From Eubacteriales bacterium (GTDB lineage Bacteria > Bacillota > Clostridia > Oscillospirales > CAG-272): a stretch of 64,000 nucleotides of DNA. Shown in pieces: positions 1-64,000 of this stretch. The DNA is taken from assembly GCA_045634385.1 (NCBI GenBank), contig JAZRAE010000093.1:5086-69085 (forward strand). Reading direction: 5' to 3'. A program made the translations under genes and the position numbers. Numbering within the stretch: position 1 is the first letter of the stretch; the number at the start of each line of letters is the position of its first letter. Below the pieces are notes generated by a model. That model saw only the letters and a list, made by a program, of their open reading frames with translations. It had not been told where the DNA came from and did not search any database.

Positions 1-1
1 C

Positions 2-538
2 CGTGAAGTATTTGATAAGACCGTTGATCTCATAAACGACTTCAAGGATTATTATACCAGACACAATCAGGTTATATATGAGAACCCCTCGCCAGGAAAT
101 AAGAAGGGCGGAATAACCACGCTTGAGGAAAAGTCTCTCGGTTGCGTACAAAAGGGCGGCTTATCACCGGTCGTTGACGTCTTGAACTATGGAGACGTGT
201 TAAAAAAGCCCGGTCTTTCTCTGCTTAACGGTCCCGGAAACGATATAGTAGCTATTACTAATCTTATGGCTGCAGGCGTACACATCATACTGTTTACAAC
301 AGGTAGAGGCACTCCGGTAGGAAGTGCTGTTCCGACGGTAAAAGTGTCCACTAACGCATCTCTTGCCAAGAGAAAGTCGGGCTGGATAGATTTTGATGCA
401 AGCCCCACACTTTCCGGTGATCCTCTCACCGATGAATTTTTCGATTACATAATCCAAGTAGCCGAGGGTGAAAAAACAAAGAACGAAATCAACGGATACA
501 AGGAAATTTCAATATTTAAGGACGGTGTAACACTATGA
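2..538 (+). CDS. uxaA: UxaA/GarD-family hydro-lyase (altronate dehydratase-like), C-terminal part; 5' end outside window
   Basis: Frame is open from base 2. Contains ...EEKSLGCVQKGG...FTTGRGTPVGSAVPTVKVSTN..., typical of the UxaA C-terminal domain. ATGA overlap with uxaC. Confidence 0.75.
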   Translation, partial: REVFDKTVDLINDFKDYYTRHNQVIYENPSPGNKKGGITTLEEKSLGCVQKGGLSPVVDVLNYGDVLKKPGLSLLNGPGNDIVAITNLMAAGVHIILFTTGRGTPVGSAVPTVKVSTNASLAKRKSGWIDFDASPTLSGDPLTDEFFDYIIQVAEGEKTKNEINGYKEISIFKDGVTL

Positions 539-1893
539 GTTTTATTAACGATAATTTCATGCTTAAAACCGAAACAGCAAGAAAGCTGTACGCAGCAGTA
601 AAGGATCTTCCCATAATCGATTATCATTGTCACCTCAGCCCCAAGCTTATCGCAGAGGATTACAAGTTTAGAAACGCTTTTGACCTCTTCCTCGGAGGAG
701 ACCACTACAAGTGGCGTCAGATGCGTACTAACGGTGTTGACGAGAAGTACATTACCGGTGACGCTGACGAATACGAGAAGTTCCTTGCCTTTGCAAAGAC
801 TATGCCCTATCTCATCGGAAATCCTCTTTATCACTGGACCCATCTCGAACTCAAGAGATACTTTGATATAGATGATATTCTCTCCGAAAAAACCTGCAAG
901 GCTATATGGGACAAGTGTAACGAATGTCTTTCCAAGCCGGAATACAGTGCTCAAAACCTTATAAAGAGATCCAACGTTGAGATAATCTGTACCACGGATG
1001 ATCCCATAGATACCCTGGAGCATCATGAAGCTCTCAAGAACTTCTCAACCAAGATCCTCCCCACCTTCCGTCCTGATAAGGCGGTCGAGATTGGCAAAGA
1101 GACCTTTATCCCTTATATTGAATCTATCGGCATTAAGTCGTACGACGAGCTCACAGCTTGGATGGTTTCGAGAATCAATTACTTTGATGCTCACGGTTGC
1201 CGTCTTTCTGACCACGCACTTGAATACGTCCCCTTTGCAATAGGTGATGCAAGGGCTGCTTTCGATAAGAGAATGGCCGGAGAAGAGCTCACCCGTGTAG
1301 AGATCGACGCATTCAAGACCGAGATGCTCAAGGTGTGTGCTAAGGAATATACACGTCTTGGTTGGACTATGCAGCTTCATATCGGCGCACTCAGAAACAA
1401 CAATAGAAGAATGTATGAGAAGCTTGGCGCTGACGTAGGCTTTGATTCAATTAACGATCTTTGCATTGCAGAATCTCTTTCCGCATTTATGGATAATCTT
1501 GAGTATGATGACTGTCTGCCAAAGACCATCCTCTACACTCTCAATCCCAAGGATAACTACGTGCTTGGCACAATGCTCGGCAACTTCCAAAAAGCACCTA
1601 CTCCCGGCAAGATTCAGTTCGGCTCGGGTTGGTGGTTCAACGATCAGAGAGACGGTATGGAGGCACAAATGCAGGCACTCGCAAACCTCGGAACGATCTC
1701 TCGCTTCGTAGGTATGCTTACCGACAGCCGCAGCTTTGTATCATATCCCCGTCACGAATACTTCAGACGTATTATGTGTAACCTCATAGGAAAATGGGTA
1801 GAGGACGGCGAGTATCCTATGGATATGGAAAGACTCACCGAGATTGTTTCGGGCATAGCTTACTACAACTCGAAGAACTACTTTAACTTCTGA
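535..1893 (+). CDS. uxaC: glucuronate (uronate) isomerase
   Basis: 452 aa. N-terminus FMLKTETARKLY...PIIDYHCHLSPKLIAEDYKFRN and HWTHLELKRYF closely match UxaC. Confidence 0.9.
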   Translation: MSFINDNFMLKTETARKLYAAVKDLPIIDYHCHLSPKLIAEDYKFRNAFDLFLGGDHYKWRQMRTNGVDEKYITGDADEYEKFLAFAKTMPYLIGNPLYHWTHLELKRYFDIDDILSEKTCKAIWDKCNECLSKPEYSAQNLIKRSNVEIICTTDDPIDTLEHHEALKNFSTKILPTFRPDKAVEIGKETFIPYIESIGIKSYDELTAWMVSRINYFDAHGCRLSDHALEYVPFAIGDARAAFDKRMAGEELTRVEIDAFKTEMLKVCAKEYTRLGWTMQLHIGALRNNNRRMYEKLGADVGFDSINDLCIAESLSAFMDNLEYDDCLPKTILYTLNPKDNYVLGTMLGNFQKAPTPGKIQFGSGWWFNDQRDGMEAQMQALANLGTISRFVGMLTDSRSFVSYPRHEYFRRIMCNLIGKWVEDGEYPMDMERLTEIVSGIAYYNSKNYFNF

Positions 1894-1931
1894 TAATTTG
1901 ATTTATACAGTATACAATCTATTTTGCACAC

Positions 1932-1962
1932 AAAAAGGCAAGGTTTAGAACCTTGCCTTTTT
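1932..1962. terminator. bidirectional rho-independent terminator between convergent uxaC and ABC ATPase genes
   Basis: AAAAA-GGCAAGGT-ttaga-ACCTTGCC-TTTTT. 8-bp GC-rich stem flanked by an A-run and a T-run. Confidence 0.75.
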
Positions 1963-1989
1963 CTTTATTTTGACTACATTAGTTGTCAA

Positions 1990-3075
1990 TTATCTTCCTA
2001 TATCCATTTCTGTTTCAGCATCGAATATGTAAACACTGCTGTAAGGAATAGAGAACTCGAAGTTACTATCCATTTTTGGTGCATTGTGGGGCTCAACCTT
2101 AAGAATCGCCTTATCCTCGCACATATTAATATAGACGTTTGTGTTATCTCCGAGAAGCTCGGTAAGCTCCACGTCAGCCTTCATAACGTAAGCATCGTCA
2201 AGAACGCCGGGATGTATAGCTTCAGGACGGAAACCAAATATAACCATCTTACCTTCAACCGATTGAAGCACCTCCGGTTTAAGCACCTTGTCAAGAGGAT
2301 AGTCGACACCGCCAATATTGACATTGCCGCCGGATACCATAGTCTCAATAAGGTTCATCGGAGGCTCACCAATGAAGCCGGCAACAAACGCATTCGCAGG
2401 CTCAAAGTAGAGCTGATAAGGTGTACCTATCTGTTGAATGTAGCCATCCTTCATAACAACTATTCTATCAGCCATAGTCATAGCCTCGGTCTGATCGTGT
2501 GTTACGTAGATGGTCGTCGCACCAACCTTGCGGTGGATATCGGTAATTTCCGAACGCATCGTTACTCTTTGCTTTGCATCGAGGTTGGAAAGCGGCTCGT
2601 CCATAAGGAAAATACCAACCTTACGGATTATTGCTCTACCTACCGCAACTCTCTGACGCTGACCGCCCGAAAGTGCTCTTGGCTTTCTGTCAAGATAGTC
2701 GGTAAGACCAAGTATTCTGGCAACGTTCTCTACCTTTTTTTCAATAATTTCCTCATCAACGCCCTGAAGCGAGAGGCCAAAGGCGAGATTATCATATACA
2801 GACATATGAGGATAAAGAGCATAGCTTTGGAATACCATCGCTACCTCTCTCTCTCGAGGGCCAATATCATTAACTCTCTTACCGTTAATATAGAAATCTC
2901 CCTTGCTGATATTTTCAAGACCTGCGATCATACGCAGAGTCGTAGACTTACCGCATCCTGACGGGCCTACGAAGACTATAAACTCCCCTTGTTCAATCTC
3001 AAGATTGAAATCGTGAACGGCGTGGAAGCCGTTGGGATAAATTTTGTTGATGTCTTTAAAAGAGAGGTGTGCCAT
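1990..3075 (-). CDS. sugar ABC transporter ATP-binding protein (MalK/MsmK/UgpC type)
   Basis: 361 aa. Walker A GPSGCGKST, signature LSGGQRQR, Walker B FLMDEPLSNLD, and a MalK-like C-terminal regulatory domain. Confidence 0.9.
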   Translation of the reverse strand: MAHLSFKDINKIYPNGFHAVHDFNLEIEQGEFIVFVGPSGCGKSTTLRMIAGLENISKGDFYINGKRVNDIGPREREVAMVFQSYALYPHMSVYDNLAFGLSLQGVDEEIIEKKVENVARILGLTDYLDRKPRALSGGQRQRVAVGRAIIRKVGIFLMDEPLSNLDAKQRVTMRSEITDIHRKVGATTIYVTHDQTEAMTMADRIVVMKDGYIQQIGTPYQLYFEPANAFVAGFIGEPPMNLIETMVSGGNVNIGGVDYPLDKVLKPEVLQSVEGKMVIFGFRPEAIHPGVLDDAYVMKADVELTELLGDNTNVYINMCEDKAILKVEPHNAPKMDSNFEFSIPYSSVYIFDAETEMDIGR

Positions 3076-3110
3076 ATATATGACTCCTTACCTAAAAATT
3101 CGTTTGTTTG

Positions 3111-3959
3111 TTAATCCTTGAGAAGCTTATTCATAATTTCTCTCAGATATTTCACCGACTCGGGTATATCCTCGCCTACCGTTCCCTCTAAAACAAGGGT
3201 AGCATCCTTATTATAAGAATATATCTCGGTGAGTATGCGTTCATAATCAAGTATACCCTTGCCTACCGCACACTGACAGAGCTTACCATCAGCCACGGTA
3301 AAATCCTTGATGTGATAAAGAAGAATATCCTTGCCGAACAGCTCGTGTCCTCTGTGAAGGATCGAATACGCTTCTTCATAATTCGAGATATCAAGGTAGT
3401 TATATAAATCAAAAATTACCTTTACGTTATCACGTCCTATATCGGATACAACGTCCGAAAGAACGTCGGGTGAATGGCAGACGTGGTTGAACGCACCTTC
3501 AATAGCAACAGAAGTGCCGTATCGTGTGGCGTAATCTGCAAGCAAGCGGAAGATTTCTGCCACCGTCTTCCTTGCTTCGTCGGTTCTGTTACTTGGATGA
3601 TATCCCCACGGGTCGCCCATAAATGAGCCTGTCTCCGAACCTACAAAACCGCAGGCTAAAGATCCGCAGAGAGAAAGATATTCTTTGAACATCTTAACAC
3701 CGTGATCCGCTTTTTCTTCATTCGGATGTACAGGATTGAAATATGCTCCGACAAGCGCAACCTTCTTTCCCGCTTCCGTTAGTGTTTTTGCTATCTGCTT
3801 TGCCCTGTCTTCAGTCAGGCTTCCCTCGGAATATGATACGCCGTCAATCGATTTATAAGCAACGAGCTGTATTCCGTCAAGATCCCATTCGCAAAGCTTC
3901 TTTACAATATTATCCTCGCCCTTGACACCAAGATCATGAGCGCGTATCATCAGTTTCAT
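3111..3959 (-). CDS. sugar phosphate isomerase/epimerase (xylose isomerase-like TIM barrel)
   Basis: About 282 aa from MKLMIRAHDLG. The ATG overlaps the upstream stop (ATGA). Family assignment is by overall pattern only. Confidence 0.55.
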   Translation of the reverse strand: MKLMIRAHDLGVKGEDNIVKKLCEWDLDGIQLVAYKSIDGVSYSEGSLTEDRAKQIAKTLTEAGKKVALVGAYFNPVHPNEEKADHGVKMFKEYLSLCGSLACGFVGSETGSFMGDPWGYHPSNRTDEARKTVAEIFRLLADYATRYGTSVAIEGAFNHVCHSPDVLSDVVSDIGRDNVKVIFDLYNYLDISNYEEAYSILHRGHELFGKDILLYHIKDFTVADGKLCQCAVGKGILDYERILTEIYSYNKDATLVLEGTVGEDIPESVKYLREIMNKLLKD

Positions 3960-5086
3960 ATAACTCGTCCTCCGAGAATTTCCGTGTAGCAAAGCACGAA
4001 GGGAGCAACACCCTTTGCATCATTCTCCACCACAGGCTCGGATATATAGTATTCATAAGAGCCGTCACGTCTTGTGTTATTTTCGGGACCAAGACCTGCA
4101 ACAAGACATATTCCTCCAAGGTTGAGCTTTCCATCAGCATCAAAGCCGAGATATCTCTTGCAAATACCGTCAAAGGTTTCTTTACCAAGCTCTCGGTAGC
4201 TTGAGTCAAGCACGCCAAGTCTTGCGCCCTTCATCATAGCGTAAGCAATCATACTCGATCCGCTTGTCTCAAGATAGTTGCCCTCACGCCCCTGAATATT
4301 AACAACTTGGTAGTACATTCCGCTCTCGGAGTCACGATATTTTAACACGCCCTCCATCAACTCACGGAAAATCTCACCGATCTCGTACCTTGCCTCACCG
4401 TCTAAAATCTCAATAATATCGATCATAGCAACGGTGAACCAACCTATTGCACGAAGCCAAAAGTTCTTTGAAAGGCCGGTTTCCTTGTCCGCCCAGAATA
4501 TAGAGTGCGAGCAGTCAAGACCGTGGTAATAAAGTCCCGCCTCCTCATCGAACATATATTTGCGAACGTTCTTTATTTGCATTACAACATCGGAAAAATC
4601 TCCATTGCCAAAGGCTTTTGCATACTTAGCGGAGAACACCTGCGCCATATACACTCCGTCAAGCCAAATCTGATTCGGGTATATGAGCTTGTGCCAGAAG
4701 TTGCCTGTCACAGTTCTCGGCTGTGAATCAAGCTGCTCTTTTTGCTTTTCTATGGCAAGGCGATATTTTTCCTTCCCCGTCTTTTCGTAAAGCTCAAACA
4801 AAACTCTTCCCTCGTTGACGTCATCGAGGTTATATTTTTCCTTGTCGTAGCCGAGTATCGAGCCGTCGTCACCAACATAATAGTCAATAAATCGCTCGGA
4901 AAACTCAAAATACTTTTTCTCACCTTTTATGGCTGCAATCTCCATAAGTGCAGTTATCATACAGCCATCTATGTAATTCCAATGAGGCTTCTTTCCCTGC
5001 CTTATACTCTCAATATTCCATATCGGCATATCGGGAGTAGAGTCCTCTATCAGCCTATCAATGTAGGCGTCAATCTTCTTGTACAT
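3956..5086 (-). CDS. GH105 unsaturated rhamnogalacturonyl/galacturonyl hydrolase (YteR/YesR-like)
   Basis: Start MYKKIDAY with a GGAGG RBS 9 nt upstream. Alpha/alpha-barrel pattern (HWNYIDGCM, WLDGVYM, ISEPVVENDAKGV). No signal peptide. Confidence 0.7.
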   Translation of the reverse strand: MYKKIDAYIDRLIEDSTPDMPIWNIESIRQGKKPHWNYIDGCMITALMEIAAIKGEKKYFEFSERFIDYYVGDDGSILGYDKEKYNLDDVNEGRVLFELYEKTGKEKYRLAIEKQKEQLDSQPRTVTGNFWHKLIYPNQIWLDGVYMAQVFSAKYAKAFGNGDFSDVVMQIKNVRKYMFDEEAGLYYHGLDCSHSIFWADKETGLSKNFWLRAIGWFTVAMIDIIEILDGEARYEIGEIFRELMEGVLKYRDSESGMYYQVVNIQGREGNYLETSGSSMIAYAMMKGARLGVLDSSYRELGKETFDGICKRYLGFDADGKLNLGGICLVAGLGPENNTRRDGSYEYYISEPVVENDAKGVAPFVLCYTEILGGRVI

Positions 5087-5188
5087 TACTAAAAACCTCC
5101 ACACGGGTAGGGGTGTACGTTATAAACATCGCTCTTACCTACCTTCACCGTGACTTTGCTCACGGCTATAGGCATCAAGCTGCTCTTG

Positions 5189-6748
5189 TCAGCTGAAGCT
5201 GTTGTTCTCCTCGGTTATCTTGCCAACGTGCTGCGCTATAAGAGATTCACCGCATGCACCGTTAACCTCAACATTTCTCACGGTAAGCTCACTCACGTTG
5301 TCAAAGTACATACCGACTCGCAAAAACGGCTCCATAAACTCACGCATAGCGGGTTTCGCAGGCTTTGCGTTCTCTGAATAGGTGAAGCGCACGTTCTCTA
5401 CCGTTACGCTCTCAATAGGACGCTCGGGTAGGCCGTCTATATAACAGGCAGCCGCCTCACAATCCTCACAAATCATATTCCTGAAGGTGAATTTACCAAG
5501 TCGTGGGGTACGATCATCAATTGGCAGATGTTCCCTCGACCATACGTACTCGCTGTTACGATCGGGATCGCAGCAGTTGTACCACATATTTATTACAATG
5601 GGGGTAATTACTCCCTCCATTTTGAGATTTTCGAATACCACGCCGTCAATTACGGCATCCTTACCTCTGCCCCTGCGAGTCTTGATCCGGAGACCTCTGT
5701 CGGTCTGTCTGAACACACAGCGGTTTACCGTAAGGTTCGTTACACCGCCCGCCATCTCACTTCCGAGAGTAACCGCGCCGTGCCCAAACTGCATCAGGCA
5801 GTTTCTTATCGTATGGCGGTTAGCGGGTGTCTTGAATCTTCTGCCTATGTCAATCTTTCCCGACTTGATGGCTATACAGTCATCGCCCACCGAGAAACGG
5901 CATCCGATTATATTTACTACGTCACACGCCTCGGGGTCTATCGCGTCCGTGTTGGGACTGTCCTTGGGTGCGCGTATATCAAGATCAATAAAATCAACGT
6001 TCTTTGAGAAGTAAGGGTGTAGCTGCCAGGAAGCAGAGTTCTCAGCAATAATGCCATGCACACTTATTCCGTCACAACGGTTAAAGAACAGAAGTCTCGG
6101 TCTGCCGATGGGGTAGCTCTTAACGTCTATCCACCATCCTGCATTTTGCGCATTTCCGTCAACACGCCCCGGACCTATTATCGTAATATCATCTGCATAC
6201 TCGGCAAAAATCAAAGCCTGATGCATATTTACAGCGTTTCCTTCCCACGTGCCGAAATGAATCGTATCTCCGCCGTCAAGGTCGGAAAGCTCACCGGGAA
6301 CTACCGGGTATTTGGATTTATCCGTACTTCCGAGCAGCACCGCTCCTTCTCTAAGCTCAAGTGTCATATGACTCTTTAGGCACAGGGGTGCGGTAAGGTA
6401 AACGCCCTCATCAAGCACGAGTCTTGCCCCTTTAGGCAAACAGTTTATCGCTGTCTGAAGTGCTACGGTATCATCGGTCGTACCGTCACCCTTAGCACCG
6501 AAATCACGCGCCAAAACGGCACAAGTCTCACCCCGTGTAGAGAAAATAAACTCTCCCTCGAGTTTATCCGAGGTCAGAACATATTCCGTAGATGGGGTAA
6601 GTCCGAACAAGGAGAACACGTTGGTGTTTCCCTTGTATGCTTCTTTGCCGTTAATATATACCGTGTACTCACCCTCGGTGTAATACGAGAGGTCATTCTG
6701 CCACTCAAACGCCGCCGAAGATGAAGACACAAATAGTAATTCAAGCAT
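5189..6748 (-). CDS. GH28 exo-polygalacturonase with N-terminal FN3-like domain
   Basis: GAKGDGTTDDTVALQTAI pectate-lyase-fold start, NTDAIDPE, GDDCIAIKSG, GHGAVTLGSE and RIKT motifs of GH28. No signal peptide. Start MLELLF with a GGAG RBS. Confidence 0.8.
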   Translation of the reverse strand: MLELLFVSSSSAAFEWQNDLSYYTEGEYTVYINGKEAYKGNTNVFSLFGLTPSTEYVLTSDKLEGEFIFSTRGETCAVLARDFGAKGDGTTDDTVALQTAINCLPKGARLVLDEGVYLTAPLCLKSHMTLELREGAVLLGSTDKSKYPVVPGELSDLDGGDTIHFGTWEGNAVNMHQALIFAEYADDITIIGPGRVDGNAQNAGWWIDVKSYPIGRPRLLFFNRCDGISVHGIIAENSASWQLHPYFSKNVDFIDLDIRAPKDSPNTDAIDPEACDVVNIIGCRFSVGDDCIAIKSGKIDIGRRFKTPANRHTIRNCLMQFGHGAVTLGSEMAGGVTNLTVNRCVFRQTDRGLRIKTRRGRGKDAVIDGVVFENLKMEGVITPIVINMWYNCCDPDRNSEYVWSREHLPIDDRTPRLGKFTFRNMICEDCEAAACYIDGLPERPIESVTVENVRFTYSENAKPAKPAMREFMEPFLRVGMYFDNVSELTVRNVEVNGACGESLIAQHVGKITEENNSFS

Positions 6749-6750
6749 TT

Positions 6751-7395
6751 TTATACTCCGTTTTTGTTTTTCGCATCCCTTATCATCGAGATGCAAAGGT
6801 TTTTCATACCGATAAAAACAAGATCAAAGGCTACATAGAAGAGTCCGAAGAGTATGGGCTCAACGCCTATGTACACCATATCAGCAGTACCAAGCATAGC
6901 GTTAAGCACGCCGTTGACGGTATTATAGAACCAAACAACGATCATAAGCACCGCAAAAGAGTAAATTACGTTTAAAAACAAATTAACAAGCTTCTTTTTC
7001 GGGAACATCATCCACTTGTCGTTCGCCCCCTCTACCGCCGCGAAAAAGCGGAAGGCGTTGTTGACGAGAATATCCGTCACCAAACCAAGCACGAAAGCAA
7101 GAATCAGAAGCATATTTTCAAAATTTGTTATGAATAATCCAAGTCCCCAAAGGACGAAATAGCACACCGCACCGTTAAACCAAAACTTCATAAACACCGC
7201 TTTTACCCACGCGGGGAGCTTATCAATAAAGTTGTTTGAACGATATTTTTTACCAGGATCAATGCCAAGAGGCTCAAGAGGTTTATGGCTATGAGCGTTA
7301 ACAAGCCTATCGACCGCTTCGCTTTTCAGCTCATAGTGGTTCGTGCTTTCTTCTCTTGCTTCGCCCCCGGGGTGTTTCTTTTGTTTTTTTGACAT
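6751..7395 (-). CDS. uncharacterised membrane protein (60-aa basic cytoplasmic head plus about 4 TM)
   Basis: 214 aa. Hydrophobic segments are visible and I recognise no motif. 2 nt from the GH28 start and 5 nt from the upstream ORF. Confidence 0.5.
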   Translation of the reverse strand: MSKKQKKHPGGEAREESTNHYELKSEAVDRLVNAHSHKPLEPLGIDPGKKYRSNNFIDKLPAWVKAVFMKFWFNGAVCYFVLWGLGLFITNFENMLLILAFVLGLVTDILVNNAFRFFAAVEGANDKWMMFPKKKLVNLFLNVIYSFAVLMIVVWFYNTVNGVLNAMLGTADMVYIGVEPILFGLFYVAFDLVFIGMKNLCISMIRDAKNKNGV

Positions 7396-7400
7396 CAGTA

Positions 7401-7979
7401 TCAGTCCTCTCCGGAAATATCAATCTCTTCTATTTCACCGTTATCCTCAACGTCAATAGAAGTGTTGACCTTCTTAAGAAGCTTTGCAAACAGAGGCTCT
7501 AAAATTACAGTAACTGCAGTCAAAGACATCATTACTATATGTACAATCAAAGCGTTCTGCGCCTCAATTATAAAATAGTTCTTTAACGTAATCTTGATTG
7601 CATCGGCATCATTGTAAACGCCGTTGAATACCTTTACACAATAGATTGCATCTGCTGTAATGATCACCGCAAAGAGGAATAGCATAAGAGCAATCATAAT
7701 CTTGTTTGGTTTTTGTCTCTTTGGAAATGCGTTAAGCATACAAACCATAGAGAGTATGGATAAGAGCATAGATATGAATGCGCAAAGACCCATTCCCATC
7801 TTGTTCATCGTTGCAGTCGTGTTGGATATCTTTGTCAGATTCAACGAAAGAATAACGAATGAAATGAGAAGCATAGCAAGGGGGATATAGTTGGGATTAC
7901 GCTTCAAGGTAACCATAAACTTACGTGCGCTCTCTTTTATGTAAGCCCATATTTTTGAGAAAAATGTTTTCTTTTCCAT
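7401..7979 (-). CDS. uncharacterised 4-TM membrane protein with acidic C-terminal tail
   Basis: 192 aa. Four hydrophobic segments, a basic loop FPKRQKPNK after TM2, and the tail DVEDNGEIEEIDISGED. Confidence 0.5.
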   Translation of the reverse strand: MEKKTFFSKIWAYIKESARKFMVTLKRNPNYIPLAMLLISFVILSLNLTKISNTTATMNKMGMGLCAFISMLLSILSMVCMLNAFPKRQKPNKIMIALMLFLFAVIITADAIYCVKVFNGVYNDADAIKITLKNYFIIEAQNALIVHIVMMSLTAVTVILEPLFAKLLKKVNTSIDVEDNGEIEEIDISGED

Positions 7980-8013
7980 CTTACCGTTCCTTAATATTTG
8001 AATAGGTATATGT

Positions 8014-9078
8014 CTATCTTATTGCGTTGGTTGTTTCCTTATCGAAGAAATGCACTCTGTTGAACGAGAAGACTTCACGATCTCCCTTCTTGTAGTTGCA
8101 CCACTCACGCACCTTTGCCGTTGCTTTATGGCCGCCTACCGTACCGTGTACGAGAGTGTTCTGTCCGAGGTTCTCGTTAAGGGTAATATCCATCTCAAGA
8201 TATCCGTCCTTGTCGGGAATAATATTTTCGGGACGAACACCGAGAGTAACCGTCTTGCCCTGATAATTAGAAAGAATTTCGCATTCGCTATCCGAGAGAG
8301 GATACTTAAAGCCTTGGCAAACTATTGCGCCATTCTCTACAACACCGTCAAACATATTCATAGGAGGCAATCCTATGAAACTCGCAACAAAGATGTTGGC
8401 GGGATTATCATAAAGCTCAAGAGGTGTTCCTACCTGCTGAACGTAACCCATCGACATGCATACGATTCTGTCAGCGAGTGTCAGAGCCTCGGTCTGATCG
8501 TGCGTTACGTAAAGCATAGTCGCACCGAGTCTCTTGTGTAAAAGGAGTATCTCTCGTCTTGTCGCACCTCTGAGCTTCGCATCAAGGTTGGAAAGAGGCT
8601 CGTCAAAGAGGAATACCTTAGGTTTTCTTACTATTGCTCTGCCCATTGCAACTCTCTGACGCTGTCCGCCCGAAAGCTGTCTCGGTTTTTTATTCAGCTG
8701 ATCTGTAAGTCCAAGTATCTCTGCCGCGGCAAGCACCTTTTCGTGTATTACGTTAGGGTCTTCCTTGCGGAGAGTGAGGGAAAATGCCATATTCTCATAG
8801 ACAGTCATATGAGCGTACAGAGCATAGTTTTGGAATACCATCGTTATATCTCTGTCCTTTGCAGGCATTTGAGTAACATCATTGCCATCTATGATCAGAT
8901 TGCCAGAGGTAATATCTTCAAGTCCCGCAACCATACGGAGCGTGGTAGATTTACCGCATCCCGACGGGCCAACGAGAACTATCAATTCTCCGTCCTCAAC
9001 GTCAAGATTAAAATCAAAGACCGCCTGAACGTTATTGTCGTATATTTTGTTTAAGTTTTTTAGACTTATCGAAGCCAT
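8014..9078 (-). CDS. second sugar ABC transporter ATP-binding protein (MalK/MsmK type)
   Basis: GPSGCGKST, LSGGQRQR, FLFDEPLSNLD. Start chosen at MASISLKNL; the GTG at 9111 is an alternative. Confidence 0.9.
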   Translation of the reverse strand: MASISLKNLNKIYDNNVQAVFDFNLDVEDGELIVLVGPSGCGKSTTLRMVAGLEDITSGNLIIDGNDVTQMPAKDRDITMVFQNYALYAHMTVYENMAFSLTLRKEDPNVIHEKVLAAAEILGLTDQLNKKPRQLSGGQRQRVAMGRAIVRKPKVFLFDEPLSNLDAKLRGATRREILLLHKRLGATMLYVTHDQTEALTLADRIVCMSMGYVQQVGTPLELYDNPANIFVASFIGLPPMNMFDGVVENGAIVCQGFKYPLSDSECEILSNYQGKTVTLGVRPENIIPDKDGYLEMDITLNENLGQNTLVHGTVGGHKATAKVREWCNYKKGDREVFSFNRVHFFDKETTNAIR

Positions 9079-9154
9079 ACTTAATACGCCTTTCTTTGTA
9101 CTTTGCGACACGCAATCTCAAAAAAGAACACGTATCACCTTGTCTTTTTTATCT

Positions 9155-9176
9155 AAAAATCGACACGGGTGCCGAC
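9155..9176 (-). terminator. weak intra-operon terminator/attenuator-like hairpin
   Basis: On the minus strand: TCGGCAC-cc-GTGTCGA followed by TTTTT. Lies between the 242-aa membrane ORF and the ATPase gene. Confidence 0.4.
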
Positions 9177-9192
9177 TTTCACCTTTTTTGTT

Positions 9193-9921
9193 TTAATCTG
9201 TTACTGTGTTTTCAGCAAGCTGTTTGCTGTATCCTTCAAGAACCTTTGTCTTATATATGCCGATTATACCGGATGCAATGCAAGAGATAGCGGAAAGGAT
9301 AAGGCATATAACAACCCATGTAAACTGACCGTTTGACATTGCAAGCACCTTCTCAGCACCAATGCTAACGAGTGTAGAGTGGGCTTTCATAGGAATATAG
9401 AATATACGTCCTATCTGCAAAGTACCAACAACGATAAGCAGAATTGCATATCCAAGTTTGTAGCTCTTCACGCCCTCGGAAGAGAGGAAGGTGCAAAGAA
9501 GGAACAGAAGGTTGTATATAACGGATAATCCGATTATATAAGTATAGAAGTAATTACCTACGTCAGAAGAATAAACGCTAATGAAATAAAGAGCGTCAAA
9601 GGCTATACCGAGCAAAGCGAGGGTTGAAGAAAGCTTATTCTTTGCATAACGAAGTCTATCCTTCTTTATTTCATTTCCTTCCCCACCGTAAGGGTGAAGA
9701 AGTCGGCAAGTCTCGTGCCAAAGCCATACAGGATAGCTACCGGTGTTGCCAATATATCTTGACCATAACCATAAAGCGGTAAACAAAAGTGCAACTGTTT
9801 CAATTGCAGAAACACAAATAAGTGCGCCTTTTCCATTTGCTATGGAAATGATCATACATATGAGTGCCAAAGCGCACAAAGAGAGCTCGGAAATAAAGCC
9901 CGCAAAATACTTTTTCTTCAT
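9193..9921 (-). CDS. uncharacterised polytopic membrane protein (about 6 TM)
   Basis: 242 aa, strongly hydrophobic, with no recognisable motif. 3-nt gap to the upstream ORF. Confidence 0.5.
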   Translation of the reverse strand: MKKKYFAGFISELSLCALALICMIISIANGKGALICVSAIETVALLFTALWLWSRYIGNTGSYPVWLWHETCRLLHPYGGEGNEIKKDRLRYAKNKLSSTLALLGIAFDALYFISVYSSDVGNYFYTYIIGLSVIYNLLFLLCTFLSSEGVKSYKLGYAILLIVVGTLQIGRIFYIPMKAHSTLVSIGAEKVLAMSNGQFTWVVICLILSAISCIASGIIGIYKTKVLEGYSKQLAENTVTD

Positions 9922-9924
9922 ACG

Positions 9925-10497
9925 TCAAGCTCCTTCCTCAATAAGCTGTCTTTCGCTTCTCATAAGCAGCACCTTAAGTACCACGTTTGCAATCGAAATA
10001 AGCGTCACTGCCAAGAGAACAACAAATATCGGAATTGAAATATCAAACCAGAAGGTTGACTCGATATACTTTGTGTCATATCTATCAGCAAGTTCCGCAA
10101 GCTTCTCAAAATCTATTAAAAGATACTGCGCTCTGAATGCCATAACGTTAATAAGTGCCCAAATAGAAACTCCTATATTGATAGCGGCATTAAGAGCAAC
10201 GGTAACGTAATTTCCTATGTAATATTTTCTTCTCTTATGAGTATTGAACACGAAAAGTGATACAGCCGACAAAATAAGGGCGATACTCACACCCGTTAGC
10301 TGTCTATTGAAGGGCTGTATGTTGTAATATATTTCCGCTCCCTCGACGTACTTTCTCTTTGAAGTAACGTCTGCATAGTTAAAGAGCGAATCGTAAAGGT
10401 CTGTGACCAGGCCGAGTGAGTAAACGAATACCATCACCGCGGCAATAAGCAAGGCATAGCAAACTATGCGCTGGAGAATCATTTGCTTTTTATACAT
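9925..10497 (-). CDS. uncharacterised 4-TM membrane protein
   Basis: 190 aa. Same layout as the 7401-7979 product (basic loop NTHKRRKYY after TM2, charged tail). Confidence 0.5.
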   Translation of the reverse strand: MYKKQMILQRIVCYALLIAAVMVFVYSLGLVTDLYDSLFNYADVTSKRKYVEGAEIYYNIQPFNRQLTGVSIALILSAVSLFVFNTHKRRKYYIGNYVTVALNAAINIGVSIWALINVMAFRAQYLLIDFEKLAELADRYDTKYIESTFWFDISIPIFVVLLAVTLISIANVVLKVLLMRSERQLIEEGA

Positions 10498-10578
10498 ATC
10501 TGTCTCCGTAAAATCTGTTTTCTGTTAGGTTGTTTTGACGAAAAACTTTGATAAAGTGGTATAGCGTGTTATTTTATC

Positions 10579-10611
10579 GGGGCTTTGGGGAGCTTGAAGC
10601 TCCCCTGCCCC
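10579..10611 (-). promoter_or_regulatory. GC-rich intercistronic stem-loop just 3' of the binding-protein gene (no U-tract)
   Basis: GGGGC...GGGGAGC-ttgaa-GCTCCCC...GCCCC nested stems. Its position is typical of mRNA-stabilising hairpins after SBP genes. Confidence 0.5.
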
Positions 10612-10649
10612 ATGGGACGAATCCCGGAAAATTTATTTTTTATCTGCTA

Positions 10650-12869
10650 TTAGTTAAGAGCCTCGTAGTACTCAACAAGTCTTTCCCAAGCATCATTCTT
10701 GTATGCAAGGTAGGTCTCGCCGCCCATACCGCCTTCGGTTACCTTAGCAGCAACCTTAGCAGCAACCTCAGCTGCGGAAGAACCTACGGTAGAATCCTCA
10801 TAGCCCTTGCAAATGAAGTCTATAAGGAGGTTGGACTTGCCACTGGACTGGGAGAACTTACCGTTGGAGGTAAGGTCGCCAAGCTCGTTGATCTTAGCGT
10901 TCTCATCAGCAGTGTTGGGAAGAACGGTGGGAACAGAGGTCCACCAAGGATTCTCGGTAAGAGCAAGCTCGGGATGCTTGATTACGCCAAGACCTATAGC
11001 GGTAGAGATCTTGCCTGCGCCTTCCTTACCAACTGCATGTGTGCACTGATACTCGAATGCCTGGCTCTTTGCGAAGGAAAGAGTAGATCCAAGGTAAATA
11101 CGAGCATAGTTGGTGTAGTTACCGGATGCGAGTGTCCAGAGTTCCTCATAAGTGGAATCTGCGATAACGGGCATTTCGGTGCCGTTGAAGTTGAAGGTTA
11201 CGTAAGAGCCGTCTGCATTGGTCTTGATGAACTCATCGGGACCGTAGGACATAAGGATCATACCCTTGGGAGAGTAAGCATAGTCGATAAGAGCAAGAGC
11301 TGCGTGGAGCTTATCATCGTTACCTGCAACACCTGCAGCGGAGATGCCCCAACCGTCGGTCTTAACAGATCTCCAGGACTCGGTGAATCTCATGAAGGTC
11401 TCACCGGTACCGTCGTTCCAACGAGCAACAGGAATCATAACTGCCATATACTTCTCGCCATCCTGAAGTTTGGTCTCGTTGTAAACAGTCTGAGTCTGGT
11501 TATAGTCGTAGTGCATAAAGCCGTTGTCATTTGCAAGATAGCTATCGGTCTTACCTGCCTCATTCTTTACGAATGCGGAAGCGATAAGTCCTTCCTGAGC
11601 CATTGCGTTCATTCTCTCGATTGCAACGTAGGTATCTGCCTCCTGACGAGCGTCGTGAAGAAGACCGTCATTGCCTACATAGAGGTAATCCTGTCTGGAC
11701 TCAAGACCTCTTACGCCGAAGAGAGTGCCTGCGAATCTGAACATATCAACCTTTCTCTGGTTGTTGTTAGTTTCACGGGAGAAGAGACCCTGAACGTCTT
11801 CAGTACCGTTAAGTGTCTGGGGGTTAGCAACTACGCAACGAAGAAGAGCTACGAGCTCGTCTGCGTCCCAAGCTGCGTTCTGACCGATGAAGAGGTCAGC
11901 ACGGTTGGTGCCGTAGTATCCGCCGTATGCTGCATCGATGTAATCACGGAGCATATTTACAGCCTCAACGCCGGTAACGGTGCCCTTAGCGAGAGCATCG
12001 TTCATAACCTTAACGATGTTGCCTGCTGCATTGTAGTTCTTGGTTACCTGCTCAACTGCGGTGCCTGCTGCGTTAACAACGTCAACGGTAACAGTGCCGG
12101 AAGTGGGCATGTAAGGATCATAAACTGCTGCTGCAAGGTTCTTGGAAGCGGAAGCGGTGAAGTCGCCCTCGCCGTTAAGAAGCTTCTCAACCCAGTCAGT
12201 TCTCATAAGGGGCATACGCTCGATATCGTTAACACCGTCGAAGTAGGGCGAGAAGTAGATTGCGCCGGTCTCGGTGTTACCGGTAATGGAGAGACGTACG
12301 ATGGGGTTAGCCTCAAGGTAAGCCTTGAAGTTAGGCATATGATCGAGATACTTAGAGATATCTACGAGCTTGCCTGCAACGCCATTCTCGGTAAGGAGAG
12401 AAGCGGTACCGGAAACCACATCAACCTCATCAAGTCTCTCTGCCCAGTACTTAAACTCGTCCTGAGCCTTACCACCGGTGTACTTATCTTCGATTTCGAA
12501 CTTAAGAACGTTCTCAACCTCAACCCAAGTGGGCTTAAGATCGCCTACATTGTAGGTCGTACCGTTGGAAAGAGTGATGGAAGACTGGCCTGCAGGGAAG
12601 ATGTCTGCGTGGAAGGAGAGACCGGTCTTAGTAGAGTTGTAGCCTGTTGCCATACGAAGAACAGTACCTTCTGCATAAGGAAGGTCAAATTCTGCGGGAG
12701 CTTCGGGCTCGTCGTCGGGATTTTCATCGCCGCCGGGGGTGGAGTTGTCGCCACCGGGTGTTTCGTTGTCATTGCCGGTGTCGGGTGCGGGCTTAATGCA
12801 TGCTGTGAGAGTAAAGCTCATAAGCATGATAAGAGCGAGCACAAGAGAAAGGATTCTTGCCTTTTTCAT
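10650..12869 (-). CDS. extracellular solute-binding lipoprotein of the LplA/YtcQ-like sugar ABC family (oversized, 739 aa)
   Basis: Lipoprotein signal MKKARILSLVLALIMLMSFTLTAC, then an acidic G/D/P/E linker. GGAGG RBS. Adjacent to LplB/LplC-type permeases. Confidence 0.8.
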   Translation of the reverse strand: MKKARILSLVLALIMLMSFTLTACIKPAPDTGNDNETPGGDNSTPGGDENPDDEPEAPAEFDLPYAEGTVLRMATGYNSTKTGLSFHADIFPAGQSSITLSNGTTYNVGDLKPTWVEVENVLKFEIEDKYTGGKAQDEFKYWAERLDEVDVVSGTASLLTENGVAGKLVDISKYLDHMPNFKAYLEANPIVRLSITGNTETGAIYFSPYFDGVNDIERMPLMRTDWVEKLLNGEGDFTASASKNLAAAVYDPYMPTSGTVTVDVVNAAGTAVEQVTKNYNAAGNIVKVMNDALAKGTVTGVEAVNMLRDYIDAAYGGYYGTNRADLFIGQNAAWDADELVALLRCVVANPQTLNGTEDVQGLFSRETNNNQRKVDMFRFAGTLFGVRGLESRQDYLYVGNDGLLHDARQEADTYVAIERMNAMAQEGLIASAFVKNEAGKTDSYLANDNGFMHYDYNQTQTVYNETKLQDGEKYMAVMIPVARWNDGTGETFMRFTESWRSVKTDGWGISAAGVAGNDDKLHAALALIDYAYSPKGMILMSYGPDEFIKTNADGSYVTFNFNGTEMPVIADSTYEELWTLASGNYTNYARIYLGSTLSFAKSQAFEYQCTHAVGKEGAGKISTAIGLGVIKHPELALTENPWWTSVPTVLPNTADENAKINELGDLTSNGKFSQSSGKSNLLIDFICKGYEDSTVGSSAAEVAAKVAAKVTEGGMGGETYLAYKNDAWERLVEYYEALN

Positions 12870-12962
12870 GGGGGTTTCCTCCGAAAATAAAATTTATTTA
12901 TTATTCTACGCTTTCGCGCATAATAACCGTGAAAATGTAAATGCTGGTTGGCATTTCAAGGG

Positions 12963-13853
12963 TTATTCCTTGACGCCGCCCATATTAACTCCCTTTGCAA
13001 AATACTTTTGAATAAAGGGATAAATGATAAGAACGGGAATTATCGAACAAACGATAAGTGCATAGATTACAGAGTCTGATGCGTACGGCTCATTCCAACC
13101 TGTCATAAATTCGGGGTTGGTGAAGTCCTCAAGCTGACGTCTGATAAATACCTGCAGAGGCTGCTCGTACGAATTTGTTATCATCTGACGTGCCCAGAAG
13201 TAACCGTTCCAACGAGAGATTGCAAAGAATAGTGCAACTGTTGCTATAGTAGACTTGCTCATAGGAAGATATACTCGAGTTAATACCTGGAATTCTGTAG
13301 CACCATCAACTATTGATGCTTCCTCAATCTCTGCGGGAACACCCTCAAAGGCATTACGAAGAAGGATAATGTTCATTGCCGCCATACCCATCGAGATTAC
13401 GACAAGCCACTTGTCATCCATAATTCCAAAGGACTCAAATACCTTACCGGTGGCAAGATAGTTAAGATACTGGGGAACAAGACCTGCAGAGAACCACATG
13501 GTAAACACAAGGAAGAAGTTGAAGCCCTTGCGGAACATAAGTCTCTTTTTGGAGAGAGCATAAGCACCGAGGATGGCAACACCCATCGCCCAAAGTGTAC
13601 CGTAGAAGGTGATAAAGAGTGTGTTGGAGTAAGCGTTCCAGAAGAGGTTGTTGTTGAACATTCTGGCAAATGCCTCAAACTGTATATCCTTTGGGAACAA
13701 AATAATCTTTCCGTACTCAACCGCTTCTCTGCCGCTCATCGCAGCGGAGATAGCATATAGGAACGGGTAAAGACAACATACGGCAAACACCGTAAGGAAC
13801 AGATAACTTAAAATTTTAAAGATAAGCTCGGACACTTCTAATTTTCTTTTCAT
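12963..13853 (-). CDS. carbohydrate ABC transporter permease (LplC/YtcP-like)
   Basis: 296 aa, 6 TM, EAA loop IEEASIVDGATEFQVLTRVYLPM. Confidence 0.85.
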   Translation of the reverse strand: MKRKLEVSELIFKILSYLFLTVFAVCCLYPFLYAISAAMSGREAVEYGKIILFPKDIQFEAFARMFNNNLFWNAYSNTLFITFYGTLWAMGVAILGAYALSKKRLMFRKGFNFFLVFTMWFSAGLVPQYLNYLATGKVFESFGIMDDKWLVVISMGMAAMNIILLRNAFEGVPAEIEEASIVDGATEFQVLTRVYLPMSKSTIATVALFFAISRWNGYFWARQMITNSYEQPLQVFIRRQLEDFTNPEFMTGWNEPYASDSVIYALIVCSIIPVLIIYPFIQKYFAKGVNMGGVKE

Positions 13854-13866
13854 ATCTTTGCCTCCT

Positions 13867-14922
13867 TTAGTATAGTGAAACGTCGGATGCCTTACGGGCT
13901 ATCGTATTTGCACTGATAACGAGAAGCATACCAACAATGTTGTTTAACATCTCTGCGGCAGAGGCAAGGCCTGTCATACCGTCGCCTATACCGTATCTTT
14001 GCGCAAATGTGGAAACAACGTCCGCGGTAGCGTATGTTTTATCGTTGTAAAGAAGAAGAACCTTCTCATAACCTATATTGAGAAGTGAACCAATTCTCGT
14101 GATAAGCATAATAACTATGGTAGAGAGAATGCTGGGGAGAACAACGTATCTCATCTGCGCCATCTTACCTGCACCGTCGATCTGCGCCGCCTCGTAGCTG
14201 GTCGGAGATATCGCGATTATCGCTGCGAAGAATACTATAGAGTCATATCCGGCAGTTTCCCAAATACCGCTTATCTGATAAATAGCACGGAAGTAATCCG
14301 GGTTGTTAAGAAGTCCTAAAGCACCCGAATCCGCCGAGATAGCACCAATACCAACGAGCATCTGCGAGATAATACCCATCTCAATTCCCATATCGGATGA
14401 GGGCTGACGGACAAGCATCGTGATAAGAGATGTCATAACAACCGTAGATATGAATTTAGGAAGGTAAGTAATAACCTGATACACGCTTCTTACAATATTA
14501 CTCTTGATCTCGTTGAAGAACAGAGCAACAATAATCGGTGTCGGGAAACCGAACAGCAATCCGTAGAAGGAAAGGAGGAAGGTGTTACGGAACGCACGCC
14601 AGAACTCGGGAGCGTACGTAGGGTGTGAAAAGAGCATATTGAAGTAGTAGAAGCCTGTATAATTCTGCTCTGCCACTCTAACTGCCTCTTCCTTGAACTT
14701 AAATGCTCCGAGAAGCTCGTACATCGGGAAATAACGCCAGAACAGGAACACCAAGAGCATCGGGATAAGCATTAAGTAAAGACGCCAATCCTTGAGAATG
14801 GTAAGTCCGACGTTTTTCCAATGGTTCTTTTCAACCTCATCACGGACAGCCTGCTCCGCATCCTCGCGGTATTTGCCCGTTTGGGAATCAAAAACCAAAT
14901 AATCATCCGCTTTGATTTTCAT
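13867..14922 (-). CDS. carbohydrate ABC transporter permease (LplB/YteP-like)
   Basis: 351 aa, EAA loop YEAAQIDGAGKMAQMRYVVLPS. Confidence 0.85.
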   Translation of the reverse strand: MKIKADDYLVFDSQTGKYREDAEQAVRDEVEKNHWKNVGLTILKDWRLYLMLIPMLLVFLFWRYFPMYELLGAFKFKEEAVRVAEQNYTGFYYFNMLFSHPTYAPEFWRAFRNTFLLSFYGLLFGFPTPIIVALFFNEIKSNIVRSVYQVITYLPKFISTVVMTSLITMLVRQPSSDMGIEMGIISQMLVGIGAISADSGALGLLNNPDYFRAIYQISGIWETAGYDSIVFFAAIIAISPTSYEAAQIDGAGKMAQMRYVVLPSILSTIVIMLITRIGSLLNIGYEKVLLLYNDKTYATADVVSTFAQRYGIGDGMTGLASAAEMLNNIVGMLLVISANTIARKASDVSLY

Positions 14923-14952
14923 ATAAATTCCTCCATTATGTTAGAGTATTTT

Positions 14953-15537
14953 TTATTCTTCATCTTCCATAGCCTCTCTTTCTCTTTGTAGACGGAAAAG
15001 ATAAGCTTTCTGATCTTCAACAAGGCCGTCAACACCCTTGAGCAACCACAGTATTACCGTTGTAAAAAGCAAGGACAGAACGTCCGAAACAAGAAAGCCC
15101 ACAAGCTCCGAGAAGCCCGCACCAAACGGTAAAGAGAGAAGAAAACGTCCGATAGCAACCGCAACGTAAGCCGACGACGTAAAGAGCAGAGTTTTGAAAA
15201 AGCTCTTTTTGACCGATTCCTTACCGAAAAGCTTGAAGTATATAAGCGATACAAGTGCAAAGAGATTTCCGCCGCAATAGATGAGATAGTGCTCTGCCGA
15301 TGCAGACGATGCTATACAAAACGCAACACCGCCGACTACAGCTATCGCCGCGGCACACAGATTCCATCTGTACATCGCTATAAGTATAAGTGCAAGCGTT
15401 ATCGAAATCGCCATCGGCTGTGCACCAAACCACTTTGATGTAGCAAAAGTCGCTATCAGCTCAAAAACAGCGGTTAAAAAACACAAAATACCAACATCAA
15501 TATTTCGATATTGCTTAAAAGTTATTTGTTTATCCAT
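14953..15537 (-). CDS. uncharacterised polytopic membrane protein (possibly ECF S-component-like); first gene of the locus
   Basis: 194 aa, 5-6 hydrophobic segments, charged tail QREREAMEDEE. The family guess is weak. Confidence 0.4.
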   Translation of the reverse strand: MDKQITFKQYRNIDVGILCFLTAVFELIATFATSKWFGAQPMAISITLALILIAMYRWNLCAAAIAVVGGVAFCIASSASAEHYLIYCGGNLFALVSLIYFKLFGKESVKKSFFKTLLFTSSAYVAVAIGRFLLSLPFGAGFSELVGFLVSDVLSLLFTTVILWLLKGVDGLVEDQKAYLFRLQREREAMEDEE

Positions 15538-16073
15538 TAAGTTTTATCCGTTTTGATTTTTTTGCTTCAATCTATGGCAAAATACCCCAATACTCCACCA
15601 TACATTTTGCCTACATTATATATAATTAACCTAACTCCAACCTTAAGAATTTTGACTCGATATTGCCTTGAACTTAATTTTTTTGATTTTTACTTTAAAT
15701 AATGCCTTAGCACGTAAATTTTCGGTTGGCTTTTTTGTGCATTTTAACTATCGTATTATTATAAGGAAGGCAACTCGTGTGCCCAATCCACCCGGTTTTG
15801 TATAACACACAGACGTTTTATGTCAAATAACACCGCATAAAAAGAGGAGCCGTCTCATTAAGAATTCAAGATAAGCAAAAGAAAAACGAGCAAACCAGAT
15901 GGGCGTACCCTAAAGGACGTTTTTTGAAATTTAGAAATTTAATAGGATATATTACCTACCGACAGAAAAAGGACGAAGAATTGCTAAAATTCCTCATCCT
16001 TTTTTCTTGACAAGCATCGCATTTGTTCGGACAAATGCTGATTGGGCTAAGCCAAAACCCTTATAACGACAGA

Positions 16074-16116
16074 AGAGATAACAAATCGGTTTATAGCCGA
16101 AATGTTATCTCTTTTT
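16074..16116 (+). terminator. orphan plus-strand rho-independent terminator-like hairpin
   Basis: AGAGATAACA-(19 nt with inner TCGG/CCGA stem)-TGTTATCTCT followed by TTTTT. There is no annotated plus-strand gene upstream. Confidence 0.45.
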
Positions 16117-16122
16117 CTATTG

Positions 16123-16325
16123 GTGAAGTTTTTGCTGCCGCAAAAGTGAAGTTGCTATGCAGTGAAGTACGTGCTATCGCACGAGTGAAGTCAAGTTTGC
16201 CCACTTTGCCGTAGGCAAAACTTCACTATCCGTAGGATAACTTCACTATCCGTAGAATAACTTCACTATCCGTAGGATAACTTCACTTACGAAGTATACT
16301 TCACTTGCCCATAAGGGCAAACTTA
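16123..16325. repeat. inverted word array: 4x GTGAAGT then 5x ACTTCAC, each word separated by a mini-palindrome; includes a 20-bp tandem repeat x3
   Basis: GTGAAGT at 16123, 16146, 16162, 16185. ACTTCAC at 16220, 16240, 16260, 16280, 16298. Unit CTTCACTATCCGTAGGATAA repeats at 16221/16241/16261. Confidence 0.9.
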
Positions 16326-16361
16326 GTTATGCGTGTTCTCCGTTTAAAGCTTATATTATTT

Positions 16362-16400
16362 ACGGTAGGAGCACGAAATTTCGTACCCCTACCGTTTTTG
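16362..16400 (+). terminator. plus-strand terminator-like hairpin downstream of the word array
   Basis: ACGGTAGG-AGCACGAAATTTCGTACC-CCTACCGT followed by TTTTT. Confidence 0.5.
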
Positions 16401-16503
16401 TTCGGTTGCGCTTAAATGCGACAGCCCCTTAAAGAATTAAGAGTTCAATATTGTTTTAAAAATGAATGTTGTAATAAATCGATCTTACAAAAGCCTTGTC
16501 ACA

Positions 16504-19287
16504 TTACAATTCTTCACCGCAAACGCACACCTCGGACAAGCCAAAGAGCTTTCTGATAAAGTTGATTATAGCTGTCAGAATTCTCTGTAGTCCCGATTCA
16601 ACCTCACACTTGCTGTGATCCTTCTCGTTTTCTTCGGGCGTTTTGTCCGTGTCAGGAGTATTGTCTTCGCCGGGAGTGTTGTCTTCTCCGGAATCAACCG
16701 CAGGTAGTTTTTCACCCTCGGTCATATCGCATCTCTCGCAAGTCTTGGGATTCTCATATGTTGCATCCAACCAATAATGTCCGAGTGCGCTCAGGGTATC
16801 ACCCGTGTAGCTGTCACCACAGCGTGTGCACGTGTAGGTGGTAAATCCGTCTTTGGTACAAGTGGGGTATGTAAGAACTGAGGTGTATCTGTGCTTACAA
16901 CCTTCCTCTGAGGGCAATTTTTCCCCCTCTGTTAAGCCGCATCTCTCACAAGTCTTAGGAGACTCATAGGTTGCCTCTGCCCAATCATGTCCGTATGAAG
17001 AAAGGATTGTCTGTGCAATGATTACCTCGCCGCAATCCGAGCAATACTTGCCCTCCGTAAGACCGGTTGTGGTACAGGTGGGAGCAACAGCCTTATCGAC
17101 GGTAGTATTTGTGTGCTGACACAGAGTTTCCTCTGTCGCTTCAACGTATACGGTTATATCATATGCACGGCACTGAGCTGACAGCTTTGTAAAGGTAAGT
17201 GAATCAACGGGTTTATCAAAAACAATGGTAATTACATTGCCGTTGTTCGTCGCTGTCGCACCCGTAGGTACGTTCATCCATCCGCTGATATGTTTTGATT
17301 CAAGTCCAACACAATTGATCTCGATCTTAGTCATACCGGGGTAAGCAATGGTAACGTCTGATCCGGCATAGAATCTCGCGGGGTTAGAATAATCAGCTAC
17401 ATCTACATTAGAGCTTGCCTTTTTATTGGTCACGGTAATGCCGTTTTGTGCCCAAACCTGTAGGGATGTGCTAAATTCCGTGCGGTTTTTCTTATCAGCA
17501 AAGCTTATAGTCGCCTTTGTATCAGCAACCTTTGCAGCGCCGCAAGAGGTACATACGTTGTTCACGTAATTGTGTCCGCTTGCCGCAACCTTACCGCCTA
17601 CGTAACTGTATGAACAAAGCGTACAAGTATAGGTGGTAAATCCTTCCTTTGTACAAGTAGGTTTAGTTACAACCGAGCTGTAGCTGTGCTGACAAGTAGT
17701 GGGAGTATCGCCGCCGGGATTGTCAGAGCCACCTGGGTTATCACTGCCCGAATTGTCACCATCCTCACTAAAGGTGTAAAGACGGGCAACATAATCGGTG
17801 TCCTTATACTTCGAATTAAGAAGAGTACCGAAGTTCACATATGAGCCGTAGTTACCTATATAGCAAACTTCACTTCCGACAGTAGTCTTAAAGGTGTATT
17901 TAGCAGAATCCCAAGTATACACGGATGTAGCACTCGAACTATAAGTGAAATTGTAATGAGTTCCGCTCTGTACAAGGTTTATATACTGTTTTTGTCCACT
18001 ACTATTTACAAAATACAGGCGGTATCCATTGGTAGCACTTTCAACATATACATCAACGCCATTACTGTATGCTGTATCTGAAGCACCGTAATACTGATTT
18101 TGTGTGCTCATCGTACCGCTGAAGTAATACTCCGCGCCCTTGGCTGTAGAGTAGAAGCCGAGCTTGTACGCCACGCCTGTTTCGAACTGTGTAACGTACG
18201 TGGGCTTCTGAGGTTCTTCCGGCTCAGTAATGCCGCAACGGGTACAAGTGCCATCAACGTAGCTATGGCCCTTTTCGGAAGTAACGTTAGTCTTATAACT
18301 GTAGCCGCATCCTGCGGTCTGACAAATGTAGACAGTGTAGCCCTTTTCTGTACAGGTAGCCGCTATTACTGTACCCGCACCAAAATTATTGTGACCGCAA
18401 TCGCCGTCACCCTCGCCCGAGGGGGTGATCATATCTTCGGGAATTTCCTCACCGAAGAGAATAAAAGCAAGCTCGGGATAGTCTACAAACACGTTACGTG
18501 TGCCTGTAATGGATTCAACAGAGTCATTTCTGCCAAGCTCCCAAGTGTCAACGGGATCTGCTTCCATCCACTCGAGCAAGACCTCAACACTCTCCATTAC
18601 ACCGCTTGAGCCCCATGCGTAGTTCTTATTGCCCCAACGTACGTAAACGTAGAGGAAAATACGTGCCACGTCACCACGAAGGTCGTATTGACCGCCCGAC
18701 TCCTTGTTGGGATTGTAGTATCCGGAGCTCTTGCCGTAAGCGGTATTGCCACGGGATGAATTCTCACTGACAGAGGTAGGACGAAGCATCATTATATCAT
18801 CTTCATCACTACCGCCGAGGCCCTTACTGTTAGGCCAAGTATGCTCACGGTTCCAGCCGCCGTCCCAGGAAGGACCAATCTGCTTGCCGGAATAGAAAGA
18901 AGATATCTTTCCGCCGCTGTTCTGACAGTCGGTGTATCTGAAAAGTTCTTTTGTTGCGTTATAGCTGGTTGTATATGACTGTGCATCAGTCATCAATTCC
19001 TTCAGCTCACGATACAACTCACTGCTCGGAGCATCGGATTTACCCGTACCTCCTTGATATGATGAAAGTATATCGTACGAAGTGTTGTTATCTTCATAGA
19101 ATGATTCCGCATTCGGAGATAAAAACGTTGCGACCTCACCGCGCGTACCCCAGTTGTATATGTATTTCCCATCGTACACATACGAAACCTCGGCAGCACT
19201 TACTCTAAGGCCGATTGCAGAGGTCAAGGATATGACCGTAACAAATACCAAGAGCAACGCTAAACTGCGTTTCATAAATTTACTCAT
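16504..19287 (-). CDS. secreted endonuclease I-family nuclease with beta-rich domains and four Cys-rich modules
   Basis: 927 aa. Signal peptide ...LTSAIGLRVSA/AE. WNREHTWPNSKG...DDIMMLRPTSVSENSSRGN matches the Endonuclease_1 (EndA/NucM) motif. CTxxGxTTYTCxxC...GHxY...CxxCG occurs four times. Confidence 0.75.
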   Translation of the reverse strand: MSKFMKRSLALLLVFVTVISLTSAIGLRVSAAEVSYVYDGKYIYNWGTRGEVATFLSPNAESFYEDNNTSYDILSSYQGGTGKSDAPSSELYRELKELMTDAQSYTTSYNATKELFRYTDCQNSGGKISSFYSGKQIGPSWDGGWNREHTWPNSKGLGGSDEDDIMMLRPTSVSENSSRGNTAYGKSSGYYNPNKESGGQYDLRGDVARIFLYVYVRWGNKNYAWGSSGVMESVEVLLEWMEADPVDTWELGRNDSVESITGTRNVFVDYPELAFILFGEEIPEDMITPSGEGDGDCGHNNFGAGTVIAATCTEKGYTVYICQTAGCGYSYKTNVTSEKGHSYVDGTCTRCGITEPEEPQKPTYVTQFETGVAYKLGFYSTAKGAEYYFSGTMSTQNQYYGASDTAYSNGVDVYVESATNGYRLYFVNSSGQKQYINLVQSGTHYNFTYSSSATSVYTWDSAKYTFKTTVGSEVCYIGNYGSYVNFGTLLNSKYKDTDYVARLYTFSEDGDNSGSDNPGGSDNPGGDTPTTCQHSYSSVVTKPTCTKEGFTTYTCTLCSYSYVGGKVAASGHNYVNNVCTSCGAAKVADTKATISFADKKNRTEFSTSLQVWAQNGITVTNKKASSNVDVADYSNPARFYAGSDVTIAYPGMTKIEINCVGLESKHISGWMNVPTGATATNNGNVITIVFDKPVDSLTFTKLSAQCRAYDITVYVEATEETLCQHTNTTVDKAVAPTCTTTGLTEGKYCSDCGEVIIAQTILSSYGHDWAEATYESPKTCERCGLTEGEKLPSEEGCKHRYTSVLTYPTCTKDGFTTYTCTRCGDSYTGDTLSALGHYWLDATYENPKTCERCDMTEGEKLPAVDSGEDNTPGEDNTPDTDKTPEENEKDHSKCEVESGLQRILTAIINFIRKLFGLSEVCVCGEEL

Positions 19288-19520
19288 AAGATATGCTCCT
19301 TATAAAATTATTGATCTTCATATAGTTTACCTTATTTTAAAAAGAAAAGCAATAGATTTTGCAAAATATATGTAAAACAAGTGTGGTTTGCGCTCGCCAA
19401 GGTAAATTATCTGCTTGTGCGTTATTTTTAGCAAAGACTTTTTCATTAAACCAATTTATTCGTATAAGCTCCCATTATTTCACATATACTTTTCTTGAAT
19501 ATGTCTTTAGGTAGGTAAAT

Positions 19521-20045
19521 ATGAAAAGAACGGTTTGGCTTTGGCAACTTTTTGGATTTGCGGTGACTGTGCTTATGGGCACATTGTTACACTTTTTATA
19601 TGATTGGACAAACGAAAGTGTTTTGATCGCTCCTTTCTCGGGCATTAACGAGTCAACGTGGGAGCATATGAAACTACTCTTTTGGCCAATGTTTATCTTC
19701 GCTGTAATCGAGAGTTTTTTCTTTATTGATTACAAAAGCTTTTGGTGTATAAAGCTAAAAGGCATACTCTTAGGGCTCATCTTGATACCCGTTATTTTTT
19801 ACACGTATAACGGGGTAATTGAAAAATCGCCAGACTGGGTTAACATTTCTATCTTCTTTATAGCCGCCGCTATCACCTACTTTTACGAAACGAAAATGCT
19901 GAACGGTAAGAGCAAAACTTACAACCGCCCCGCCCTATCATTCGCTATTATACTAATCATTGCCGCACTCTTTATTTTGTTCACATTCTTCCCTCCCATA
20001 CTAAACGTTTTCAAAGATCCCCTGACGGGCACATATGGGATATAA
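19521..20045 (+). CDS. small polytopic membrane protein (DUF6512-like)
   Basis: 174 aa. LLHFLYDW...NESTWEHMKLLFWP pattern with 5 hydrophobic segments. Confidence 0.55.
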   Translation: MKRTVWLWQLFGFAVTVLMGTLLHFLYDWTNESVLIAPFSGINESTWEHMKLLFWPMFIFAVIESFFFIDYKSFWCIKLKGILLGLILIPVIFYTYNGVIEKSPDWVNISIFFIAAAITYFYETKMLNGKSKTYNRPALSFAIILIIAALFILFTFFPPILNVFKDPLTGTYGI

Positions 20046-20092
20046 AAACAGCCAACGAGCTCTCTTCTGATTGCTCATCGGCTGTTTTTATT
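20045..20092. terminator. bidirectional terminator
   Basis: AAAAACAGCCAACGAGC-(12 nt)-GCTCATCGGCTGTTTTT. 13-bp stem with 2 mismatches between convergent genes. Confidence 0.65.
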
Positions 20093-20210
20093 TTATTATC
20101 GCTTAGGATTAAGCTGATATGCCTTTACAATTTCGCTGAATTTTTACTGTCAAAAACTAATCAATCGCATTTTTGTGCATAGACAGTATAAAACACTGTT
20201 TATCATCCAA

Positions 20211-21305
20211 TTACATTTTTGCAAGCTTTTGGAGTTTTTTACGAATTTCAATATTTTGAGGACAAATACTCTCGCACTGTCCGCATTCAATGCAATCGCT
20301 CGCTTTAACTTCAAATTCATTAAGACGAAGTCCGGTTTCTCTTCTTGACACCTTTGCCAAAACATATTCATTATAGACCTCAAACAAATCTGCGATGGGC
20401 ACATTCTTCGGACAAACCTCGGCACAATATCTACACTTGGTGCAAGGAATCTGATTGTACTTGCGAATGATCTCTCTCACCTTATCGGTAGCACCAAGTT
20501 CCCTCTCGTTAAGAGGTACGAAGGGATACATAGTTTTGATATTTGACTCCATCATCTCCATATTCCCCATTCCCGAGAGTACCATAAACACCTCGGGGTA
20601 GCTCGCCGCATATCTCAAAGCGTATGAAACGGGCGGTGCATCGCCAAGCTTTTCAAACTCCGAAATCGCGAGCGGCGGGAGATTTACCAAAGCTCCGCCC
20701 TTGACGGGCTCCATAACAATAACCTTCTTACCGTGCTTTACTGCAACGTCATAACACTTTTTACTCTCTATGCCCGGTGCATCGTAATCAAGGTAGTTTA
20801 TCTGCAATTGAACTGCCTCTATCTCGGGTTGCTCCGATAGGATCAAGTCAAGAATATCCGACGTATCATGGAATGACATTGCAATGTGCTTTATCTTCCC
20901 TTCGCTCTTGAGCTCCTTTACAATCTCGAAGCTATGGCACTCCTTGTGCTTATTGTACGAGTTGCGATTAAGAGCGTGAAACAGATAGAAATCGAAGTAT
21001 TCAACTCCGCATATCTTAAGCTGTTCTTCAAATAAAGGACGTATCTCCGCCTCGGTCTTAAAGAACCATTCAGACAACTTATTTGCGAGCACGTACTCTT
21101 CTCTTTTGTAACGCGAGGTCAGGCAATCCTTTATAGCTTTTTCACTTTTACCCTCTATGTAACCGTGAGCCGTATCGAAATAATTAAATCCCGCTCCAAT
21201 GAAAGCATCTATCATTCTGTTGAATTCAGCCTTGTCTACCTCACCGTCTACCATCGGCAGGCGCATACAGCCAAAGCCAAAATTTCGTTTTACGTTTTCG
21301 AACAT
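20211..21305 (-). CDS. aldo/keto reductase with C-terminal 2x[4Fe-4S] ferredoxin-type motifs
   Basis: 364 aa. AKR N-terminus FGFGCMRLP...YFDTAHGY. C-terminal CTKCRYCAEVCP and CIECGQCESICP. Confidence 0.8.
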   Translation of the reverse strand: MFENVKRNFGFGCMRLPMVDGEVDKAEFNRMIDAFIGAGFNYFDTAHGYIEGKSEKAIKDCLTSRYKREEYVLANKLSEWFFKTEAEIRPLFEEQLKICGVEYFDFYLFHALNRNSYNKHKECHSFEIVKELKSEGKIKHIAMSFHDTSDILDLILSEQPEIEAVQLQINYLDYDAPGIESKKCYDVAVKHGKKVIVMEPVKGGALVNLPPLAISEFEKLGDAPPVSYALRYAASYPEVFMVLSGMGNMEMMESNIKTMYPFVPLNERELGATDKVREIIRKYNQIPCTKCRYCAEVCPKNVPIADLFEVYNEYVLAKVSRRETGLRLNEFEVKASDCIECGQCESICPQNIEIRKKLQKLAKM

Positions 21306-21333
21306 TAATTTTCTCCGTTTTTTATTTCAAAGC

Positions 21334-23061
21334 TTATTTAAGCTCAAGCACAAACTCTTTTTGTGACGGACCTTCAACAAACGGGTTGAATACCGAAACG
21401 GTATCGCCATCGGAGTTAACATACCAACATTTCTGTGTGTTGCTATTAAAATCGACCTGTACGGCAAAGCCAACGTGATCCTTGCGGTTCAAAGAGCCAA
21501 TATCGTCCGTTTGCGTTGTACCGCGTCTACCTGCAATGAATCCGTTAAATTCAAAATCGGTAAGGTATCCGCCATACGTCTTTCCTTCCTCTCCCTTGAA
21601 CTGACTGTTGTACACCAATTTTCCCTTTGAGTTATACATCGTTTCCTGTCCGTCAAGGAAGGGATATAAGTCGTGCTGATGTCCATATACCGCAAGATCG
21701 GGCTCGATTTGGTTGAGAAGCTCCGTCCATTTTTCCTTTACATCAACGTGATCCTTGCGGCTGTTCACAAATTGAATTGGAATGTGGCAAGCGAATAAAG
21801 TGTAGTTGTAATTTTCATACGGCTTTGTAGCCAGAAGATCCTCTAAGAATTTTGTCTGTTCGTCGTGATAAATAGTGAACTGATCGGTTTCGTAGTATTC
21901 CCACCAACCGGGATCGTGGTCTTCTCCAAGATCAAGCGTGATGCCAAACACATCCGACAGAGTGAACCAATAGTAGAAGCTATCGCCTTTGCTTCCGACG
22001 TACTTGTATAAATCTTCGGCATAAGCACCCTTTATCTCGTGATTGCCTCTTGCGTACACTACGGGAATTTCGCCCTTAGTCACATCATAGGCAAGAATGT
22101 TGGAGAACTGAACGTCCTTTTCATATTCTACCATGCCGACCGAGTCGCCGAGTATTACAAGAAAATCGAGATTTTCCACCGATAACGCAGCACGGGTAGC
22201 ACCCTTTCTTGCATGATGAGCATCCGTGATGGTGTAATAAACGAGTCCGTCACTTGAGTTTACGGGGCGGAAGCTGTAGCTCTTGCTGATCTCTTTTCCC
22301 TTAAATCCGCCAAACGGACCGCGGTAAATCATCTTCTGTGAATGGATTGAATACCCCTTTGCTGTATCGAGCTTTTCCTGTGGTACAACGATTTTGTGAA
22401 CGGTGTCCTCGGATTTCATACTACCCGCAAACAAGTCATAGTACTTCTCTCCCCCGACCTCTACCCAAGCGATTGCAGAGTCGTTTGTGCTGAACACGAT
22501 CTGATACTCATCCTCAACCGCATACACAACCGGACCATAGGTGAATCGGCTGCCAAGCGTCACACCGTAACCACAGAATACACTTATTAGAATGACGATT
22601 GCAACCAAAGAGCACTTTATAGCTATGCCGTACTTGCTGTTCTTGATAGGATTGAAGAAAACAAGACCGGCAAAAAGAATAATACACAAGCTGATAAGCA
22701 AGGATAAAAAGAACTTTGGTAAAATGAAGTATAAATAATCAATAGCACCCATAATTACTACGACCAAAGATGCTACCGTAAACACGCCGAGTAAGGCTGT
22801 CAATGTTATTTTCGGCCATTTCTTATGATTTAACCAAACGGTATTTGCTACCGCAAACGCAAGCACTATCCAGAGGAAAATGCTTATGTAAAGCGGTAAA
22901 TTAAGAACGAAAGCACTCGGCTCCTTAGCTCCAAAGGCTTCGGCTATTACCTTGGAAATTCCGCTCCAGATAACACGCATTGCAAACCAGAATAACGCGA
23001 CAACAAGCGCCCAAGCTGAAGAAAGGCTGCTCCATAATCTTTTGCTAAAATATTCTTTCAT
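21334..23061 (-). CDS. membrane-anchored metallophosphoesterase
   Basis: 575 aa. N-terminal ~6 TM region, then calcineurin-like motifs ILGDSVG, ARGNHE, ACHIP, VYGHQHD. Confidence 0.7.
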   Translation of the reverse strand: MKEYFSKRLWSSLSSAWALVVALFWFAMRVIWSGISKVIAEAFGAKEPSAFVLNLPLYISIFLWIVLAFAVANTVWLNHKKWPKITLTALLGVFTVASLVVVIMGAIDYLYFILPKFFLSLLISLCIILFAGLVFFNPIKNSKYGIAIKCSLVAIVILISVFCGYGVTLGSRFTYGPVVYAVEDEYQIVFSTNDSAIAWVEVGGEKYYDLFAGSMKSEDTVHKIVVPQEKLDTAKGYSIHSQKMIYRGPFGGFKGKEISKSYSFRPVNSSDGLVYYTITDAHHARKGATRAALSVENLDFLVILGDSVGMVEYEKDVQFSNILAYDVTKGEIPVVYARGNHEIKGAYAEDLYKYVGSKGDSFYYWFTLSDVFGITLDLGEDHDPGWWEYYETDQFTIYHDEQTKFLEDLLATKPYENYNYTLFACHIPIQFVNSRKDHVDVKEKWTELLNQIEPDLAVYGHQHDLYPFLDGQETMYNSKGKLVYNSQFKGEEGKTYGGYLTDFEFNGFIAGRRGTTQTDDIGSLNRKDHVGFAVQVDFNSNTQKCWYVNSDGDTVSVFNPFVEGPSQKEFVLELK

Positions 23062-23104
23062 TACTATATCTCCTTTTTATGTAACAATCAATTCATTATA
23101 GGTT

Positions 23105-23698
23105 CTATGTACACTTAATAATCTCGTCTATATTTTCAAGTATAAACAACTGAGCGCTTTGCGAGAGCTTTAACTGTGCCTTTACTTCACCGCTCTTTTT
23201 ATCAACGAATTCTTCCTCAACAATTCCGATTTTCGTTGCCAATTCCGAGGGTGTATATACCGTTTTATTTATCACGGTCTGCACCTTGGAGGTTGTAACG
23301 AGCCCTTTGTCAGCAAGCCACTTGTTTATTCTCGTAGAGGTCAGCTTTTCGGTAGTATCCGTATCAATCACAGAATTTATATTCTTCATAAACGATAACA
23401 CGGTTATAGGTTCTTTAGATAACTTTATACTGTTGCATTGCTCTTTCGTAATCGAAAAATCTGCCTTTTTCGATACTCCGAGCTGTAATTTTTCATTCTC
23501 TTTTTCCAATAGCTCAACCCTTTCGGAAAGCTCAACGTACTCATCGAGTATATCAGATATAAACGAAAAACACCGTCTTACCTTTTCATCCGCAAAGGCA
23601 GAGTCACCCGGAATAACAGCCCCCGACACGGGATGAACACCGTCACAAAGCAACTTCAGGTACATTTTAGCACGCTCTATAAGTTCTACTTTTTCCAT
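23105..23698 (-). CDS. hypothetical protein
   Basis: 197-aa ORF with protein-like composition, 43 nt upstream of the next gene. No motif recognised. Confidence 0.4.
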   Translation of the reverse strand: MEKVELIERAKMYLKLLCDGVHPVSGAVIPGDSAFADEKVRRCFSFISDILDEYVELSERVELLEKENEKLQLGVSKKADFSITKEQCNSIKLSKEPITVLSFMKNINSVIDTDTTEKLTSTRINKWLADKGLVTTSKVQTVINKTVYTPSELATKIGIVEEEFVDKKSGEVKAQLKLSQSAQLFILENIDEIIKCT

Positions 23699-23762
23699 AA
23701 CACCTTACTATAGTCACGCCTGCTTACAACAGACTCTTATTGTTCCTTTCGTAATAAGTAAA

Positions 23763-24272
23763 TTACTGCTCTTTACAAATACTTTCCTTGCGTTTTAAAA
23801 AGGCGTCCGCAGTTTTCCTGCTCTTAAAAATCACAACCGTTTTACCGTCCTTGTATTTATCAAGCAATGCATATATATCGGGTAGATTTTTATTTGGAAA
23901 GTTGCGTATTTGTTCTTCAAACTCGGGATCAAACTCTGTCTCAATCCAAGGTAGATCGTGACGCATTTTTCCAACGCGTGACATTGCCCCTTCAATACAA
24001 ACCTCTGTTGGCAAATCAAAAAGAAACACCGTGTCGCACGCAGATATTCTGCCCTCTAATGTGCGACTGTAATTTCCATCTATGATCCAGGAGTCAAGAA
24101 GAAGTATTTCCCTAAGACGCGCATCATATTCTTCTCTTGATATATGTGTTTTGTCAGGCTTGTGCCATATCGCATCAAGATGAAATAAGGGGAGTTGCAT
24201 TTTTTCACTCAGCCTCAGCGCAAAGGTGGTTTTTCCACTTCCCGGGCAACCTATGACAACAATTCTTTGCAT
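23763..24272 (-). CDS. P-loop NTPase/kinase (adenylate-kinase-like, topology-modulation FlaR-like)
   Basis: 169 aa. Walker A GCPGSGKTT at the N-terminus. Confidence 0.65.
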   Translation of the reverse strand: MQRIVVIGCPGSGKTTFALRLSEKMQLPLFHLDAIWHKPDKTHISREEYDARLREILLLDSWIIDGNYSRTLEGRISACDTVFLFDLPTEVCIEGAMSRVGKMRHDLPWIETEFDPEFEEQIRNFPNKNLPDIYALLDKYKDGKTVVIFKSRKTADAFLKRKESICKEQ

Positions 24273-24284
24273 TTTACGAGAATA

Positions 24285-24677
24285 TCAAAACTCTATAGTT
24301 TCAGGAGCCTTACCGAACGAAGAAAAGGTGGCTGTTACATTCTGCATATAGAACACCTGCGTGTTGCCGTCGTTCTCGTCGTACATATGACGGAGGTTAG
24401 GATAGGCATCAAGCATGGATTTTCTCGCTTCAAAACGATCATCCTCGACAAGCTCACACGCGACACGAATCCACGCGCCGTCCTTGAACGCGCAGATCTC
24501 CGCCTTAGGATTTACCTCAAGCTGCTTTGATGTGGGCTTGACCTTTCCGGTCTGAATGTAGAGCTTGCCCTCAAACTCATTAATCGTGCCGAAGGGACGC
24601 ACTCTCGGCTGATCGCCCTCAACGGTTGCCAGATAATAAACCTCTGCTTTTTTCAGAAAATCAAGTACTCTTTTCAT
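24285..24677 (-). CDS. pyridoxamine 5'-phosphate oxidase-family FMN-binding split-barrel protein
   Basis: 130 aa. MKRVLDFLKKAEVYYLATVEGDQPRVRPFG pattern. Confidence 0.6.
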   Translation of the reverse strand: MKRVLDFLKKAEVYYLATVEGDQPRVRPFGTINEFEGKLYIQTGKVKPTSKQLEVNPKAEICAFKDGAWIRVACELVEDDRFEARKSMLDAYPNLRHMYDENDGNTQVFYMQNVTATFSSFGKAPETIEF

Positions 24678-24741
24678 AACAATTCTCCTGTATGTATAGA
24701 TATTTTATAAAATTAGTTTGAGCAAAACAATCGAATTAAGT

Positions 24742-25188
24742 CTATAAGACTTCCTTTCCCTTCGCTATAAAATAAACTTCTTGCATTACTGCACCGGTTG
24801 CAAGTACACACATTGCAGAAATACTATATGTATGCTCAATAACATTCAGCGTTAGAGGCAAAAGAAACAAAGTAAAGCCTGTTATTTTATTTAACACGCT
24901 ATGTATTGATATTAGTTTTTTCTTGCGAATAAGGACAACCGTAATATTCAATATTTTAGTCAGTGCAATCAGTGCGATCCACGTCCATAGCCATACTGCC
25001 ATGTGTAATATGGAAAGTATCCTTACACAACATATGAACACAAATACAAGGTCAGAGACAGTATCAAGTCTTGCACCGAACTCACTGACCGCACCCGTCT
25101 TTCTTGCCATAGCTCCGTCTATCATATCGGTAAATCCTAAAAACAGATAGAGTGCATAAAACCACGCCGATGACAGAGGAATGAACAA
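24742..25188 (-). CDS. CDP-alcohol phosphatidyltransferase-family protein, unusually short, TTG start
   Basis: 148 aa. Contains DMIDGAMARKTGAVSEFGARLDTVSD, which fits the DG(x2)AR(x8)G(x3)D(x3)D motif. No in-frame ATG or longer start upstream. Confidence 0.65.
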   Translation of the reverse strand: MFIPLSSAWFYALYLFLGFTDMIDGAMARKTGAVSEFGARLDTVSDLVFVFICCVRILSILHMAVWLWTWIALIALTKILNITVVLIRKKKLISIHSVLNKITGFTLFLLPLTLNVIEHTYSISAMCVLATGAVMQEVYFIAKGKEVL

Positions 25189-25251
25189 TAGTGGAAAACA
25201 AATACAATGCGAGAGCCCGTGATGATGTTTGCGATGTGTTTCTTCATATCT

Positions 25252-26037
25252 TTACGGAGTGTAATTCTTTATAATTTCCATAATACCGTGTTCGTACACG
25301 TTTCCACCAAGAACATCGCCATTTGGCTCAAAGGACACGCATTTAACGTTACACGGGTCATCTGTATACGGATTTTCGGGAAGCTCGTTCGTGAAATATT
25401 CGCTTAAATTTCTCAGCGCATTTCCTTCGGGAAAAATCACGTTTCCCTCTCCCACGGGAAGCTCGATATCGGCAAAGCTGTCGAGAATTTCTCTCGTTTT
25501 TCTGTTGTACGGATTGTCATCCGTCACGCTCACGAGCCACGCAGGCGAGAGGCGAATTGGGATGCCGCACTTTTTTGCTTCTGCGGCAAACATTTTCACC
25601 TCATCAAGAGGTATCGTTTCCTGATGGAACGCATCCACCGACAAAAGCAGATCGTTCACACCACATGCGGCAAGTCGCTGTGCTACCTCGCGGATTTCAT
25701 CGTCATTATTTGAAAAATAGCCGTTGGTGATGACCTGTCGCTTGGGAATATTTAGTTCTTTCGCGACCGTCATGATTGCATAGACCGCATCCGTGTACAA
25801 CAGCGGCTCACCGCCAAAGGTCATCACGGTTTTGATATCGTACTCCGCCACAATCTTACGCACCGCATCCGCGGCAGTACTTGGATCGATCCGCTCACCA
25901 CGGGACGTGTGATCTCCCTCGAAACAGTGCTTGCATCTGCCCGTGCAGGCATAGGTCACTACGAATTCTATTTTATTTAGATTTTTAAAATACGGATTCA
26001 TTTTCTTACATTCTATATCGTTTTTTGAATAAATCAC
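25252..26037 (-). CDS. radical SAM protein (small, no SPASM domain seen)
   Basis: YACTGRCKHC CX3CX2C motif and a GGEPLL glycine-rich motif. The GTG start overlaps the upstream stop (GTGA); the ATG at 26001 is an alternative. Confidence 0.75.
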   Translation of the reverse strand: MIYSKNDIECKKMNPYFKNLNKIEFVVTYACTGRCKHCFEGDHTSRGERIDPSTAADAVRKIVAEYDIKTVMTFGGEPLLYTDAVYAIMTVAKELNIPKRQVITNGYFSNNDDEIREVAQRLAACGVNDLLLSVDAFHQETIPLDEVKMFAAEAKKCGIPIRLSPAWLVSVTDDNPYNRKTREILDSFADIELPVGEGNVIFPEGNALRNLSEYFTNELPENPYTDDPCNVKCVSFEPNGDVLGGNVYEHGIMEIIKNYTP

Positions 26038-27995
26038 TCAAGAACAATCAATGTGTGCAGTCTAAAAGGCGGAACATTGAAAGTTAGTATATCACCGTCT
26101 TGAGAAAAGGTTATTCTCTCCTCGCTCGGAATAGCGGTTGCCTTGCTTATTTTTCTATTAGTCTTCAAAGAAATGCTTACATCATGAAGCTTTGGAAAAT
26201 CGGGCAAAAGGCACACATTTCCGCGATTCACGGGCGGAGCGTACAGAAGATGCAGGGCAAGGAAATCTCCGTTTTTACTCTCTCTTAATCTCACTCTTCC
26301 CGAGGAAGGAAGCTCACTTGTTTCTATTGCCGGTGAATACACCTTTTTAATTGCCCTTATCATATATTCCTCAAGAACATAGTTGCCCGTTTCATTGTAA
26401 CTTTTAAACACGGGGTGGGCGAAATACAAAACTTTACCGCATTTTACAAGCGCGGGATAATCCGCCGCCTCAGGCTTTTGCGGTGTGTTTTTATGTCCGC
26501 AGAAATGACGCAAAGTTCGGTTAAAATACGGCTCGTACACCTCTGCCAAAATTTCCGCATCCGACGGTACTCTCACCTTATAAGCTGAAGAATATGAGAG
26601 AAACGGACTCTTCACCTCACCAAAGTCACATCTGATGTAATCTGTATCGGCACGTGACGGCTCAAGCTTTTCAATACCAAGACCGTCAAACGCACTCTCA
26701 TAGCTTGCAACAACAGCTCCGCCCTTGTTTATAAATTCAAGAATAGCCTTTTTATCACACTCCGAAAGCTTCACATTATCGGGCAAAATAATGCAAGCAT
26801 ATTTATCAAGATCGTCACCAGATCCAATAACGTCATATTCAAGATGCATAATCTGCAAGAGCTTTGATGTTCCCATATCCGAGTCGTAGTCATGGCTCAT
26901 CCAAATGGCAATGTTGGTATATGCGCGTGTATTCTCGGAATACTTCTCGATCTTTTTTGCATAGTCAAACGCGTGACCTATAATCTCATAGGTGCTCTCG
27001 TCTATTTCACCCGACGGATGCAAATGATCTCCCACAGACATAGATGCCCCAAGGCTTACCATATCTGCACACTCGTATCGAAGTGCCTCTTTGTTTTTAA
27101 ATCCGCCAAACTCGCCCCAAGCATGATGGAATTTTCCCGTCATACCAAGAAAATTCTTGCCGTATTTTTCAAAGAACTTTGCCCTTAGGGGCATAAGGTC
27201 ATAACCGCCCCAAGCCGTAGGAAGATCCTCGAGCTCATAGTGTGTCTGATATGGGTGATACTCGGTTCTGTTCATATCAGCACCGCCGTTATAGAAGACG
27301 GGTGCATTCTCGGAGTATTCGTGGATAACCGACGTCATTCGCTTCATAAACTCTACACGGCCATCTACATAATGCCTTTTTACGTCGTCTTCATTATTTG
27401 GATCAAGTCCCTTTTCTAGCATCTTTTTCTTGCAGGAATCGCACACACAGCCATCACCGAAAAAGCAAATATCGTAGAAAATTCCGTCGGACACATCAAA
27501 ACTCTCACAGATATCACGTGTCAATTTTTCTATGTAATCTGCATAATCACCGTTAAGGCACAGACCTATCCAGCTGCAGTGCTCTAAAGATTCATCGAGT
27601 CCGACGCAAGCATCGGGATCAGCGCCTATATATGCCGCCTTTTTGGTTTTAAAATCGATCTGATGCCACTCGGGATGCTCGTCCGCATCCTTCTTGCTCC
27701 ACCCCGCTGTAATATAAATTGGAGCTTTTGCACCTGTAGCGTGTATAGCGTCAATCTCCTCTTTCAAAAGATTGAATTTAAGACTTGGATGCATAGGAGC
27801 AATTTTTGAGGGGTAATAGGTGTACCCGTGGTGACATTTTGCGAAAACTGTCATTGATTCGACACTCGCGCCACTCACGGCTTTAATGAATTTTTCCTTG
27901 TCAAACTTTTCTCCTACCCCATCAATGAGCGGACTTGTATGAAAGTCAAGATGAACGCATCTCATATATTTTTCCTCGTCACTATGTATTTTCAA
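26034..27995 (-). CDS. putative glycoside hydrolase (GHL6-like TIM barrel plus beta-galactosidase-trimerisation-like domain)
   Basis: 653 aa. MRCVHLDFHTSP...FAKCHHGYTYYPSK pattern, recalled from GHL6 family proteins. No signal peptide. Confidence 0.5.
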   Translation of the reverse strand: MKIHSDEEKYMRCVHLDFHTSPLIDGVGEKFDKEKFIKAVSGASVESMTVFAKCHHGYTYYPSKIAPMHPSLKFNLLKEEIDAIHATGAKAPIYITAGWSKKDADEHPEWHQIDFKTKKAAYIGADPDACVGLDESLEHCSWIGLCLNGDYADYIEKLTRDICESFDVSDGIFYDICFFGDGCVCDSCKKKMLEKGLDPNNEDDVKRHYVDGRVEFMKRMTSVIHEYSENAPVFYNGGADMNRTEYHPYQTHYELEDLPTAWGGYDLMPLRAKFFEKYGKNFLGMTGKFHHAWGEFGGFKNKEALRYECADMVSLGASMSVGDHLHPSGEIDESTYEIIGHAFDYAKKIEKYSENTRAYTNIAIWMSHDYDSDMGTSKLLQIMHLEYDVIGSGDDLDKYACIILPDNVKLSECDKKAILEFINKGGAVVASYESAFDGLGIEKLEPSRADTDYIRCDFGEVKSPFLSYSSAYKVRVPSDAEILAEVYEPYFNRTLRHFCGHKNTPQKPEAADYPALVKCGKVLYFAHPVFKSYNETGNYVLEEYMIRAIKKVYSPAIETSELPSSGRVRLRESKNGDFLALHLLYAPPVNRGNVCLLPDFPKLHDVSISLKTNRKISKATAIPSEERITFSQDGDILTFNVPPFRLHTLIVLE

Positions 27996-28012
27996 TGGGT
28001 TTTCAAAAACCT

Positions 28013-28732
28013 TTAGTCACCTTTATCGTTTAGTGACCATCCGTAATCGCCGTGATATATCATCTGTTTGGTCATGCCGCCGTCAATACAGATGTTCTCA
28101 CCCGTGATAAAGCCTGCCATATCCGAGCAAAGATACAGCACCATATTGGCAATATCCGGAGGATTTCCCACCCTACCGGCAGGTTGTTGAGTGGCATCTG
28201 CGCCCTCGTATACGGTATAGCTATTATCTATCCAACCGGGCGAGATGGAGTTAACCCTCACCCTACCCGCAAAGCTCACCGCAAGCGCATGTGTAAGCGA
28301 CGAGATACCGCCCTTTGCCGCAGTATAGCTTTCAGTCTCCCTTTGACTCATACGGTCACGCGAGGATGAGATATTCACAATACTCGCTCCCTCGTTGAAA
28401 TGTGAGGCAAAAAGCTTTGAGAGGTAAAACGGTGCCGTTACACCAACCTTTAGCGCATACTCAAAATCCTCGTAACTTCCGTTTGTAACACCGCACATTT
28501 TCGGTGCGGCATTGTTGATAAGATAGTCGACACAGCCATAGTCGGATATTACTTTTTCGGCGAAGCGCTCAAGAGTTTCTTTGTCTGCAAGGTCACCGAT
28601 AAAATAGTCATTATATAAAACATCAATTGTGCAGACTCTTGCGCCCGCTGCCTCAAATCTTTCTTTTATACATTTTCCAATGCCGCGTGCACCGCCGGTA
28701 ATAACAACAGTTTTATTATTAAAATCAAACAT
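28013..28732 (-). CDS. short-chain dehydrogenase/reductase (SDR)
   Basis: TGGARGIG cofactor motif, NNAA, catalytic YTAAK. Confidence 0.85.
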   Translation of the reverse strand: MFDFNNKTVVITGGARGIGKCIKERFEAAGARVCTIDVLYNDYFIGDLADKETLERFAEKVISDYGCVDYLINNAAPKMCGVTNGSYEDFEYALKVGVTAPFYLSKLFASHFNEGASIVNISSSRDRMSQRETESYTAAKGGISSLTHALAVSFAGRVRVNSISPGWIDNSYTVYEGADATQQPAGRVGNPPDIANMVLYLCSDMAGFITGENICIDGGMTKQMIYHGDYGWSLNDKGD

Positions 28733-28818
28733 TTTACCACCTATATCTTACAATCAATAAATTACTTAGAATCATTAAAAACGTTTGTTATGTAAATAAA
28801 GATTTTTGTTTTTTCACA

Positions 28819-29403
28819 TCAATCTATGTTTCTAACGGTTTCGATCAAAGCCTTCACTATATTACTCGTCTTAATATTTGGTTCTTTTCCCTGCTCCTCC
28901 GAGTAGGGGATATGAATAAATCCGACCCTTGTATCACTGCCGCTAAAGTGCCAAAGCAATGTGTAAAGCACCTCGTTACAAACGTACGTTCCTGCGGAAT
29001 ACGATACGTTCGAAGGTACACCGCACTCCCTTATCGCCTCTGAAATTTTCCTTACCGGCAATGTTGAAAAATAAGCTGTCTCTCCGCCCTTGATTATCGA
29101 CTCATCCGTAGGTTGATTTCCCTCGTTATCCGGTATTGATGCATAGCGCAAATTAATTCCCACAAGCTCCGGCGTTATTGCATTTCTGCCGCCTGCCTGA
29201 CCGATACATAGAATTACATCGGGATCTGATTTTTCTGCCTCTTTTATAATCATATCCGAGGCCTTGCCAAACACAACCGGCAAGAGCAGCTTAGTTAGCG
29301 AATATCCGTTTATCTCTTCCGGCAAAAGCTTTACCGCCTCCCATGAGGGATTTATTATCTCTTCGCCGAATGGCTCAAAGCCTGTTATCAAAAGTTTCTT
29401 CAC
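28819..29403 (-). CDS. pcp: pyroglutamyl-peptidase I (GTG start)
   Basis: 194 aa. LITGFEPFGEEIINPSWEAV, catalytic Cys in AGTYVCNEV and His in GFIHIP. Confidence 0.88.
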   Translation of the reverse strand: MKKLLITGFEPFGEEIINPSWEAVKLLPEEINGYSLTKLLLPVVFGKASDMIIKEAEKSDPDVILCIGQAGGRNAITPELVGINLRYASIPDNEGNQPTDESIIKGGETAYFSTLPVRKISEAIRECGVPSNVSYSAGTYVCNEVLYTLLWHFSGSDTRVGFIHIPYSEEQGKEPNIKTSNIVKALIETVRNID

Positions 29404-29735
29404 CTATTTCTCCAATCTACTTGATCATCCATATATGCGAAAATATTGACATTATTCATAACAAAAATATTGTCAATGCAGATTATTCCCTTCTGTTTTG
29501 CGGTCGCAACGGCATCACGCCTCGAAAGAAGTTTAATCCTGCTTCAACCCGGTATACGTCTGCTTATCGGATTGACGACGGCGTCGCGATTTGTTTTCGT
29601 TATGTCCCATCATATTGTCCTAAGTAACATCACTTACTATTATTTTTTCTATTGTACCATTTTTTACCCAATAAAGCAATACCCGATGCAAATTTACAAA
29701 GATAAAAAGATAGCTCCACACTCTCCGCCAAAATA

Positions 29736-29764
29736 TTGACTTTTATGCAGAGCTATGTTAAAAT
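29736..29764 (+). promoter_or_regulatory. sigma-A type promoter with extended -10
   Basis: TTGACT-17 nt-TAAAAT, with TGT immediately upstream of the -10. About 22 nt before the 29787 ORF. Confidence 0.5.
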
Positions 29765-29786
29765 TTAAAAAGGGGAGGGATGCAGT

Positions 29787-30671
29787 ATGAGACAAGTCAC
29801 AATAAAAAGACAAGCTTCCGTCAATGGCTTTTTCCAATCGCTCTGCTTATACGTTGAGGATGCCGAGCAAGGCACTGATGAGGTTTGCGGTGTGAGATGC
29901 AGAAAGCTTTTCAACATAAAAAGCGGCGAGGAGCGCTCCTTCGAAATAGGAGATGACGATGTTCGTATTTTTGCTGTTGAAGGTCAGTCGGTTGACGAAA
30001 GCACCGTTACAGAATATCCTATAGCGGCAGGCAATGATGATCTTTTTATCGGAGCTAAATATCAATCGGTTGGTAAAACCGTCAGGTTTAAATTTTTGTT
30101 TTGCATCACTGTCAGCAACCGTTTTTCTATCGACCGAGCACGTGCGAAAAAGAAGAAGCTGATCATTGCATTTTCAACCGTTTTATGCTTGGCGATAGCA
30201 ATATTCCTTTGCTTTCAGTTTAGAAGCTGCTTGCTCCCTGCTTCAATGAGACCGATAGACTTCGAAGTGGAAGAAATGACCATTACTCTCACAAAAAGCT
30301 TTGTGGTCGATGAACGGGATAATAGTAATTATTACACAAAATCCTTTTTATCAATGGACTGTTGGGTTGGTGCCATTCGTGAAGGATATGATGAGTATCC
30401 CTCTCTTGAGGACGTTTCAACCTATGAATATTGCGAAATGATAAAAAGTGCTAACGGAAACACAACATCAAAAATAGAAGCGAGAGACGAGTTGACTTAT
30501 TTCGTTTTTGAAAGCTATATTTCGCAATCAAAAACAACCCATACCGTATATCTTTTTGCATATAAAAGCGATAATGCAATGTGGTTTATTCAATTTGCCA
30601 CTCTAAAGCAGGACGTAGAGAAATGGGAAGACTATTTCTTTGAATGGGCGGAATCGGTTCGGTTTGACTAA
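29787..30671 (+). CDS. hypothetical single-pass membrane protein
   Basis: 294 aa. GGGGAGGG RBS. One TM (LIIAFSTVLCLAIAIFLCF) between two soluble domains. Confidence 0.5.
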   Translation: MRQVTIKRQASVNGFFQSLCLYVEDAEQGTDEVCGVRCRKLFNIKSGEERSFEIGDDDVRIFAVEGQSVDESTVTEYPIAAGNDDLFIGAKYQSVGKTVRFKFLFCITVSNRFSIDRARAKKKKLIIAFSTVLCLAIAIFLCFQFRSCLLPASMRPIDFEVEEMTITLTKSFVVDERDNSNYYTKSFLSMDCWVGAIREGYDEYPSLEDVSTYEYCEMIKSANGNTTSKIEARDELTYFVFESYISQSKTTHTVYLFAYKSDNAMWFIQFATLKQDVEKWEDYFFEWAESVRFD

Positions 30672-30734
30672 ATTCCGATTCTTATATCAACCGATTATCT
30701 TATGAATTTTGTATCATACATTTTTATGGAATAC

Positions 30735-30775
30735 AAAAAGGACAGAGATTACATTTGCTTTCTCTGTCCTTTTTC
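30735..30775. terminator. bidirectional terminator (stem AAGGACAGAGA/TCTCTGTCCTT)
   Basis: AAAAAGGACAGAGA-ttacatttgctt-TCTCTGTCCTTTTT between convergent genes. The same stem recurs at 55745-55778. Confidence 0.8.
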
Positions 30776-30842
30776 TGTTGGTAGATAGCTTGTTTTATTT
30801 GATTTACCAAAACTGTCCTTAAGAGAATGCCTCGTTTCGTCC

Positions 30843-31385
30843 TTATTTAAGCATTCCGTATCCGCCCGAGTACTTGTTAACGTCGTCAACTACCACGAAC
30901 ACGTTATTGTTACATATCTTTCTGATCTGTTTGGCAACCACAACCGTGTCACGCCTTGGTAACACGATGAAGATCATATTCATCTTATCCGTCGAGCCTT
31001 GACCCTCAAAAATAGTATATCCGCGAGAGCTTTCTTTTAGATACTCAATTATTTTTTCTGCATTCTCATCATTAGCAATCAACTGAAGACTTGATGTTCC
31101 GAGCGCGATTTTGCCTTCGAGCGTTGAACCGAGGAATAAACCCGTAGCGTATCCGACACAATAAAAGGCAAGTAAAAACAGATTATCACCAAGCGTACTT
31201 ATGATAGTAGAAATAACAAGTCCCCAAATAGCGCATTCAATGAGTCCAAGCCCTGCCGCCTTAAGTCTTTGTCCTTTCACCATCATACAAGTTTTAAGTG
31301 ATTGTATTGTGATCTCGATAATTTTTGCGGCACAAACGATTATACATACCGCAAAGGGTGGAATTGATGCTAAAAATTCAGACAT
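30843..31385 (-). CDS. UPF0316/DUF2179 membrane protein
   Basis: Start MSEFLAS with an AGGAGA RBS. AAKIIEITIQSLKTCMMVKGQRLKAAGLGLIECAIWGLVIS pattern. Confidence 0.65.
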   Translation of the reverse strand: MSEFLASIPPFAVCIIVCAAKIIEITIQSLKTCMMVKGQRLKAAGLGLIECAIWGLVISTIISTLGDNLFLLAFYCVGYATGLFLGSTLEGKIALGTSSLQLIANDENAEKIIEYLKESSRGYTIFEGQGSTDKMNMIFIVLPRRDTVVVAKQIRKICNNNVFVVVDDVNKYSGGYGMLK

Positions 31386-31702
31386 TTTTTCTCTCCTATC
31401 GTTATTTATAATATAGTATACCACTTTGGACGGTAAAATTCAATATTTGAAATATCAAAAAGTCATATACAACAAAAAAACAACAGCTTTTTTTAAAAGT
31501 TGTCATCTATTAAATCTACAAAACCAAATGCCGCCGCAACTCAAGCAAAGGGTATCTTTTTACTATTTAAGTCATTTTGACCGACTTTTATCTATTGCTT
31601 CTCTTTTTAATAAGACTGCTGATTTCCTACTCCGCGGCGAATTTTGTGCAAAGTGTTGAATTTTATTTTTTTTGACCTTGTTTTTTGTTTATTTAATTTC
31701 AT

Positions 31703-31730
31703 TGACTTTTAAATTGATTTATAATATAAT
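31703..31730 (+). promoter_or_regulatory. sigma-A promoter of the pur operon
   Basis: TTGACT-16 nt-TATAAT, about 50 nt upstream of the riboswitch aptamer. Confidence 0.55.
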
Positions 31731-31774
31731 TATAGAGTAATTAGTTTTAGCGCCTTGAGGCAGTGCCCCGACGC

Positions 31775-31862
31775 AAACCTGTCCCGTGACTGACGGATCT
31801 TCGCGGATATAACCGCGGTGCCACGGAGACTTACATATTTAATGCCGACCGTCTGGGCGCAC
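31775..31862 (+). promoter_or_regulatory. ZTP (pfl-motif) riboswitch aptamer
   Basis: CCCGUGACUGACGG...CGCGG-auauaa-CCGCG...CCACGG, a linker, then CCGACCGUCUGGGCGC. This matches the conserved GUGACUGGCG ... CCGCCUGGGC cores. Sits upstream of purE. Confidence 0.8.
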
Positions 31863-31900
31863 TTCCTTTTCCTTGGGTAAGTGCGCCTTTTTGTATTTTT
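31856..31900 (+). terminator. riboswitch expression-platform terminator
   Basis: GGCGCACTT-(14 nt)-AAGTGCGCC followed by TTTTTGTATTTTTT. The 5' arm overlaps the conserved CUGGGCGC of the aptamer. Confidence 0.8.
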
Positions 31901-31957
31901 TGGTCGCAACAAAACTAATAATTTTTCTTGGCGCTCTGCGCCTGAAGGGAGCTTGAT

Positions 31958-32449
31958 ATGAAAAAAGTTGGAATCGTTATGGGAAGCGCAAGTGATCTGC
32001 CCGTAGTAAAAAAGGCAATCGATATGCTCACCTCATTGGACATTCCGTATGAAGTACACGTTTACTCCGCGCACAGAACCCCAAATGAGGCGAGCGATTT
32101 TTCGTCAAACGCCAAGGAACGCGGTTTCGGCGTGCTTATAGCGGCGGCGGGAATGGCAGCGCACCTTGCAGGTGTCGTAGCATCCAAAACCACTCTGCCA
32201 GTTATCGGTATCCCCTGTAAGTCGGCAAATCTCGACGGACTTGATGCTCTTTTGGCAACGGTGCAGATGCCTACCGGAATCCCCGTAGCTACCGTAGCTA
32301 TCGACGGTGCGGCTAACGCGGCACTTCTCGCAGCGGAGATACTCGCTCTTGGCGACGATGCTCTTGCAAAAAAGCTTGAGGACAAGCGCCGCCGCGATAC
32401 CGAAGCAGTTCTTGAAAAAAACAAAGAGATAGAATCACAGTTCAACTAA
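31958..32449 (+). CDS. purE: 5-(carboxyamino)imidazole ribonucleotide mutase
   Basis: 163 aa. [28 protein letters not shown]. Confidence 0.92.
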
Positions 32450-32483
32450 TAATATTCGCTCTAAAACGAAAGGAAATAAAAAA

Positions 32484-33164
32484 ATGAAGCTTGTATACAC
32501 AGGAAAAACCAAGGACGTTTTCGCACTTGATAACGGAAACTATATGCTCAAGTTCAAGGATGACTGCACCGGCAAGGACGGTGTGTTTGATCCCGGTGAA
32601 AATTCGGTAGGCCTCACCATTGACGGTGTTGGCGATGTAAATCTTCGTATGTCCATCCACTTCTTTGAGAAGGTGAATGCGGCAGGAATAAAGACTCACT
32701 ACGTAAGCGCGGATCTTGCCGATACCACAATGGAGGTTCTCCCCGCTAAGCCCTTCGGTAAGGGACTTGAAGTAATCTGCCGTCACAAGGCAGTAGGCAG
32801 CTTCTACCGCCGCTACAGCGACTACATCGAGGAGGGCGCAGACCTTCCCGCATACGTTGAGACCACCTTCAAGAACGATGCAAAGGGCGACCCCCTTGTA
32901 ACTAAGGACGGCCTTGTTGATCTTGGTGTTATGAGCGCAAAGCAGTATGATGACATCAAGCTTATGACCCAGAAGATCACACAGATAGTTGCCGATGACC
33001 TCAAGGAAAAGGGCCTTATCCTCTATGATATAAAGTTTGAGTTCGGCTATGATAAGGACGGCGAGGTTATGCTCATCGACGAGATCTCCTCGGGCAATAT
33101 GAGAGCATATAAGGACGGCAAGTACGTTGATCCTATCACCCTCTCAAAGCTTTTCTTTGCATAA
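32484..33164 (+). CDS. purC: SAICAR synthetase
   Basis: 226 aa. YTGKTKDVF start and the short clostridial-type PurC pattern. Confidence 0.88.
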
Positions 33165-33230
33165 AACATAATCAAGACAAAATCATATACACTTTTTGAA
33201 AACCCCTAAAAATAAGAAAGCGAGATACCA

Positions 33231-34655
33231 ATGGGCGGATTTTTCGGAGCGTGCCGTAAAAGCGACGCGATATCAGACGTATTTTTCGGAACGGACTACC
33301 ATTCTCACCTTGGAACAAGGAAAGCTGGAATGGCGGCATACGGTGAGAATATAGGCTTACAGAGATCTATACACAACATAGAAAACTCACCCTTCAGAAC
33401 TAAGTTTGAGCACGTATTTGATGAAATGGAGGGCAATAGCGCAATAGGATGTATAAGCGATTACGCACCCCAACCCCTTCTTATAAGATCAAGACTTGGC
33501 AAATATGCTATATGCATCGTCGGTGTGATAAACAACACCGAGGAGCTTGTGGAAAAGTATATTGCCTCGGGTGACGGACAGTTTGATGCAATGACGGGCG
33601 GTGCGGTTAATACAACCGAGCTCATCGCCGCGCTCATTAACAAGAAGACCAGCTTTACCGAGGGAATACGCTTTGCACAAAGTGAGATTGAAGGCACGGC
33701 CGCAATACTCATTCTGAAAGAAAGCGGAAGCATTATTGCCGCACGTGACAAGGTCGGCAGACTTCCGTTGATAATAGGTAAAGGCGAGGACGGCTACTGT
33801 GCAACGCTTGAGCCCTTTGCCGCAACCAAGCTTGACTATGAACCCGTAAAGGAACTGCGCGCCGGCGAGATAGTGGAAATATCGGAAGACGGCTTTGAGG
33901 TTCTTTACGAGGGCGTAGCAGAGATGAAGATATGCTCATTCCTCTGGAGCTACTACGGATACCCAACATCCACCTATGAAGGCAAGAACGTCGAGGTAAT
34001 GCGTTACAAAAACGGTGCAATAATGGCAGAGAATGACGTTGAGCGCGGTAATAACGAGGATATCGACTACGTAGGCGGTATTCCGGACTCGGGTACTCCT
34101 CACGCTATAGGATACGCAAACAAGAGCGGCATTCCTTTTGCAAGAGCGTTTATAAAATACACCCCCACCTGGGCAAGAAGCTTTACTCCGGCAAAGCAGT
34201 CGGACAGAAACCGTATTGCCAAGATGAAGCAAATACCCGTTCACGAGCTTATCGAGGAAAAGAATCTGCTCTTTGTAGACGACTCAATAGTACGCGGAAC
34301 ACAGATAGGCGAAACCGTAGAATTCCTCTACGAAAATGGTGCAAAATCGGTGCATATGCGTTCTGCCTGCCCACCCATTATGTACAGCTGTAAGTACCTC
34401 AACTTCTCAAGAGCTACAAGTGATATGGAGCTCATAACGAGAAGGATCATTCAAGAGCTTGAGGGGGATGAAGGACACAAGCATATACAAGAATACAGCG
34501 ACTTCTCGACCGAACGCGGTAAGCGGCTGCGCAAGGTATTATGCGAGAAGCTCCATTTGAAATCTATAGAATTCCAGACGCTTGACGGCATCACAAAGGC
34601 GATAGGTCTTGAGCCGTGTAAGCTCTGCACATATTGTTATACAGGAAAAGAATAA
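33231..34655 (+). CDS. purF: amidophosphoribosyltransferase homologue lacking the N-terminal nucleophile Cys
   Basis: 474 aa. PRTase motif LLFVDDSIVRGTQ. The N-terminus is MGGFFGAC rather than MCG..G. An in-frame TAA at 33213-33215 excludes a longer N-terminus. Confidence 0.85.
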   Translation: MGGFFGACRKSDAISDVFFGTDYHSHLGTRKAGMAAYGENIGLQRSIHNIENSPFRTKFEHVFDEMEGNSAIGCISDYAPQPLLIRSRLGKYAICIVGVINNTEELVEKYIASGDGQFDAMTGGAVNTTELIAALINKKTSFTEGIRFAQSEIEGTAAILILKESGSIIAARDKVGRLPLIIGKGEDGYCATLEPFAATKLDYEPVKELRAGEIVEISEDGFEVLYEGVAEMKICSFLWSYYGYPTSTYEGKNVEVMRYKNGAIMAENDVERGNNEDIDYVGGIPDSGTPHAIGYANKSGIPFARAFIKYTPTWARSFTPAKQSDRNRIAKMKQIPVHELIEEKNLLFVDDSIVRGTQIGETVEFLYENGAKSVHMRSACPPIMYSCKYLNFSRATSDMELITRRIIQELEGDEGHKHIQEYSDFSTERGKRLRKVLCEKLHLKSIEFQTLDGITKAIGLEPCKLCTYCYTGKE

Positions 34656-34675
34656 TCAAGGAGGACTGAAAACCC

Positions 34676-35719
34676 ATGCATTCCAATTCTAAATCCGAGG
34701 CTTACGCAAGCGCAGGCGTTGATATTACCGCAGGCTATAAGGCGGTTGAGCTTATGAAGGCTCACGTAGCAAGAACGGTTATTTCCAACAGATCGGAGGA
34801 GATCGGCGGCTTTGGCGGCCTTTTCGAGCTTGATATAACCGATATGCCCCACCCCGTGTTAGTTTCCGGCACCGACGGAGTCGGAACAAAGCTTAAGCTT
34901 GCATTCCTTATGAACAAGCACGATACCGTGGGTATCGACTGCGTTGCAATGTGCGTCAATGACGTTATCTGCTGTGGTGCAAAGCCCCTGTTCTTCCTTG
35001 ACTACATTGCGTGCGGAAAGAACTATCCCGAAAAAATAGCGGCTATTGTCGGCGGCGTTGCAGAGGGGTGTGTACAGTCCGGCTGTGAGCTTATTGGCGG
35101 TGAGACCGCGGAGATGCCGGGCTTCTACCCCATCGACGAATACGACCTCGCAGGCTTTACCGTAGGTGCGGTTGACCGCTCCAATGTTATTAATAACAAG
35201 CTTATGGCTGTGGGCGACGTAGTTATCGCGATTCCTTCAAGCGGTGTTCACTCCAACGGCTTCTCTCTTGTCAGAAAGGTGTTTGACGTTGAAAACTGCG
35301 ATCTTAAATCTCCCATTACAGAATTAGGCGGTAAGTCGCTCGGTGAAACACTTCTCACTCCCACAAAAATATACGTAAAGCCTATGCTGGCTCTTATGAA
35401 TGGAGTGACCGTAAAGGGCGTTTCCCACATCACGGGTGGCGGCTTCTATGAGAATATACCCAGAAGTATTCCCGACGGTCTTGGTGCAAAAATAAACAAA
35501 TCCAAGGTTAAGGTGCTTCCCATATTCAAGCTTATTGAGAAGATTGGCGGCATCAGCGAAAGAGATATGTTCAACACCTTTAATATGGGTGTCGGAATGA
35601 GCGTTGTAGTTGCCAAGGAGGATGCCGAGCGTGCTCTTGATATTCTCAAAGCAAACGGTGAGGATGCATACCTTATAGGTGAAATTATAAAATCCGACGA
35701 AAAGATCATTCTCGAGTAA
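34676..35719 (+). CDS. purM: AIR synthetase
   Basis: 347 aa. YASAGVDI..., [19 protein letters not shown]. Confidence 0.92.
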
Positions 35720-35766
35720 TACTCAATCAAAAAAGCATTTATCGAACAAAACATTCGGAGTCTGAT

Positions 35767-36381
35767 ATGGAAAAAATAAAGGTTGCCGTGCTCGTTTCAG
35801 GCGGAGGCACAAACCTCGGTGCGCTTATCGATGCCGAGAAGAAAGGTATAATCAAGAGCGGTAAAATATCGCTCGTTATCTCAAACAAAGTCGGAGCATA
35901 CGCTCTTGAACGCGCGAAGAACGCAGGCATTGAAGCTTTGACCGTCACCAAAACGGAGTGCGGATCTCAAGAGGCGTTTGAGGAAAGGCTTATAGACGAG
36001 CTCACCTCTCACGGCATTGAGCTTATCGTTCTTGCAGGATTTATGGCTATCCTCTCGGAGAAATTCACCCACACGTTTGAAGATCGAATCATCAACGTAC
36101 ACCCTTCCCTCATCCCTTCATTTTGCGGCAAGGGCTTCTACGGCCTTAGGGTACACAAGGCAGCTCTCGAATACGGGGTAAAGGTTACGGGCGCTACCGT
36201 ACACTATGTTAACGAGATACCCGACGGTGGAAAAATAATTCTGCAAAAGAGTGTTTCCATAAAAGAAAACGACACCCCTGAGCTCCTTCAAAGAAGGGTT
36301 ATGGAAAAGGCGGAATGGATAATCCTGCCAAAGGCGTGCGAGCTTGTTTCTAAAAAGCTGCTCAACAATAAAAAGGCGTAA
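35767..36381 (+). CDS. purN: GAR formyltransferase
   Basis: 204 aa. VLVSGGGTNL, LAGFM, NVHPSLIPSF. Confidence 0.9.
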   Translation: MEKIKVAVLVSGGGTNLGALIDAEKKGIIKSGKISLVISNKVGAYALERAKNAGIEALTVTKTECGSQEAFEERLIDELTSHGIELIVLAGFMAILSEKFTHTFEDRIINVHPSLIPSFCGKGFYGLRVHKAALEYGVKVTGATVHYVNEIPDGGKIILQKSVSIKENDTPELLQRRVMEKAEWIILPKACELVSKKLLNNKKA

Positions 36382-36402
36382 GAAGACGTATTAAAGGAGT
36401 TT

Positions 36403-37128
36403 ATGCAAATGAATATTTACAAAATAAATGATATTGGCGAGCTTATAAAAGAGAACCCATACGTAGGCAGAGGCATTGTTATAGGAAAGACCGAAAATTC
36501 GGATTGTGCCGCAGTTGCTTATTTCATCATGGGCAGAAGCAGCAATTCCAGAAACCGAGTATTTACCAAGCACGGCGGAGACCTCTATACCGAGCCTTAT
36601 GATATAAGCAAGGTTGAAGACCCCTCACTTATCATCTACGCGGCGGTAAGAGAAACCGAGGGCGGCCTCATCGTCACCAACGGCGACCAGACCGACACGG
36701 TGTATAACGGACTCAAAGAGGGCTTGTCCTTCTCGGACTCATTGAAGAGCCGCGAGTTTGAGCCCGATGCTCCCAACCTCACTCCCCGTATCAGTGGATA
36801 CCTTACGTTTGGCAAAGGCGACTTTACCTACGAGATGAGCATACTCAAATCTGCCGATCCTCTCGGTACGGCTTGCAACCGCTACACGTTCTCTTACCCT
36901 TCCCTTGCAGGTCTTGGTCACTTTATCCACACATACGTGACCGACGGAAACCCCATTCCCACCTTCCAGGGCGAGCCCGAGCGCGTTATGATTCCAAACG
37001 ACATCGATGCGTTCACAAACAATCTGTGGGCAAATCTCAACGAGGATAACAAAATATCCCTTTACGTAAGATACATCAATCTTTCGAGTGGTGAGATTAC
37101 CGAAAGACTTATTAACAAAAACTCCTGA
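36403..37128 (+). CDS. purO: IMP cyclohydrolase, archaeal PurO-like type
   Basis: 241 aa. NPYVGRGIVIGK...AYFIMGRSSNSRNRVF...IVTNGDQTD pattern of the IMP_cyclohyd family. Confidence 0.8.
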   Translation: MQMNIYKINDIGELIKENPYVGRGIVIGKTENSDCAAVAYFIMGRSSNSRNRVFTKHGGDLYTEPYDISKVEDPSLIIYAAVRETEGGLIVTNGDQTDTVYNGLKEGLSFSDSLKSREFEPDAPNLTPRISGYLTFGKGDFTYEMSILKSADPLGTACNRYTFSYPSLAGLGHFIHTYVTDGNPIPTFQGEPERVMIPNDIDAFTNNLWANLNEDNKISLYVRYINLSSGEITERLINKNS

Positions 37129-37143
37129 AAGGATCTGTGGAAA

Positions 37144-38331
37144 ATGAAAGAATTTGAACTTAAGTACGGCTGTAACCCCAATCAGAAGCCGTCTAAAATA
37201 TATATGCACGATGGCTCGGAGCTTCCCATTGAGATCCTCTCGGGAAGACCCGGCTACATAAACTTCCTTGATGCCTTCAACTCTTGGCAGCTCGTCAAGG
37301 AGATAAAGGAGGCTATCGGTATGTCCGCTGCGGCAAGCTTTAAGCACGTATCACCCACCGCGGCGGCGATAGGCAAGCCCCTCTCCGATGCACTCAAAAA
37401 GGCGTGCTTCGTTGACGATATTGAGGGCCTTGACGAATCCCCCCTTGCCTGCGCTTATGCCAGAGCAAGAGGTACTGACAGAATGTCTTCCTTCGGTGAC
37501 TGGATCGCGCTCTCAGACGAGTGTGATCTCACCACGGCAAAGATAATCAGCCGCGAGGTGTCCGACGGAATAATAGCTCCCTCATACTCCCCCGAGGCTC
37601 TCGAGCTTCTCAAAGCTAAGAGAAAGGGCGCATACAACATCGTTAAGATAGATCCCGATTATGTACCCACCGAGGTTGAAAGAAAGCAGGTGTTCGGTAT
37701 CACCTTTGAGCAAGGCAGAAACAACTTCAAGATTGACCGCGAGCTTCTTTCAAACGTGGTTACCGCTAATAAGGAACTCCCCGATGAGGCGAAGATCGAT
37801 ATGATAATCGCACTTATCACTCTTAAATACACTCAGTCAAACTCCGTATGCTTTGCCAAGGACGGCCAGGCTATCGGTGTCGGTGCAGGTCAGCAGTCGA
37901 GAATCCATTGCACCCGTCTTGCAGGAGATAAGGCAGATCTTTGGCATCTTCGTCAGAGTGAAAGAGTCCTTTCCCTCAAGTTTGCGGACGGAATCGGCAG
38001 ACCCGACAAAAACAACATCATCGACCTCTACCTCTCCGACAGAGATGCGGATACCGTACTCGGTGACGACGTATGGCAGAACTATTTCTCAGAAAGACCC
38101 GAGCCCTTCACTCGCGAGGAAAAGGACGCATATCTTTCCACGGTTACCGGTGTAACTGTAGGATCGGATGCATTCTTCCCCTTCGCAGACAACATTGACC
38201 GCGCGGCAAAGAGCGGTGTATCCTACATTGCAGAGCCCGGCGGATCTATCCGTGACAACCTCGTTATTGAGGCGGCGGATAAGTACGGTATGGTAATGTC
38301 ATTTACCGGAATGAGACTCTTCCATCACTAA
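37144..38331 (+). CDS. purH: AICAR formyltransferase (transformylase domain only)
   Basis: 395 aa. LKYGCNPNQ start, QSNSVCFAKDGQAIGVGAGQQSRIHC. No MGS-like IMP cyclohydrolase domain. Confidence 0.85.
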   Translation: MKEFELKYGCNPNQKPSKIYMHDGSELPIEILSGRPGYINFLDAFNSWQLVKEIKEAIGMSAAASFKHVSPTAAAIGKPLSDALKKACFVDDIEGLDESPLACAYARARGTDRMSSFGDWIALSDECDLTTAKIISREVSDGIIAPSYSPEALELLKAKRKGAYNIVKIDPDYVPTEVERKQVFGITFEQGRNNFKIDRELLSNVVTANKELPDEAKIDMIIALITLKYTQSNSVCFAKDGQAIGVGAGQQSRIHCTRLAGDKADLWHLRQSERVLSLKFADGIGRPDKNNIIDLYLSDRDADTVLGDDVWQNYFSERPEPFTREEKDAYLSTVTGVTVGSDAFFPFADNIDRAAKSGVSYIAEPGGSIRDNLVIEAADKYGMVMSFTGMRLFHH

Positions 38332-38347
38332 TATTAAGGAGTATTAA

Positions 38348-39616
38348 ATGAAGGTTTTGGTTGTTGGCGGCGGCGGACGCGAGCACGCTATAATTAAGTC
38401 CGTAAAGAAGAATGAGAGCGTGGAGACCATCTACGCATTGCCGGGTAACGGCGGTATAGCAGAAGATGCGATCTGCGTTGATATCGGTGCAAAGGATATT
38501 GACGGCATTGTTGAATTTGCAAAGAATAACAGTATTGATTACGCCATAGTTGCTCCCGATGATCCGCTTGTTCTCGGTGCGGTTGACGCGCTTGAGGCTG
38601 TAGGTATTCCCTCTTTCGGTCCAAACAAGGCGGCGGCTATAATCGAAGGTAGTAAGGCTTTCTCTAAGGAGCTTATGAAAAAGTACGGTATTCCTACCGC
38701 GGCTTATGAAACGTTCTCTGACGAGGATGCTGCGCTTAAATATCTCGATACCGTCAGCTTCCCAACCGTAATCAAGGCGGACGGTCTTGCGCTCGGTAAA
38801 GGCGTTATCATTGCTATGAACAAGGATGAGGCGATATCCGCCGTTAAGTCAATGATGACTGACGGTATTTTCGGCGAAAGCGGCAAGCGTGTTATTATCG
38901 AGGATTTTCTTGAAGGTCCCGAGGTGTCCGTGCTTGCTTTCACCGACGGCAAATGTGTTGTGCCTATGATCTCTTCCATGGATCACAAGAGAGCTCATGA
39001 CGGTGACGAAGGCCTAAACACAGGCGGTATGGGTACCGTTGCACCCAATCCTTACTATACCGACGAAATCAAAGACAAATGCATGGAGGAAATCTTCATT
39101 CCCACCATAAACGCCATGAACCGGGAAGGCAGAACCTTTAAGGGATGTCTGTACTTTGGACTTATGGTAACAAAAAACGGTCCTAAGGTTATCGAGTATA
39201 ACTGTCGATTCGGCGATCCCGAAACGCAGGTCGTTCTCCCGCTTCTTGAAACCGACCTTCTCACAGTTATGCAGGCAGTCACAGAGGAGAGGCTCTCCGA
39301 GATCAAAGTTGAGTTCTCAACCGACTCTGCTTGCTGTGTAATTATGGCATCCAACGGCTATCCCGAGAAATACCAAAAGGGATTTGAAATAACCATTCCC
39401 GAGGATGTTAAAAAAGACGTTTACGTTGCAGGAGCAACACTGAGCAATAACAAGCTCCTTACTTCAGGCGGACGAGTGCTCGGCGCTGTAAAGACTGCAA
39501 AGAGTCTTGAAGATGCGGTCGCGGGCGCATATTCTCTTGTCGAAAAAATACATTTTGAAAATGCATACTTCCGCCACGACATAGGAGCAAAAGCTCTTTT
39601 AGCTAAAGGAGAGTAA
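38348..39616 (+). CDS. purD: GAR synthetase
   Basis: 422 aa. MKVLVVGGGGREHA, ATP-grasp core, NCRFGDPE. Confidence 0.93.
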   Translation: MKVLVVGGGGREHAIIKSVKKNESVETIYALPGNGGIAEDAICVDIGAKDIDGIVEFAKNNSIDYAIVAPDDPLVLGAVDALEAVGIPSFGPNKAAAIIEGSKAFSKELMKKYGIPTAAYETFSDEDAALKYLDTVSFPTVIKADGLALGKGVIIAMNKDEAISAVKSMMTDGIFGESGKRVIIEDFLEGPEVSVLAFTDGKCVVPMISSMDHKRAHDGDEGLNTGGMGTVAPNPYYTDEIKDKCMEEIFIPTINAMNREGRTFKGCLYFGLMVTKNGPKVIEYNCRFGDPETQVVLPLLETDLLTVMQAVTEERLSEIKVEFSTDSACCVIMASNGYPEKYQKGFEITIPEDVKKDVYVAGATLSNNKLLTSGGRVLGAVKTAKSLEDAVAGAYSLVEKIHFENAYFRHDIGAKALLAKGE

Positions 39617-39619
39617 ACT

Positions 39620-42600
39620 ATGGTTTACAGAATATACGTAGAAAAGAAATCAGAGCTTGCGCATGAAGCGCACACACTTTTTGATGAGCTTCATCAACTC
39701 GTCGGCATAGAAGGACTTACAGGCGTTCGTATTCTCAACCGTTACGATGTCGAAAATATTGACGGCAAGCTTTTTGAGAAGACAGTAAGCACCGTTTTCT
39801 CAGAGCCTCAGCTTGACATAGTAACAAGTGAGCTTGATGCGCGCGACGGCAAGGTTTTTGCTGTTGAATATCTGCCAGGTCAGTACGATCAGAGAGCGGA
39901 CTCCGCGGCACAGTGTATACAGATAATTTCCTGCGGTGAACGTCCCACAATACGTACCGCAAAGGTTTACGTTCTTTTAGGAAACATCACGGATAGCGAC
40001 GTTAACGAAATAAAGAAATACGTTATCAACGCGGTCGAGAGCCGCGAGGCATCCCTCGATAAGCCCAAGACGTTGGCTATCGAATATGCAATACCCGAAA
40101 CCGTAGCAACCGTAGACGGATTTATAAGTCTTGACGATAACGGAATGAACGATCTGCTCGACAAGCTCGGTCTTGCTATGGATATTGGCGATCTCAAATT
40201 CCTCCAAGCTTATTTCAGAGATGAGGAAAAAAGAGATCCCACAATTACAGAAATCAGAGTTGTCGATACCTATTGGTCCGACCATTGCCGTCATACGACC
40301 TTCTCAACGCATATCGACAACGTAAAAATAGAAGACGAGGCAGTTGCCGCGGCTTATGAAAGATACCTTAAGTCAAGAGTCGAGGTTTACGAAGAGGAAA
40401 AGGCGGCATCCCGCCCCGAAACCTTAATGGACATTGCAACCATTGCGGTTAAGGTGCTCAAAAAGAGAGGCGACCTCCCCGAGCTTGACGAAAGCGAAGA
40501 GATCAATGCCTGCTCCATTCACGTAAGTGCCGACATAAACGGCAAAGAGCAGGATTACCTTCTCATGTTCAAGAACGAAACACACAACCATCCTACGGAG
40601 ATTGAGCCTTTCGGCGGCGCGGCAACCTGTATCGGAGGTTGTATCCGTGATCCGCTCTCCGGCCGTGCATACGTTCATCAGGCGATGCGTGTTACAGGTG
40701 CTGCCGACCCGAGAAAGCCCCTCAAGGAAACTCTCGCAGGCAAGCTTCCTCAGAGAAAAATCTGTCAGACAGCAGCTGCAGGATATTCCTCATACGGTAA
40801 CCAGATAGGACTTACCACAGGACACGTTGCGGAAATCTACCACGACGGATACGTTGCAAAGCGTCTTGAGTGCGGTGCAGTCGTTGCTGCCGCTCCCGCT
40901 TACAACGTCCGCAGAGAACGCCCCGAGGCAGGGGACGTGGTAATTCTTCTCGGCGGAAGAACAGGCCGCGACGGCATCGGCGGTGCTACGGGCTCATCAA
41001 AAACTCACAATATGAAGTCCCTCACAACTATGGCGTCCGAGGTACAAAAAGGCAACGCCCCCGAGGAAAGAAAGATACAGCGCCTTTTCAGAAACCCCGA
41101 GGTAACGCGCCTTATCAAACGTTGTAACGATTTCGGCGCAGGCGGCGTTTCTGTTGCTATAGGCGAGCTTGCAGACGGTCTTTCCATAAACCTTGATGCA
41201 GTTCGCAAAAAATATGACGGTCTTGACGGCACGGAGCTTGCTATCTCCGAATCCCAGGAGAGAATGGCGGTTGTAGTCGAAGCCGATGACGCAGATAAAT
41301 TCATCGCCTTTGCAGAAAGCGAAAACCTTGAAGCATATCAGGTTGCTACGGTTACCAAAGAAGCACGTATGGTAATGAATTGGAAGGGTCAGACTATAGC
41401 CAATCTTTCAAGAGAGTTCCTTAACACCAACGGAGCAAGCAAGCACACCGAGATAGAGGTAAGCAAAAAGGATCTTTCGGTGTTCTCCAAGGCTCTATAC
41501 AGTAACATCAGAGAAATGGCATCAGATCTCAAAACAGCGAGCCGTAAGGGCCTCGTTGAAAGATTTGACGGCTCTATCGGAGCAGGATCTGTTCTTATGC
41601 CCTTCGGCGGTAAAACACAGAGAACTCCGGCGCAGGCAATGGCGGCACTGATCCCCACCCTTCCCACTCAGACAACAAACACCGCAAGCGTTATGGCGTG
41701 GGGCTTTGACCCGGACGTTATGAGCGTTGACACCTACTCAGGTGCTCGTGCGGCGGTATATAATTCGGTTGCAAAGATAGTAGCTGCAGGCGCAGACTAC
41801 AAGGATGCATACCTTACCCTCCAAGAGTTCTTTGAAAGACTCAAGACAGACCCCTCCCGTTGGGGCAAGCCCTTCGCGGCGCTTCTCGGAGCTATGGATG
41901 CTCAGCTTGAGCTTTCCATTGCCGCAATAGGTGGTAAAGACTCTATGTCCGGAACCTTCCTTGACAAGGATGTCCCCCCTACTCTTATTTCATTTGCTAT
42001 CGCTCCCATCAAGGCGGATAAGGTGATCTCCCCCGAATTCAAGGCTTCGGGCCACCCCGTGTATATCTTTGCGCCCAAAGACTTCGGTGCGGAAAGCACA
42101 AAGGCGGCTTGGGAAAGCTTCCATAATTATTGTGAAAGCGGAAACGTAAAGGCAGCTTGGGCAGTTGAAAACGGCCTTGCCGAGGCGGTAATGAAGATGT
42201 CCTTCGGCAACGAGATCGGCTTCAAGGCGATTCCCGGTGTAGTAGCTGACGGCTGGTATAACACAATGATGTTCGACTTTATCGTAGCTGAGCTTGACTG
42301 CGAAACAGACTCCGCCTTCGCTACAAAGATCGGTTATACAACAAGCGAGCCCGTCATATCTCTTGACGGCGAGTCAGCAACCATCGAGGAGCTTGTTGCT
42401 CTTAACGATTCTACACTTGAAGGTGTATATCCTACCACAAAAAAAGCAAAAGAAACGACTGCTCCAACCTTTGCATATAATGCACAGAGCATCGCTGCAC
42501 CACATATTAAAGTAGCGAAACCCAGGGTTCTTATCCCCGTATTCCCCGGAACGAACTGCGAGTACGATTCTGCGCGCGTAGTTGAGCGTGCAGGCGCAGA

Positions 42601-43315
42601 AGCAGACATTGTAGTAATAAGAAACCTTACCTCAGATGAAGTATTAAGAAGCGTTGATACCGTTGCAAAAAAAATCAGCGAGTCTCAGATGATCTTCATA
42701 CCCGGCGGTTTCTCAGGCGGAGATGAGCCCGACGGCTCCGCAAAGTTTATCACCGCATTCTTCAGAAACCCCGCGATAAAGGAGCAGGTTGGCAGACTTC
42801 TTGACGAACGTGACGGACTTATGCTCGGTATCTGTAACGGCTTCCAGGCTCTTATTAAGCTTGGCCTTGTTCCGTATGGCAAGATCATCGACACAGATGC
42901 ATCCTGCCCGACTCTTGCGCATAATATAATCGGACGCCATCAGTCAAAGCTTGTCAGAACAAGAATTTGCACCAACAAATCCCCTTGGCTCAGCGGCACA
43001 AAGGTCGGCGAGATCTACACAGTTCCGATTTCTCACGGTGAGGGAAGATTCCTCGCCGACGAGGCTCTTGCGCTTTCCCTTGCGGAAAACGGACAGATAG
43101 CAACGCAGTACGTGGATCTTGACGGCAACCCATCAATGGATACCGCATTCAACCCCAACGGCTCTATATTCGCAATCGAAGGTATCACATCTCCCGACGG
43201 ACGAGTTCTGGGTAAGATGGGACACAGCGAGAGAATCGGCTGCGGACTTTACAAGAACGTTACCGGCGAATATGATATGAAGCTCTTTGAATCTGCGGTA
43301 AAATACTTCAAATAA
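39620..43315 (+). CDS. purL: FGAM synthase, large single-chain form with C-terminal glutaminase
   Basis: 1231 aa. HNHPTEIEPFGGAATCIGG, and a C-terminal GATase with LGICNGFQAL and GHSER. Confidence 0.93.
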   Translation: MVYRIYVEKKSELAHEAHTLFDELHQLVGIEGLTGVRILNRYDVENIDGKLFEKTVSTVFSEPQLDIVTSELDARDGKVFAVEYLPGQYDQRADSAAQCIQIISCGERPTIRTAKVYVLLGNITDSDVNEIKKYVINAVESREASLDKPKTLAIEYAIPETVATVDGFISLDDNGMNDLLDKLGLAMDIGDLKFLQAYFRDEEKRDPTITEIRVVDTYWSDHCRHTTFSTHIDNVKIEDEAVAAAYERYLKSRVEVYEEEKAASRPETLMDIATIAVKVLKKRGDLPELDESEEINACSIHVSADINGKEQDYLLMFKNETHNHPTEIEPFGGAATCIGGCIRDPLSGRAYVHQAMRVTGAADPRKPLKETLAGKLPQRKICQTAAAGYSSYGNQIGLTTGHVAEIYHDGYVAKRLECGAVVAAAPAYNVRRERPEAGDVVILLGGRTGRDGIGGATGSSKTHNMKSLTTMASEVQKGNAPEERKIQRLFRNPEVTRLIKRCNDFGAGGVSVAIGELADGLSINLDAVRKKYDGLDGTELAISESQERMAVVVEADDADKFIAFAESENLEAYQVATVTKEARMVMNWKGQTIANLSREFLNTNGASKHTEIEVSKKDLSVFSKALYSNIREMASDLKTASRKGLVERFDGSIGAGSVLMPFGGKTQRTPAQAMAALIPTLPTQTTNTASVMAWGFDPDVMSVDTYSGARAAVYNSVAKIVAAGADYKDAYLTLQEFFERLKTDPSRWGKPFAALLGAMDAQLELSIAAIGGKDSMSGTFLDKDVPPTLISFAIAPIKADKVISPEFKASGHPVYIFAPKDFGAESTKAAWESFHNYCESGNVKAAWAVENGLAEAVMKMSFGNEIGFKAIPGVVADGWYNTMMFDFIVAELDCETDSAFATKIGYTTSEPVISLDGESATIEELVALNDSTLEGVYPTTKKAKETTAPTFAYNAQSIAAPHIKVAKPRVLIPVFPGTNCEYDSARVVERAGAEADIVVIRNLTSDEVLRSVDTVAKKISESQMIFIPGGFSGGDEPDGSAKFITAFFRNPAIKEQVGRLLDERDGLMLGICNGFQALIKLGLVPYGKIIDTDASCPTLAHNIIGRHQSKLVRTRICTNKSPWLSGTKVGEIYTVPISHGEGRFLADEALALSLAENGQIATQYVDLDGNPSMDTAFNPNGSIFAIEGITSPDGRVLGKMGHSERIGCGLYKNVTGEYDMKLFESAVKYFK

Positions 43316-43441
43316 TAGCTATAAGACGAAAAAGGGGCGCAAAACCTCACACGCCCCCATACATTTAAGAAAAATCCGACAACTCGTGTTTTCCGACAAA
43401 GCTTTCGGATCCACCTTTCTTACAACTTAAAAGGAGAAACT

Positions 43442-45115
43442 ATGGCATATTTATCCGATATAGAAATAGCACAGCAGTGCAAAATGAAACACATAAACGA
43501 AATTGCGAAAAAGCTTGAAATTTCCGACGATTATATTGAACAGTACGGTAAATACAAGGCAAAGATAGACTACTCACTTATTAAGGATTCTCCCCGTAAG
43601 AACGGCAAGCTCATTCTTGTTACCGCAATCACACCCACCGCGGCGGGAGAAGGCAAGACAACAACGACTATCGGTCTTGCAGACGGTCTAACAAAAATAG
43701 GTAAGAGATGCGCAGTTGCTCTGCGCGAGCCCTCACTCGGTCCTGTATTCGGAATCAAGGGCGGCGCCGCAGGTGGCGGATACGCGCAGGTAGTTCCTAT
43801 GGAGGATATCAATCTTCATTTCACCGGTGACTTCCACGCCATCGGCGCGGCGAACAATCTTCTTGCTGCCATGCTTGATAACCACATCCACCAGGGCAAT
43901 GCTCTTGGAATCGACCTTGAAAAGATCACCTGGAAAAGATGCGTTGATATGAACGACCGTCAGCTCCGTTTTATCAAGATCGGTCTTGGCGGTGAGAAAA
44001 ACGGCACACCCCGTGACGACGGCTACGATATCACCGTAGCATCCGAGATCATGGCAGTGTTCTGTCTTGCGAGCTCGATCACTGACCTCAAGGAGAGACT
44101 TGCAAGAATCGTAGTGGCATACACCCACGACGATAAGCCCGTGACCGCAGGACAGCTCGGAGCAGTCGGTGCAATGACCGCGCTTCTCAAGGATGCTATG
44201 AAACCCAACCTCGTACAAACTCTTGAAGGCACGCCCGCATTCGTACACGGTGGACCTTTCGCAAATATTGCTCACGGCTGTAACTCGGTAATAGCAACGA
44301 GAATGGCTATGAAGCTCGCTGATTACGCTGTGACCGAAGCAGGCTTCGGCGCTGATCTCGGAGCAGAAAAGTTCCTTGATATCAAGTGCCGTATGGCAGA
44401 CCTCAAGCCCGATGCGGTAGTAGTTGTTGCTACAGTCCGCGCACTTAAGCTCCACGGCGGAGTACCTAAAACAGAGCTCGGCGAGGAAAATCTTGAGGCA
44501 CTTGAGATCGGTCTTCCCAACCTCCTTCGTCACGTTTCAAACATTAAGAATGTGTACAAGCTCCCCTGCGTAGTTGCAGTTAACCGCTCCCCCACCGACA
44601 CCGATGCAGAGATCAACCTCGTTATCGAAAAGTGCCGCGAGCTCGGCGTAAACGTTCGTCTCTCTACCGTTTGGGCAAATGGCGGCAACGGTGGTATCGA
44701 GCTTGCAGAAGAGATCGTAAATCTCTGCGAGGAGAAGAACGACTTCACCTTCAGTTACGAGCTTGACACCACTATTGAAGAAAAGATCGATGCGATCGTC
44801 AAGAAGGTATACGGTGGCGACGGCGTAGTATTCACCGACGAGGCGCAGGCGGAGATAGACAGACTCACCGCGCTCGGATACGGTAAGCTCCCCGTTTGTA
44901 TGGCTAAAACTCAGTACAGCTTCTCCGACGACGCAACTAAGCTCGGCGCTCCTAACGGCTTCACAGTTACCGTCAGAAAGATCAAGGTTTCTGCCGGCGC
45001 AGGATTTATCGTAGCGCTCACCGGTAACATTATGACTATGCCCGGACTCCCCAAGATTCCCGCTGCAGAGAGAATAGATGTTGATGAAAATGGAAAAATA
45101 TCCGGTTTATTCTAA
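43442..45115 (+). CDS. fhs: formate--tetrahydrofolate ligase
   Basis: 557 aa. [40 protein letters not shown]. Confidence 0.95.
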
Positions 45116-45152
45116 TTTAAGTTTACAAAACAACTGATTTCGAGGTATAAAT

Positions 45153-46154
45153 ATGAATTCCAATATAAGACCCGAAAATATGACACGCATCACAACCAAG
45201 GCTCTTGCAGACGCTTTTATCAACGAACAGGTAAAGCTCATCAAAGAACAGGTAGGCGACAAAAAGGTTCTCCTTGCCCTCTCCGGCGGTGTTGACAGCT
45301 CTGTTGTTGCCGCCCTTCTTATCAAGGCTATCGGCAAACAGCTTGTGTCCGTACACGTTAATCACGGACTTATGCGCAAGGGCGAAAGCGAGCAGGTAAT
45401 TGAAATATTCGAAAAGGGACTTAATGCCAATCTCGTATATGTTGATGCAAGCGAGAGATTCTTAAATCTTCTTGCAGGAGTCAGCGACCCCGAGAAAAAG
45501 CGAAAGATCATCGGTGCAGAGTTTATCAACGTTTTCGCCGAAGAAGCATCCAAGCTTGAGGGCATCTCATTCCTCGCTCAAGGCACTATATATCCCGACA
45601 TTCTCGAGAGCATCAAGCAGGCAGAGGGCAAAAAGGCGGTTAAGTCACACCACAATGTCGGCGGACTTCCCGAGGATCTTCAGTTCGAGCTCGTCGAGCC
45701 CCTTAAGCTCTTGTTCAAGGATGAGGTAAGAGTAGTGGGTGAGGCTCTCGGCCTACCTCACGCTATGGTTTACCGTCAGCCCTTCCCGGGTCCGGGTCTC
45801 GGTGTAAGATGCCTCGGTGCAATCACCAAGGATAGACTCGAAGCACTCCGTGAAGCAGATGCAATACTCCGCGAGGAATTTGACAAATGCGGTCTTTCAG
45901 AAACCGTATGGCAATACTTCATAGCCATCCCCGACATCAAGAGCGTCGGCGTTAAGGACGAAAGCCGCTACGAGGGTTGGCCCGCAATCATACGCGCAGT
46001 AAACACATCCGATGCTATGAGTGCAACAATCGAGGAAATCCCCTACCCCGTGCTGCATAAAATCACCGAGAGGATCACAAACGAAGTCGAGGGTATCAAT
46101 AGAGTTCTCTATGATTTGACTCCTAAACCTACCGGCACGATCGAGTGGGAATAA
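45153..46154 (+). CDS. guaA: GMP synthase ATP-pyrophosphatase/dimerisation part only (no GATase domain)
   Basis: 333 aa. LSGGVDSSV, KSHHNVGGLP, FPGPGLGVR, C-terminal KPTGTIEWE. An in-frame TGA at 45135-45137 excludes an N-terminal glutaminase domain. Confidence 0.9.
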   Translation: MNSNIRPENMTRITTKALADAFINEQVKLIKEQVGDKKVLLALSGGVDSSVVAALLIKAIGKQLVSVHVNHGLMRKGESEQVIEIFEKGLNANLVYVDASERFLNLLAGVSDPEKKRKIIGAEFINVFAEEASKLEGISFLAQGTIYPDILESIKQAEGKKAVKSHHNVGGLPEDLQFELVEPLKLLFKDEVRVVGEALGLPHAMVYRQPFPGPGLGVRCLGAITKDRLEALREADAILREEFDKCGLSETVWQYFIAIPDIKSVGVKDESRYEGWPAIIRAVNTSDAMSATIEEIPYPVLHKITERITNEVEGINRVLYDLTPKPTGTIEWE

Positions 46155-46181
46155 AATTCAACTGGATTTTCGGTCATCATA

Positions 46182-46724
46182 ATGGAAAAGCGTATAATAT
46201 TAAGTGCGCTTCTTCTCTGTTTTATTTTTCTATTATCGACATGCAACAAAGGAGATACAATGAAATATACATTTGAATCTTTGCAAGATGAAAACTTAAT
46301 GGGTGGCAGCTCGTATTTTATGGATTTCGGAGAAATGGAATCGCAAGAAGATGCCGCAATAGCAGAAGGAAAGCTGCTTTCCGCATTCGGTCAGCCGGAA
46401 TACACGAGTGAAAATTATGAAAACTCTTTTAATTATATTATTCGTGCTACCGCAGACAACGGAGAAAGTGTCATATTGACCGTTTACGGTATGGGGGTTG
46501 TTCATATAGGTGCTGAACAACAGAATGATTTTGCGCAAAAGGCTGCATCTGCTCTTATAGAATACGTAAATGCTTTTACTCCCGCAGATTACAGCCGCAC
46601 TGTTTATTACTTGGATTTTGATATGCAAATTGATATTCAGGTAAAAGGTGGCAAGGCTACAATCAGTCAATCTCAAATATCCCAAGAAAAAGCAAACGAA
46701 TTATTTGATAAGTTCTATAAGTAA
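46182..46724 (+). CDS. hypothetical probable lipoprotein
   Basis: 180 aa. Hydrophobic leader ending LLSTC (atypical lipobox). Confidence 0.45.
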   Translation: MEKRIILSALLLCFIFLLSTCNKGDTMKYTFESLQDENLMGGSSYFMDFGEMESQEDAAIAEGKLLSAFGQPEYTSENYENSFNYIIRATADNGESVILTVYGMGVVHIGAEQQNDFAQKAASALIEYVNAFTPADYSRTVYYLDFDMQIDIQVKGGKATISQSQISQEKANELFDKFYK

Positions 46725-46862
46725 TTTGTTGATACCATTTTGATACCGTTTTTGCAGAGACTCCATAGACGAAGCGGAAAAAGGCGGTAAAATTCCCCGA
46801 AAAACCGCGCGGAAAGACCTCAATTCACGGGTATAATGCTAATTTAAGCGAGTGGGAATAAG

Positions 46863-47030
46863 GCACTTGCTCGCAAGTGCAATTAAATCCACCTGACGGT
46901 GGAATAAATCTGCTTCGCAGATGAAGTCCTCGCAAAGCTCGGATGAAGTCGCCTCGGCGATAAGTGGATTTAATCCCAACCGAAAACGCAAGTTTTCGAC
47001 TTCATCCTAAAACCCGTTTTAGGACTTCAT
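46863..47030. repeat. nested-palindrome structured element built on (G)ATGAAGTC / GACTTCAT(C) words
   Basis: ATGAAGTCC 46921 pairs with GGACTTCAT 47022. GGATGAAGTCG 46941 pairs with CGACTTCATCC 46997. TTAAATCCAC 46883 pairs with GTGGATTTAA 46965. At least six mini-palindromes as well. Confidence 0.85.
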
Positions 47031-47081
47031 AAAAGAACAAGTAATGAGCACCACCTACCAACGCACCAAAAGGAGAAGAAT

Positions 47082-49418
47082 ATGACATTCGATTCCAAAG
47101 CAAAAATCGAGCTCATAGACGAAATGAAAAAGAAGACTATGTCCTTTGACGATGCCGTATTTGGCGGTGAAATAGGAGATATATTCACCTCACCGTTTGC
47201 ACACCCACCGGTATATCCGACCAAGGGTAAGCATCCGAGAGTAATGATATCCTCTCACAACATCGACACTATAAAGAACAACTTAACAAAGCCACAGAAT
47301 AAGTCCGCGTACGAGTCCTACGTCTCTTATACTGAAAAGGAAATGACCGGCGAATACTCTGGTAGCACCTTTGAGCTTTTGACTCACATTGAGGCAAAGG
47401 CGTTCCGTTATCTTATGACGGGCGAGGAGCTCTACGGCTATCAGGCTATATACAACATCAAGAACGCTATACTCACAGCTGAGCATATAGAGATCGATCC
47501 ATACAGAGCATACGGCTTGACAATGTACGTTGCCGCGTGCGTCTACGATTGGTGCTATGATCTACTCACCAACCTCGACAAGGATCAGATAGTCAGAGGC
47601 TGCATAAACCTTCTCGGCAAACGTATGGAGGTCGGCTGTCCGCCCGCAAAGGTTGGCGCAATAGCTCATCACACGGTTGAGTGTCAGATTTTACGTAGCT
47701 ATCTCTCGTTTGCGATAGCCACCTATGACGAGTATCCCGATATCTACGAATACGTGGCAGGCAGATTGTATAGCGACATTGTACCCTCGCAGAACTTTAT
47801 GCTCGGAACAGGAAAGCATTGGGAAGGCGCATACTACGCACCCTTCAGATACTGTAACCTACTCGATGCACAAAATCTTATGCTTGCAATGAGCGAGGGC
47901 AAATGCGAGATATTTAACTCAAATGATCTCTATACGGTTGCTAACGCTTTCATGGACTTTACTCTTCCCGGGCTCACCTATGACAAGATTCACGTCTTTG
48001 AGCTCGGTGATGTTGCGGCAACCACATTTGAGGACTACTTCTCCTCATCATTCTTCGCATCCTGTATGTTCGGTGATGCAAAGCTTAAAGGCTTCTCATT
48101 TGAGTGTTACAATGACAAAACCGACTTTGACAAACTGATGAACAACACATGGATCTCAGCTGTCAGATACCTTATACACAACAACCCCGACCTCGATCCC
48201 GGCGATCCCTTCGAGGGCAGAGATCTCGTGCGTATGGCAAAGTACCCATGCACCACCGCATTCGCAAGAACTGCTTGGAATGACAAGGATGCTGTCGCAG
48301 TCTATATGACAATGCCCGAGTTCTATTCTGCGAGCCACTCGCACGCAGAGGCAGGTTCATTCCAAATATATTACAAGGGTATGCTTGCATCCGATTCCGG
48401 CTATTATACTTCACACGGCACAGGCCATCACTCGGCATACACAAGACAAACCATATCCTCAAACTCCATCCTCGTATACAATCCCGATCTGGCAGAAAGA
48501 GGCACTTGGAACAAAGGAGAAGTAAACGAGCATCCTTATTCAGGCGGTCAATCCTTAGTACAAGACATCACAAGAATAGTCTGTCCGTACACAGCAGAAT
48601 CGGCAAAAACCTGTGCTGCTATGGATCAGCTAAAAGTTATTGGAAAGGCGTATGATGTTAAGGATGGTAAGCTCGGATTCGTATATCTCGCAGGTGATAT
48701 GACCGATGCGTACGATCAGGAATCCGTAGACGAGGTAACAAGACATATGATCTCGGTTGTAACAGATAACGAGAAAACCCCTCTCGTGTTTGCAACGTAC
48801 GATAGAATTACGTCAAAGGATCCTACCTACAAGAAAACCGTTCTTTTACACAGTATGACCGCACCCGTGGTAACTGATGACGGTTTTATCATCATCACAA
48901 ATACCAAGGAAAATAATAGCGGTAAGCTCATAGCACAGACTCTCCTGACCAATATGGAAGCTACCGTATACGGTGACGGAAACGGTGCCGAATATACGAT
49001 AAATGGCAAGTGTCACAAACCCCCGAACTATGATCCAACCGACCCCGATTATCGTATTGACCTTTGCCCAATAGCACCCACTCTCACAGACCGCATACTA
49101 ACCGTTATGTACGTTACCGATGCAAAGAACAACGCATCTCCCATAAAGGCAAAAGAGATTCAAACAGATAATCTTGCAGGAACATCAATATTTGGTAAAG
49201 TTCTCCTGTTCAATAAAAATCAAAGGTGTCTTTCCGGCGAATATTCTTTTACCACAGAAGGTGATAACGAGTTATCGTACTACATAGCAGGTGTAACAGA
49301 CGGAAACTGGCAAATAAGAGTAAACGACATAATAATCGAAACAAAAACCGTCAAAAGCAATCAGGGAATCTTGACCTTCCGTGCACCTGCCGGAAATGTC
49401 GCTCTAAAACTAATTTAG
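47082..49418 (+). CDS. heparinase II/III-like (polysaccharide lyase-fold) protein, cytoplasmic
   Basis: 778 aa. HSHAEAGSFQIYYKGMLASDSGYY resembles the Hepar_II_III motif. Alpha-toroid-like N-terminal half. No signal peptide. Confidence 0.55.
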   Translation: MTFDSKAKIELIDEMKKKTMSFDDAVFGGEIGDIFTSPFAHPPVYPTKGKHPRVMISSHNIDTIKNNLTKPQNKSAYESYVSYTEKEMTGEYSGSTFELLTHIEAKAFRYLMTGEELYGYQAIYNIKNAILTAEHIEIDPYRAYGLTMYVAACVYDWCYDLLTNLDKDQIVRGCINLLGKRMEVGCPPAKVGAIAHHTVECQILRSYLSFAIATYDEYPDIYEYVAGRLYSDIVPSQNFMLGTGKHWEGAYYAPFRYCNLLDAQNLMLAMSEGKCEIFNSNDLYTVANAFMDFTLPGLTYDKIHVFELGDVAATTFEDYFSSSFFASCMFGDAKLKGFSFECYNDKTDFDKLMNNTWISAVRYLIHNNPDLDPGDPFEGRDLVRMAKYPCTTAFARTAWNDKDAVAVYMTMPEFYSASHSHAEAGSFQIYYKGMLASDSGYYTSHGTGHHSAYTRQTISSNSILVYNPDLAERGTWNKGEVNEHPYSGGQSLVQDITRIVCPYTAESAKTCAAMDQLKVIGKAYDVKDGKLGFVYLAGDMTDAYDQESVDEVTRHMISVVTDNEKTPLVFATYDRITSKDPTYKKTVLLHSMTAPVVTDDGFIIITNTKENNSGKLIAQTLLTNMEATVYGDGNGAEYTINGKCHKPPNYDPTDPDYRIDLCPIAPTLTDRILTVMYVTDAKNNASPIKAKEIQTDNLAGTSIFGKVLLFNKNQRCLSGEYSFTTEGDNELSYYIAGVTDGNWQIRVNDIIIETKTVKSNQGILTFRAPAGNVALKLI

Positions 49419-49446
49419 CAAGTAATTTTTTGGTAAATTTTATATG

Positions 49447-49475
49447 TTGACAAACCGTCTATAACAAGATATAAT
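49447..49475 (+). promoter_or_regulatory. consensus sigma-A promoter of guaB
   Basis: Perfect TTGACA-17 nt-TATAAT. Confidence 0.7.
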
Positions 49476-49509
49476 ATTGAAAAATACGTATTCATTTAAG
49501 GAGAAAAGC

Positions 49510-51015
49510 ATGGCTACTTACTTTAATGACCCCTCACGCACCTTTTCCGAGTATCTTCTCGTACCGGGTTATACCGACGAGAGATGCGTTCCGGGAAACG
49601 TTTCTCTCAAGACACCATTAGTAAAATACCGCAAAGGCGAAGAGGAATGTCCTCTTTCGCTTAACATCCCCCTTGTTTCGGCAATTATGCAGTCTGTTTC
49701 TAACGATACGATGGCGATTGCTCTTGCCAAAGAGGGCGGCATATCCTTTATCTACGGTAACCAGACGATCGAGGATGAGGCGGCTATGGTTGCGAGAGTT
49801 AAGGGCTACAAAGCAGGATTTGTTGTTAGTGACTCTAACCTAAAGCCCACCGATACACTCCGTGACGTGCTTTATCTCTTTGAAGAAAAAGGACACAGTA
49901 CCATGGCAGTTACCGATGATGGAACTGCAAACGGTAAATTACTCGGTATCGTTACCGGACGTGACTACCGTGTCAGTCGTATGAGCGGTGACGAACTTGT
50001 TTCTTCCTTTATGACTCCCCTTGAAAAGCTCATTACAGCTCCCGCAACCACCACCCTTAAGAAGGCAAACGATATAATCTGGGATCACAAGCTTAACTCT
50101 CTTCCCATTGTTGATAAAAAGGGAAATCTCAAATATTTCGTATTTCGTAAGGACTACTCACAGCACAAGAGCAATCCCGATGAGCTTCTCGATAAGAACA
50201 AGAGTTATATAGTAGGCGCAGGTATCAATACCCGTGACTATGAAAAGCGCATTCCCGCTCTCGTTAAGGCAGGTGCTGACGTGCTCTGTATCGACTCCTC
50301 CGAGGGCTACACCGTATGGCAGAAGAGAACCATCGACTTCGTACGTGAGAAGTACGGCGATAAGGTAAAGATCGGTGCAGGTAACGTCGTTGACCGCGAG
50401 GGCTTCAGATTCCTCGCAGAGGCAGGCGCAGACTTTATCAAGGTTGGTATCGGTGGCGGCTCTATCTGTATCACCCGCGAGACCAAGGGTATCGGGCGCG
50501 GACAGGCAAGCGCGGTTATCGAGGTTGCCGAGGCTCGTGACGAATACTATCGCGAGACCGGTATCTACGTGCCCATCTGCTCCGATGGCGGTATCGTACA
50601 CGACTACCACATGACTCTCGCTCTCGCGATGGGCGCAGACTTCCTTATGCTCGGCAGATACTTTGCAAGATTTGACGAATCTCCCACACCCAAGACCATG
50701 ATCAACGGTCAGTACGTAAAGGAATATTGGGGCGAGGGCTCTAACCGTGCGAGAAACTGGCAGAGATACGATCTAGGCGGCAAGGCAAACCTCACCTTTG
50801 AGGAAGGCGTTGACTCCTACGTAACCTATGGAGGACCGCTTCACGATAACGTTGAGCGCTCACTCTACAAGGTTAAGTCCACTATGTGCAACTGCGGTGC
50901 GATCACCATTCCCGAGCTTCAGGAAAAAGCAAAGCTCACCGTCGTCAGCTCTACAAGTATCGTTGAGGGCGGCTACCACGACGTTATGCTCAGAAACACT
51001 ACAACGGTTAAATAA
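49510..51015 (+). CDS. guaB: IMP dehydrogenase (with CBS pair)
   Basis: Start [12 protein letters not shown] with an AGGAGA RBS. Catalytic loop [12 protein letters not shown]. The TTG start at 49477 in the track lies inside the promoter. Confidence 0.92.
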
Positions 51016-51025
51016 TCATAACATA

Positions 51026-51065
51026 AAAGTGCTGTACTTATAACGGTACGGCACTTTGTTTTTTA
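51026..51065 (+). terminator. guaB terminator
   Basis: AAAGTGCTGTAC-(8 nt)-GTACGGCACTTT followed by GTTTTTT. Confidence 0.75.
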
Positions 51066-51099
51066 CGAACTGTAATTCAGCTATCAACTATGCTTAATA

Positions 51100-51141
51100 T
51101 AAAAACAGGAATGTTGCCGCAAAGCCACATTCCTGTTTTTA
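51100..51141. terminator. bidirectional terminator ending the TetR-controlled minus-strand operon
   Basis: AAAAACAGGAATGT-(12 nt)-ACATTCCTGTTTTT. Confidence 0.8.
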
Positions 51142-51148
51142 TATATCT

Positions 51149-51781
51149 TTATTCTGTTCCAAAGAGAACCTTTCTGAACAACTCTGCTGTCTTCTCCTCG
51201 CCTATCGCTTTCTTGAAAGCATCGGTCGAAGGGCCTCCCTTTGAGATCAGGCCTTCTACGTAAAAAGATGCTTTATCCCTTTTTACCTCAACATTATCCG
51301 TGGGTGCTACCGCACCAAGATATGCCATAAAATGCTCGGTAGCAAGCTCATTCATACGGGGCGTGTTAAGTTTTTTGCCCTTTTTGGATATGCTTACGGG
51401 AAGTTTGATTGAATCATACCAATGCTCCCCGGGATCTCTTTCGACAAGATCGGTATACCACTTTTTAACGTCAGGCATAACGAAAGCATCGGGATTGGTA
51501 AGTGTGTCATACAATTCAACTATAAGCACGTCATTGCCCATAGCGAAAATGCGGTCGTATGAGTAAAGCGGAAGATCAAGCTCACAGGGATTAACAATAA
51601 GAGTATCCATCTTCATAAGACCGAAAAAGCCCTTCGCCGTCATAACAGAAACGTGTCCAAGACCTTCAGCCTTATAGGATTTAATATCAAATTTCATCCC
51701 ACTCGCTTTAAGTCCGCTTATGCTGTCCGCATCGGTAAGAGGATACCTCTCGCCTATCAAGGACAAAAGCTTATCTATCAT
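51149..51781 (-). CDS. hypothetical protein; possible ferredoxin-dependent bilin reductase-like fold (speculative)
   Basis: 210 aa. The segment D-x3-Y-x6-H...IVNPCELDLPLYSYDRIF...VELYDT resembles the PcyA/PebA core pattern as I recall it from memory. Confidence 0.3.
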   Translation of the reverse strand: MIDKLLSLIGERYPLTDADSISGLKASGMKFDIKSYKAEGLGHVSVMTAKGFFGLMKMDTLIVNPCELDLPLYSYDRIFAMGNDVLIVELYDTLTNPDAFVMPDVKKWYTDLVERDPGEHWYDSIKLPVSISKKGKKLNTPRMNELATEHFMAYLGAVAPTDNVEVKRDKASFYVEGLISKGGPSTDAFKKAIGEEKTAELFRKVLFGTE

Positions 51782-51783
51782 AC

Positions 51784-52416
51784 TTATTCTCCTTTGCCGA
51801 TTTCAAGCTCAGCAAGACCGTTTTTATGCAGCATGTATACACCAAAGAGGAATGTGCCCTGCCCTACGACGTTCACGCCCTCGGCGATCCAGTTCATAGA
51901 CGCCTCAGCAAAATCCTTAGAGGAGAGATAGCCCATACCAAGACAGCATATAAAGGACAAAGAAAAGATGGCGATAAGCCAAGGCTTCTTCATCTTGTGA
52001 GCCACTATTGAAAGGACGGTATCAAGGATTCCAAGTCCCGCTACCATGAGTCCTACGAACACGAACGTGCCCTTGAACAGAGGAGGTGCAACGGCAAGAA
52101 GCGCGCCCTTTTCATCTTGGTTAAAGCAAAGCATAGCGAGAACACCTATTCCCGCGAGCAAAAATCCGATAGACTGTACCGGGAAAAACATGGCGTTAAG
52201 CGCCTCAAAATCGCACACGCCCCCAGCGTAAAGCAGCTTATAGGTCGCCTTAAGCGCACCCGCAGAGATAATATTTATCGTGCCTGCTGCGAAGAGAGCA
52301 AACGCTCCCTTGCTCATTTTATTATACAAGTCGCGCATCAGTATAACCGATGCGATGGCAAAGAAGATTACCGGTATGTAATCTACAAGAGCCATAGACA
52401 CAGAGAAGTCTTTCAT
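51784..52416 (-). CDS. uncharacterised polytopic membrane protein
   Basis: Start MKDFSV with an AAGGAGA RBS. About 6 hydrophobic segments. 2-nt gap to the downstream ORF. Confidence 0.5.
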   Translation of the reverse strand: MKDFSVSMALVDYIPVIFFAIASVILMRDLYNKMSKGAFALFAAGTINIISAGALKATYKLLYAGGVCDFEALNAMFFPVQSIGFLLAGIGVLAMLCFNQDEKGALLAVAPPLFKGTFVFVGLMVAGLGILDTVLSIVAHKMKKPWLIAIFSLSFICCLGMGYLSSKDFAEASMNWIAEGVNVVGQGTFLFGVYMLHKNGLAELEIGKGE

Positions 52417-52474
52417 TGTTTCTCCTTTACGGTAAAGCGGGGCAAATTCCCTGCCCCGATTCACCTTTAGTTAT

Positions 52475-53269
52475 TTATTTCTTGTTGAGATGGTAGATAG
52501 GAAGCAGAGGAATAATGATAGGAGTTTTGTTTGCGTACTCATTATATTCCTCGTTGTCGCCGTAACGCGCCATCTGACGCTTTTCAAGTCTCTGCGCACC
52601 GTTAAACATTATATAAACGATGCAGATATATGCAATGATTGCAGTGATCCACTGACCCACGGTCTTGTATGCATTGATGCCGCTTATGAACACACCGGTC
52701 CAGAAGATGATTTCTCCGAGATAGTTGGGACAACGGCAGATCTTGTAAAGGCCCTGTGTTGCAACCATATCGGGACGGACCTTTTTCTGTGCAGACTTCT
52801 GATTGTCTGCAACAGACTCAAGAACGAGACCGAGGATAGAAACAACAAAACCTATGATAGGAAGGATAATACCGGTAACGTCGTTAGTAACACGGAACAG
52901 CATCGGACTGACCTGTGCAGTGTAAAGCACGGTAACAGAAAGCCAGATTGCAACGAGAACGAATATAGGAGGATTCTTCTCACCGGAAACTTCCTTAAAG
53001 GTTTTCTTATAGGATGCGCTCTTTATCTCACGAACAAGAAGGAATCCGGAAAGGCGAATACCGTAAGCGAGGAACAAAGCCGCCTGAATGAGAAGAACCC
53101 AAAGGGGAGCCTCGGTTCCGGTAACGAGCGCCATAATGAGAATTGCTATGCCGCCGCCTGCAACTGCGAACCCGTAACCGATGGAAAGGAAGTATACGAA
53201 CTTATAAAAACCAACCGCGCAAAGTATAGCGCATACGATTGCAAGAATTCCAATAAGTGACCAGGGCAT
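52475..53269 (-). CDS. DUF1295 / steroid 5-alpha-reductase-like membrane protein
   Basis: 264 aa. C-terminal GLYKICRCPNYLGEIIFWTG matches the (R)HPNY(F/L)GE..WWG signature. Confidence 0.65.
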   Translation of the reverse strand: MPWSLIGILAIVCAILCAVGFYKFVYFLSIGYGFAVAGGGIAILIMALVTGTEAPLWVLLIQAALFLAYGIRLSGFLLVREIKSASYKKTFKEVSGEKNPPIFVLVAIWLSVTVLYTAQVSPMLFRVTNDVTGIILPIIGFVVSILGLVLESVADNQKSAQKKVRPDMVATQGLYKICRCPNYLGEIIFWTGVFISGINAYKTVGQWITAIIAYICIVYIMFNGAQRLEKRQMARYGDNEEYNEYANKTPIIIPLLPIYHLNKK

Positions 53270-53270
53270 A

Positions 53271-54122
53271 TTAGTTCTCCTCCTTAAAGCTTTCTTTTAT
53301 GTACTGTGCAAAACTCATATCGCCGTAAACGGTATCGCCTACCATTTCCTCGGTCATAGTCCACTTACCGAATTTAAGTACGCCATCCTTACCGGTTTTC
53401 TTCACCTTGTTGATGAATGCGAGAACATCAAAGAGAAGAGCGGGTGCGCGCTTGATAACAACAGGCTTGCCTGCAGCCTCAAAGCAAAGAGTTGCAAGCT
53501 CCTCGTATGAGTATGTCTCCTTACCGCCAACATCGTAAGTAGCCTTTTCATCGGTCATATGAAGAACGATAAACTCTGCAAAGTCCTCGGTAGAGATAAC
53601 GTTTGCGTGAATCGGCTTCTTGCCAAGGAGAGTAACCTCACCCTTAAGGATCATAGGCTTGAACACCTTGATAATATCGTAGAAGTAACCGGTAGGACGG
53701 TGAATCACGTAATTAAGTCCGCTCTCTACAAGCTCCTTTTCAAACATTGCCTTTGCATGAAGCATAGGAATATGAGGTGCTTTATCAGCCTTGATAACAG
53801 AGATAAAGGTAAAGTGCTTAACGCCCGCAGCCTTTGCCTCGTTGAGAAGATTTAGGTTGCCTTGATAGTCAATTTCGTAGGGAGTTACGGTAGCCGAGCC
53901 CTTAGTAAGTCCAACAGTGGTAATAACCGCTTCACAGCCGTCACAAATACCCTTGAGCGTTTCAGGATCGGTAACGTCGATCTTTCTAAAATCATATTTC
54001 TTTTCAATTCCAAGATCGCGCTCTGCGATATCTGCAGCCACTACGTCGTGGCCGTTCTTAATCAGTTCTTTTAATACATCTGCGCCCAAATTTCCAAAGG
54101 CGCCTGCAAGTAAAACCTTCAT
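53271..54122 (-). CDS. NAD(P)-binding NmrA-like/atypical SDR protein
   Basis: 283 aa. MKVLLAGAFGNLGADVLKEL Rossmann start. Confidence 0.7.
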   Translation of the reverse strand: MKVLLAGAFGNLGADVLKELIKNGHDVVAADIAERDLGIEKKYDFRKIDVTDPETLKGICDGCEAVITTVGLTKGSATVTPYEIDYQGNLNLLNEAKAAGVKHFTFISVIKADKAPHIPMLHAKAMFEKELVESGLNYVIHRPTGYFYDIIKVFKPMILKGEVTLLGKKPIHANVISTEDFAEFIVLHMTDEKATYDVGGKETYSYEELATLCFEAAGKPVVIKRAPALLFDVLAFINKVKKTGKDGVLKFGKWTMTEEMVGDTVYGDMSFAQYIKESFKEEN

Positions 54123-54137
54123 TTTGTAAATTCTCCT

Positions 54138-55070
54138 TTACTTTTTATTAGCCTTTTCCTTGGCTCTTTTGTCGTTAATTATCTTCATATGTTCCTCGGT
54201 GATAAGCTCAACTCCATTTTCCTTTGCCCAGCTTACACACCCCTTGAGAACAAGAGGGAGGAATACACGCGGAACTGCGAGTACGGTTTTAAGAGCCTCA
54301 TCGGTGAACTTAACCACATCGTCAACACGGTCTGCAGCATAGCGTACAGATTCGAGAGAAGCCTGACGCATCTGCAAAAGCTCCGCTCTCATACGCGTCT
54401 TTCTGTGGAACCAGAAGTTCTTGCTGTCACGGTAACCGTAGTCAACGGGAAGTCCGGGGAAATCCTTAGCTTTAACACCGTTGATAATAGCATCGGAATA
54501 CTTCTTCTTCATTAAGATCTTGTCAACCTTGAGAATGAAGTGTGCGCCAAATTTACTCGTGATACCGTTGAAATCGTGATAAGGTCCCTCGTAGCCGTTA
54601 AGCTCACCAGGAAGATCCTTGTCAGCTCCGTCAAGCTCACGTACCCAAGTACACTCAATAACCTGGATTGCATCAGTCATAACCATAGGTCTTACGTCCT
54701 CGGGATTTTCTTCCTCGATCATACTCTTCTCGAGCTTGAAGTTGCACTTAGGCATCTTCTCTGAGGGCTTGTCGCCGGGCCAGGAAAGCTTCACCGCTTC
54801 CTTAAACATCTTAGGATCATCATTGATGAAGTTGAGAGCGCACTTTCCGTTTCTCAAGATGTTCTGCGCGGTGTTGGACGAATTACGGCAGCAAAGGAGC
54901 ATTGCATAATAATCCTTACCTGCTACGTAATAGGGCTGAATGAGAGAGTAAGGGCCAAGGTTGGTCGTACCATCCTCACAAAGTGTGCTGATAAGCACAG
55001 TGGGCATCGGGAAGAACAATGACGTCTGATAGAAGTTATCCACGATGCGAAGGTTTTCAAAACTACTCAT
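54138..55070 (-). CDS. flavin reductase-like (FMN-binding split barrel) protein with about 100-aa C-terminal extension
   Basis: 310 aa. FPMPTVLISTLCEDGTTNLGPYS pattern. Confidence 0.5.
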   Translation of the reverse strand: MSSFENLRIVDNFYQTSLFFPMPTVLISTLCEDGTTNLGPYSLIQPYYVAGKDYYAMLLCCRNSSNTAQNILRNGKCALNFINDDPKMFKEAVKLSWPGDKPSEKMPKCNFKLEKSMIEEENPEDVRPMVMTDAIQVIECTWVRELDGADKDLPGELNGYEGPYHDFNGITSKFGAHFILKVDKILMKKKYSDAIINGVKAKDFPGLPVDYGYRDSKNFWFHRKTRMRAELLQMRQASLESVRYAADRVDDVVKFTDEALKTVLAVPRVFLPLVLKGCVSWAKENGVELITEEHMKIINDKRAKEKANKK

Positions 55071-55091
55071 TTTCGTTTCTCCTTTTATTTA

Positions 55092-55610
55092 TTATTTTAT
55101 TATTGATTTCAAAACCGAATATATTTCTTCGAAGCTCTTACCCGCAACCGTCCAAGTAAGCAGGGACTCTGCAATAAATTCTCCCTTAAATGAGATATTA
55201 TCCGTTGCCTCATCAAGCGCAGGTACAATTATTAGAGCTATTTGCGATCTTAAGACGGCGTGATAATCAGAATGTACGGAATTAAAGCTTCTAACCGCCT
55301 CGTCATCCGCAAAAAGATCGCTATGTATGTTAATGAAATTCAGAATGGAGACATGAATCACACGCAAAAGCTCACACGGGTCTGATTTGGATGCCGTTTT
55401 CATTTCATCAAGCGCAACCATCCAATCCTCGAGCATAAACGAAGCAATAAGCATATCCTTTGAGGAAAAATAATTATAAACAGTGCCGACTCCAAGGCCG
55501 CAAGCACCCGCAACGGATCTTATCGTGGTTTTGGCATATCCACGCTCCTTTATTTGTCGCTTTGCCTCGCAAAGCAGATGTTCTCTGACGTTCTGTATAA
55601 TCTTCGGCAT
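55092..55610 (-). CDS. TetR/AcrR-family transcriptional regulator
   Basis: 172 aa. N-terminal HTH GYAKTTIRSVAGACGLGVGTVYNYFSSK. Confidence 0.88.
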   Translation of the reverse strand: MPKIIQNVREHLLCEAKRQIKERGYAKTTIRSVAGACGLGVGTVYNYFSSKDMLIASFMLEDWMVALDEMKTASKSDPCELLRVIHVSILNFINIHSDLFADDEAVRSFNSVHSDYHAVLRSQIALIIVPALDEATDNISFKGEFIAESLLTWTVAGKSFEEIYSVLKSIIK

Positions 55611-55624
55611 TCCTACTCCTTTTT

Positions 55625-55638
55625 ATGAACGTGTTCAT
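55625..55638 (-). promoter_or_regulatory. candidate TetR operator (inverted repeat)
   Basis: ATGAAC-nn-GTTCAT between the -10 and the RBS of the tetR gene. Confidence 0.45.
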
Positions 55639-55648
55639 TTCCAAGTCA

Positions 55649-55677
55649 ATTATATATCTTGTTTCGACAAAAGTCAA
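55649..55677 (-). promoter_or_regulatory. sigma-A promoter of the TetR operon
   Basis: On the minus strand: TTGACT-17 nt-TATAAT. Confidence 0.6.
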
Positions 55678-55734
55678 GTGCTTTTGATATTTTTTTAACA
55701 ATACAAGTTACTTCTTAGTGAATTAAACGATATC

Positions 55735-55780
55735 TATAAAAAATAAGGACAGAGATCGCACTCGCTTTCTCTGTCCTTGC
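55735..55780 (-). terminator. terminator of the alpha/beta-hydrolase gene
   Basis: On the minus strand: AAGGACAGAGA-(12 nt)-TCTCTGTCCTT followed by ATTTTTTAT. Same stem as at 30738-30771. Confidence 0.7.
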
Positions 55781-55809
55781 TTGCATTACTTTAAAAAGTG
55801 ATAAGTTTT

Positions 55810-56562
55810 TTATTTTACAAACTCTGCAATTATAGCAGCGGTTTCCTTGATCTGTCTGGTGTTGGTAATGGTAGCCTCGCCGTCACCCTCCTGAAGACCG
55901 TACATACCAAATCCGGAGTGGTTAGCACCCTCGATAATGGTCGCCTCATGGCTCTTGGGAAGATTTATTCTGTTATCCTTATATGCATTAAGGTCCATGA
56001 TTTTATCAAGATCGCCGTAAATGGTAGCTACCTTGAGATCCGTCGCGGATATATCCTCTTTGGAATAAGCACTGAGAAGAATAAGTCCGTCGAAGCTGTC
56101 TTGGTGAACACTAACGTACTTAGCCGCGATCTCACCGCCCTTTGCATGACCCGCCATATACCAACTCTCCACCTCGGGGAACAACTCTCTGATACCATCG
56201 GCGGCAGTCTGCTTAAGTATCGGGAGATTGTAAGGCATTTTTATCGATATTGCAACTATTCCTTCATCAGCGAAAGCACGCATAAGAGGTAAGTACGCGG
56301 TGTGTTCAACTTTTGTCTCGGGATAGAAGATAACACCCGCTACAGGATTCTCGGGAATGCAAGCAATACTTCCGTCCGGAAGAGTTTCTTCGGTAATATT
56401 ATTGTCCTGCATAAATATTTCAATTGCTTCTTCATCCGCGCGGTAATAATCGTTTGTGAATACAATCAATGAAACAAATAATATTGCGAAAACAATGCAA
56501 GTACAGATAAACATGCTCTTTCTGCGCTGACGCATCATTTCTCTCATTCTGCTTTTTCTCAT
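55810..56562 (-). CDS. membrane-anchored alpha/beta-hydrolase-fold protein with Ala at the nucleophile position
   Basis: 250 aa. N-terminal TM. The nucleophile elbow reads GHAKGG (GCA codon) where GHSxGG is expected. Confidence 0.6.
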   Translation of the reverse strand: MRKSRMREMMRQRRKSMFICTCIVFAILFVSLIVFTNDYYRADEEAIEIFMQDNNITEETLPDGSIACIPENPVAGVIFYPETKVEHTAYLPLMRAFADEGIVAISIKMPYNLPILKQTAADGIRELFPEVESWYMAGHAKGGEIAAKYVSVHQDSFDGLILLSAYSKEDISATDLKVATIYGDLDKIMDLNAYKDNRINLPKSHEATIIEGANHSGFGMYGLQEGDGEATITNTRQIKETAAIIAEFVK

Positions 56563-56596
56563 ATGAAAAACCTCACACAGTAATATTTACCTTTCT

Positions 56597-56625
56597 ATTT
56601 TATCATATTATTATATTTTTTTCAA
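56597..56625 (-). promoter_or_regulatory. candidate sigma-A promoter for the hydrolase gene
   Basis: On the minus strand: TTGAAA-17 nt-TAAAAT, about 35 nt upstream of the start. Confidence 0.4.
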
Positions 56626-56710
56626 CATGTTTTTTCATTTTTGTTTTAAAATAAATTTTTATACGCAATATTAAATCTCATAGCTTATATTTGATCTCTT
56701 CGATTTAAAT

Positions 56711-56748
56711 AAAAAAGATGCACGATAACAAAATTCGCACATCTTTTT
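56711..56748. terminator. terminator closing the GRM-containing transcription unit
   Basis: AAAAAAGATGCACGA-(9 nt)-TCGCACATCTTTTT, imperfect stem. This is the first terminator-like hairpin downstream of 64000 on the minus strand. Confidence 0.55.
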
Positions 56749-56774
56749 GAGTAAATATGTCAATTGTACTTTAC

Positions 56775-57332
56775 TTATTTATACTTTAATCCGTCAGAAA
56801 ACGCCCTGCCAACTATTTCTCCAACAACACGGTAGGTGTGGTTTGCGGAATCGTACGTTATAGGCTTAAGCTTATCGGGATCTATTTTCCCGTCCGTCAA
56901 AAATGCTTCGTCGCAGCTTACGTTCACTATTTCACCTACCAAGCGACAGCTCTCGGGATCATAGCTTTTCACAAGACACTCGACCGCCATCGGTAATTCG
57001 AGAATGATAGGAGCATCGACAAAATCACTCTTTACGGTGTTAAGCCCGCATCGAGAAAGCTTATCCGGTACTTTATTACCACTCTCTATGCCAACGTAAT
57101 CACACTCTTTGACGTAATCGGCAGTAGCCATACTCACTGTGAAAGCACCGCGCACCAAAAAGTTTTTTGTCGTTTTATGATCGGCACTCACGCAAATGGT
57201 TATCTCATTTTCCTCACTTATACCGCCCCAAGCCGCATTCATCGCATTAGGAATCCCCTGTTCATCATATGTTCCGATGATAAACACCGGCATCGGGTAG
57301 ACCATAGGCTTTACACCAAAGTTTTTTCTCAT
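56775..57332 (-). CDS. flavin reductase family protein
   Basis: 185 aa. YPMPVFIIGTYDEQGIPNAMNAAWGG pattern. Confidence 0.7.
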   Translation of the reverse strand: MRKNFGVKPMVYPMPVFIIGTYDEQGIPNAMNAAWGGISEENEITICVSADHKTTKNFLVRGAFTVSMATADYVKECDYVGIESGNKVPDKLSRCGLNTVKSDFVDAPIILELPMAVECLVKSYDPESCRLVGEIVNVSCDEAFLTDGKIDPDKLKPITYDSANHTYRVVGEIVGRAFSDGLKYK

Positions 57333-57341
57333 TTTTTCTCC

Positions 57342-57746
57342 TTATTCCAAAAACCTTTCTCTGCCCCACCAATCGGGCATAAGCTCGCCGAGCTTTACCG
57401 TGGTTTTCTTTTCAAAATCGGCAAGTATTTCGATATCACAGCTTCTTTTAGAAAGTTGCATCATTAACTCTCGGCAAGCACCGCATGGCGATCCTACTCT
57501 GCCGTCGCCCATAATGCAAACAAGCTTTTCAATCTCACACTCACCGTTAGTTATCATATTTGCAATAGCATTTCTCTCGGCACACATACCGAGCGAGCAA
57601 CAAGTGTCTATACAGACACCAACGTATATATTACCGCTCTTTGTCAGTATAGCCGCCGCAACTCCGCCCGCATCAACAAACGGAGATATCACTCTCCCGT
57701 TTTGTACCTTGAGTGCTTTGTTGTATAACGTATCCCAAATATTCAT
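57342..57746 (-). CDS. cdd: cytidine/deoxycytidylate deaminase-fold zinc protein (Cdd/blasticidin-S deaminase-like)
   Basis: 134 aa. CAERNAI and PCGACRE zinc motifs. Confidence 0.7.
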   Translation of the reverse strand: MNIWDTLYNKALKVQNGRVISPFVDAGGVAAAILTKSGNIYVGVCIDTCCSLGMCAERNAIANMITNGECEIEKLVCIMGDGRVGSPCGACRELMMQLSKRSCDIEILADFEKKTTVKLGELMPDWWGRERFLE

Positions 57747-57755
57747 AGCCTGTTA

Positions 57756-58082
57756 TCAGAGCAGATGCACAGGCAGATCATCACCAAGTCCAAAGCGAAG
57801 GAATCCGTCGGGATGAGCCTCAGTTGAAATCTTATCCTCGATATTCGTTTTTGTCTTTGATTCTGCCTTCTTGCATGCCTTTTCTATCTCCGGCTTTTTC
57901 ACAGGAGGCTTTTTCTCCTTGGGTGCTGTATTCTTTTTCGGAGCTGTCTTTTTAGGCTCCGCCTTGATTGGCTCCAATACAGGCTCAGCAATCTCGCTAT
58001 GTTCCATATCGGGAGCAGATGTATTCACCTTTGAATAACCGTTATTTGATACTCTCTTAAGAGCGTTCTTACCTATTGGCAT
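57756..58082 (-). CDS. small basic, largely disordered protein; candidate ParA partner/adaptor
   Basis: 108 aa. N-terminus MPIGKNALKRV, a K/P/E/A/T-rich centre, and a C-terminus GFLRFGLGDDLPVHLL. The start overlaps the parA-like 3' end by 14 nt. Confidence 0.55.
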   Translation of the reverse strand: MPIGKNALKRVSNNGYSKVNTSAPDMEHSEIAEPVLEPIKAEPKKTAPKKNTAPKEKKPPVKKPEIEKACKKAESKTKTNIEDKISTEAHPDGFLRFGLGDDLPVHLL

Positions 58083-58860
58083 ATACGATTATCTCCTTTG
58101 CAAGCTTTGTGTACTCTATAGCACTGCGGCTATATCTCTTGTATGCAACGACAGGCTGACTGTTATCCTGCGCCCACTCGATCGTGGAGTCAATCCTGAT
58201 ATAAGTGTTGAAAAGTCGTGCCGCATCAAATTCCTTTAGAGTCTCATAGGTCTGCTTAAAATAGCTCTTACGCTCATCCGCCTTTGTGATAGCAATACCC
58301 ATAACCTCAAGACGGGGGTTAAGATTCTTAACCTGTGAGATAAAGTCGAACATATTTGCAAGGCCGAAAAGTCCCCACGGGCTTGCCTCGACCGGAATAA
58401 TTATAAAGTCGCTGACAGCAAGAATGTTCATGACCCAACCGCCAAGTGTAGGCGGAGCATCAATGAGAATAAAGTCATAATAACCACGTGCAATTATCGG
58501 CGAGAGGCACTTACGAAGTATGAACTCTCTTTGCCACTTGGTGAACAAATCATATTCGATTGAGCTCATAAGAGAAGATGAGGGTATGATGTCGAGATTT
58601 TCATATTTTGTTTCAGCAACAAAATATGAAAGATCCTTTTCCCCCTTCATTGCAGTATGTATATTTTTCTCATTGGTAGCAAAGCCGAGTGCCTCGTCCT
58701 CGTCAAAGAAGGACAGCGTAAGGTTAAGCTGCATATCACCGTCAATAAGTAATACACGCTTGCCCGCCTTTGCCATTGCAAGACCTACGTTTGAGCAAGT
58801 GGTGGTCTTGCCGCTTCCGCCCTTATTGTTGGCGAACGCTATAACTTTGGTTCTGCTCAT
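58069..58860 (-). CDS. ParA/Soj/MinD-family P-loop ATPase
   Basis: 263 aa. Deviant Walker A NNKGGSGKTT, LLIDGDMQ, Walker B FILIDAPP. ATGA overlap with the pduV-like stop. Confidence 0.88.
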   Translation of the reverse strand: MSRTKVIAFANNKGGSGKTTTCSNVGLAMAKAGKRVLLIDGDMQLNLTLSFFDEDEALGFATNEKNIHTAMKGEKDLSYFVAETKYENLDIIPSSSLMSSIEYDLFTKWQREFILRKCLSPIIARGYYDFILIDAPPTLGGWVMNILAVSDFIIIPVEASPWGLFGLANMFDFISQVKNLNPRLEVMGIAITKADERKSYFKQTYETLKEFDAARLFNTYIRIDSTIEWAQDNSQPVVAYKRYSRSAIEYTKLAKEIIVYANR

Positions 58861-59309
58861 TTTTCTTCTTTCTCCTTTTTCTCGTCCTCGCTCAGATAGT
58901 CGAGGAGCTTATCTATCCCCTCACCCGTCACGGCACTGAGGGGGAATATTTTTTTACAGCCTGCAAGTCTTAACCATCTCTCAACACGCTCAACGTTGGC
59001 ATCCGGCTTATCAATACCGGATATTATGCCGACAACCTCTCGATTGACAAGGCTGGTAATGCAAGGCGAGAAAATTGAGTATGGCTCGTTTGCACTAAGC
59101 ACGAGTCCTACAACGTCCGCCTCATACGAATAAAGTGCCAATGCTCCGCTTGTCTGTCTTAGCTCCGTGTATTCACCCGGAGTATCTATGATGGTATCCA
59201 TATAATTGACGTACTGTGTTTTAAAGTATTTTATCTCCTCGCCGCGCAGAGCCTGAGTCAGAGTGGTCTTGCCTGCGGCTACCCTTCCTATCAGTATAAT
59301 TTTTTTCAT
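58857..59309 (-). CDS. pduV: EutP/PduV-family microcompartment-associated GTPase
   Basis: 150 aa. LIGRVAAGKTTLTQAL and IDTPGEY match EutP/PduV. Confidence 0.85.
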   Translation of the reverse strand: MKKIILIGRVAAGKTTLTQALRGEEIKYFKTQYVNYMDTIIDTPGEYTELRQTSGALALYSYEADVVGLVLSANEPYSIFSPCITSLVNREVVGIISGIDKPDANVERVERWLRLAGCKKIFPLSAVTGEGIDKLLDYLSEDEKKEKEEK

Positions 59310-59312
59310 AGC

Positions 59313-59672
59313 TTAGGTTTTTGTTATCTCGCAGCAGGTGTATCCGAGCTTATTGATAACGTACTCTCTTATAGAAGCAAAAGCCGTCTCCACAGAGGAT
59401 ACGCTGCCCGAAATAATAAGTGTGCCGGTAAATCTGTCAACGAAGCCGATATCAGCTCCGGATGACTTTATAGCAATATCCGCCGCGATAACCGCGCTTT
59501 CTGCAGGAGAGATAGTAAGCACCCCTATTGCAGAACGACTATAATCGGTCTTTGGATCAAGTCCGAGCTTTGTGTATAGAATATCATCAGGGTTGGCAAT
59601 TATATGACACAGTGTCACCTGTTTACCGGGAACCAGCTCCTGTACTATTCTCATTTTTTCTCTAAGTTCCAT
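59313..59672 (-). CDS. pduU: circularly permuted BMC shell protein (EutS/PduU type)
   Basis: Start MELREK with a GGAGG RBS. QELVPGKQVTLCHIIANP...AIGVLTISPAESAVIAADIA...GFVDRFTGTLIISG closely parallels EutS. Confidence 0.85.
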   Translation of the reverse strand: MELREKMRIVQELVPGKQVTLCHIIANPDDILYTKLGLDPKTDYSRSAIGVLTISPAESAVIAADIAIKSSGADIGFVDRFTGTLIISGSVSSVETAFASIREYVINKLGYTCCEITKT

Positions 59673-59744
59673 TTTTCCTCCGAAATATGTAAACAAAAGT
59701 TGTTGTTTAATTGTTATATCCCATTTAAATCTTCATCACAGTAT

Positions 59745-60521
59745 TTATCCGCCGATTTGACACTTAAGCCCCGACGTCTCAGCAACCGACAACAGATGTT
59801 GCATTTTTTCCTTTGCGGGAGGCTCTATTTGTGGGAGTGTATAAACCCTGCCGAGTCCCGCGTATTTATCTGTACCAAGTCTGTGATAAGGTAAAAGATG
59901 ATATTCCTCAACATTCTTAAGCTTTCTTGCAAAGTCTGCAATCGCTTTTATATCCATGTCACTGTCATTAAAAGTCGGAATTACGGGAGTTCTGATTATC
60001 AACTCTACACCACTTTCGGCAATCAGCTTTGCGTTTTCGAGTATACGCTCATTTGAAGCTCCTGTGTACTCCTTGTGCTTATCGCTATCCATATGCTTAA
60101 TATCCATAAGGTAAAGATCAAGATACGGAAGCAGCTTTTCTATATCCGAAAACGGTGCATTTGCACTTGACTCTATCGCTGTATGAAGTCCCACTTCCTT
60201 ACACGCACGGAGCAATTCGGCTGCAAAGTCCGCCTGCGCGAGCACCTCGCCACCCGAAAGCGTCACACCACCGCCGGAGCGTCTGTAATACGGCAGATCA
60301 GCAAGGATCTCGGGCATAATATCCGCAACCGTCACATCACGTCCAACCGTCTTTTCCTTGCCGCCCTCGATAAGAGTCTCTATCTCATATCTCTGCGACT
60401 CCGGATTACAACACCAAGCACATCTCATATAGCAGCCCTTGAAGAACACTATCGTCCTTATACCCGGCCCATCGTGGATCGAAAAGCGTTGTATATTGAA
60501 GATCCTTCCCTTTCTTTCCAT
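59745..60521 (-). CDS. glycyl-radical enzyme activating enzyme (radical SAM), short form without ferredoxin-like insert
   Basis: 258 aa from MERKGRIFNIQRFSIHDGPGIRT. Contains GCYMRCAWCCNPES. No CX2CX2CX3C motifs follow. Confidence 0.88.
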   Translation of the reverse strand: MERKGRIFNIQRFSIHDGPGIRTIVFFKGCYMRCAWCCNPESQRYEIETLIEGGKEKTVGRDVTVADIMPEILADLPYYRRSGGGVTLSGGEVLAQADFAAELLRACKEVGLHTAIESSANAPFSDIEKLLPYLDLYLMDIKHMDSDKHKEYTGASNERILENAKLIAESGVELIIRTPVIPTFNDSDMDIKAIADFARKLKNVEEYHLLPYHRLGTDKYAGLGRVYTLPQIEPPAKEKMQHLLSVAETSGLKCQIGG

Positions 60522-60607
60522 ATTTTTACCTCGAACATTTTTTCTTAATATAACATTCACCGCGCATTTTTTCACTGGTTTGGCAACGATATTTTGATGA
60601 AGTTTTT

Positions 60608-60664
60608 GTCTTCTTCGACCCGAAGCAATAGCTACCTATTGCAAGTTTTCCGAAAAACGAAAAT
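60608..60664. repeat. copy 1 of about 57-bp hairpin-module direct repeat in the GRE-activase spacer
   Basis: GTCTTCTTCGACCCGAAGCAATAGCTACCTATTGCAAGTTTTCCGAAAAACGAAAATA. Contains GCAATAG-ctac-CTATTGC. Confidence 0.85.
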
Positions 60665-60757
60665 ACGCAAATCCTCGATATGAAGATTTTTATAACCCTT
60701 ATCCTCTTCAACCCGTACCTTGGTAGTATTAGTCGTACAAATTTTTAGATAGATTTG

Positions 60758-60816
60758 TCGTTCTTGAGGCCGAAGCAATAGTTACCTATTGCGAGTTCGC
60801 CGAAAAACGGCGAATA
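60758..60816. repeat. copy 2 of the hairpin-module direct repeat
   Basis: GTCGTTCTTGAGGCCGAAGCAATAGTTACCTATTGCGAGTTCGCCGAAAAACGGCGAATA. Same order of elements, 150 bp from copy 1. Confidence 0.85.
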
Positions 60817-60834
60817 TATCAAAAATTTGATAGA

Positions 60835-63366
60835 CTAAAAGCCTTGCTCGGTGCGGTTGATAATATCATCCTGTAAGGACTTTGATAAAGTGGTGAACAA
60901 AGCACTGTAGCCTGCCACTCTTACTACAAGAGTCTTGTATTTATCGGGATGTGCCTGAGCATCAAGGAGAGTTTCCTTTGTTACTACGTTGAACTGTACG
61001 TGCATACCCTTTTGATCAAAGTAGGATCGAATGAGTGCAACAAACTTGCTAAGCCCCTTCATACCTTCAAGGGCCGAGGGATGGAACTTCTGGTTAAGAA
61101 GCGTACCGTTGGAGGCTACGCATTGCTCAAGCTTGGCGACCGAGTTTGCCGTCGCAGTAGGGCCTTTGACATCTCTGCCGGATGCCGGGCCAATGCCGTC
61201 AGCAAGGGGCGTGTAAGCTAAACGGCCATCGGGAGTCGCTCCCGTAGTTCCGCCGAGAGGTACATTGGCAGATACAGGATAAAGTCCTGCCTGGAAGATT
61301 CCGCCACGAACGTTCTTGTACTTTTCTACCTCTTTTGTATAGGTGTTTGCAACATCACGTGCAAACATATCAACTTCATATATATCGTTACCATACTTTG
61401 GGCAAGTCTCGTCGATTAGTCTTTTTATCTCCTTGTATCTCGCTTTTGTAGCATCGTCTATAGCAGATGCTGTAGTAACCTCTCTGTATATAGTCTCAAT
61501 AGCCGAGGGGGTAATCTCTATCCCCTGTTTTGCAAGCTCGATAGCAACCTCTGCGGTGAGTCTTTCTGCCGCTGCACCCTGAATACCGTAACCGAAATTC
61601 GCCTTAAGTGCCTCGCGGAACTCTGCCATTGTAACCTTTTTCTCATCGAAAACAAGCTGCTTCACCGCGATAAGACCATCGGTATTGTTTGCAATACCAA
61701 AGCCCTGCGGACCTGTAAAGTTGTACACGGCTCCGCCCTCTTGGAGAGATTTGCCTCTTCCGATGCAGTCATCTACCATACAGGACTGGAACGGAAGCGG
61801 ACAACGTTTTGCGTGTGCGGAGTCGATCGCATTATTTGCGTTTACAAGCAACTTTATCATATAGCTCTGCTGAGCCTTATACGCATTATAGAATTCCTCG
61901 AAGGTGGTCATTTTAGCCACGTCACCCGTCTCAGGACCTATCTTTTTGCCCTTGTCCATACCATTTGAGAAGGCAAGTTCCAAGGGACGGCACATATTGA
62001 AGAATGCCGCATCATGCCAACCATCGGTCTTTCCGCCCTTCTGAGGCTCAACGCAACCGATAATACAGTAGTCACGCGCATCCTCAAGAGTGAGACCGCG
62101 AGCCATTATCGAAGGAATAATTATCTCGTCATTGTAATAAGCGGGCAGACCCGTGCCGAGTCTTGTCAATGATGCCGCCTTAATAAGCAGATCCTCGGGT
62201 GAGCCGTTCCACACTCTTATGGATATGGAGGGCTGAGGAAGCGGTACGTGTATAGCCGCCTCAATACACATATAGGACAGGTCATTTGTCGAGTCCATAC
62301 CATGCTCGTCCTGACCGCCAACAATAAGGTTTTGGAACATACCGTAGCCTGCAAATCCGTCTGCAGAAACGGCGTCACGAACCTTGTTTATATCGTTAAA
62401 CTTAACCCAGATACAATCAAGAAGCTCTTGCGCTTGTTCTCTTGTGATTACACCTTTATCAATATCAGCCTTGTAATAAGGATACATATATCGGTCAAAG
62501 CGTCCGGGAGAAATGGAGTGTCCGCTCGACTCGATCTGAAGAAGCAACTGAACAAACCAGAAGGACTGGCAAGCCTCGTGGAAGGTAGTTGCGCCGAACT
62601 CCGGAACACGCGCGCAGTTTTTAGCTATTACTTCAAGCTCGCGCTTTCTATCGGGATTCTTCTCTTTGCCTGCAAGCTCTCGGGCAAGTCTTGAATATCT
62701 TCTTGCATGCTCTATAACCGCTTCACAGCTCTCAATTACTGCCTCAAGGAAGTTTGCTCTCTGTACGTACTCGGCATCGGCAAAATCAAGCTTATCAAGT
62801 GCCGCGTTTGCCTCGGCTATAATTCCGCGATATCCAATCTTCAATACCTTATCGTACTGAACACACACGTGACCGATTCCGTTGTAGAAATAGTTTCCGG
62901 GGGTAAAGACGTTGTGCTCGGTGAACGCCGCATAAGCCTCGGGGGCCATATTTGCCTTTGCAAGATCCGAACAGGTCTTTCCTTTCCACCAGGGGTAAAT
63001 AGCACGAAGTTCAGCCTTGGTTTTTTCGCTTATGTAGAATGGATCCGCCGCACGGGTGGATACCGTGTCAAGTTCTGCCTCGAGCCACTCATATGAATAC
63101 TCGGGGAACACCTGACATCCTCTGGGTGCAACTGTAGCACTTCCGACAATGAGCTCACCCTCTCTTATAACTATGGGAAGGTTCTCAAGGATGTGAGCAA
63201 ATGCCGCACTTCTACGCTTTATAATAGGCAGATTTTCGGTCTGCTTATAGCTCTCTGTAACAAGAATTCCGCGCGCGGATTCTATCTCGGGCATCTTCTC
63301 GTAAAGAGTATTCACGAGCTTACCGATTCTCGCGCTTTTTTCAATTACAAACTTAATGTTTTCCAT
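60835..63366 (-). CDS. glycyl radical enzyme, eliminase/dehydratase class (diol-dehydratase-like or choline-lyase-like)
   Basis: 843 aa. C-terminal glycyl radical motif VRVAGYSALF. Thiyl loop IIGCVEPQKGGKTDGWHD has a single Cys plus Glu, which is not the PFL CC pair. Confidence 0.9.
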   Translation of the reverse strand: MENIKFVIEKSARIGKLVNTLYEKMPEIESARGILVTESYKQTENLPIIKRRSAAFAHILENLPIVIREGELIVGSATVAPRGCQVFPEYSYEWLEAELDTVSTRAADPFYISEKTKAELRAIYPWWKGKTCSDLAKANMAPEAYAAFTEHNVFTPGNYFYNGIGHVCVQYDKVLKIGYRGIIAEANAALDKLDFADAEYVQRANFLEAVIESCEAVIEHARRYSRLARELAGKEKNPDRKRELEVIAKNCARVPEFGATTFHEACQSFWFVQLLLQIESSGHSISPGRFDRYMYPYYKADIDKGVITREQAQELLDCIWVKFNDINKVRDAVSADGFAGYGMFQNLIVGGQDEHGMDSTNDLSYMCIEAAIHVPLPQPSISIRVWNGSPEDLLIKAASLTRLGTGLPAYYNDEIIIPSIMARGLTLEDARDYCIIGCVEPQKGGKTDGWHDAAFFNMCRPLELAFSNGMDKGKKIGPETGDVAKMTTFEEFYNAYKAQQSYMIKLLVNANNAIDSAHAKRCPLPFQSCMVDDCIGRGKSLQEGGAVYNFTGPQGFGIANNTDGLIAVKQLVFDEKKVTMAEFREALKANFGYGIQGAAAERLTAEVAIELAKQGIEITPSAIETIYREVTTASAIDDATKARYKEIKRLIDETCPKYGNDIYEVDMFARDVANTYTKEVEKYKNVRGGIFQAGLYPVSANVPLGGTTGATPDGRLAYTPLADGIGPASGRDVKGPTATANSVAKLEQCVASNGTLLNQKFHPSALEGMKGLSKFVALIRSYFDQKGMHVQFNVVTKETLLDAQAHPDKYKTLVVRVAGYSALFTTLSKSLQDDIINRTEQGF

Positions 63367-63378
63367 CTTAAGCTCTCC

Positions 63379-63924
63379 TTACATCTGATTCCAGAGTTCC
63401 TCGTGGGGTGCGGCAATCACCGAGTAGGATGAAAGCATCGCATTCTCCTTTGCATAATCAGCTCCCGCTTCTATTGCCGCAGTAACGTCACCTATCTCAC
63501 CTGTGACCATTAGTATTCCCTTTCCGCCCATGCCTCTCGATACACGCAGATCGTAAATCTCAACTCTCGCAGTCTTGACAGCGATGTCAGCCGCCTTGAT
63601 CGCGCTCGCCGCAGAGTAGGTCTCGAGTAGACCGAGAGAGCCTGAGCGCTCTGCCGCGTGAGTACCGAAGAGAGCCGAGATAACCTGCTCTTCTATCCTA
63701 CCGATAATCGACGAGTCTATCACAAAGCCCTCAAATTTCGAAGATACGTGACCTACTGCCGCCGTAACGTTGGATATAGAGCCGGTCAATATTATCTCAT
63801 ACTTACCGGGACATGAGGGATGGCTTGACACCATCTCAACGCCGGCACTCTTAAGTGCCGCATCCGCCGCTTCAACGCCTTTAGGTATGCTTTTCAGTTC
63901 TATTACACCTATTGCTTTATACAT
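63379..63924 (-). CDS. pduT: tandem-domain BMC-T shell protein (PduT type)
   Basis: 181 aa, two BMC domains. MYKAIGVIELKSIPKGVEAADAALKSA... with Cys38 in SCPGKY, the position of the PduT Fe-S ligand. Confidence 0.85.
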   Translation of the reverse strand: MYKAIGVIELKSIPKGVEAADAALKSAGVEMVSSHPSCPGKYEIILTGSISNVTAAVGHVSSKFEGFVIDSSIIGRIEEQVISALFGTHAAERSGSLGLLETYSAASAIKAADIAVKTARVEIYDLRVSRGMGGKGILMVTGEIGDVTAAIEAGADYAKENAMLSSYSVIAAPHEELWNQM

Positions 63925-63925
63925 T

Positions 63926-64000
63926 CTATACTACCCTATCAATGATTATTTTCTTATCCGTAACCGTAACTCTGCCATGCAGTGATGCGTGCTGAGGTAT
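63926..64000 (-). CDS. 3' end of an unidentified upstream gene of the GRM operon
   Basis: Open frame from the window edge reads ...IPQHASLHGRVTVTDKKIIIDRVV-stop. The stop is 1 nt before the pduT-like ATG. Confidence 0.4.
   Translation of the reverse strand: MPQHASLHGRVTVTDKKIIIDRVV

Follow-up and report, generated by a model that had tools for sequence, protein, structure and literature searches.

Five small membrane proteins encoded in a pectin-related locus, on the minus strand of the 64,000-nt stretch of Eubacteriales bacterium DNA analysed here (the window), are best explained, with a probability of about 0.55, as dedicated, co-inherited accessory membrane components of one oligogalacturonide importer encoded by ten genes. 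Their functional dedication to the pectic uptake system, in which the initial annotation of the window had already placed them, is very probable; that they are also stable physical subunits, an association we infer, is given a little less than even odds.

Across about 125 Clostridia MAG loci, this cassette keeps an invariant order: S194, the permeases PermB and PermC, an AlgQ-like substrate-binding protein (SBP), an RNA hairpin, S190, S242, the ATPase NBD1, S192 and S214, usually followed by GH28, GH88 and an isomerase, and then the second ATPase NBD2. The sample comprises 85 loci (80 from GTDB and 5 further) plus about 35 more metagenome loci, divergent cassettes included, and every carrier is a MAG of an uncultured gut bacterium. 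Among 41 relatives, presence or absence of the cassette is all-or-none, and PermB orthologues (74-91% identity) occur in only three genomes, each of which also carries S214 and S242. Every small family is conserved, with many invariant residues, across about 80-125 loci, which shows that the small ORFs are not chance ORFs. Each also occurs only once in a genome where BPD_transp_1 permeases give about 21 matches, indicating that these families are specific to the importer rather than general CUT1 factors. The minus-strand ORFs initially annotated (four small membrane proteins, the embedded MalK-type ATPase, the second ATPase and a fifth membrane protein) were all confirmed at their coordinates, together with the gaps of 3 nt and 5 nt within the two pairs of small genes, and co-occurrence across the loci revealed strict co-conservation of the small proteins with the embedded ATPase and GH28/GH105. 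A literature search gave no paper describing the cassette.

Judged by its sequence, the core of the cassette is a type I (CUT1) importer, with two EAA-bearing BPD_transp_1 permeases and MalK-type ATPases. PermB (13867..14922; this and all following coordinates are on the minus strand) is an LplB/AlgM1-type permease with the EAA loop EAAQIDGAG...LP, and matches AlgM1 (PDB 4tqu) with E = 4.6e-61. PermC (12963..13853) is of the LplC type, with the EAA loop EEASIVDGA...LP. A regular expression for this loop found it in 64/65 PermB and 66/67 PermC family members. The presumed SBP (10650..12869) is an enlarged, divergent AlgQ-like lipoprotein of 739 aa with an invariant Cys24 in a lipobox-like N-terminus; searching Pfam and PDB with the single sequence gave no match, and the family profile matches AlgQ1 (1y3n; E = 4e-7) over only about 100 of 727 positions. 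Just after its stop codon lies a GC-rich hairpin lacking a U-tract (10579..10611; -25 kcal/mol, fold z = -3.7). Hairpins of -15 kcal/mol or stronger follow the SBP stop in 50/50 loci, with a median of -24.7 kcal/mol compared to -10.1 kcal/mol for shuffles, and probably act as an intra-operon stabiliser or attenuator. The enzymes of the locus are a GH28 of the cytoplasmic exo-polygalacturonase type (5189..6748, assigned by Pfam), a GH88/GH105 unsaturated uronyl hydrolase (3956..5104; Pfam Glyco_hydro_88, E = 9e-85) and a xylose-isomerase-like TIM-barrel protein (3111..3992; Pfam AP_endonuc_2) that is syntenic in most loci. GH4 and AraC genes adjoin several cassettes.

Both ATPases contain ABC_tran and OB_MalK domains. 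NBD1 (8014..9111; MalK/UgpC-type, with a probable start ATG at 9078 giving 354 aa) lies between the two small-protein pairs in every locus, and is 53% identical to NBD2 (1990..3075). The initial annotation regarded the locus as having one ATPase more than a single importer needs. However, NBD1 and NBD2 form ancient, separate, monophyletic clades exclusive to the cassette (n = 83 for NBD1; n = 71, support 1.0, for NBD2). Their Walker A/B, Q-loop, signature and H-loop motifs are intact and at least 90% conserved in both clades, and the EAA-docking groove of NBD1 is canonical and identical to that of NBD2. The embedded ATPase is thus probably not extra, and these features fit one heterodimeric motor serving the two EAA-bearing permeases. 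On sequence grounds we lean slightly towards such a heterodimer; to our knowledge, all characterised CUT1 motors are homodimers. The evolutionary rates of NBD1 and NBD2 covary (evolutionary rate covariation, ERC, 0.43-0.49) to an extent comparable to PermB and PermC (0.54-0.59), but this is not specific, since soluble cytoplasmic proteins covary generally (0.59 for GH28-GH88). ERC between NBDs and permeases is -0.09 to -0.27 although their contact is certain, so this measure reports a shared selective regime and not contact.

All five small proteins are predicted to have their N-terminus inside, four with 4 TM helices and one with about 6. The latter, S194 (14953..15537; 194 aa), is the first gene of the cassette, and ends in a conserved acidic, amphipathic tail (EDQKxYLxRL). 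It is found in every locus whose contig extends far enough upstream (63/85), establishing this fifth orphan ORF as real and co-conserved. S190 (9925..10497; 190 aa) is a 4-TM protein with the basic loop NTHKRRKYY; its AF2 model (pLDDT 90.7, pTM 0.85) retrieved nothing but generic 4-TM bundles in Foldseek, with E values of at least 0.12. The neighboring S242 (9193..9921) had been described as a 242-aa protein with about 6 TM helices. Its ORF stands, but the family core (9193-9669, residues 85-242) has 4 TM helices, and the N-terminal extension (9670-9921, residues 1-84) that supplies the two others is peculiar to this genome: the 80 homologues all have a length of about 160 aa and begin near residue 85, as seen in the occupancy map and by inspection of the DNA and RBS, and in a same-genus relative the gene encodes 160 aa and shows an ATGA overlap. 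S192 (7401..7979; 192 aa, 4 TM) has FPKRQKPNK as its basic loop and a C-terminal tail that is conserved and acidic, and 18/46 family members give weak claudin/PMP-22 matches. S214 (6751..7395; 214 aa, 4 TM) has a 60-aa basic cytoplasmic head and is the most conserved of the five, with the motifs KFWFNGAVC, VNNxFRF, NDKWMMFP and VEP. Its homologues form 642 clusters (396 representatives), and its AF2 model (pLDDT 78) had no match in a PDB fold search.

None of the five has a match in Pfam, NCBIfam or the PDB sequences, and their description as unassignable was borne out by Pfam and hhalign for DUF624 and ECF families as well. A DUF624/YesL identity was rejected, with no Pfam match at E <= 1 and hhalign probabilities of at most 3.1% for all five (control 100%); DUF624 has no match in the whole genome of the window. 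ABC permease domains were likewise rejected. Alignment to PermB and PermC gave at most 1%, while the positive controls of hhalign reached 96.8-100% (96.8% for the PermB-PermC pair), and none of the 395 sequences from the five small families contains the EAA loop that the canonical permeases carry (regular expression), in agreement with the initial annotation. One or more of the proteins could also be ECF-type S components using a shared EcfAA'T module: S194, with about 6 TM helices, has the size of an S component, and the genome encodes one EcfT and three ordinary S components, so that a motor would be available. This is extremely unlikely, given that ECF_trnsprt (PF12822) matches 0/43 S194 members and S190 (P0004) at E = 0.75 only, hhalign gives at most 3% for all five against a control of 100%, and no ECF-S fold matches the confident model of S190. 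The families are also unrelated to one another in sequence, hhalign detecting no homology among them. The paralogy proposed for S190 and S192 therefore has no sequence support (BLASTP E = 3.1, hhalign probability 0.3%), although their shared layout is real: the two have in common only topology and the position of the basic loop, at residues 85-93 in both.

The initial annotation had suggested that S190, S242, S192 and S214 may form a membrane module of their own that draws its energy from the embedded ATPase. NBD1 would then drive a second, non-canonical transporter whose membrane domain these four proteins make up, with PermB and PermC using NBD2 or a shared MsmK. The position of NBD1 between both pairs in every locus is compatible with this proposal, as are the 16 TM helices that the four proteins jointly provide and the other MalK-like ATPases of the genome, which could serve PermB and PermC. 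The rates of S214 covary with those of NBD1 (0.38 and 0.70 in disjoint datasets) and those of S242 do so weakly, making a regulatory or contact link of these proteins to the ATPase possible. However, no member has an EAA/coupling-helix motif or homology to an ABC membrane domain, the models of S190 and S214 are simple four-helix bundles that match no transporter-like fold, and NBD1 keeps the same canonical EAA-docking groove as NBD2. Moreover, S190 covaries with PermB (0.33, 0.66 and 0.39), and thus with the permease/SBP side, not with NBD1. Wherever the contig is long enough, these four proteins together with NBD1 are never seen apart from PermB, PermC and the SBP. A second transporter hence appears very unlikely. 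The covariation blocks do not track gene position; the covariation of S192 with the SBP (0.44-0.55) was not replicated in the metagenome set (0.13).

The gene junctions indicate that S190 is translationally coupled to S242, and S214 to GH28. Between S190 and S242 the junction is at most 15 nt in 98% of loci, with the two genes overlapping in 55% (median -1 nt), and the S214-GH28 junction is at most 15 nt in 84% of 77 loci (median 2 nt), with the probable GH28 start, an ATG at 6748 with an RBS, lying 2 nt after the S214 stop in the window. On a single metagenome contig (L173), an S214-like gene heads a GH28-KdgK-KduI-aldolase operon, with no cassette genes in the 3 kb of contig upstream. No fusion of any of the small proteins to a partner was found in about 125 loci.

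The pairing of S214 with GH28, including this one stand-alone case, would suit a transient or peripheral role of the small proteins, as chaperones for assembly or insertion of the importer, as ATPase regulators resembling inducer exclusion, or as pure enzyme tethers. So would the covariation of S214 with NBD1 and with GH28 (0.37 for the latter, which fails Bonferroni correction), and the conserved cytoplasmic head, loop and tails of S214, S192 and S194. In addition, the small proteins have a mean identity of 47-57%, compared to 72-84% for the core, and this roughly twofold faster divergence is a pattern more usual for peripheral partners than for core subunits. Nevertheless, five families kept in strict order over wide divergence would be much for chaperoning one importer, and conservation peaks within the TM helices rather than the soluble parts (in TM1 of S214, 14/25 columns are conserved at 90% or more). 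The 27 Lachnospiraceae-type loci also keep S214 where GH28 is not adjacent. Overall, a purely transient or peripheral role seems rather unlikely.

A separate membrane function in pectin use, such as end-product export or the handling of counter-cations or protons entering with the polyanionic oligogalacturonides, co-inherited through shared need only, is less likely still. The invariant charged or polar residues in the S214 TM helices (K70, D108, N112/113, E179 and D191) would suit an ion or solute path, and we know of no precedent for extra subunits in CUT1 importers. Yet the five unrelated proteins of 4-6 TM helices have no internal repeats, and the S190 and S214 models match no channel or transporter fold. 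Rigid interleaving with importer genes and translational coupling exceed what shared need would require, and ERC links S190 to PermB.

In the accessory-component reading that we prefer, the importer would have an LplABC/AlgM1M2-like type I CUT1 core of two permeases, an enlarged AlgQ-like SBP and an NBD1/NBD2 heterodimer. The small proteins would not be a second transporter but would pack around this core through their conserved TM helices, S190 and its translationally coupled S242 on the permease/binding-protein side, and S214 near NBD1 on the cytoplasmic side, as would S194 and, weakly, S242. GH28, the cytoplasmic exo-polygalacturonase, might in addition be anchored to the membrane by S214, and incoming oligomers would then be hydrolysed at their point of entry. 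The most extended version, a scaffold of all five proteins joining a heterodimer-driven type I importer to GH28 as an uptake-hydrolysis metabolon, in which S214 would be the adaptor facing both enzyme and ATPase, is speculative and on balance doubtful. If true, the importer would have nine subunits, an architecture not described so far for any binding-protein-dependent ABC importer. More generally, a well-studied type of transporter probably has undescribed extra parts, because five unrelated families and two dedicated ATPases are invariably inherited along with this pump.

Short membrane proteins are true regulatory subunits in several ABC systems, such as CbiMNQO/NikMNQO (CbiN), LptB2FG-LptC and MlaFEDB. 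These offer a functional analogy only: they belong to other ABC classes (ECF type, exporters or extractors), have no sequence relationship to the cassette proteins, and none has five extra subunits or is a binding-protein-dependent type I sugar importer. TogMNAB of Dickeya dadantii is a CUT1 oligogalacturonide importer whose operon includes an ATPase gene; unlike the cassette, it has four genes, a single ATPase, a normal-sized SBP and no small membrane proteins. The pectin-fragment CUT1 systems of B. subtilis, LplABC(D), YtcQ-YteP-YtcP and YesOPQ, are energised by the shared ATPase MsmX. They resemble the cassette in their lipoprotein SBP, their LplB/LplC-type permeases and their link to enzymes of GH4, GH28 and GH105 that act on galacturonides after import. 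Their operons, however, have no ATPase gene whereas the cassette carries two, and the sole extra membrane gene they contain encodes YesL, a DUF624 protein to which none of the five families is similar. AlgM1M2SS-AlgQ1/AlgQ2 of Sphingomonas sp. A1 (4tqu, 1y3n) is related through the homology of PermB to AlgM1 and the reach of the SBP profile to AlgQ1, and is likewise a type I system for importing acidic uronates, as oligomers or polymers, that combines a MalK-type ATPase with two EAA-bearing permeases. There, a single ATPase, AlgS, works as a homodimer, AlgQ is about 500 aa long and the solved complex contains no additional membrane subunits, whereas the cassette has two distinct conserved ATPases, an SBP of 705-920 aa and, as known from its genes, five co-conserved small membrane proteins.

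The five small membrane proteins, named here by their length in residues, lie in a minus-strand cassette whose ORFs run from S194 (14953-15537) through the two EAA-bearing permeases PermB (13867-14922) and PermC (12963-13853), a 739-aa lipoprotein presumed to be the substrate-binding protein (SBP, 10650-12869), S190 (9925-10497), S242 (9193-9921) and the embedded MalK-type ATPase NBD1 (8014-9111) to S192 (7401-7979) and S214 (6751-7395). Genes for the pectin enzymes GH28 and GH88/105 and for a xylose-isomerase-like TIM-barrel protein follow on the same strand, then that for a second MalK-type ATPase, NBD2 (1990-3075), beyond which UxaC is encoded on the plus strand. The positions listed in the initial annotation agree exactly with these ORFs, and the gaps within the S190/S242 and S192/S214 pairs are 3 and 5 nt, as it had stated (3-5 nt).

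Gene order, derived by ORF calling and iterated HMM assignment, was compared in three sets: divergent members of S214, 80 loci from GTDB species genomes (all from MAGs; of 153 confirmed relatives, these 80 were kept) and 80 metagenome loci for which a short, divergent subfamily of S214 served as the seed. This subfamily was found in none of 400 phylum-sampled genomes. All sets display one invariant order, S194-PermB-PermC-SBP-S190-S242-NBD1-S192-S214, continued 3' either by GH28-GH88-isomerase-NBD2 or at once by NBD2; directly 3' of S214, 75 loci have GH28 and 27 an ATPase gene. Among 85 loci with S214, S192 is present in 84, S242 in 81, S190 in 79 and SBP in 78, and the missing genes coincide with contig ends. 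Even cassettes with very divergent small proteins keep the order, with GH28, GH88, AraC and Mem_trans still adjoining. PermB orthologues (74-91% identity) occur in 3 of 41 relatives, the only ones that also carry S214 and S242, while the others have PermB paralogues only (at most 42% identity). Locus order and the 41 relatives thus show co-inheritance of the small proteins with the embedded ATPase, bearing out the co-conservation on which the initial annotation's proposal depended. An apparent split of the cassette in two relatives' genomes (G020 and G001) was rejected as assembly fragmentation, since the contigs end inside it. Each small family is single-copy in the genome of the window, compared with about 21 BPD_transp_1 permease hits, so that the small proteins go with this one importer, not with the CUT1 class at large. 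These data firmly establish a ten-gene uptake cassette, whose type I importer is ordinary except that five novel families of membrane proteins obligately accompany it. A full-text literature search returned no paper describing it.

The 80 GTDB loci come from Lachnospiraceae, Oscillospiraceae, Acutalibacteraceae, Erysipelotrichaceae and unclassified Clostridia, and several of the MAGs carry ruminant or deer gut sample titles. The cassette has spread vertically and probably also horizontally. In complete loci the core proteins average 80-84% identity across different bacterial families (0.84 for PermC), a level of sequence identity that suggests recent horizontal spread among gut Clostridia. One complete cassette (L081) lies on a contig binned to a MAG titled Corallococcus sp., a myxobacterium; this is most likely a case of mis-binning, the alternative being horizontal transfer out of Clostridia. 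Some loci depart from the common layout. In L091, NBD2 lies upstream of S194, SBP has 807 aa, and a second SBP-like gene (802 aa) takes the place of GH28 after S214; this variant may serve a different substrate. Another locus (L105:104-3968) is apparently a decayed or rearranged cassette. Its genes are, in order, S194, PermB and S192 (both truncated, to 267 and 131 aa), an S214 of only 164 aa and GH28, and it lacks PermC, SBP, S190, S242 and NBD1. In three Oscillospiraceae-type loci (L083:10548-13274, L092:5301-7958 and L095:10691-13348), GH28 and GH88/105 are fused into one protein of 885-908 aa.

None of the five small proteins matches Pfam or NCBIfam, and scanning every member of three of the families singly gave no recurrent family. 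Weak claudin/PMP-22 matches in 18 of 46 S192 members (best E = 0.003) were set aside as an echo of the 4-TM topology, and a marginal PDB profile match of S194 to EMC4 (E = 0.006) was dismissed as spurious. Profiles of the four families that flank NBD1 (S190, S242, S192 and S214) retrieved no PDB sequence at E <= 10. S214 comprises 642 database clusters at 90% identity, none with a Pfam domain and the few source-named ones called hypothetical, and 396 representatives at 50% identity. The known families that the initial annotation had named as possible identities did not account for any of the five either: in hhalign comparisons the DUF624/YesL profile gives a probability of at most 3.1% (control 100%) and the ECF S-component profile at most 3% (control 100%), with an ECF match in 0 of 43 S194 members. 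Within the order, DUF624/YesL is widespread (40 of 61 genomes); it has no match in the genome of the window, where one EcfT and three ordinary ECF S components are located elsewhere.

The families are also mutually unrelated, since all-against-all hhalign comparisons among them and with PermB and PermC stay below 10% probability, against 96.8% for the PermB-PermC control. The suggested paralogy of S190 and S192 is therefore unsupported (BLASTP E = 3.1; no homology by hhalign), while the common layout noticed for them, with a basic loop at residues 85-93 and an N-in 4-TM topology, is found in both. A duplicated module of two small proteins and an ATPase was likewise rejected, as neither S190/S192 nor S242/S214 are homologous and generic MalK-like ATPases are nearer relatives of NBD1 than NBD2 is.

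By the positive-inside rule, the N- and C-termini of all five proteins are predicted to be cytoplasmic; S214, for example, has 19.5 K+R inside and 0.2 outside. The confident AF2 model of S190 (pLDDT 90.7, pTM 0.85) is a bundle of four membrane helices with two further, short helices in its loops, and Foldseek matches it to nothing beyond generic 4-TM proteins and designed bundles (E >= 0.12, none significant). In the S214 model (pLDDT 78, pTM 0.65), four long helices stand behind a poorly ordered 60-residue head, and the best Foldseek hit in the PDB has E = 1.9, which is no match. Across 50 complete loci the small proteins have a mean pairwise identity of 47-57%, compared with 72-84% for the core, and diverge about twice as fast. 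Their conservation peaks in the TM helices, the pattern expected for helix-helix packing in a complex. In the window, S242 consists of the usual protein of about 160 aa and 84 extra N-terminal residues with two hydrophobic helices, encoded by about 250 inserted in-frame bases (9670-9921, minus strand). The extension begins 3 nt past the S190 stop, at an ATG served by the ribosome-binding site GAAGGAG, and has a counterpart in 0 of 80 homologues, including a 75%-identical one from the same genus. Because an even number of added helices keeps the topology, we take it as real and lineage-specific.

The two ATPases are 53% identical. In a tree of 154 cassette ATPases and the other MalK-like proteins of the window's genome, all 83 position-1 ATPases form one exclusive clade and 71 of 72 position-2 ATPases another (support 1.0), and NBD1 clusters with the generic MalK-like ATPases of the genome, not with NBD2. 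Both clades retain canonical Walker A, Q-loop, signature, Walker B-Glu and H-loop motifs and the helices of the EAA groove, and the 45 clade-fixed differences between them lie outside the catalytic and groove motifs. Elsewhere in the genome (C127:14170-16059), a 629-aa protein is 65% identical to NBD1 over its N-terminal 250 residues and has a long C-terminal extension; its gene adjoins two BPD_transp_1 permease genes. The initial annotation had counted one ATPase too many for a single importer. Two distinct, competent ATPases match the two EAA permeases, which points to one importer with a putative NBD1/NBD2 heterodimeric motor, as judged from these sequences, and not to a spare ATPase. All characterised CUT1 motors are, to our knowledge, homodimers, so that the heterodimer is proposed here with caution. 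The initial annotation had also raised the idea that the four small proteins flanking NBD1 form a separate module driven by this ATPase. The small proteins have no coupling motif: the EAA loop, already reported missing, is present in 0 of 395 small proteins, compared with 64 of 65 PermB and 66 of 67 PermC sequences. The S190 and S214 models show no transporter-like fold, and NBD1 looks built for docking on an EAA loop. For these reasons a separate module is unlikely.

The most economical mechanism would make the five proteins accessory membrane components of the importer. Junction gaps, taken from the start codon nearest the upstream stop, a convention under which every gap tends to come out too short, have a median of -1 nt for S190-S242 (<=15 nt in 98%), 2 nt for S214-GH28 (<=15 nt in 84%) and 10 nt for NBD1-S192; the SBP-S190 junction (median 121 nt) is never tight. 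S190/S242 and S192/S214 would act as two translationally coupled pairs. The GH28 start in the window is most likely the ATG at 6748, 2 nt past the S214 stop. Directly after the SBP stop lies a GC-rich hairpin without a U-tract (10579-10611, minus strand; -25 kcal/mol, z = -3.7), and a comparable hairpin occurs in this gap in 50 of 50 complete loci (median -24.7 kcal/mol, compared with -10.1 for shuffles). It separates the binding-protein half of the cassette from the other half, which extends from S190 to NBD2. Stabiliser or attenuator hairpins are often found after binding-protein genes; by analogy, this one probably stabilises the mRNA or acts as an attenuator within the operon, setting the ratio of SBP to membrane components. 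A scan with promoter and terminator consensus sequences did no better for promoters than with shuffles.

Relative-rate covariation (ERC), in which branch lengths of each family on a fixed concatenated topology yield relative rates to be correlated, recovers the known partners PermB-PermC (0.54-0.59; GTDB-only 0.48, metagenome-only 0.65) and PermC-SBP (0.48-0.54; 0.31 and 0.36), and gives 0.43-0.49 for NBD1-NBD2. S190 covaries with PermB (0.33 and 0.66; GTDB-only 0.39, metagenome-only 0.23) and, in the metagenome-only set, with PermC and SBP (0.44-0.47). S214 covaries with NBD1 (0.26-0.27; GTDB-only 0.38, metagenome-only 0.70) and GH28 (0.37). The S192-SBP signal (0.37-0.55; GTDB-only 0.44, metagenome-only 0.13) failed to replicate and is not relied on. 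The two resulting blocks are independent of gene position: S194 adjoins PermB, yet covaries with cytoplasmic proteins, and S190 covaries more with PermB than with SBP, although the SBP gene sits between them, which speaks against linkage or recombination alone as the source of the pattern. The certain NBD-permease contact is missed (-0.09 to -0.27), so ERC measures a shared selective regime and not contact. Conserved loops facing outside or inside as the cause of the blocks were only partly borne out and are not relied on, since conservation in the external loops of S190 and S192 is unremarkable.

In the proposed mechanism S190 would face the permease side, and S214, S194 and, weakly, S242 the ATPase and enzyme side, with GH28 linked to the entry point through S214; we infer the physical association, the heterodimer and this tethering role. 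No S214-GH28 fusion occurs in about 125 loci or the top 150 representatives, where the fusions seen are GH28-GH88 only. On a 7.85-kb metagenome contig (L173:2971-7604), an S214-like gene (187 aa, short head), preceded by a promoter-like AT-rich region, heads a GH28-KdgK-KduI-KDPG-aldolase operon, its stop 3 nt ahead of the GH28 start; the contig sequence upstream, roughly 3 kb, is free of cassette genes. This only stand-alone case seen is a lead, from one locus, towards GH28 as the closest partner of S214. A second candidate (L141) was rejected, a 193-aa ORF directly upstream being probably a divergent S192.

Among gut and rumen Clostridia, over 150 species keep a pectin-fragment importer that has two distinct ATPases of its own and is tied to five further families of membrane proteins. 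These families lack annotation, a solved relative and homology to one another, and the alignments made here could define five new Pfam-type families. Since pectin is a major dietary fibre and the hosts are uncultured fibre degraders, the cassette is useful as a marker and a candidate for functional reconstitution; an adaptor or subunit role, if true, would offer a concrete case of import-hydrolysis coupling. It would also add to the textbook plan of type I ABC sugar importers, an assembly of four parts made up of one binding protein, a pair of permeases and a dimeric ATPase. PermB is clearly homologous to AlgM1 of the Sphingomonas alginate importer (E = 4.6e-61), and AlgM1M2SS is the nearest solved system. 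The lipoprotein, highly conserved at 72% mean identity in 50 complete loci, has no Pfam or PDB match as a single sequence; its family profile matches AlgQ1 (E = 4e-7) along only about 100 of 727 positions, so that most of the protein has no structural assignment. The matches to AlgM1 and AlgQ1 suggest that the core is an LplABC/AlgM1M2-AlgQ-like uronate-oligomer importer with an enlarged and divergent SBP.

Follow-up and report, generated by a model that had tools for sequence, protein, structure and literature searches.

The array described here occupies positions 16123-16325 of the window, i.e., the whole 64-kb stretch of DNA that was analyzed, and lies between two protein-coding genes that are both encoded on the minus strand. 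It is located downstream of an endonuclease-I-like gene (16504-19287, minus strand), whose 927-aa product contains an Endonuclease I domain (PF04231); its C-terminal part is made of repeated modules that match many large proteins in related genomes. The earliest good minus-strand terminator past the array is found at ~15965-16010. At a distance from this locus, a ZMP/ZTP riboswitch (RF01750, 41.7 bits vs. a threshold of 39) is present at 31776-31865 on the plus strand, upstream of a run of plus-strand genes that starts at 31958. The array belongs to a repeated zone of ~15860-16430 that has a mosaic composition: the array itself and the two blocks that surround it, modules A and C, also occur separately. 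The features of this zone are the following:

16011-16122, plus strand: module A, repeated as a block of its own and containing two hairpins, a small one (GCATTTG..CAAATGC) and a long one, followed by a T-run
16123-16191, plus strand: left arm, four GTGAAGT words with three flush mini-hairpins between them (loops TGCC, TAT and TATC)
16192-16219, plus strand: center, with AAGTTTGCCC (16193-16202) and then the central hairpin TTTGCC-gta-GGCAAA (16205-16219)
16220-16304, minus strand: right arm, five words that read ACTTCAC on the plus strand and GTGAAGT on the minus strand
16305-16324, plus strand: terminal hairpin TTGCCC-ataa-GGGCAA
16336-16430, plus strand: module C, likewise repeated on its own, in which a hairpin (16362-16395) precedes TTTTTG
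16255-16329, minus strand: match to Rfam RF01706 (Gut-1 RNA), 51.9 bits vs. a gathering score of 50, E = 2e-7
16183-16248, minus strand: second, weak Gut-1 match, 18.5 bits, below threshold

The original prediction, which was made from the sequence alone, placed GTGAAGT words at 16123, 16146, 16162 and 16185 and ACTTCAC words at 16220, 16240, 16260, 16280 and 16298, with a small palindrome in almost every spacer. Locating the words in the window sequence bore out all nine coordinates, and every palindrome that had been listed is present. These words are concentrated at the array, as four of the seven GTGAAGT and five of the ten ACTTCAC of the entire window fall within 203 bp. The right arm contains three 20-bp tandem units and the hairpin ACTT-acg-AAGT. 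The three units had been described as a strict repeat, which is correct as to their number and not as to their identity: the middle unit, with the sequence ...CCGTAGAATAA, carries one G-to-A change by which one plus-strand base pair is lost. While the window copy has three such units, all 21 other homologous copies have one, which indicates that the expansion is specific to the window and points to a recent slippage event. The arms can also be closed at long range. The sequence AAGTTTGCCC at 16193-16202 is complementary to GGGCAAACTT at 16315-16324, and the 3' half of the terminal hairpin together with ACTT (16315-16324) can thus pair alternatively with 16193-16202, which closes the right arm; a 10-bp complementarity between the start and the center of an arm is present in other subfamilies too. 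Both strands fold far better than shuffled sequences, as had been proposed for verification (z-scores of -6.4 and -7.1 for the plus and minus strand, respectively; none of 200 shuffles folds as well). The array is therefore real, and chance does not explain it. A coding function was considered and discarded, since the 63-aa ORF at 16023-16214 merely overlaps the repeat.

Module A, the long hairpin of which is formed by AGAGATAACA (16074-16083) and TGTTATCTCT (16103-16112), adjoins arrays built on different heptamers and is also found alone in many genomes (query 12-125). Module C looks like a plus-strand terminator, and copies of it with 95-96% identity are present on four contigs of the window's genome (C84, C33, C24 and C72). 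The only syntenic relative found for the first array (G058) has no array at this locus and is too diverged to define the boundaries of the element. Read on the minus strand, the window array has CAATAGAAAAAGAGATAACA (16074-16122) behind its last heptamer, which resembles the ribosome-binding region, CAAACACCAAAAAGGAGAACAATA, located behind the last heptamer and upstream of the start codon in the homologue of locus L195; this likeness may mean that module A is the remnant of a former gene start of the type described below, or it may be due to chance.

According to the original prediction, the array matches no known class, a statement tied to the absence of a match to any known repeat or non-coding RNA family. 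This did not hold: the Rfam search that had been suggested returned RF01706, and because the right arm passes the curated Gut-1 threshold the array is not unclassifiable. No family besides Gut-1 was found in the Rfam scan of the first array. Gut-1 was described from human-gut metagenome reads only as a run of hairpins separated by GUGAAAU, and was considered by its authors a probable non-coding RNA to which no function was assigned (Weinberg et al. 2010, PMC2864571). However, Gut-1 covers this family only in part, as its description includes neither the two-armed build, nor the many heptamer subfamilies, nor the association with PF05635 genes; a literature search on Gut-1, PF05635 and S23p likewise found no description of such arrays.

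The genome of the window (G000) is a 2.38-Mb metagenome-assembled genome that is 85% complete, and its relatives, named Acutalibacteraceae, Ca. Fimenecus or Clostridia, come from animal and human guts. The family as a whole is one of uncultured gut Clostridia. The window's genome contains 51 Gut-1-like matches. Such matches occur in 28 of 41 related genomes, with up to 39 per genome, and in only two of 150 other genomes sampled across the phylum. Homologues of the GTGAAGT element are present in 63 of the 81 genomes of the genus, and three copies with 84-94% identity are found in the window's genome. The genome-wide search for word arrays revealed the multicopy family of intergenic repeats that had been offered as one possible explanation: the same 7-mer recurs three or more times in a row at hairpin spacing in 117 chains vs. 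five in a Markov shuffle, and the words are clustered and not over-represented genome-wide. Each arm is built from one heptamer that alternates with 4-7-bp Watson-Crick mini-hairpins of free sequence, and contains three (29 arms), four (66), five (17) or six (4) words. Subfamilies differ in the heptamer, with RTGAWRT as consensus (e.g., GTGAAGT, ATGAAATC, TGAATTG, ATGATGT, GTGATAT, ATGAAGC, GTTATAT and GCGATAT), and the window array shows the features of the family, having an RTGAWRT-type heptamer, mini-hairpins and two opposed arms. In every subfamily the heptamers of the two arms stay complementary. Because the arms face each other in this way, two single-strand folds are possible. In one, 7-bp helices and four-way junctions build a ladder; in the other, the 10-bp long-range stem closes an arm and the heptamers are exposed. 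That the heptamer arm always comes first was considered as a rule and rejected, as the opposite order is found in L149, L172 and L202. Many copies are located at contig ends, and no target-site duplications were seen at copy boundaries. On contig C39 of the window's genome (9446-11202), two ATGATGT arrays lie in series behind a tRNA gene and separate a 104-aa ORF, a PF05635 gene and a 136-aa ORF, an arrangement that resembles small cassettes stacked one behind the other, every one of them with an array in front.

Comparison of homologous copies indicates that the structure of the array is under selection. In an alignment of 22 copies from about 20 species (A1), the heptamers, including those of the left arm, and the terminal hairpin are invariant, whereas the stems change in a compensatory manner. 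Stem columns show UA 16/CG 6, UA 15/CG 5/GC 2 and UA 13/CG 8, the last being the pair of the central hairpin (alignment columns 110/121), and the left-arm stems show compensatory changes as well, so that the covariation analysis proposed with the original prediction gave a positive outcome. Whole hairpins are also exchanged between homologous copies. Of 1052 stem pairs, 98% are Watson-Crick. G-T (G-U) pairs and A-C mismatches are similarly rare (nine vs. six in 197 hairpins; ~7 vs. 6 in the alignment), and their asymmetry was discarded as a guide to the RNA strand because the non-Watson-Crick pairs are too few and too balanced. The loops have a clear polarity. On the strand that carries the heptamer complement, 113 of 139 distinct hairpins are closed by 5'C-G3', 37 of 80 triloops are GNA and none is TNC, and 30 of 49 tetraloops are GNNA and none is TNNC; among the GNNA loops GNRA is not preferred (12 GNRA vs. 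18 GNYA). Such a strong strand polarity implies selection on a folded strand. The combination C(GNA)G/C(GNNA)G is the rule of the extraordinarily stable DNA mini-hairpins GCGNAGC/GCGNNAGC, which are known at single-stranded DNA origins and in phage N4 promoters (PMC13037366, PMC3201870). Many one-armed copies begin just 3' of a stop codon and end at a terminator, and their orientation relative to the upstream gene (15 to 9) is not decisive. The array may thus act as RNA or as folded single-stranded DNA; the pairing and loop statistics speak for DNA, or else for a role of both strands.

The context of the arrays connects the family to IVP, i.e., the PF05635, 23S-rRNA-IVS/Avd-like protein. A two-armed array is located directly upstream of three of the four PF05635 genes in the window's genome, and among the 53 IVP loci read in the genus and its relatives ~33 have hairpin arrays directly upstream, while in ~15 the heptamers stand in tandem, without hairpins, beside the ribosome-binding site. 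A separate deep PF05635 clade without upstream hairpins (L067-L075, L081, L083, L088, L205, L209 and L210) has bare tandem heptamers (e.g., TTGAAAA, TGCAAAA and AATGAAT) between the promoter and the ribosome-binding site. Two contexts of the arrays in front of IVP genes are recurrent. In one of them a tRNA gene is followed by a terminator, the array and a -35 box that abuts the last word; in the other the stop codon of the upstream gene is followed by the array, which abuts the ribosome-binding site. Since the array thus lies upstream of the -35 box in tRNA-linked loci and next to the ribosome-binding site in others, one simple regulatory geometry does not fit all loci. GTGAAGT arrays are found in front of IVP genes in L195, L206 and L078, and those of L195 and L206 share head and center sequences with the minus strand of the window array.

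The heptamer also follows the protein. In a maximum-likelihood tree of 51 IVPs, the 22 heptamer classes need 24 changes, with a minimum of 21 and a shuffled mean of 41.7; none of 200 shuffles is as low, and related words occur in related clades. Heptamer and protein are physically linked, however, and this agreement can reflect plain co-inheritance. The GTGAAGT-linked IVPs fall into two separate clades. An IVP gene is present in 18 of 19 genomes with Gut-1 matches and absent from three of five without them (counts 18/1/2/3; Fisher p = 0.018, uncorrected for kinship). IVP matches PDB 2rld, a five-chain entry, and has Avd as a homologue (PMC10053308). There are ~10 arrays for every IVP gene, and at least 11 heptamer classes stand against four IVP genes, none of them linked to GTGAAGT, in the window's genome (85% complete). 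No PF05635 gene is present in the window, and the 1.5 kb around each of 30 retrieved GTGAAGT copies contain no IVP gene either. Because the window arrays have IVP-linked homologues in other species and no such gene here, both are orphans.

The second of these arrays, which had been predicted to follow the same grammar, is real and belongs to the same family:

46863-47030, plus strand: second array, with the degenerate words AATTAAATC and AATAAATC, then ATGAAGTC twice (46921 and 46943) and GACTTCAT twice (46998 and 47023)

It has a weak Gut-1 match of 30.6 bits, under the threshold of 50, and its IVP-linked homologues are those of L201 (G065) and L135. An ATGAAATC array directly follows the guaA stop codon in L124, L135 and L162, and a GTTATGA array with an IVP gene is located after guaA in L149, L172 and L196, so that two different words, each paired with its own IVP clade, have been found at the guaA site. 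The ancestral place of the second array is right behind the guaA stop codon. The site is variable. In L135 it contains the array and an IVP gene, in L124 the same array followed by another gene, and in L145, where the flanking genes are those of L124, a plain terminator in place of the array. Altogether, five of 80 retrieved guaA loci from relatives have an array and 75 do not. In the window, a 707-bp segment (46142-46861) is inserted between guaA and the second array. A 13-bp direct repeat (CGAGTGGGAATAA) borders this segment at 46142-46154 and 46849-46861; the segment is single-copy in the window's genome and carries a 180-aa lipoprotein-like ORF (46182-46724) without Pfam match.

The explanation that we favor, tentatively and at slightly less than an even chance, is that the window array is a gene-less, two-armed copy of a modular multicopy heptamer/mini-hairpin repeat that serves as a cis platform for IVP. 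The family appears to be strongly linked to Avd-like proteins, and in its complete form the element stands right in front of a small PF05635 gene encoding an Avd-like, pentameric four-helix bundle protein. While the build of the arrays, their copy number, the covariation of their stems and their linkage to IVP genes are observed directly, we infer that the array binds protein, which is the leading reading and one that the original prediction had listed among its possibilities. In the proposed model, the heptamers would be the element recognized by the IVP protein and the hairpins would function as structural spacers. The array would then be the cis-acting nucleic-acid platform through which IVP autoregulates its own gene, and IVP might perhaps also act in trans at orphan copies. 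The window copy would have originated when the repeat was duplicated or recombined into the stretch behind the endonuclease-I-like gene, and would have gained two extra 20-bp units recently by slippage.

Several other readings need to be weighed against the IVP platform. The array could function as a structured RNA independently of IVP, transcribed from the minus strand in a ~540-nt 3' region of the endonuclease-I-like mRNA, where it could, for instance, block 3' exonucleases or act as a sponge for proteins. This reading, which we consider rather unlikely, is in line with the match to Gut-1, rated a likely non-coding RNA by its authors, with the compensatory stem changes and with the many one-armed copies that run from stop codon to terminator. 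It also agrees with the minus-strand orientation of both flanking genes and the position of the first good minus-strand terminator past the array (~15965-16010). Moreover, several IVP loci have the array between an upstream gene and the ribosome-binding site and lack a promoter there, so that the array must be part of an mRNA. However, G-U pairs are not favored over A-C mismatches, which is unusual for an RNA under selection, and the loops are not those expected: on the word-sense strand used by Rfam they are UNC/UNNC, which are not known as stabilizing, and on the other strand the GNNA loops do not have the purine at position 3 expected of GNRA tetraloops. The one-armed copies, moreover, show only a 15 to 9 split in orientation relative to the upstream gene. 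The same observations on pairing and loops bear on a reading in which the folded element is DNA, single-stranded or supercoiled, with hairpins that constitute recognition sites (e.g., for priming, recombination or cassette exchange). With their nearly exclusive Watson-Crick pairs, G-T being about as frequent as A-C, and their predominant C-G closure of GNA/GNNA loops, the hairpins conform to the DNA mini-hairpin rule, the tRNA-linked arrays are located upstream of the -35 box, and arrays mark changes in gene content, as exemplified by the 707-bp insertion next to the second array and by gain and loss after guaA. Yet 4-7-bp stems would not extrude from relaxed duplex DNA, GNA/GNNA loops are acceptable in RNA too, and the hairpin-less heptamer tandems inside the 5' UTRs of other IVP genes argue for RNA. 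As for a candidate enzyme, neither a reverse transcriptase (PF00078) nor a Y1 transposase was found in G000 (85% complete). We regard this reading in its general form as highly improbable. Hardly more probable is a specific version in which the arrays are not RNAs, and the rows of C(GNA)G/C(GNNA)G hairpins in each arm are folded-DNA sites whose heptamer is read by the cognate Avd-like pentamer; these sites would form a reverse transcriptase-independent system at the DNA level by which small gene cassettes are marked for, or driven into, exchange behind tRNA, guaA and rlmD genes of gut Clostridia.

A further reading is a selfish or neutral origin, i.e., a dispersed palindromic repeat of the REP/BIME, BOX or MITE-like type without host function. 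Such a repeat would be spread by some enzyme or by recombination between shared heptamers, and IVP genes would merely share its insertion hot spots at the 3' ends of tRNA, guaA and rlmD genes. The high copy number, the separate occurrence of module A, array and module C, the variable number of units (three vs. one) and the many copies at contig ends are consistent with this, as are the presence or absence of the array at one and the same locus (five of 80 after guaA, with a plain terminator in L145) and the syntenic G058 locus that has no array. Against it, no Y1 transposase/RAYT (PF01797) was found in G000 (85% complete) and target-site duplications were not seen at the copy boundaries examined. 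In addition, the linker is conserved and the palindrome is not, which is the reverse of REP, pairing is kept by compensatory change across species, the loops have strong strand polarity, and the heptamer follows the IVP clade and not the locus, as shown by the two words found at the guaA site. We consider a selfish or neutral repeat unlikely.

In all, the element is a real member of a partly known family that is richer than its Rfam entry. If IVP pentamers read heptamer arrays, as the platform model supposes, two orphans would explain each other: Gut-1, which has been without function since 2010, and PF05635/IVP, which is widespread and for which a role is known only for Avd in retroelements. 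This would represent a new recognition system between a ring protein and a repeated motif, one in which a single genome contains many specificities. In common gut bacteria the arrays account for a visible part of the intergenic DNA, and according to the loop statistics a motif catalogued as an RNA might in fact work in the form of folded DNA. What the window itself provides is two orphan copies, whose value is that of an example and of comparative material and not of a working system.

Among the known systems that come close to the window array is Gut-1 (RF01706, PMC2864571), also a tandem of small hairpins joined by a GUGAAAU-like heptamer in gut bacteria; the two are further connected by a canonical GTGAAAT array that precedes an IVP gene in L207. 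While Gut-1 is described with three hairpins, one strand and no partner, the window element is built on GTGAAGT, its two arms are opposed and their words complementary, it can be closed by a long-range stem and has modules attached to it, and it is part of a set of at least 12 heptamer subfamilies linked to PF05635 genes. The original prediction had set the array apart from REP/BIME, CRISPR, MITEs with terminal inverted repeats and riboswitches, and these exclusions stand. With the RAYT-mobilized REP/BIME/REPIN elements of Proteobacteria the arrays share abundant extragenic palindromic units often located just 3' of genes, alternating orientation, variable number, and gain and loss between relatives. 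In contrast to REP, which has a conserved palindrome and a Y1 transposase, the arrays have hairpins of free sequence and a conserved linker; the assignment to this class was rejected because the 139 hairpin sequences are distinct, the linker heptamer is the conserved part and no RAYT was found in the window's genome (85% complete). CRISPR was discarded as well, its repeats being 23-50 bp with unique non-palindromic spacers, whereas here the repeats are 7 bp and the spacers are palindromes of 9-25 bp. A protein of the same family is encoded by the S23p/PF05635 ORF of 23S rRNA intervening sequences (e.g., in Coxiella; PMC4990558), which is likewise tied to a self-complementary RNA/DNA element that resembles a selfish insertion. 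These sequences lie inside 23S rRNA helices and are excised by RNase III, whereas the arrays are found behind various genes (tRNA, guaA, rlmD-like and others) and are organized by a repeated heptamer; moreover, the window array is located between protein-coding genes and the window has no rRNA match, so that this class was rejected. The partner protein also provides a link to diversity-generating retroelements, as its homologue Avd is a basic, nucleic acid-binding barrel of five subunits (PDB 4DWL; PMC10053308). Such a retroelement was rejected here because no reverse transcriptase was found in G000 (85% complete) and neither a template nor a variable repeat was seen. The DNA mini-hairpins GCGNAGC/GCGNNAGC (PMC13037366) follow the same loop and closing-pair rule, which in the arrays applies to one strand of each arm. 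They occur singly and their polymerase or primase partners are known, while here three to six hairpins form an array with a repeated linker. In systems of the TRAP-trp leader type, a symmetric oligomer reads a short motif that is repeated once per subunit, with the spacers looped out and often near the ribosome-binding site. The proteins are unrelated and the arrays have a 7-nt motif with hairpin spacers, but the proposed working principle of a ring protein reading a repeated motif would be shared.

Follow-up and report, generated by a model that had tools for sequence, protein, structure and literature searches.

A ParA-type ATPase and a predicted disordered adaptor at the end of a glycyl-radical microcompartment operon: a candidate McdAB-like positioning module

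The window, the whole 64,000-nucleotide stretch of DNA analysed here, carries on its minus strand a series of microcompartment genes which ends in a ParA-type ATPase gene and a gene for a small protein that we call the adaptor (Table 1). The locus order is BMC-T, glycyl-radical diol dehydratase (GRE), activase, PduU, PduV, ParA and adaptor, with the upstream gene order for the window's locus taken from L001 and L064. The GRE of the operon matched the diol dehydratase of Roseburia best (5I2A, 1196 bits), and the best solved structures for the PduU-type product were 4AXI (EutS type, 1e-33) and 3CGI (PduU, 5e-30); the gene for this shell protein lies directly upstream of PduV and was kept in every locus compared. 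The complete order was maintained in 56/56 GTDB species-representative loci, as well as in three metagenome loci (L063-L065), where the upstream DNA suffices, and PduU, PduV, ParA and adaptor were always contiguous. The module is carried by about 56 species of gut Clostridia, all of them uncultured MAGs. The downstream cytidine-deaminase-like and flavin-reductase-like genes were rejected as parts of the module, being syntenic in the closest relatives only.

Table 1 Features of the ParA/adaptor gene pair and its immediate context, in positions of the window.
Feature	Position	Strand	Basis
PduU/EutS-type circularly permuted BMC-H shell protein gene (context)	59313-59696	minus	Pfam BMC 6.9e-11
PduV/EutP-family small GTPase gene, 150 aa	58857-59309	minus	PF10662 5.6e-52
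ParA-type ATPase gene, 263 aa, Soj-like, putative McdA analogue	58069-58860	minus	AAA_31 2.7e-52
Deviant Walker A KGGSGKTT, ParA residues 13-20, signature lysine K13	58801-58824	minus	sequence reading and alignment
Walker A' region LLIDGDMQ, ParA residues 37-44	58729-58752	minus	sequence reading and alignment
Walker B region FILIDAPP, ParA residues 130-137	58450-58473	minus	sequence reading and alignment
Shine-Dalgarno AAAGGAGAT of the adaptor gene	58091-58099	minus	inside ParA codons A-K-E-I
Adaptor gene, 108 aa, McdB-like, predicted disordered, stop codon included	57756-58082	minus	homologue family and AF2
Adaptor N-terminal motif MPIGKNALKRVSNNGYSKVNTSAPDMEHS, residues 1-29, putative ParA-binding/ATPase-stimulating peptide	57996-58082	minus	near-invariant columns, 166 sequences
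Adaptor K/P/A/E/T-rich linker, residues 33-88	57819-57986	minus	composition
Adaptor C-terminal motif AHPDGFLRFGLGDDLPVHLL, residues 89-108, putative cargo anchor	57759-57818	minus	alignment

The genes at the end of the operon overlap one another. The ParA start codon and the PduV stop codon are combined in an ATGA (plus strand 'tcat' at 58857-58860), and the 5' end of the adaptor gene overlaps the 3' end of ParA by 14 nt. A first-pass annotation of this DNA, made from the sequence alone, had described both overlaps, the completeness of the ParA gene and its motifs, and these were borne out by the coordinates. The 14-nt overlap recurred in 53/56 loci, and the spacing between PduV and ParA was -4 in 29/55 loci, with a range from -38 to +54 nt. 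The AAGGAG core of the adaptor Shine-Dalgarno sequence (codons AAG and GAG of ParA) was present in 57/57 loci, with variation of the full 9-mer in four. The first-pass annotation had left room for a 108-aa ORF that is not conserved; what was found instead was strong conservation, including that of the ribosome-binding site and of the overlap with ParA. A consensus-match scan of the minus strand from 57756 to 63924 detected no terminator-like site, in agreement with the earlier statement that none separates the pair from the genes of the glycyl-radical microcompartment (GRM), and an Rfam search of the locus returned no match.

The ATPase carries the signature of the ParA/MinD family, with K13 and K18 in the segment NNKGGSGKTT (residues 11-20), D40 and D42 in DGD, and D134 in LIDAPP. 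In an alignment of 56 distinct ParA sequences the orthologues were 62-94% identical and the Walker motif residues were kept in at least 95%. Pfam matched the protein to AAA_31, with CbiA (9e-19) as a lesser match, and comparison with solved structures placed it close to ParA (8RAY, 1e-30) and Helicobacter pylori Soj (6IUB, 1e-28), with McdA (6NOO) at 4e-13. Four positions, K202, K241, R242 and R245, are basic in at least 90% of sequences and align with the DNA-contact residue K199 and the K247 region of H. pylori Soj. Since the Soj DNA-contact residues K227 and K230 align with Ser225 and Glu228 in the window ParA, nucleoid binding by this protein is plausible but not assured. The sequence ends ...KEIIVYANR straight after the last helix and is therefore without a membrane-targeting sequence; a MinD-like membrane ATPase was ruled out by the lack of a C-terminal amphipathic helix.

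The characteristic features of cyanobacterial McdA are missing from this ParA. Beta type 2 McdA, 210-228 aa long, has a double Trp beside Walker A', and in beta type 1 McdA a Ser replaces the signature Lys and the protein has a mid-protein extension (PMC7182216), whereas the window ParA has 263 residues, no WW beside LLIDGDMQ, and the signature Lys in place. Judged by sequence, the window ParA and cyanobacterial McdA are not orthologous. This leaves a functional analogy unaffected, and because the protein is nearer to Soj and lacks the cyanobacterial features, that analogy rests on context and not on orthology.

The adaptor's family is genuine and closed, with about 270 clusters. Homologues numbered 257 at E<=0.01, and the adaptor HMM gave 272 matches at E<=1e-3 against 1.84 billion representative proteins; among the 150 of these 272 that were listed, all matches start at residue 1, with lengths of 72-202 aa. 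Profile searches, of the kind suggested in the first-pass annotation, assigned the ATPase to AAA_31 and returned no match for the adaptor in Pfam or NCBIfam. The AF2 model of the adaptor had a mean pLDDT of 64 and a pTM of 0.17, and its sole secondary structure was one low-confidence helix, so the protein is predicted to be intrinsically disordered, without a folded domain.

Three parts can be distinguished in the adaptor, as had been described earlier: the basic start MPIGKNALKRV, a linker of mainly K/P/E/A/T, and a C-terminal patch. The N-terminus is almost invariant across the family (MP[IV]GKNALKRVxNNGYSxVxxxAPDMExS), with K5 in 164/166, K9 in 163/166 and R10 in 166/166 distinct sequences. 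The linker ranges from 11 to 151 residues across the family with the reading frame intact throughout. Its pooled composition is 27% K, 16% A, 13% E, 13% P and 10% T, with 11% hydrophobic residues, and K/P/E/A/T account for 77% of the window's linker; nearly all sequences (99%) carry a linker net charge of +3 or higher, the median being +7. This lysine-rich segment might also act independently, for instance by binding DNA, which a simple McdAB model does not foresee. The C-terminal core reads G-x-[DE]-[LM]-P-x-[Y/H/W/F]-L-L-COOH, in which the P at -5 and the terminal LL are invariant and acidic residues (D/E at -7/-8) precede the residue at -3. This last position is H in 85, Y in 78, W in 2 and F in 1 of 166 distinct sequences, and Y in 33, H in 15, W in 6 and F in 1 of 55 species representatives, among which it switched independently ten or more times. 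A classical aromatic residue (Y/W/F) is therefore present in 40/55 species representatives. The window adaptor, which ends ...GFLRFGLGDDLPVHLL, itself has His at -3 (…GDDLPVHLL) and no classical aromatic; on the tree, His and Tyr replace each other freely, and His is not among the residues tested in the literature.

The C-terminal anchor of the adaptor is also found on its neighbour PduV. Many PduV GTPases of sister lineages, encoded in the same type of locus, have a lysine-rich tail ending ...[W/Y]LL-COOH, as the adaptor does. In many of these lineages the tailed PduV ends ...L[DE]T[W/Y]LL-COOH while the adaptor of the same locus ends MPYYLL. Some PduV orthologues have the lysine-rich tail without any anchor, and the tail of the window PduV is short, acidic/basic and without the [W/Y]LL anchor. 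Across 61 loci, apart from junk ORFs, the adaptor and PduV tails were the sole carriers of [Y/W/H/F]LL-COOH, and it was rejected as a signal common to the cargo of these loci. An AF2 model of a tailed PduV (P0380) left the tail undocked on its own G-domain, but was too poor (mean pLDDT 57, tail 35-39) to argue for or against docking. The anchor common to PduV tail and adaptor may be a new result. Because both proteins bear it in the same locus, the simplest reading is that both would bind a third party. We consider it possible, if doubtful, that PduV and ParA form a composite machine in which the GTPase and the ATPase plug into one receptor on the compartment surface via a portable [DE]-x-x-[Y/W/H]-L-L-COOH, PduV by its own lysine-rich tail and ParA through the adaptor, with the conserved, disordered lysine-rich segments in direct contact with nucleoid DNA. 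If true, this would be the first mechanistic role for PduV and would define a transferable 'dock-to-metabolosome' tag.

We propose, with a probability of roughly 0.7, that ParA and the adaptor together form an McdAB-like module of two genes that positions the glycyl-radical 1,2-propanediol microcompartment. The Soj-like ParA would dimerise with ATP and bind the nucleoid non-specifically. By analogy with ParB and McdB, the basic N-terminal peptide of the adaptor (K5, K9, R10) would dock on the ParA dimer and stimulate ATP hydrolysis. The C-terminal peptide would attach to the compartment's outer face, where a shell protein is the most likely partner, with the lysine-rich linker bridging the two ends. 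Local depletion of ParA-ATP around adaptor-coated compartments would then drive the compartments apart along the nucleoid as a Brownian ratchet, and such spacing would prevent compartment aggregation and ensure inheritance. The first-pass annotation had already proposed an McdAB-like pair, and the genomic evidence supports this reading: the family is closed, its genes are syntenic within GRM operons, parS sites, iterons and plasmid relatives are absent, and a separate soj-spo0J pair exists. The setting is that of an McdA-type gene, with the ATPase gene inside a BMC operon and a small partner gene immediately downstream. The adaptor likewise shows the hallmarks of McdB-type proteins, namely a gene directly 3' of the ATPase gene, a basic N-terminus and predicted disorder (criteria from PMC8359340 section 2.9, PMC11321042 Fig. 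4 and PMC12139897). The aromatic residue near the C-terminus, with acidic residues before it, is seen in most of the family's species representatives, while the window adaptor has His in its place.

The same ratchet could operate with a different attachment point. Here the C-terminal peptide of the adaptor would dock on PduV, itself on PduU, so that PduV links the compartment to ParA. PduU, PduV, ParA and adaptor form an unbroken series, the PduV and ParA genes share the ATGA overlap in most loci (29/55), and PduV reportedly sits on the exterior of the Pdu compartment and contacts the beta-barrel of PduU (co-evolution, two-hybrid; PMC4315436). A [W/Y]LL tail that binds the G-domain of a neighbouring PduV could also account for the filament-like behaviour reported for PduV. 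However, a sister-lineage PduV that bears the anchor itself, alongside an adaptor ending MPYYLL, is most simply explained by a third-party receptor, and the AF2 model, poor as it was, left the PduV tail undocked on the G-domain. We regard docking on PduV as unlikely. The first-pass annotation had named the shell or PduV as the target without choosing between them, and of these the shell is now somewhat the likelier, given the same [W/Y]LL-COOH on sister-lineage PduV.

In a second alternative, the pair would not space compartments along the nucleoid but govern biogenesis or material state, such as shell nucleation, its limitation, or fluid cargo condensates, with the lysine-rich disordered protein serving as a condensate scaffold or direct DNA tether under the regulation of ParA. 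The conserved positive charge of the linker would suit such a role, as would the lysine-rich tails on PduV orthologues, some of them anchorless, and condensate formation in vitro is known for McdB proteins (PMC8359340, PMC11321042). All characterised ParA-family members with a partner of such architecture nevertheless position a cargo (PMC11407121), and conserved ends joined by a highly variable linker are more readily understood in an adaptor that bridges than in a scaffold, which makes control of biogenesis improbable.

A type Ib-like DNA partition cassette, in which a small ParA and a small centromere-binding protein have come to lie in the operon by chance, is suggested by the resemblance of the ATPase to Soj, by its match to NCBIfam ParA_partition (9.7e-25, far under the curated cut-off), and by the small size and ParG-like basic N-terminal tail of the partner. 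The adaptor is nevertheless predicted to be disordered, with no ribbon-helix-helix or helix-turn-helix fold. The window contains parS-like matches at the level of chance (2 found against 2.1 expected) and no second ParA or ParB, which confirms the earlier observation that neither a ParB nor parS lies nearby; no iteron or repeat arrays were found near the ParA and adaptor genes, and none of the adaptor's relatives is from a plasmid or phage. A plasmid or partition context, which the first-pass annotation had considered as a sign against its reading, was never seen in the 56 species and three metagenome loci, where the linkage is to GRM genes instead (all 56 species loci, wherever the upstream DNA suffices). 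Related genomes carry their chromosomal soj-spo0J pair separately, with a Soj about 34% identical to the operon ParA. Given this lack of parS, iterons and adaptor relatives on plasmids or phages, we rejected a plasmid or chromosome partition cassette as highly improbable. Least probable of all is an Mrp/NBP35/ApbC-type Fe-S carrier serving the activase, a PduS-like protein or PduT-like clusters, which draws on weak matches to PF10609 (3.5e-9) and to NCBIfam ApbC/MrpORP and on an operon rich in Fe-S proteins, but was ruled out because the ParA has no CxxC motif (C22 and C118 are its only cysteines), matches AAA_31, ParA and Soj by far the best, and would leave the conserved adaptor unexplained.

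A positioning module of the McdAB kind would here be compact, consisting of a 263-aa ATPase, an adaptor some 100 residues long whose two short motifs are separable, and possibly a docking tag shared with PduV. Combining these parts with a GRM or Pdu shell in a tractable host would ask whether the McdAB principle reaches metabolosomes, and the module could supply parts against the aggregation of engineered compartments.

To our knowledge, a microcompartment spacing system has been characterised for carboxysomes only. The module most closely recalls the McdAB of the Halothiobacillus neapolitanus alpha-carboxysome, where the BMC genes likewise include one for a ParA that has the signature lysine, and the small partner gene follows directly. 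In H. neapolitanus McdB, the first ~20 residues and K7 bind the ATPase and the last 10 residues suffice for cargo binding (PMC8359340, PMC11321042, PMC12139897). Both partners are monomer-like and fully disordered (here by prediction), with basic residues near the N-terminus (K7 there; K5, K9 and R10 here). The cargo-binding peptide of H. neapolitanus McdB has an aromatic residue with acidic residues nearby, a pattern seen in most species representatives of the present family, though with His in the window adaptor. The cargo differs, being here a catabolic glycyl-radical diol-dehydratase compartment of anaerobic Clostridia, and so does the C-terminus, which is R(V/I)WPD in H. neapolitanus McdB and [LM]Px[Y/H/W/F]LL-COOH in the adaptor, where Trp is rare and His, the window's residue, is common. 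In addition, the linker here is lysine/proline-rich, the adaptors have no detectable sequence homology, and here a PduV GTPase gene is coupled to the pair.

Among chromosomal systems, the operon ATPase is nearest to Soj/ParA structures (8RAY, 6IUB), but differs from chromosomal Soj in its ~34% identity and in being encoded inside a BMC operon. The I-G-K-N-A-L of the adaptor loosely resembles the N-terminal peptide MKKGLGRGLDSIF of a same-lineage ParB (locus L014), which we take as a lead only; unlike Spo0J/ParB, the adaptor is without a ParB fold or helix-turn-helix, and without parS. PduV/EutP has been proposed as a movement factor of Pdu microcompartments that binds PduU (PMC4315436). It is the translationally coupled upstream neighbour of ParA and in sister lineages shares the adaptor's lysine-rich tail and [W/Y]LL-COOH, yet it has another NTPase fold and a different mechanism from ParA, and the window PduV lacks such a tail. 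The Pdu compartments of Salmonella rely on neither ParA nor MinD (PMC12866334).

The McdAB-like concept for GRMs is not new, having been proposed from genome comparisons between 2021 and 2024. McdA/McdB-like genes have been noted in or near GRM, PDU and EUT operons on bioinformatic grounds only (MacCready 2021, PMC8359340 Fig. 8f; Basalla 2024, PMC11321042 Fig. 4; PMC8262871), and ParA (PF01656) is an ancillary family of BMC loci (PMC4207490). The first-pass annotation had presented the module as one that had not been characterised experimentally for GRMs, which holds, while the idea itself was already in those comparisons. Published non-carboxysome adaptors have Tyr or Phe within their last 4-5 residues, and carboxysome McdB has Trp (PMC8359340, PMC11321042). 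The present family shares the concept and the context of the published GRM/PDU genes, with Tyr at -3 in 33/55 species representatives. Beyond the text on the published GRM examples, whose sequences appear in figures only, it adds a size for the family, synteny across 56 species, the 29-residue N-terminal motif, the variant with His at -3 and the anchor shared with PduV.

Searches with the 108-aa protein, the putative McdB-like adaptor of ParA, gave no match in Pfam or NCBIfam and 257 homologues at E<=0.01. When 1.84 billion representative proteins were scanned in full with a family profile (HMMER), only 272 matched at E<=1e-3, and the 150 listed all started at residue 1 and were 72-202 aa long; the family is compact and closed. 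Its three-part architecture was constant across 166 distinct sequences: a nearly invariant N-terminus (MP[IV]GKNALKRVxNNGYSxVxxxAPDMExS), a linker whose length (11-151 residues) and sequence vary while its composition stays the same (K 27%, A 16%, E 13%, P 13%, T 10%; net charge of +3 or higher in 99% of the sequences), and the C-terminal core G-x-[DE]-[LM]-P-x-[Y/H/W/F]-L-L-COOH. Position -3, with acidic residues a few positions ahead of it, was Y, H, W or F without exception (33, 15, 6 and 1 of the species representatives, respectively; His in the window) and changed at least 10 times independently on the ParA tree. AF2 with the family alignment reached a pTM of 0.17, the sole secondary structure being a helix of low confidence within the variable part. 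The adaptor is thus predicted, from sequence and model, to be a disordered chain with a short conserved motif at either end. The reading frame survived all linker indels, an AAGGAG core formed within ParA by the synonymous codons AAG and GAG was kept in 57/57 loci, and the 14-nt overlap with ParA in 53/56, which argues that the ORF flagged in the first-pass annotation is translated and represents a real conserved family.

With each GTDB species represented by one genome, the scan yielded 56 loci. All of them come from Clostridia MAGs of gut or rumen, whose labels are Christensenellaceae, Candidatus Scatosoma, Oscillospiraceae, Eubacteriales or 'uncultured Ruminococcus'. In every locus with enough upstream DNA, tblastn with the window proteins found the order BMC-T, GRE, activase, PduU, PduV, ParA, adaptor, with identities of 62-94% for ParA over aligned orthologues and 32-61% for the adaptor. 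The upstream half of the operon in two related loci (L001, L064) encoded aldehyde and alcohol dehydrogenases, four BMC-H proteins, PduL, EutN and a PduS-like protein. The GRE had its best match in 5I2A (1196 bits), the B12-independent diol dehydratase of Roseburia inulinivorans, and scored below the CutC and HypD equivalog cut-offs; in one related locus rhaM (L-rhamnose mutarotase) lay between BMC-T and GRE, as would suit a rhamnose/fucose to 1,2-propanediol role of this type of GRM. Together, these observations point to a 1,2-propanediol-type GRM.

Features of the window and of related loci.
Feature	Source	Position	Strand	Remark
BMC-T	window	63379-63924	minus	
GRE	window	60835-63366	minus	
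69-nt repeat copies	window	60591-60659, 60741-60809		in gap 60576-60834
GRE activase	window	59745-60575	minus	
PduU/EutS-type shell protein	window	59313-59696	minus	
sigma-70-like match	window	59413-59440	minus	11/12, in PduU
PduV/EutP GTPase	window	58857-59309	minus	no tail anchor
sigma-70-like match	window	59023-59050	minus	10/12, in PduV
ParA	window	58069-58860	minus	AAA_31, 2.7e-52
Adaptor (108 aa)	window	57756-58082	minus	
Cytidine-deaminase-like	window	57342-57746	minus	
Flavin-reductase-like	window	56775-57332	minus	
Imperfect inverted repeat	window	56705-56755		
ZMP/ZTP riboswitch	window	31776-31865	plus	Rfam 41.7 bits
Gut-1 RNA	window	16255-16329	minus	Rfam 51.9 bits
Tailed PduV	L015	8043-8573		
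Tailed PduV	L040	7817-8401		
Tailed PduV	L063	10001-10597		
Tailed PduV	L064	10001-10525		
Tailed PduV	L065	10001-10555		
rhaM	L065	5201-5518		
soj-spo0J	L014	17471-19151		

Within the window, the ATGA overlap of the ParA start with the PduV stop and the 14-nt overlap of ParA with the adaptor were present as first described, and ParA carried a deviant Walker A with the signature lysine, Walker A' and Walker B. The claim that no terminator separates the pair from the shell, GRE and activase genes held in a consensus scan of the minus strand. Two sigma-70-like sites, strong as consensus matches only, could provide PduV, ParA and the adaptor with their own transcript. The 259-nt GRE-activase gap contained a 69-nt direct repeat (copies 75% identical, each enclosing the small hairpin GCAATAG-CTACC-TATTGC); it had no Rfam match and might act in RNA processing or attenuation, setting the GRE:activase ratio. 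The two genes downstream of the adaptor follow with 9-nt gaps and are therefore probably co-transcribed with it; by tblastn their synteny was limited to the nearest relatives. The inverted repeat may mark the transcript end. The Gut-1 RNA and the riboswitch, both above their gathering scores, are unrelated to the ParA/adaptor finding.

Strict synteny and motif architecture make an McdAB-like positioning module, as first suggested, the best-supported reading of ParA and the adaptor. ParA-ATP would bind the nucleoid, the basic N-terminal peptide of the adaptor would engage and stimulate ParA, the C-terminal peptide would attach to the compartment, and compartments would be spaced by a Brownian ratchet. 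The nearest solved structures to ParA were Soj-type (8RAY, 1e-30; 6IUB, 1e-28). Basic residues K202, K241, R242 and R245, aligned with K199 and the K247 region of H. pylori Soj, were kept, the equivalents of Soj K227 and K230 were Ser and Glu, and a membrane-targeting helix was absent from ParA.

The C-terminal tails of PduV orthologues differed among these loci. When a long-tailed PduV was compared with its 120 best homologues, 66 of these had a lysine-rich disordered extension (25-60 residues) that ended L-[DEA]-[TA]-[W/Y]-L-L-COOH, the same terminal motif as in the adaptor. The five tailed PduV genes tabulated belong to GRM operons of this same type, with ParA and then an adaptor ending MPYYLL behind them; in other lineages the tail is lysine-rich but lacks the [W/Y]LL anchor. 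No other credible protein in 61 loci carried a [Y/W/H/F]LL-COOH end. On the simplest reading of these termini, aromatic-LL-COOH would be a portable anchor by which adaptor and PduV both attach to one receptor. Because the anchor is common to the two, a shell protein is favoured as target, so that of the bridging partners first proposed, shell or PduV, the shell gains some support and PduV is less favoured. PduV is reported to bind PduU (PMC4315436), whose gene lies directly upstream of PduV. The PduV G-domain is a possible receptor; the AF2 model of a tailed PduV was too poor in quality to weigh for or against it.

A DNA-partition cassette is excluded: the window held neither ParB nor a second ParA, parS-like matches were at chance level, iteron-like arrays were absent, bearing out the earlier 'no ParB, no parS-like repeat', and no plasmid or phage relatives of the adaptor were found. 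In no locus did the pair stand in a plasmid or partition setting, and it kept its GRM order wherever upstream DNA sufficed. A separate, canonical chromosomal soj-spo0J pair is present in related genomes, in some of them (L014, L034 and L038) only ~8 kb downstream of the GRM operon; it is ~34% identical to the operon ParA, which is therefore an extra paralogue. The L014 Spo0J N-terminus (MKKGLGRGLDSIF) has a loose likeness to the adaptor N-terminus MPIGKNALKRV. An Fe-S carrier reading of ParA is likewise excluded, as ParA has no CxxC motif.

ParA (PF01656) was listed in 2014 as an ancillary BMC-locus family (PMC4207490). McdA- and/or McdB-like genes were later reported from four BMC operons other than those of carboxysomes, Tyr lying within the final four residues (MacCready 2021, PMC8359340), and C-terminal logos of PDU- and GRM-associated McdB-like proteins show Tyr or Phe (Basalla 2024, PMC11321042). 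McdA/McdB-like genes in PDU/GRM operons being already published, the positioning idea is not novel as a concept; reviews up to 2025 call non-carboxysome systems 'yet to be studied', in agreement with the first-pass statement that no GRM module had been characterised experimentally, and a 2026 paper found Salmonella Pdu compartments unaffected by heterologous McdAB or by native ParA or MinD (PMC12866334). We add a family and motif definition, the His variant, conservation in 56 species, grounds for excluding the DNA-partition and Fe-S readings, and the anchor common to adaptor and PduV tails; the published GRM/PDU sequences, available as figures only, may include this family. For experiments on metabolosome positioning and PduV function, the locus is a good place to start. 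The two-motif layout of the adaptor matches H. neapolitanus McdB, in which residues 1-20 are both required and enough for McdA binding, K7 being critical (PMC12139897), and the last 10 suffice for carboxysome binding (PMC11321042). Its position -3 residue and the preceding acidic residues correspond to the hallmark published for McdB, extended here by His as a permitted residue. At the sequence level ParA is no orthologue of cyanobacterial McdA: it lacks a double Trp, has 263 residues, carries the signature Lys and resembles Soj more closely. It would work like McdA from outside the cyanobacterial McdA families.
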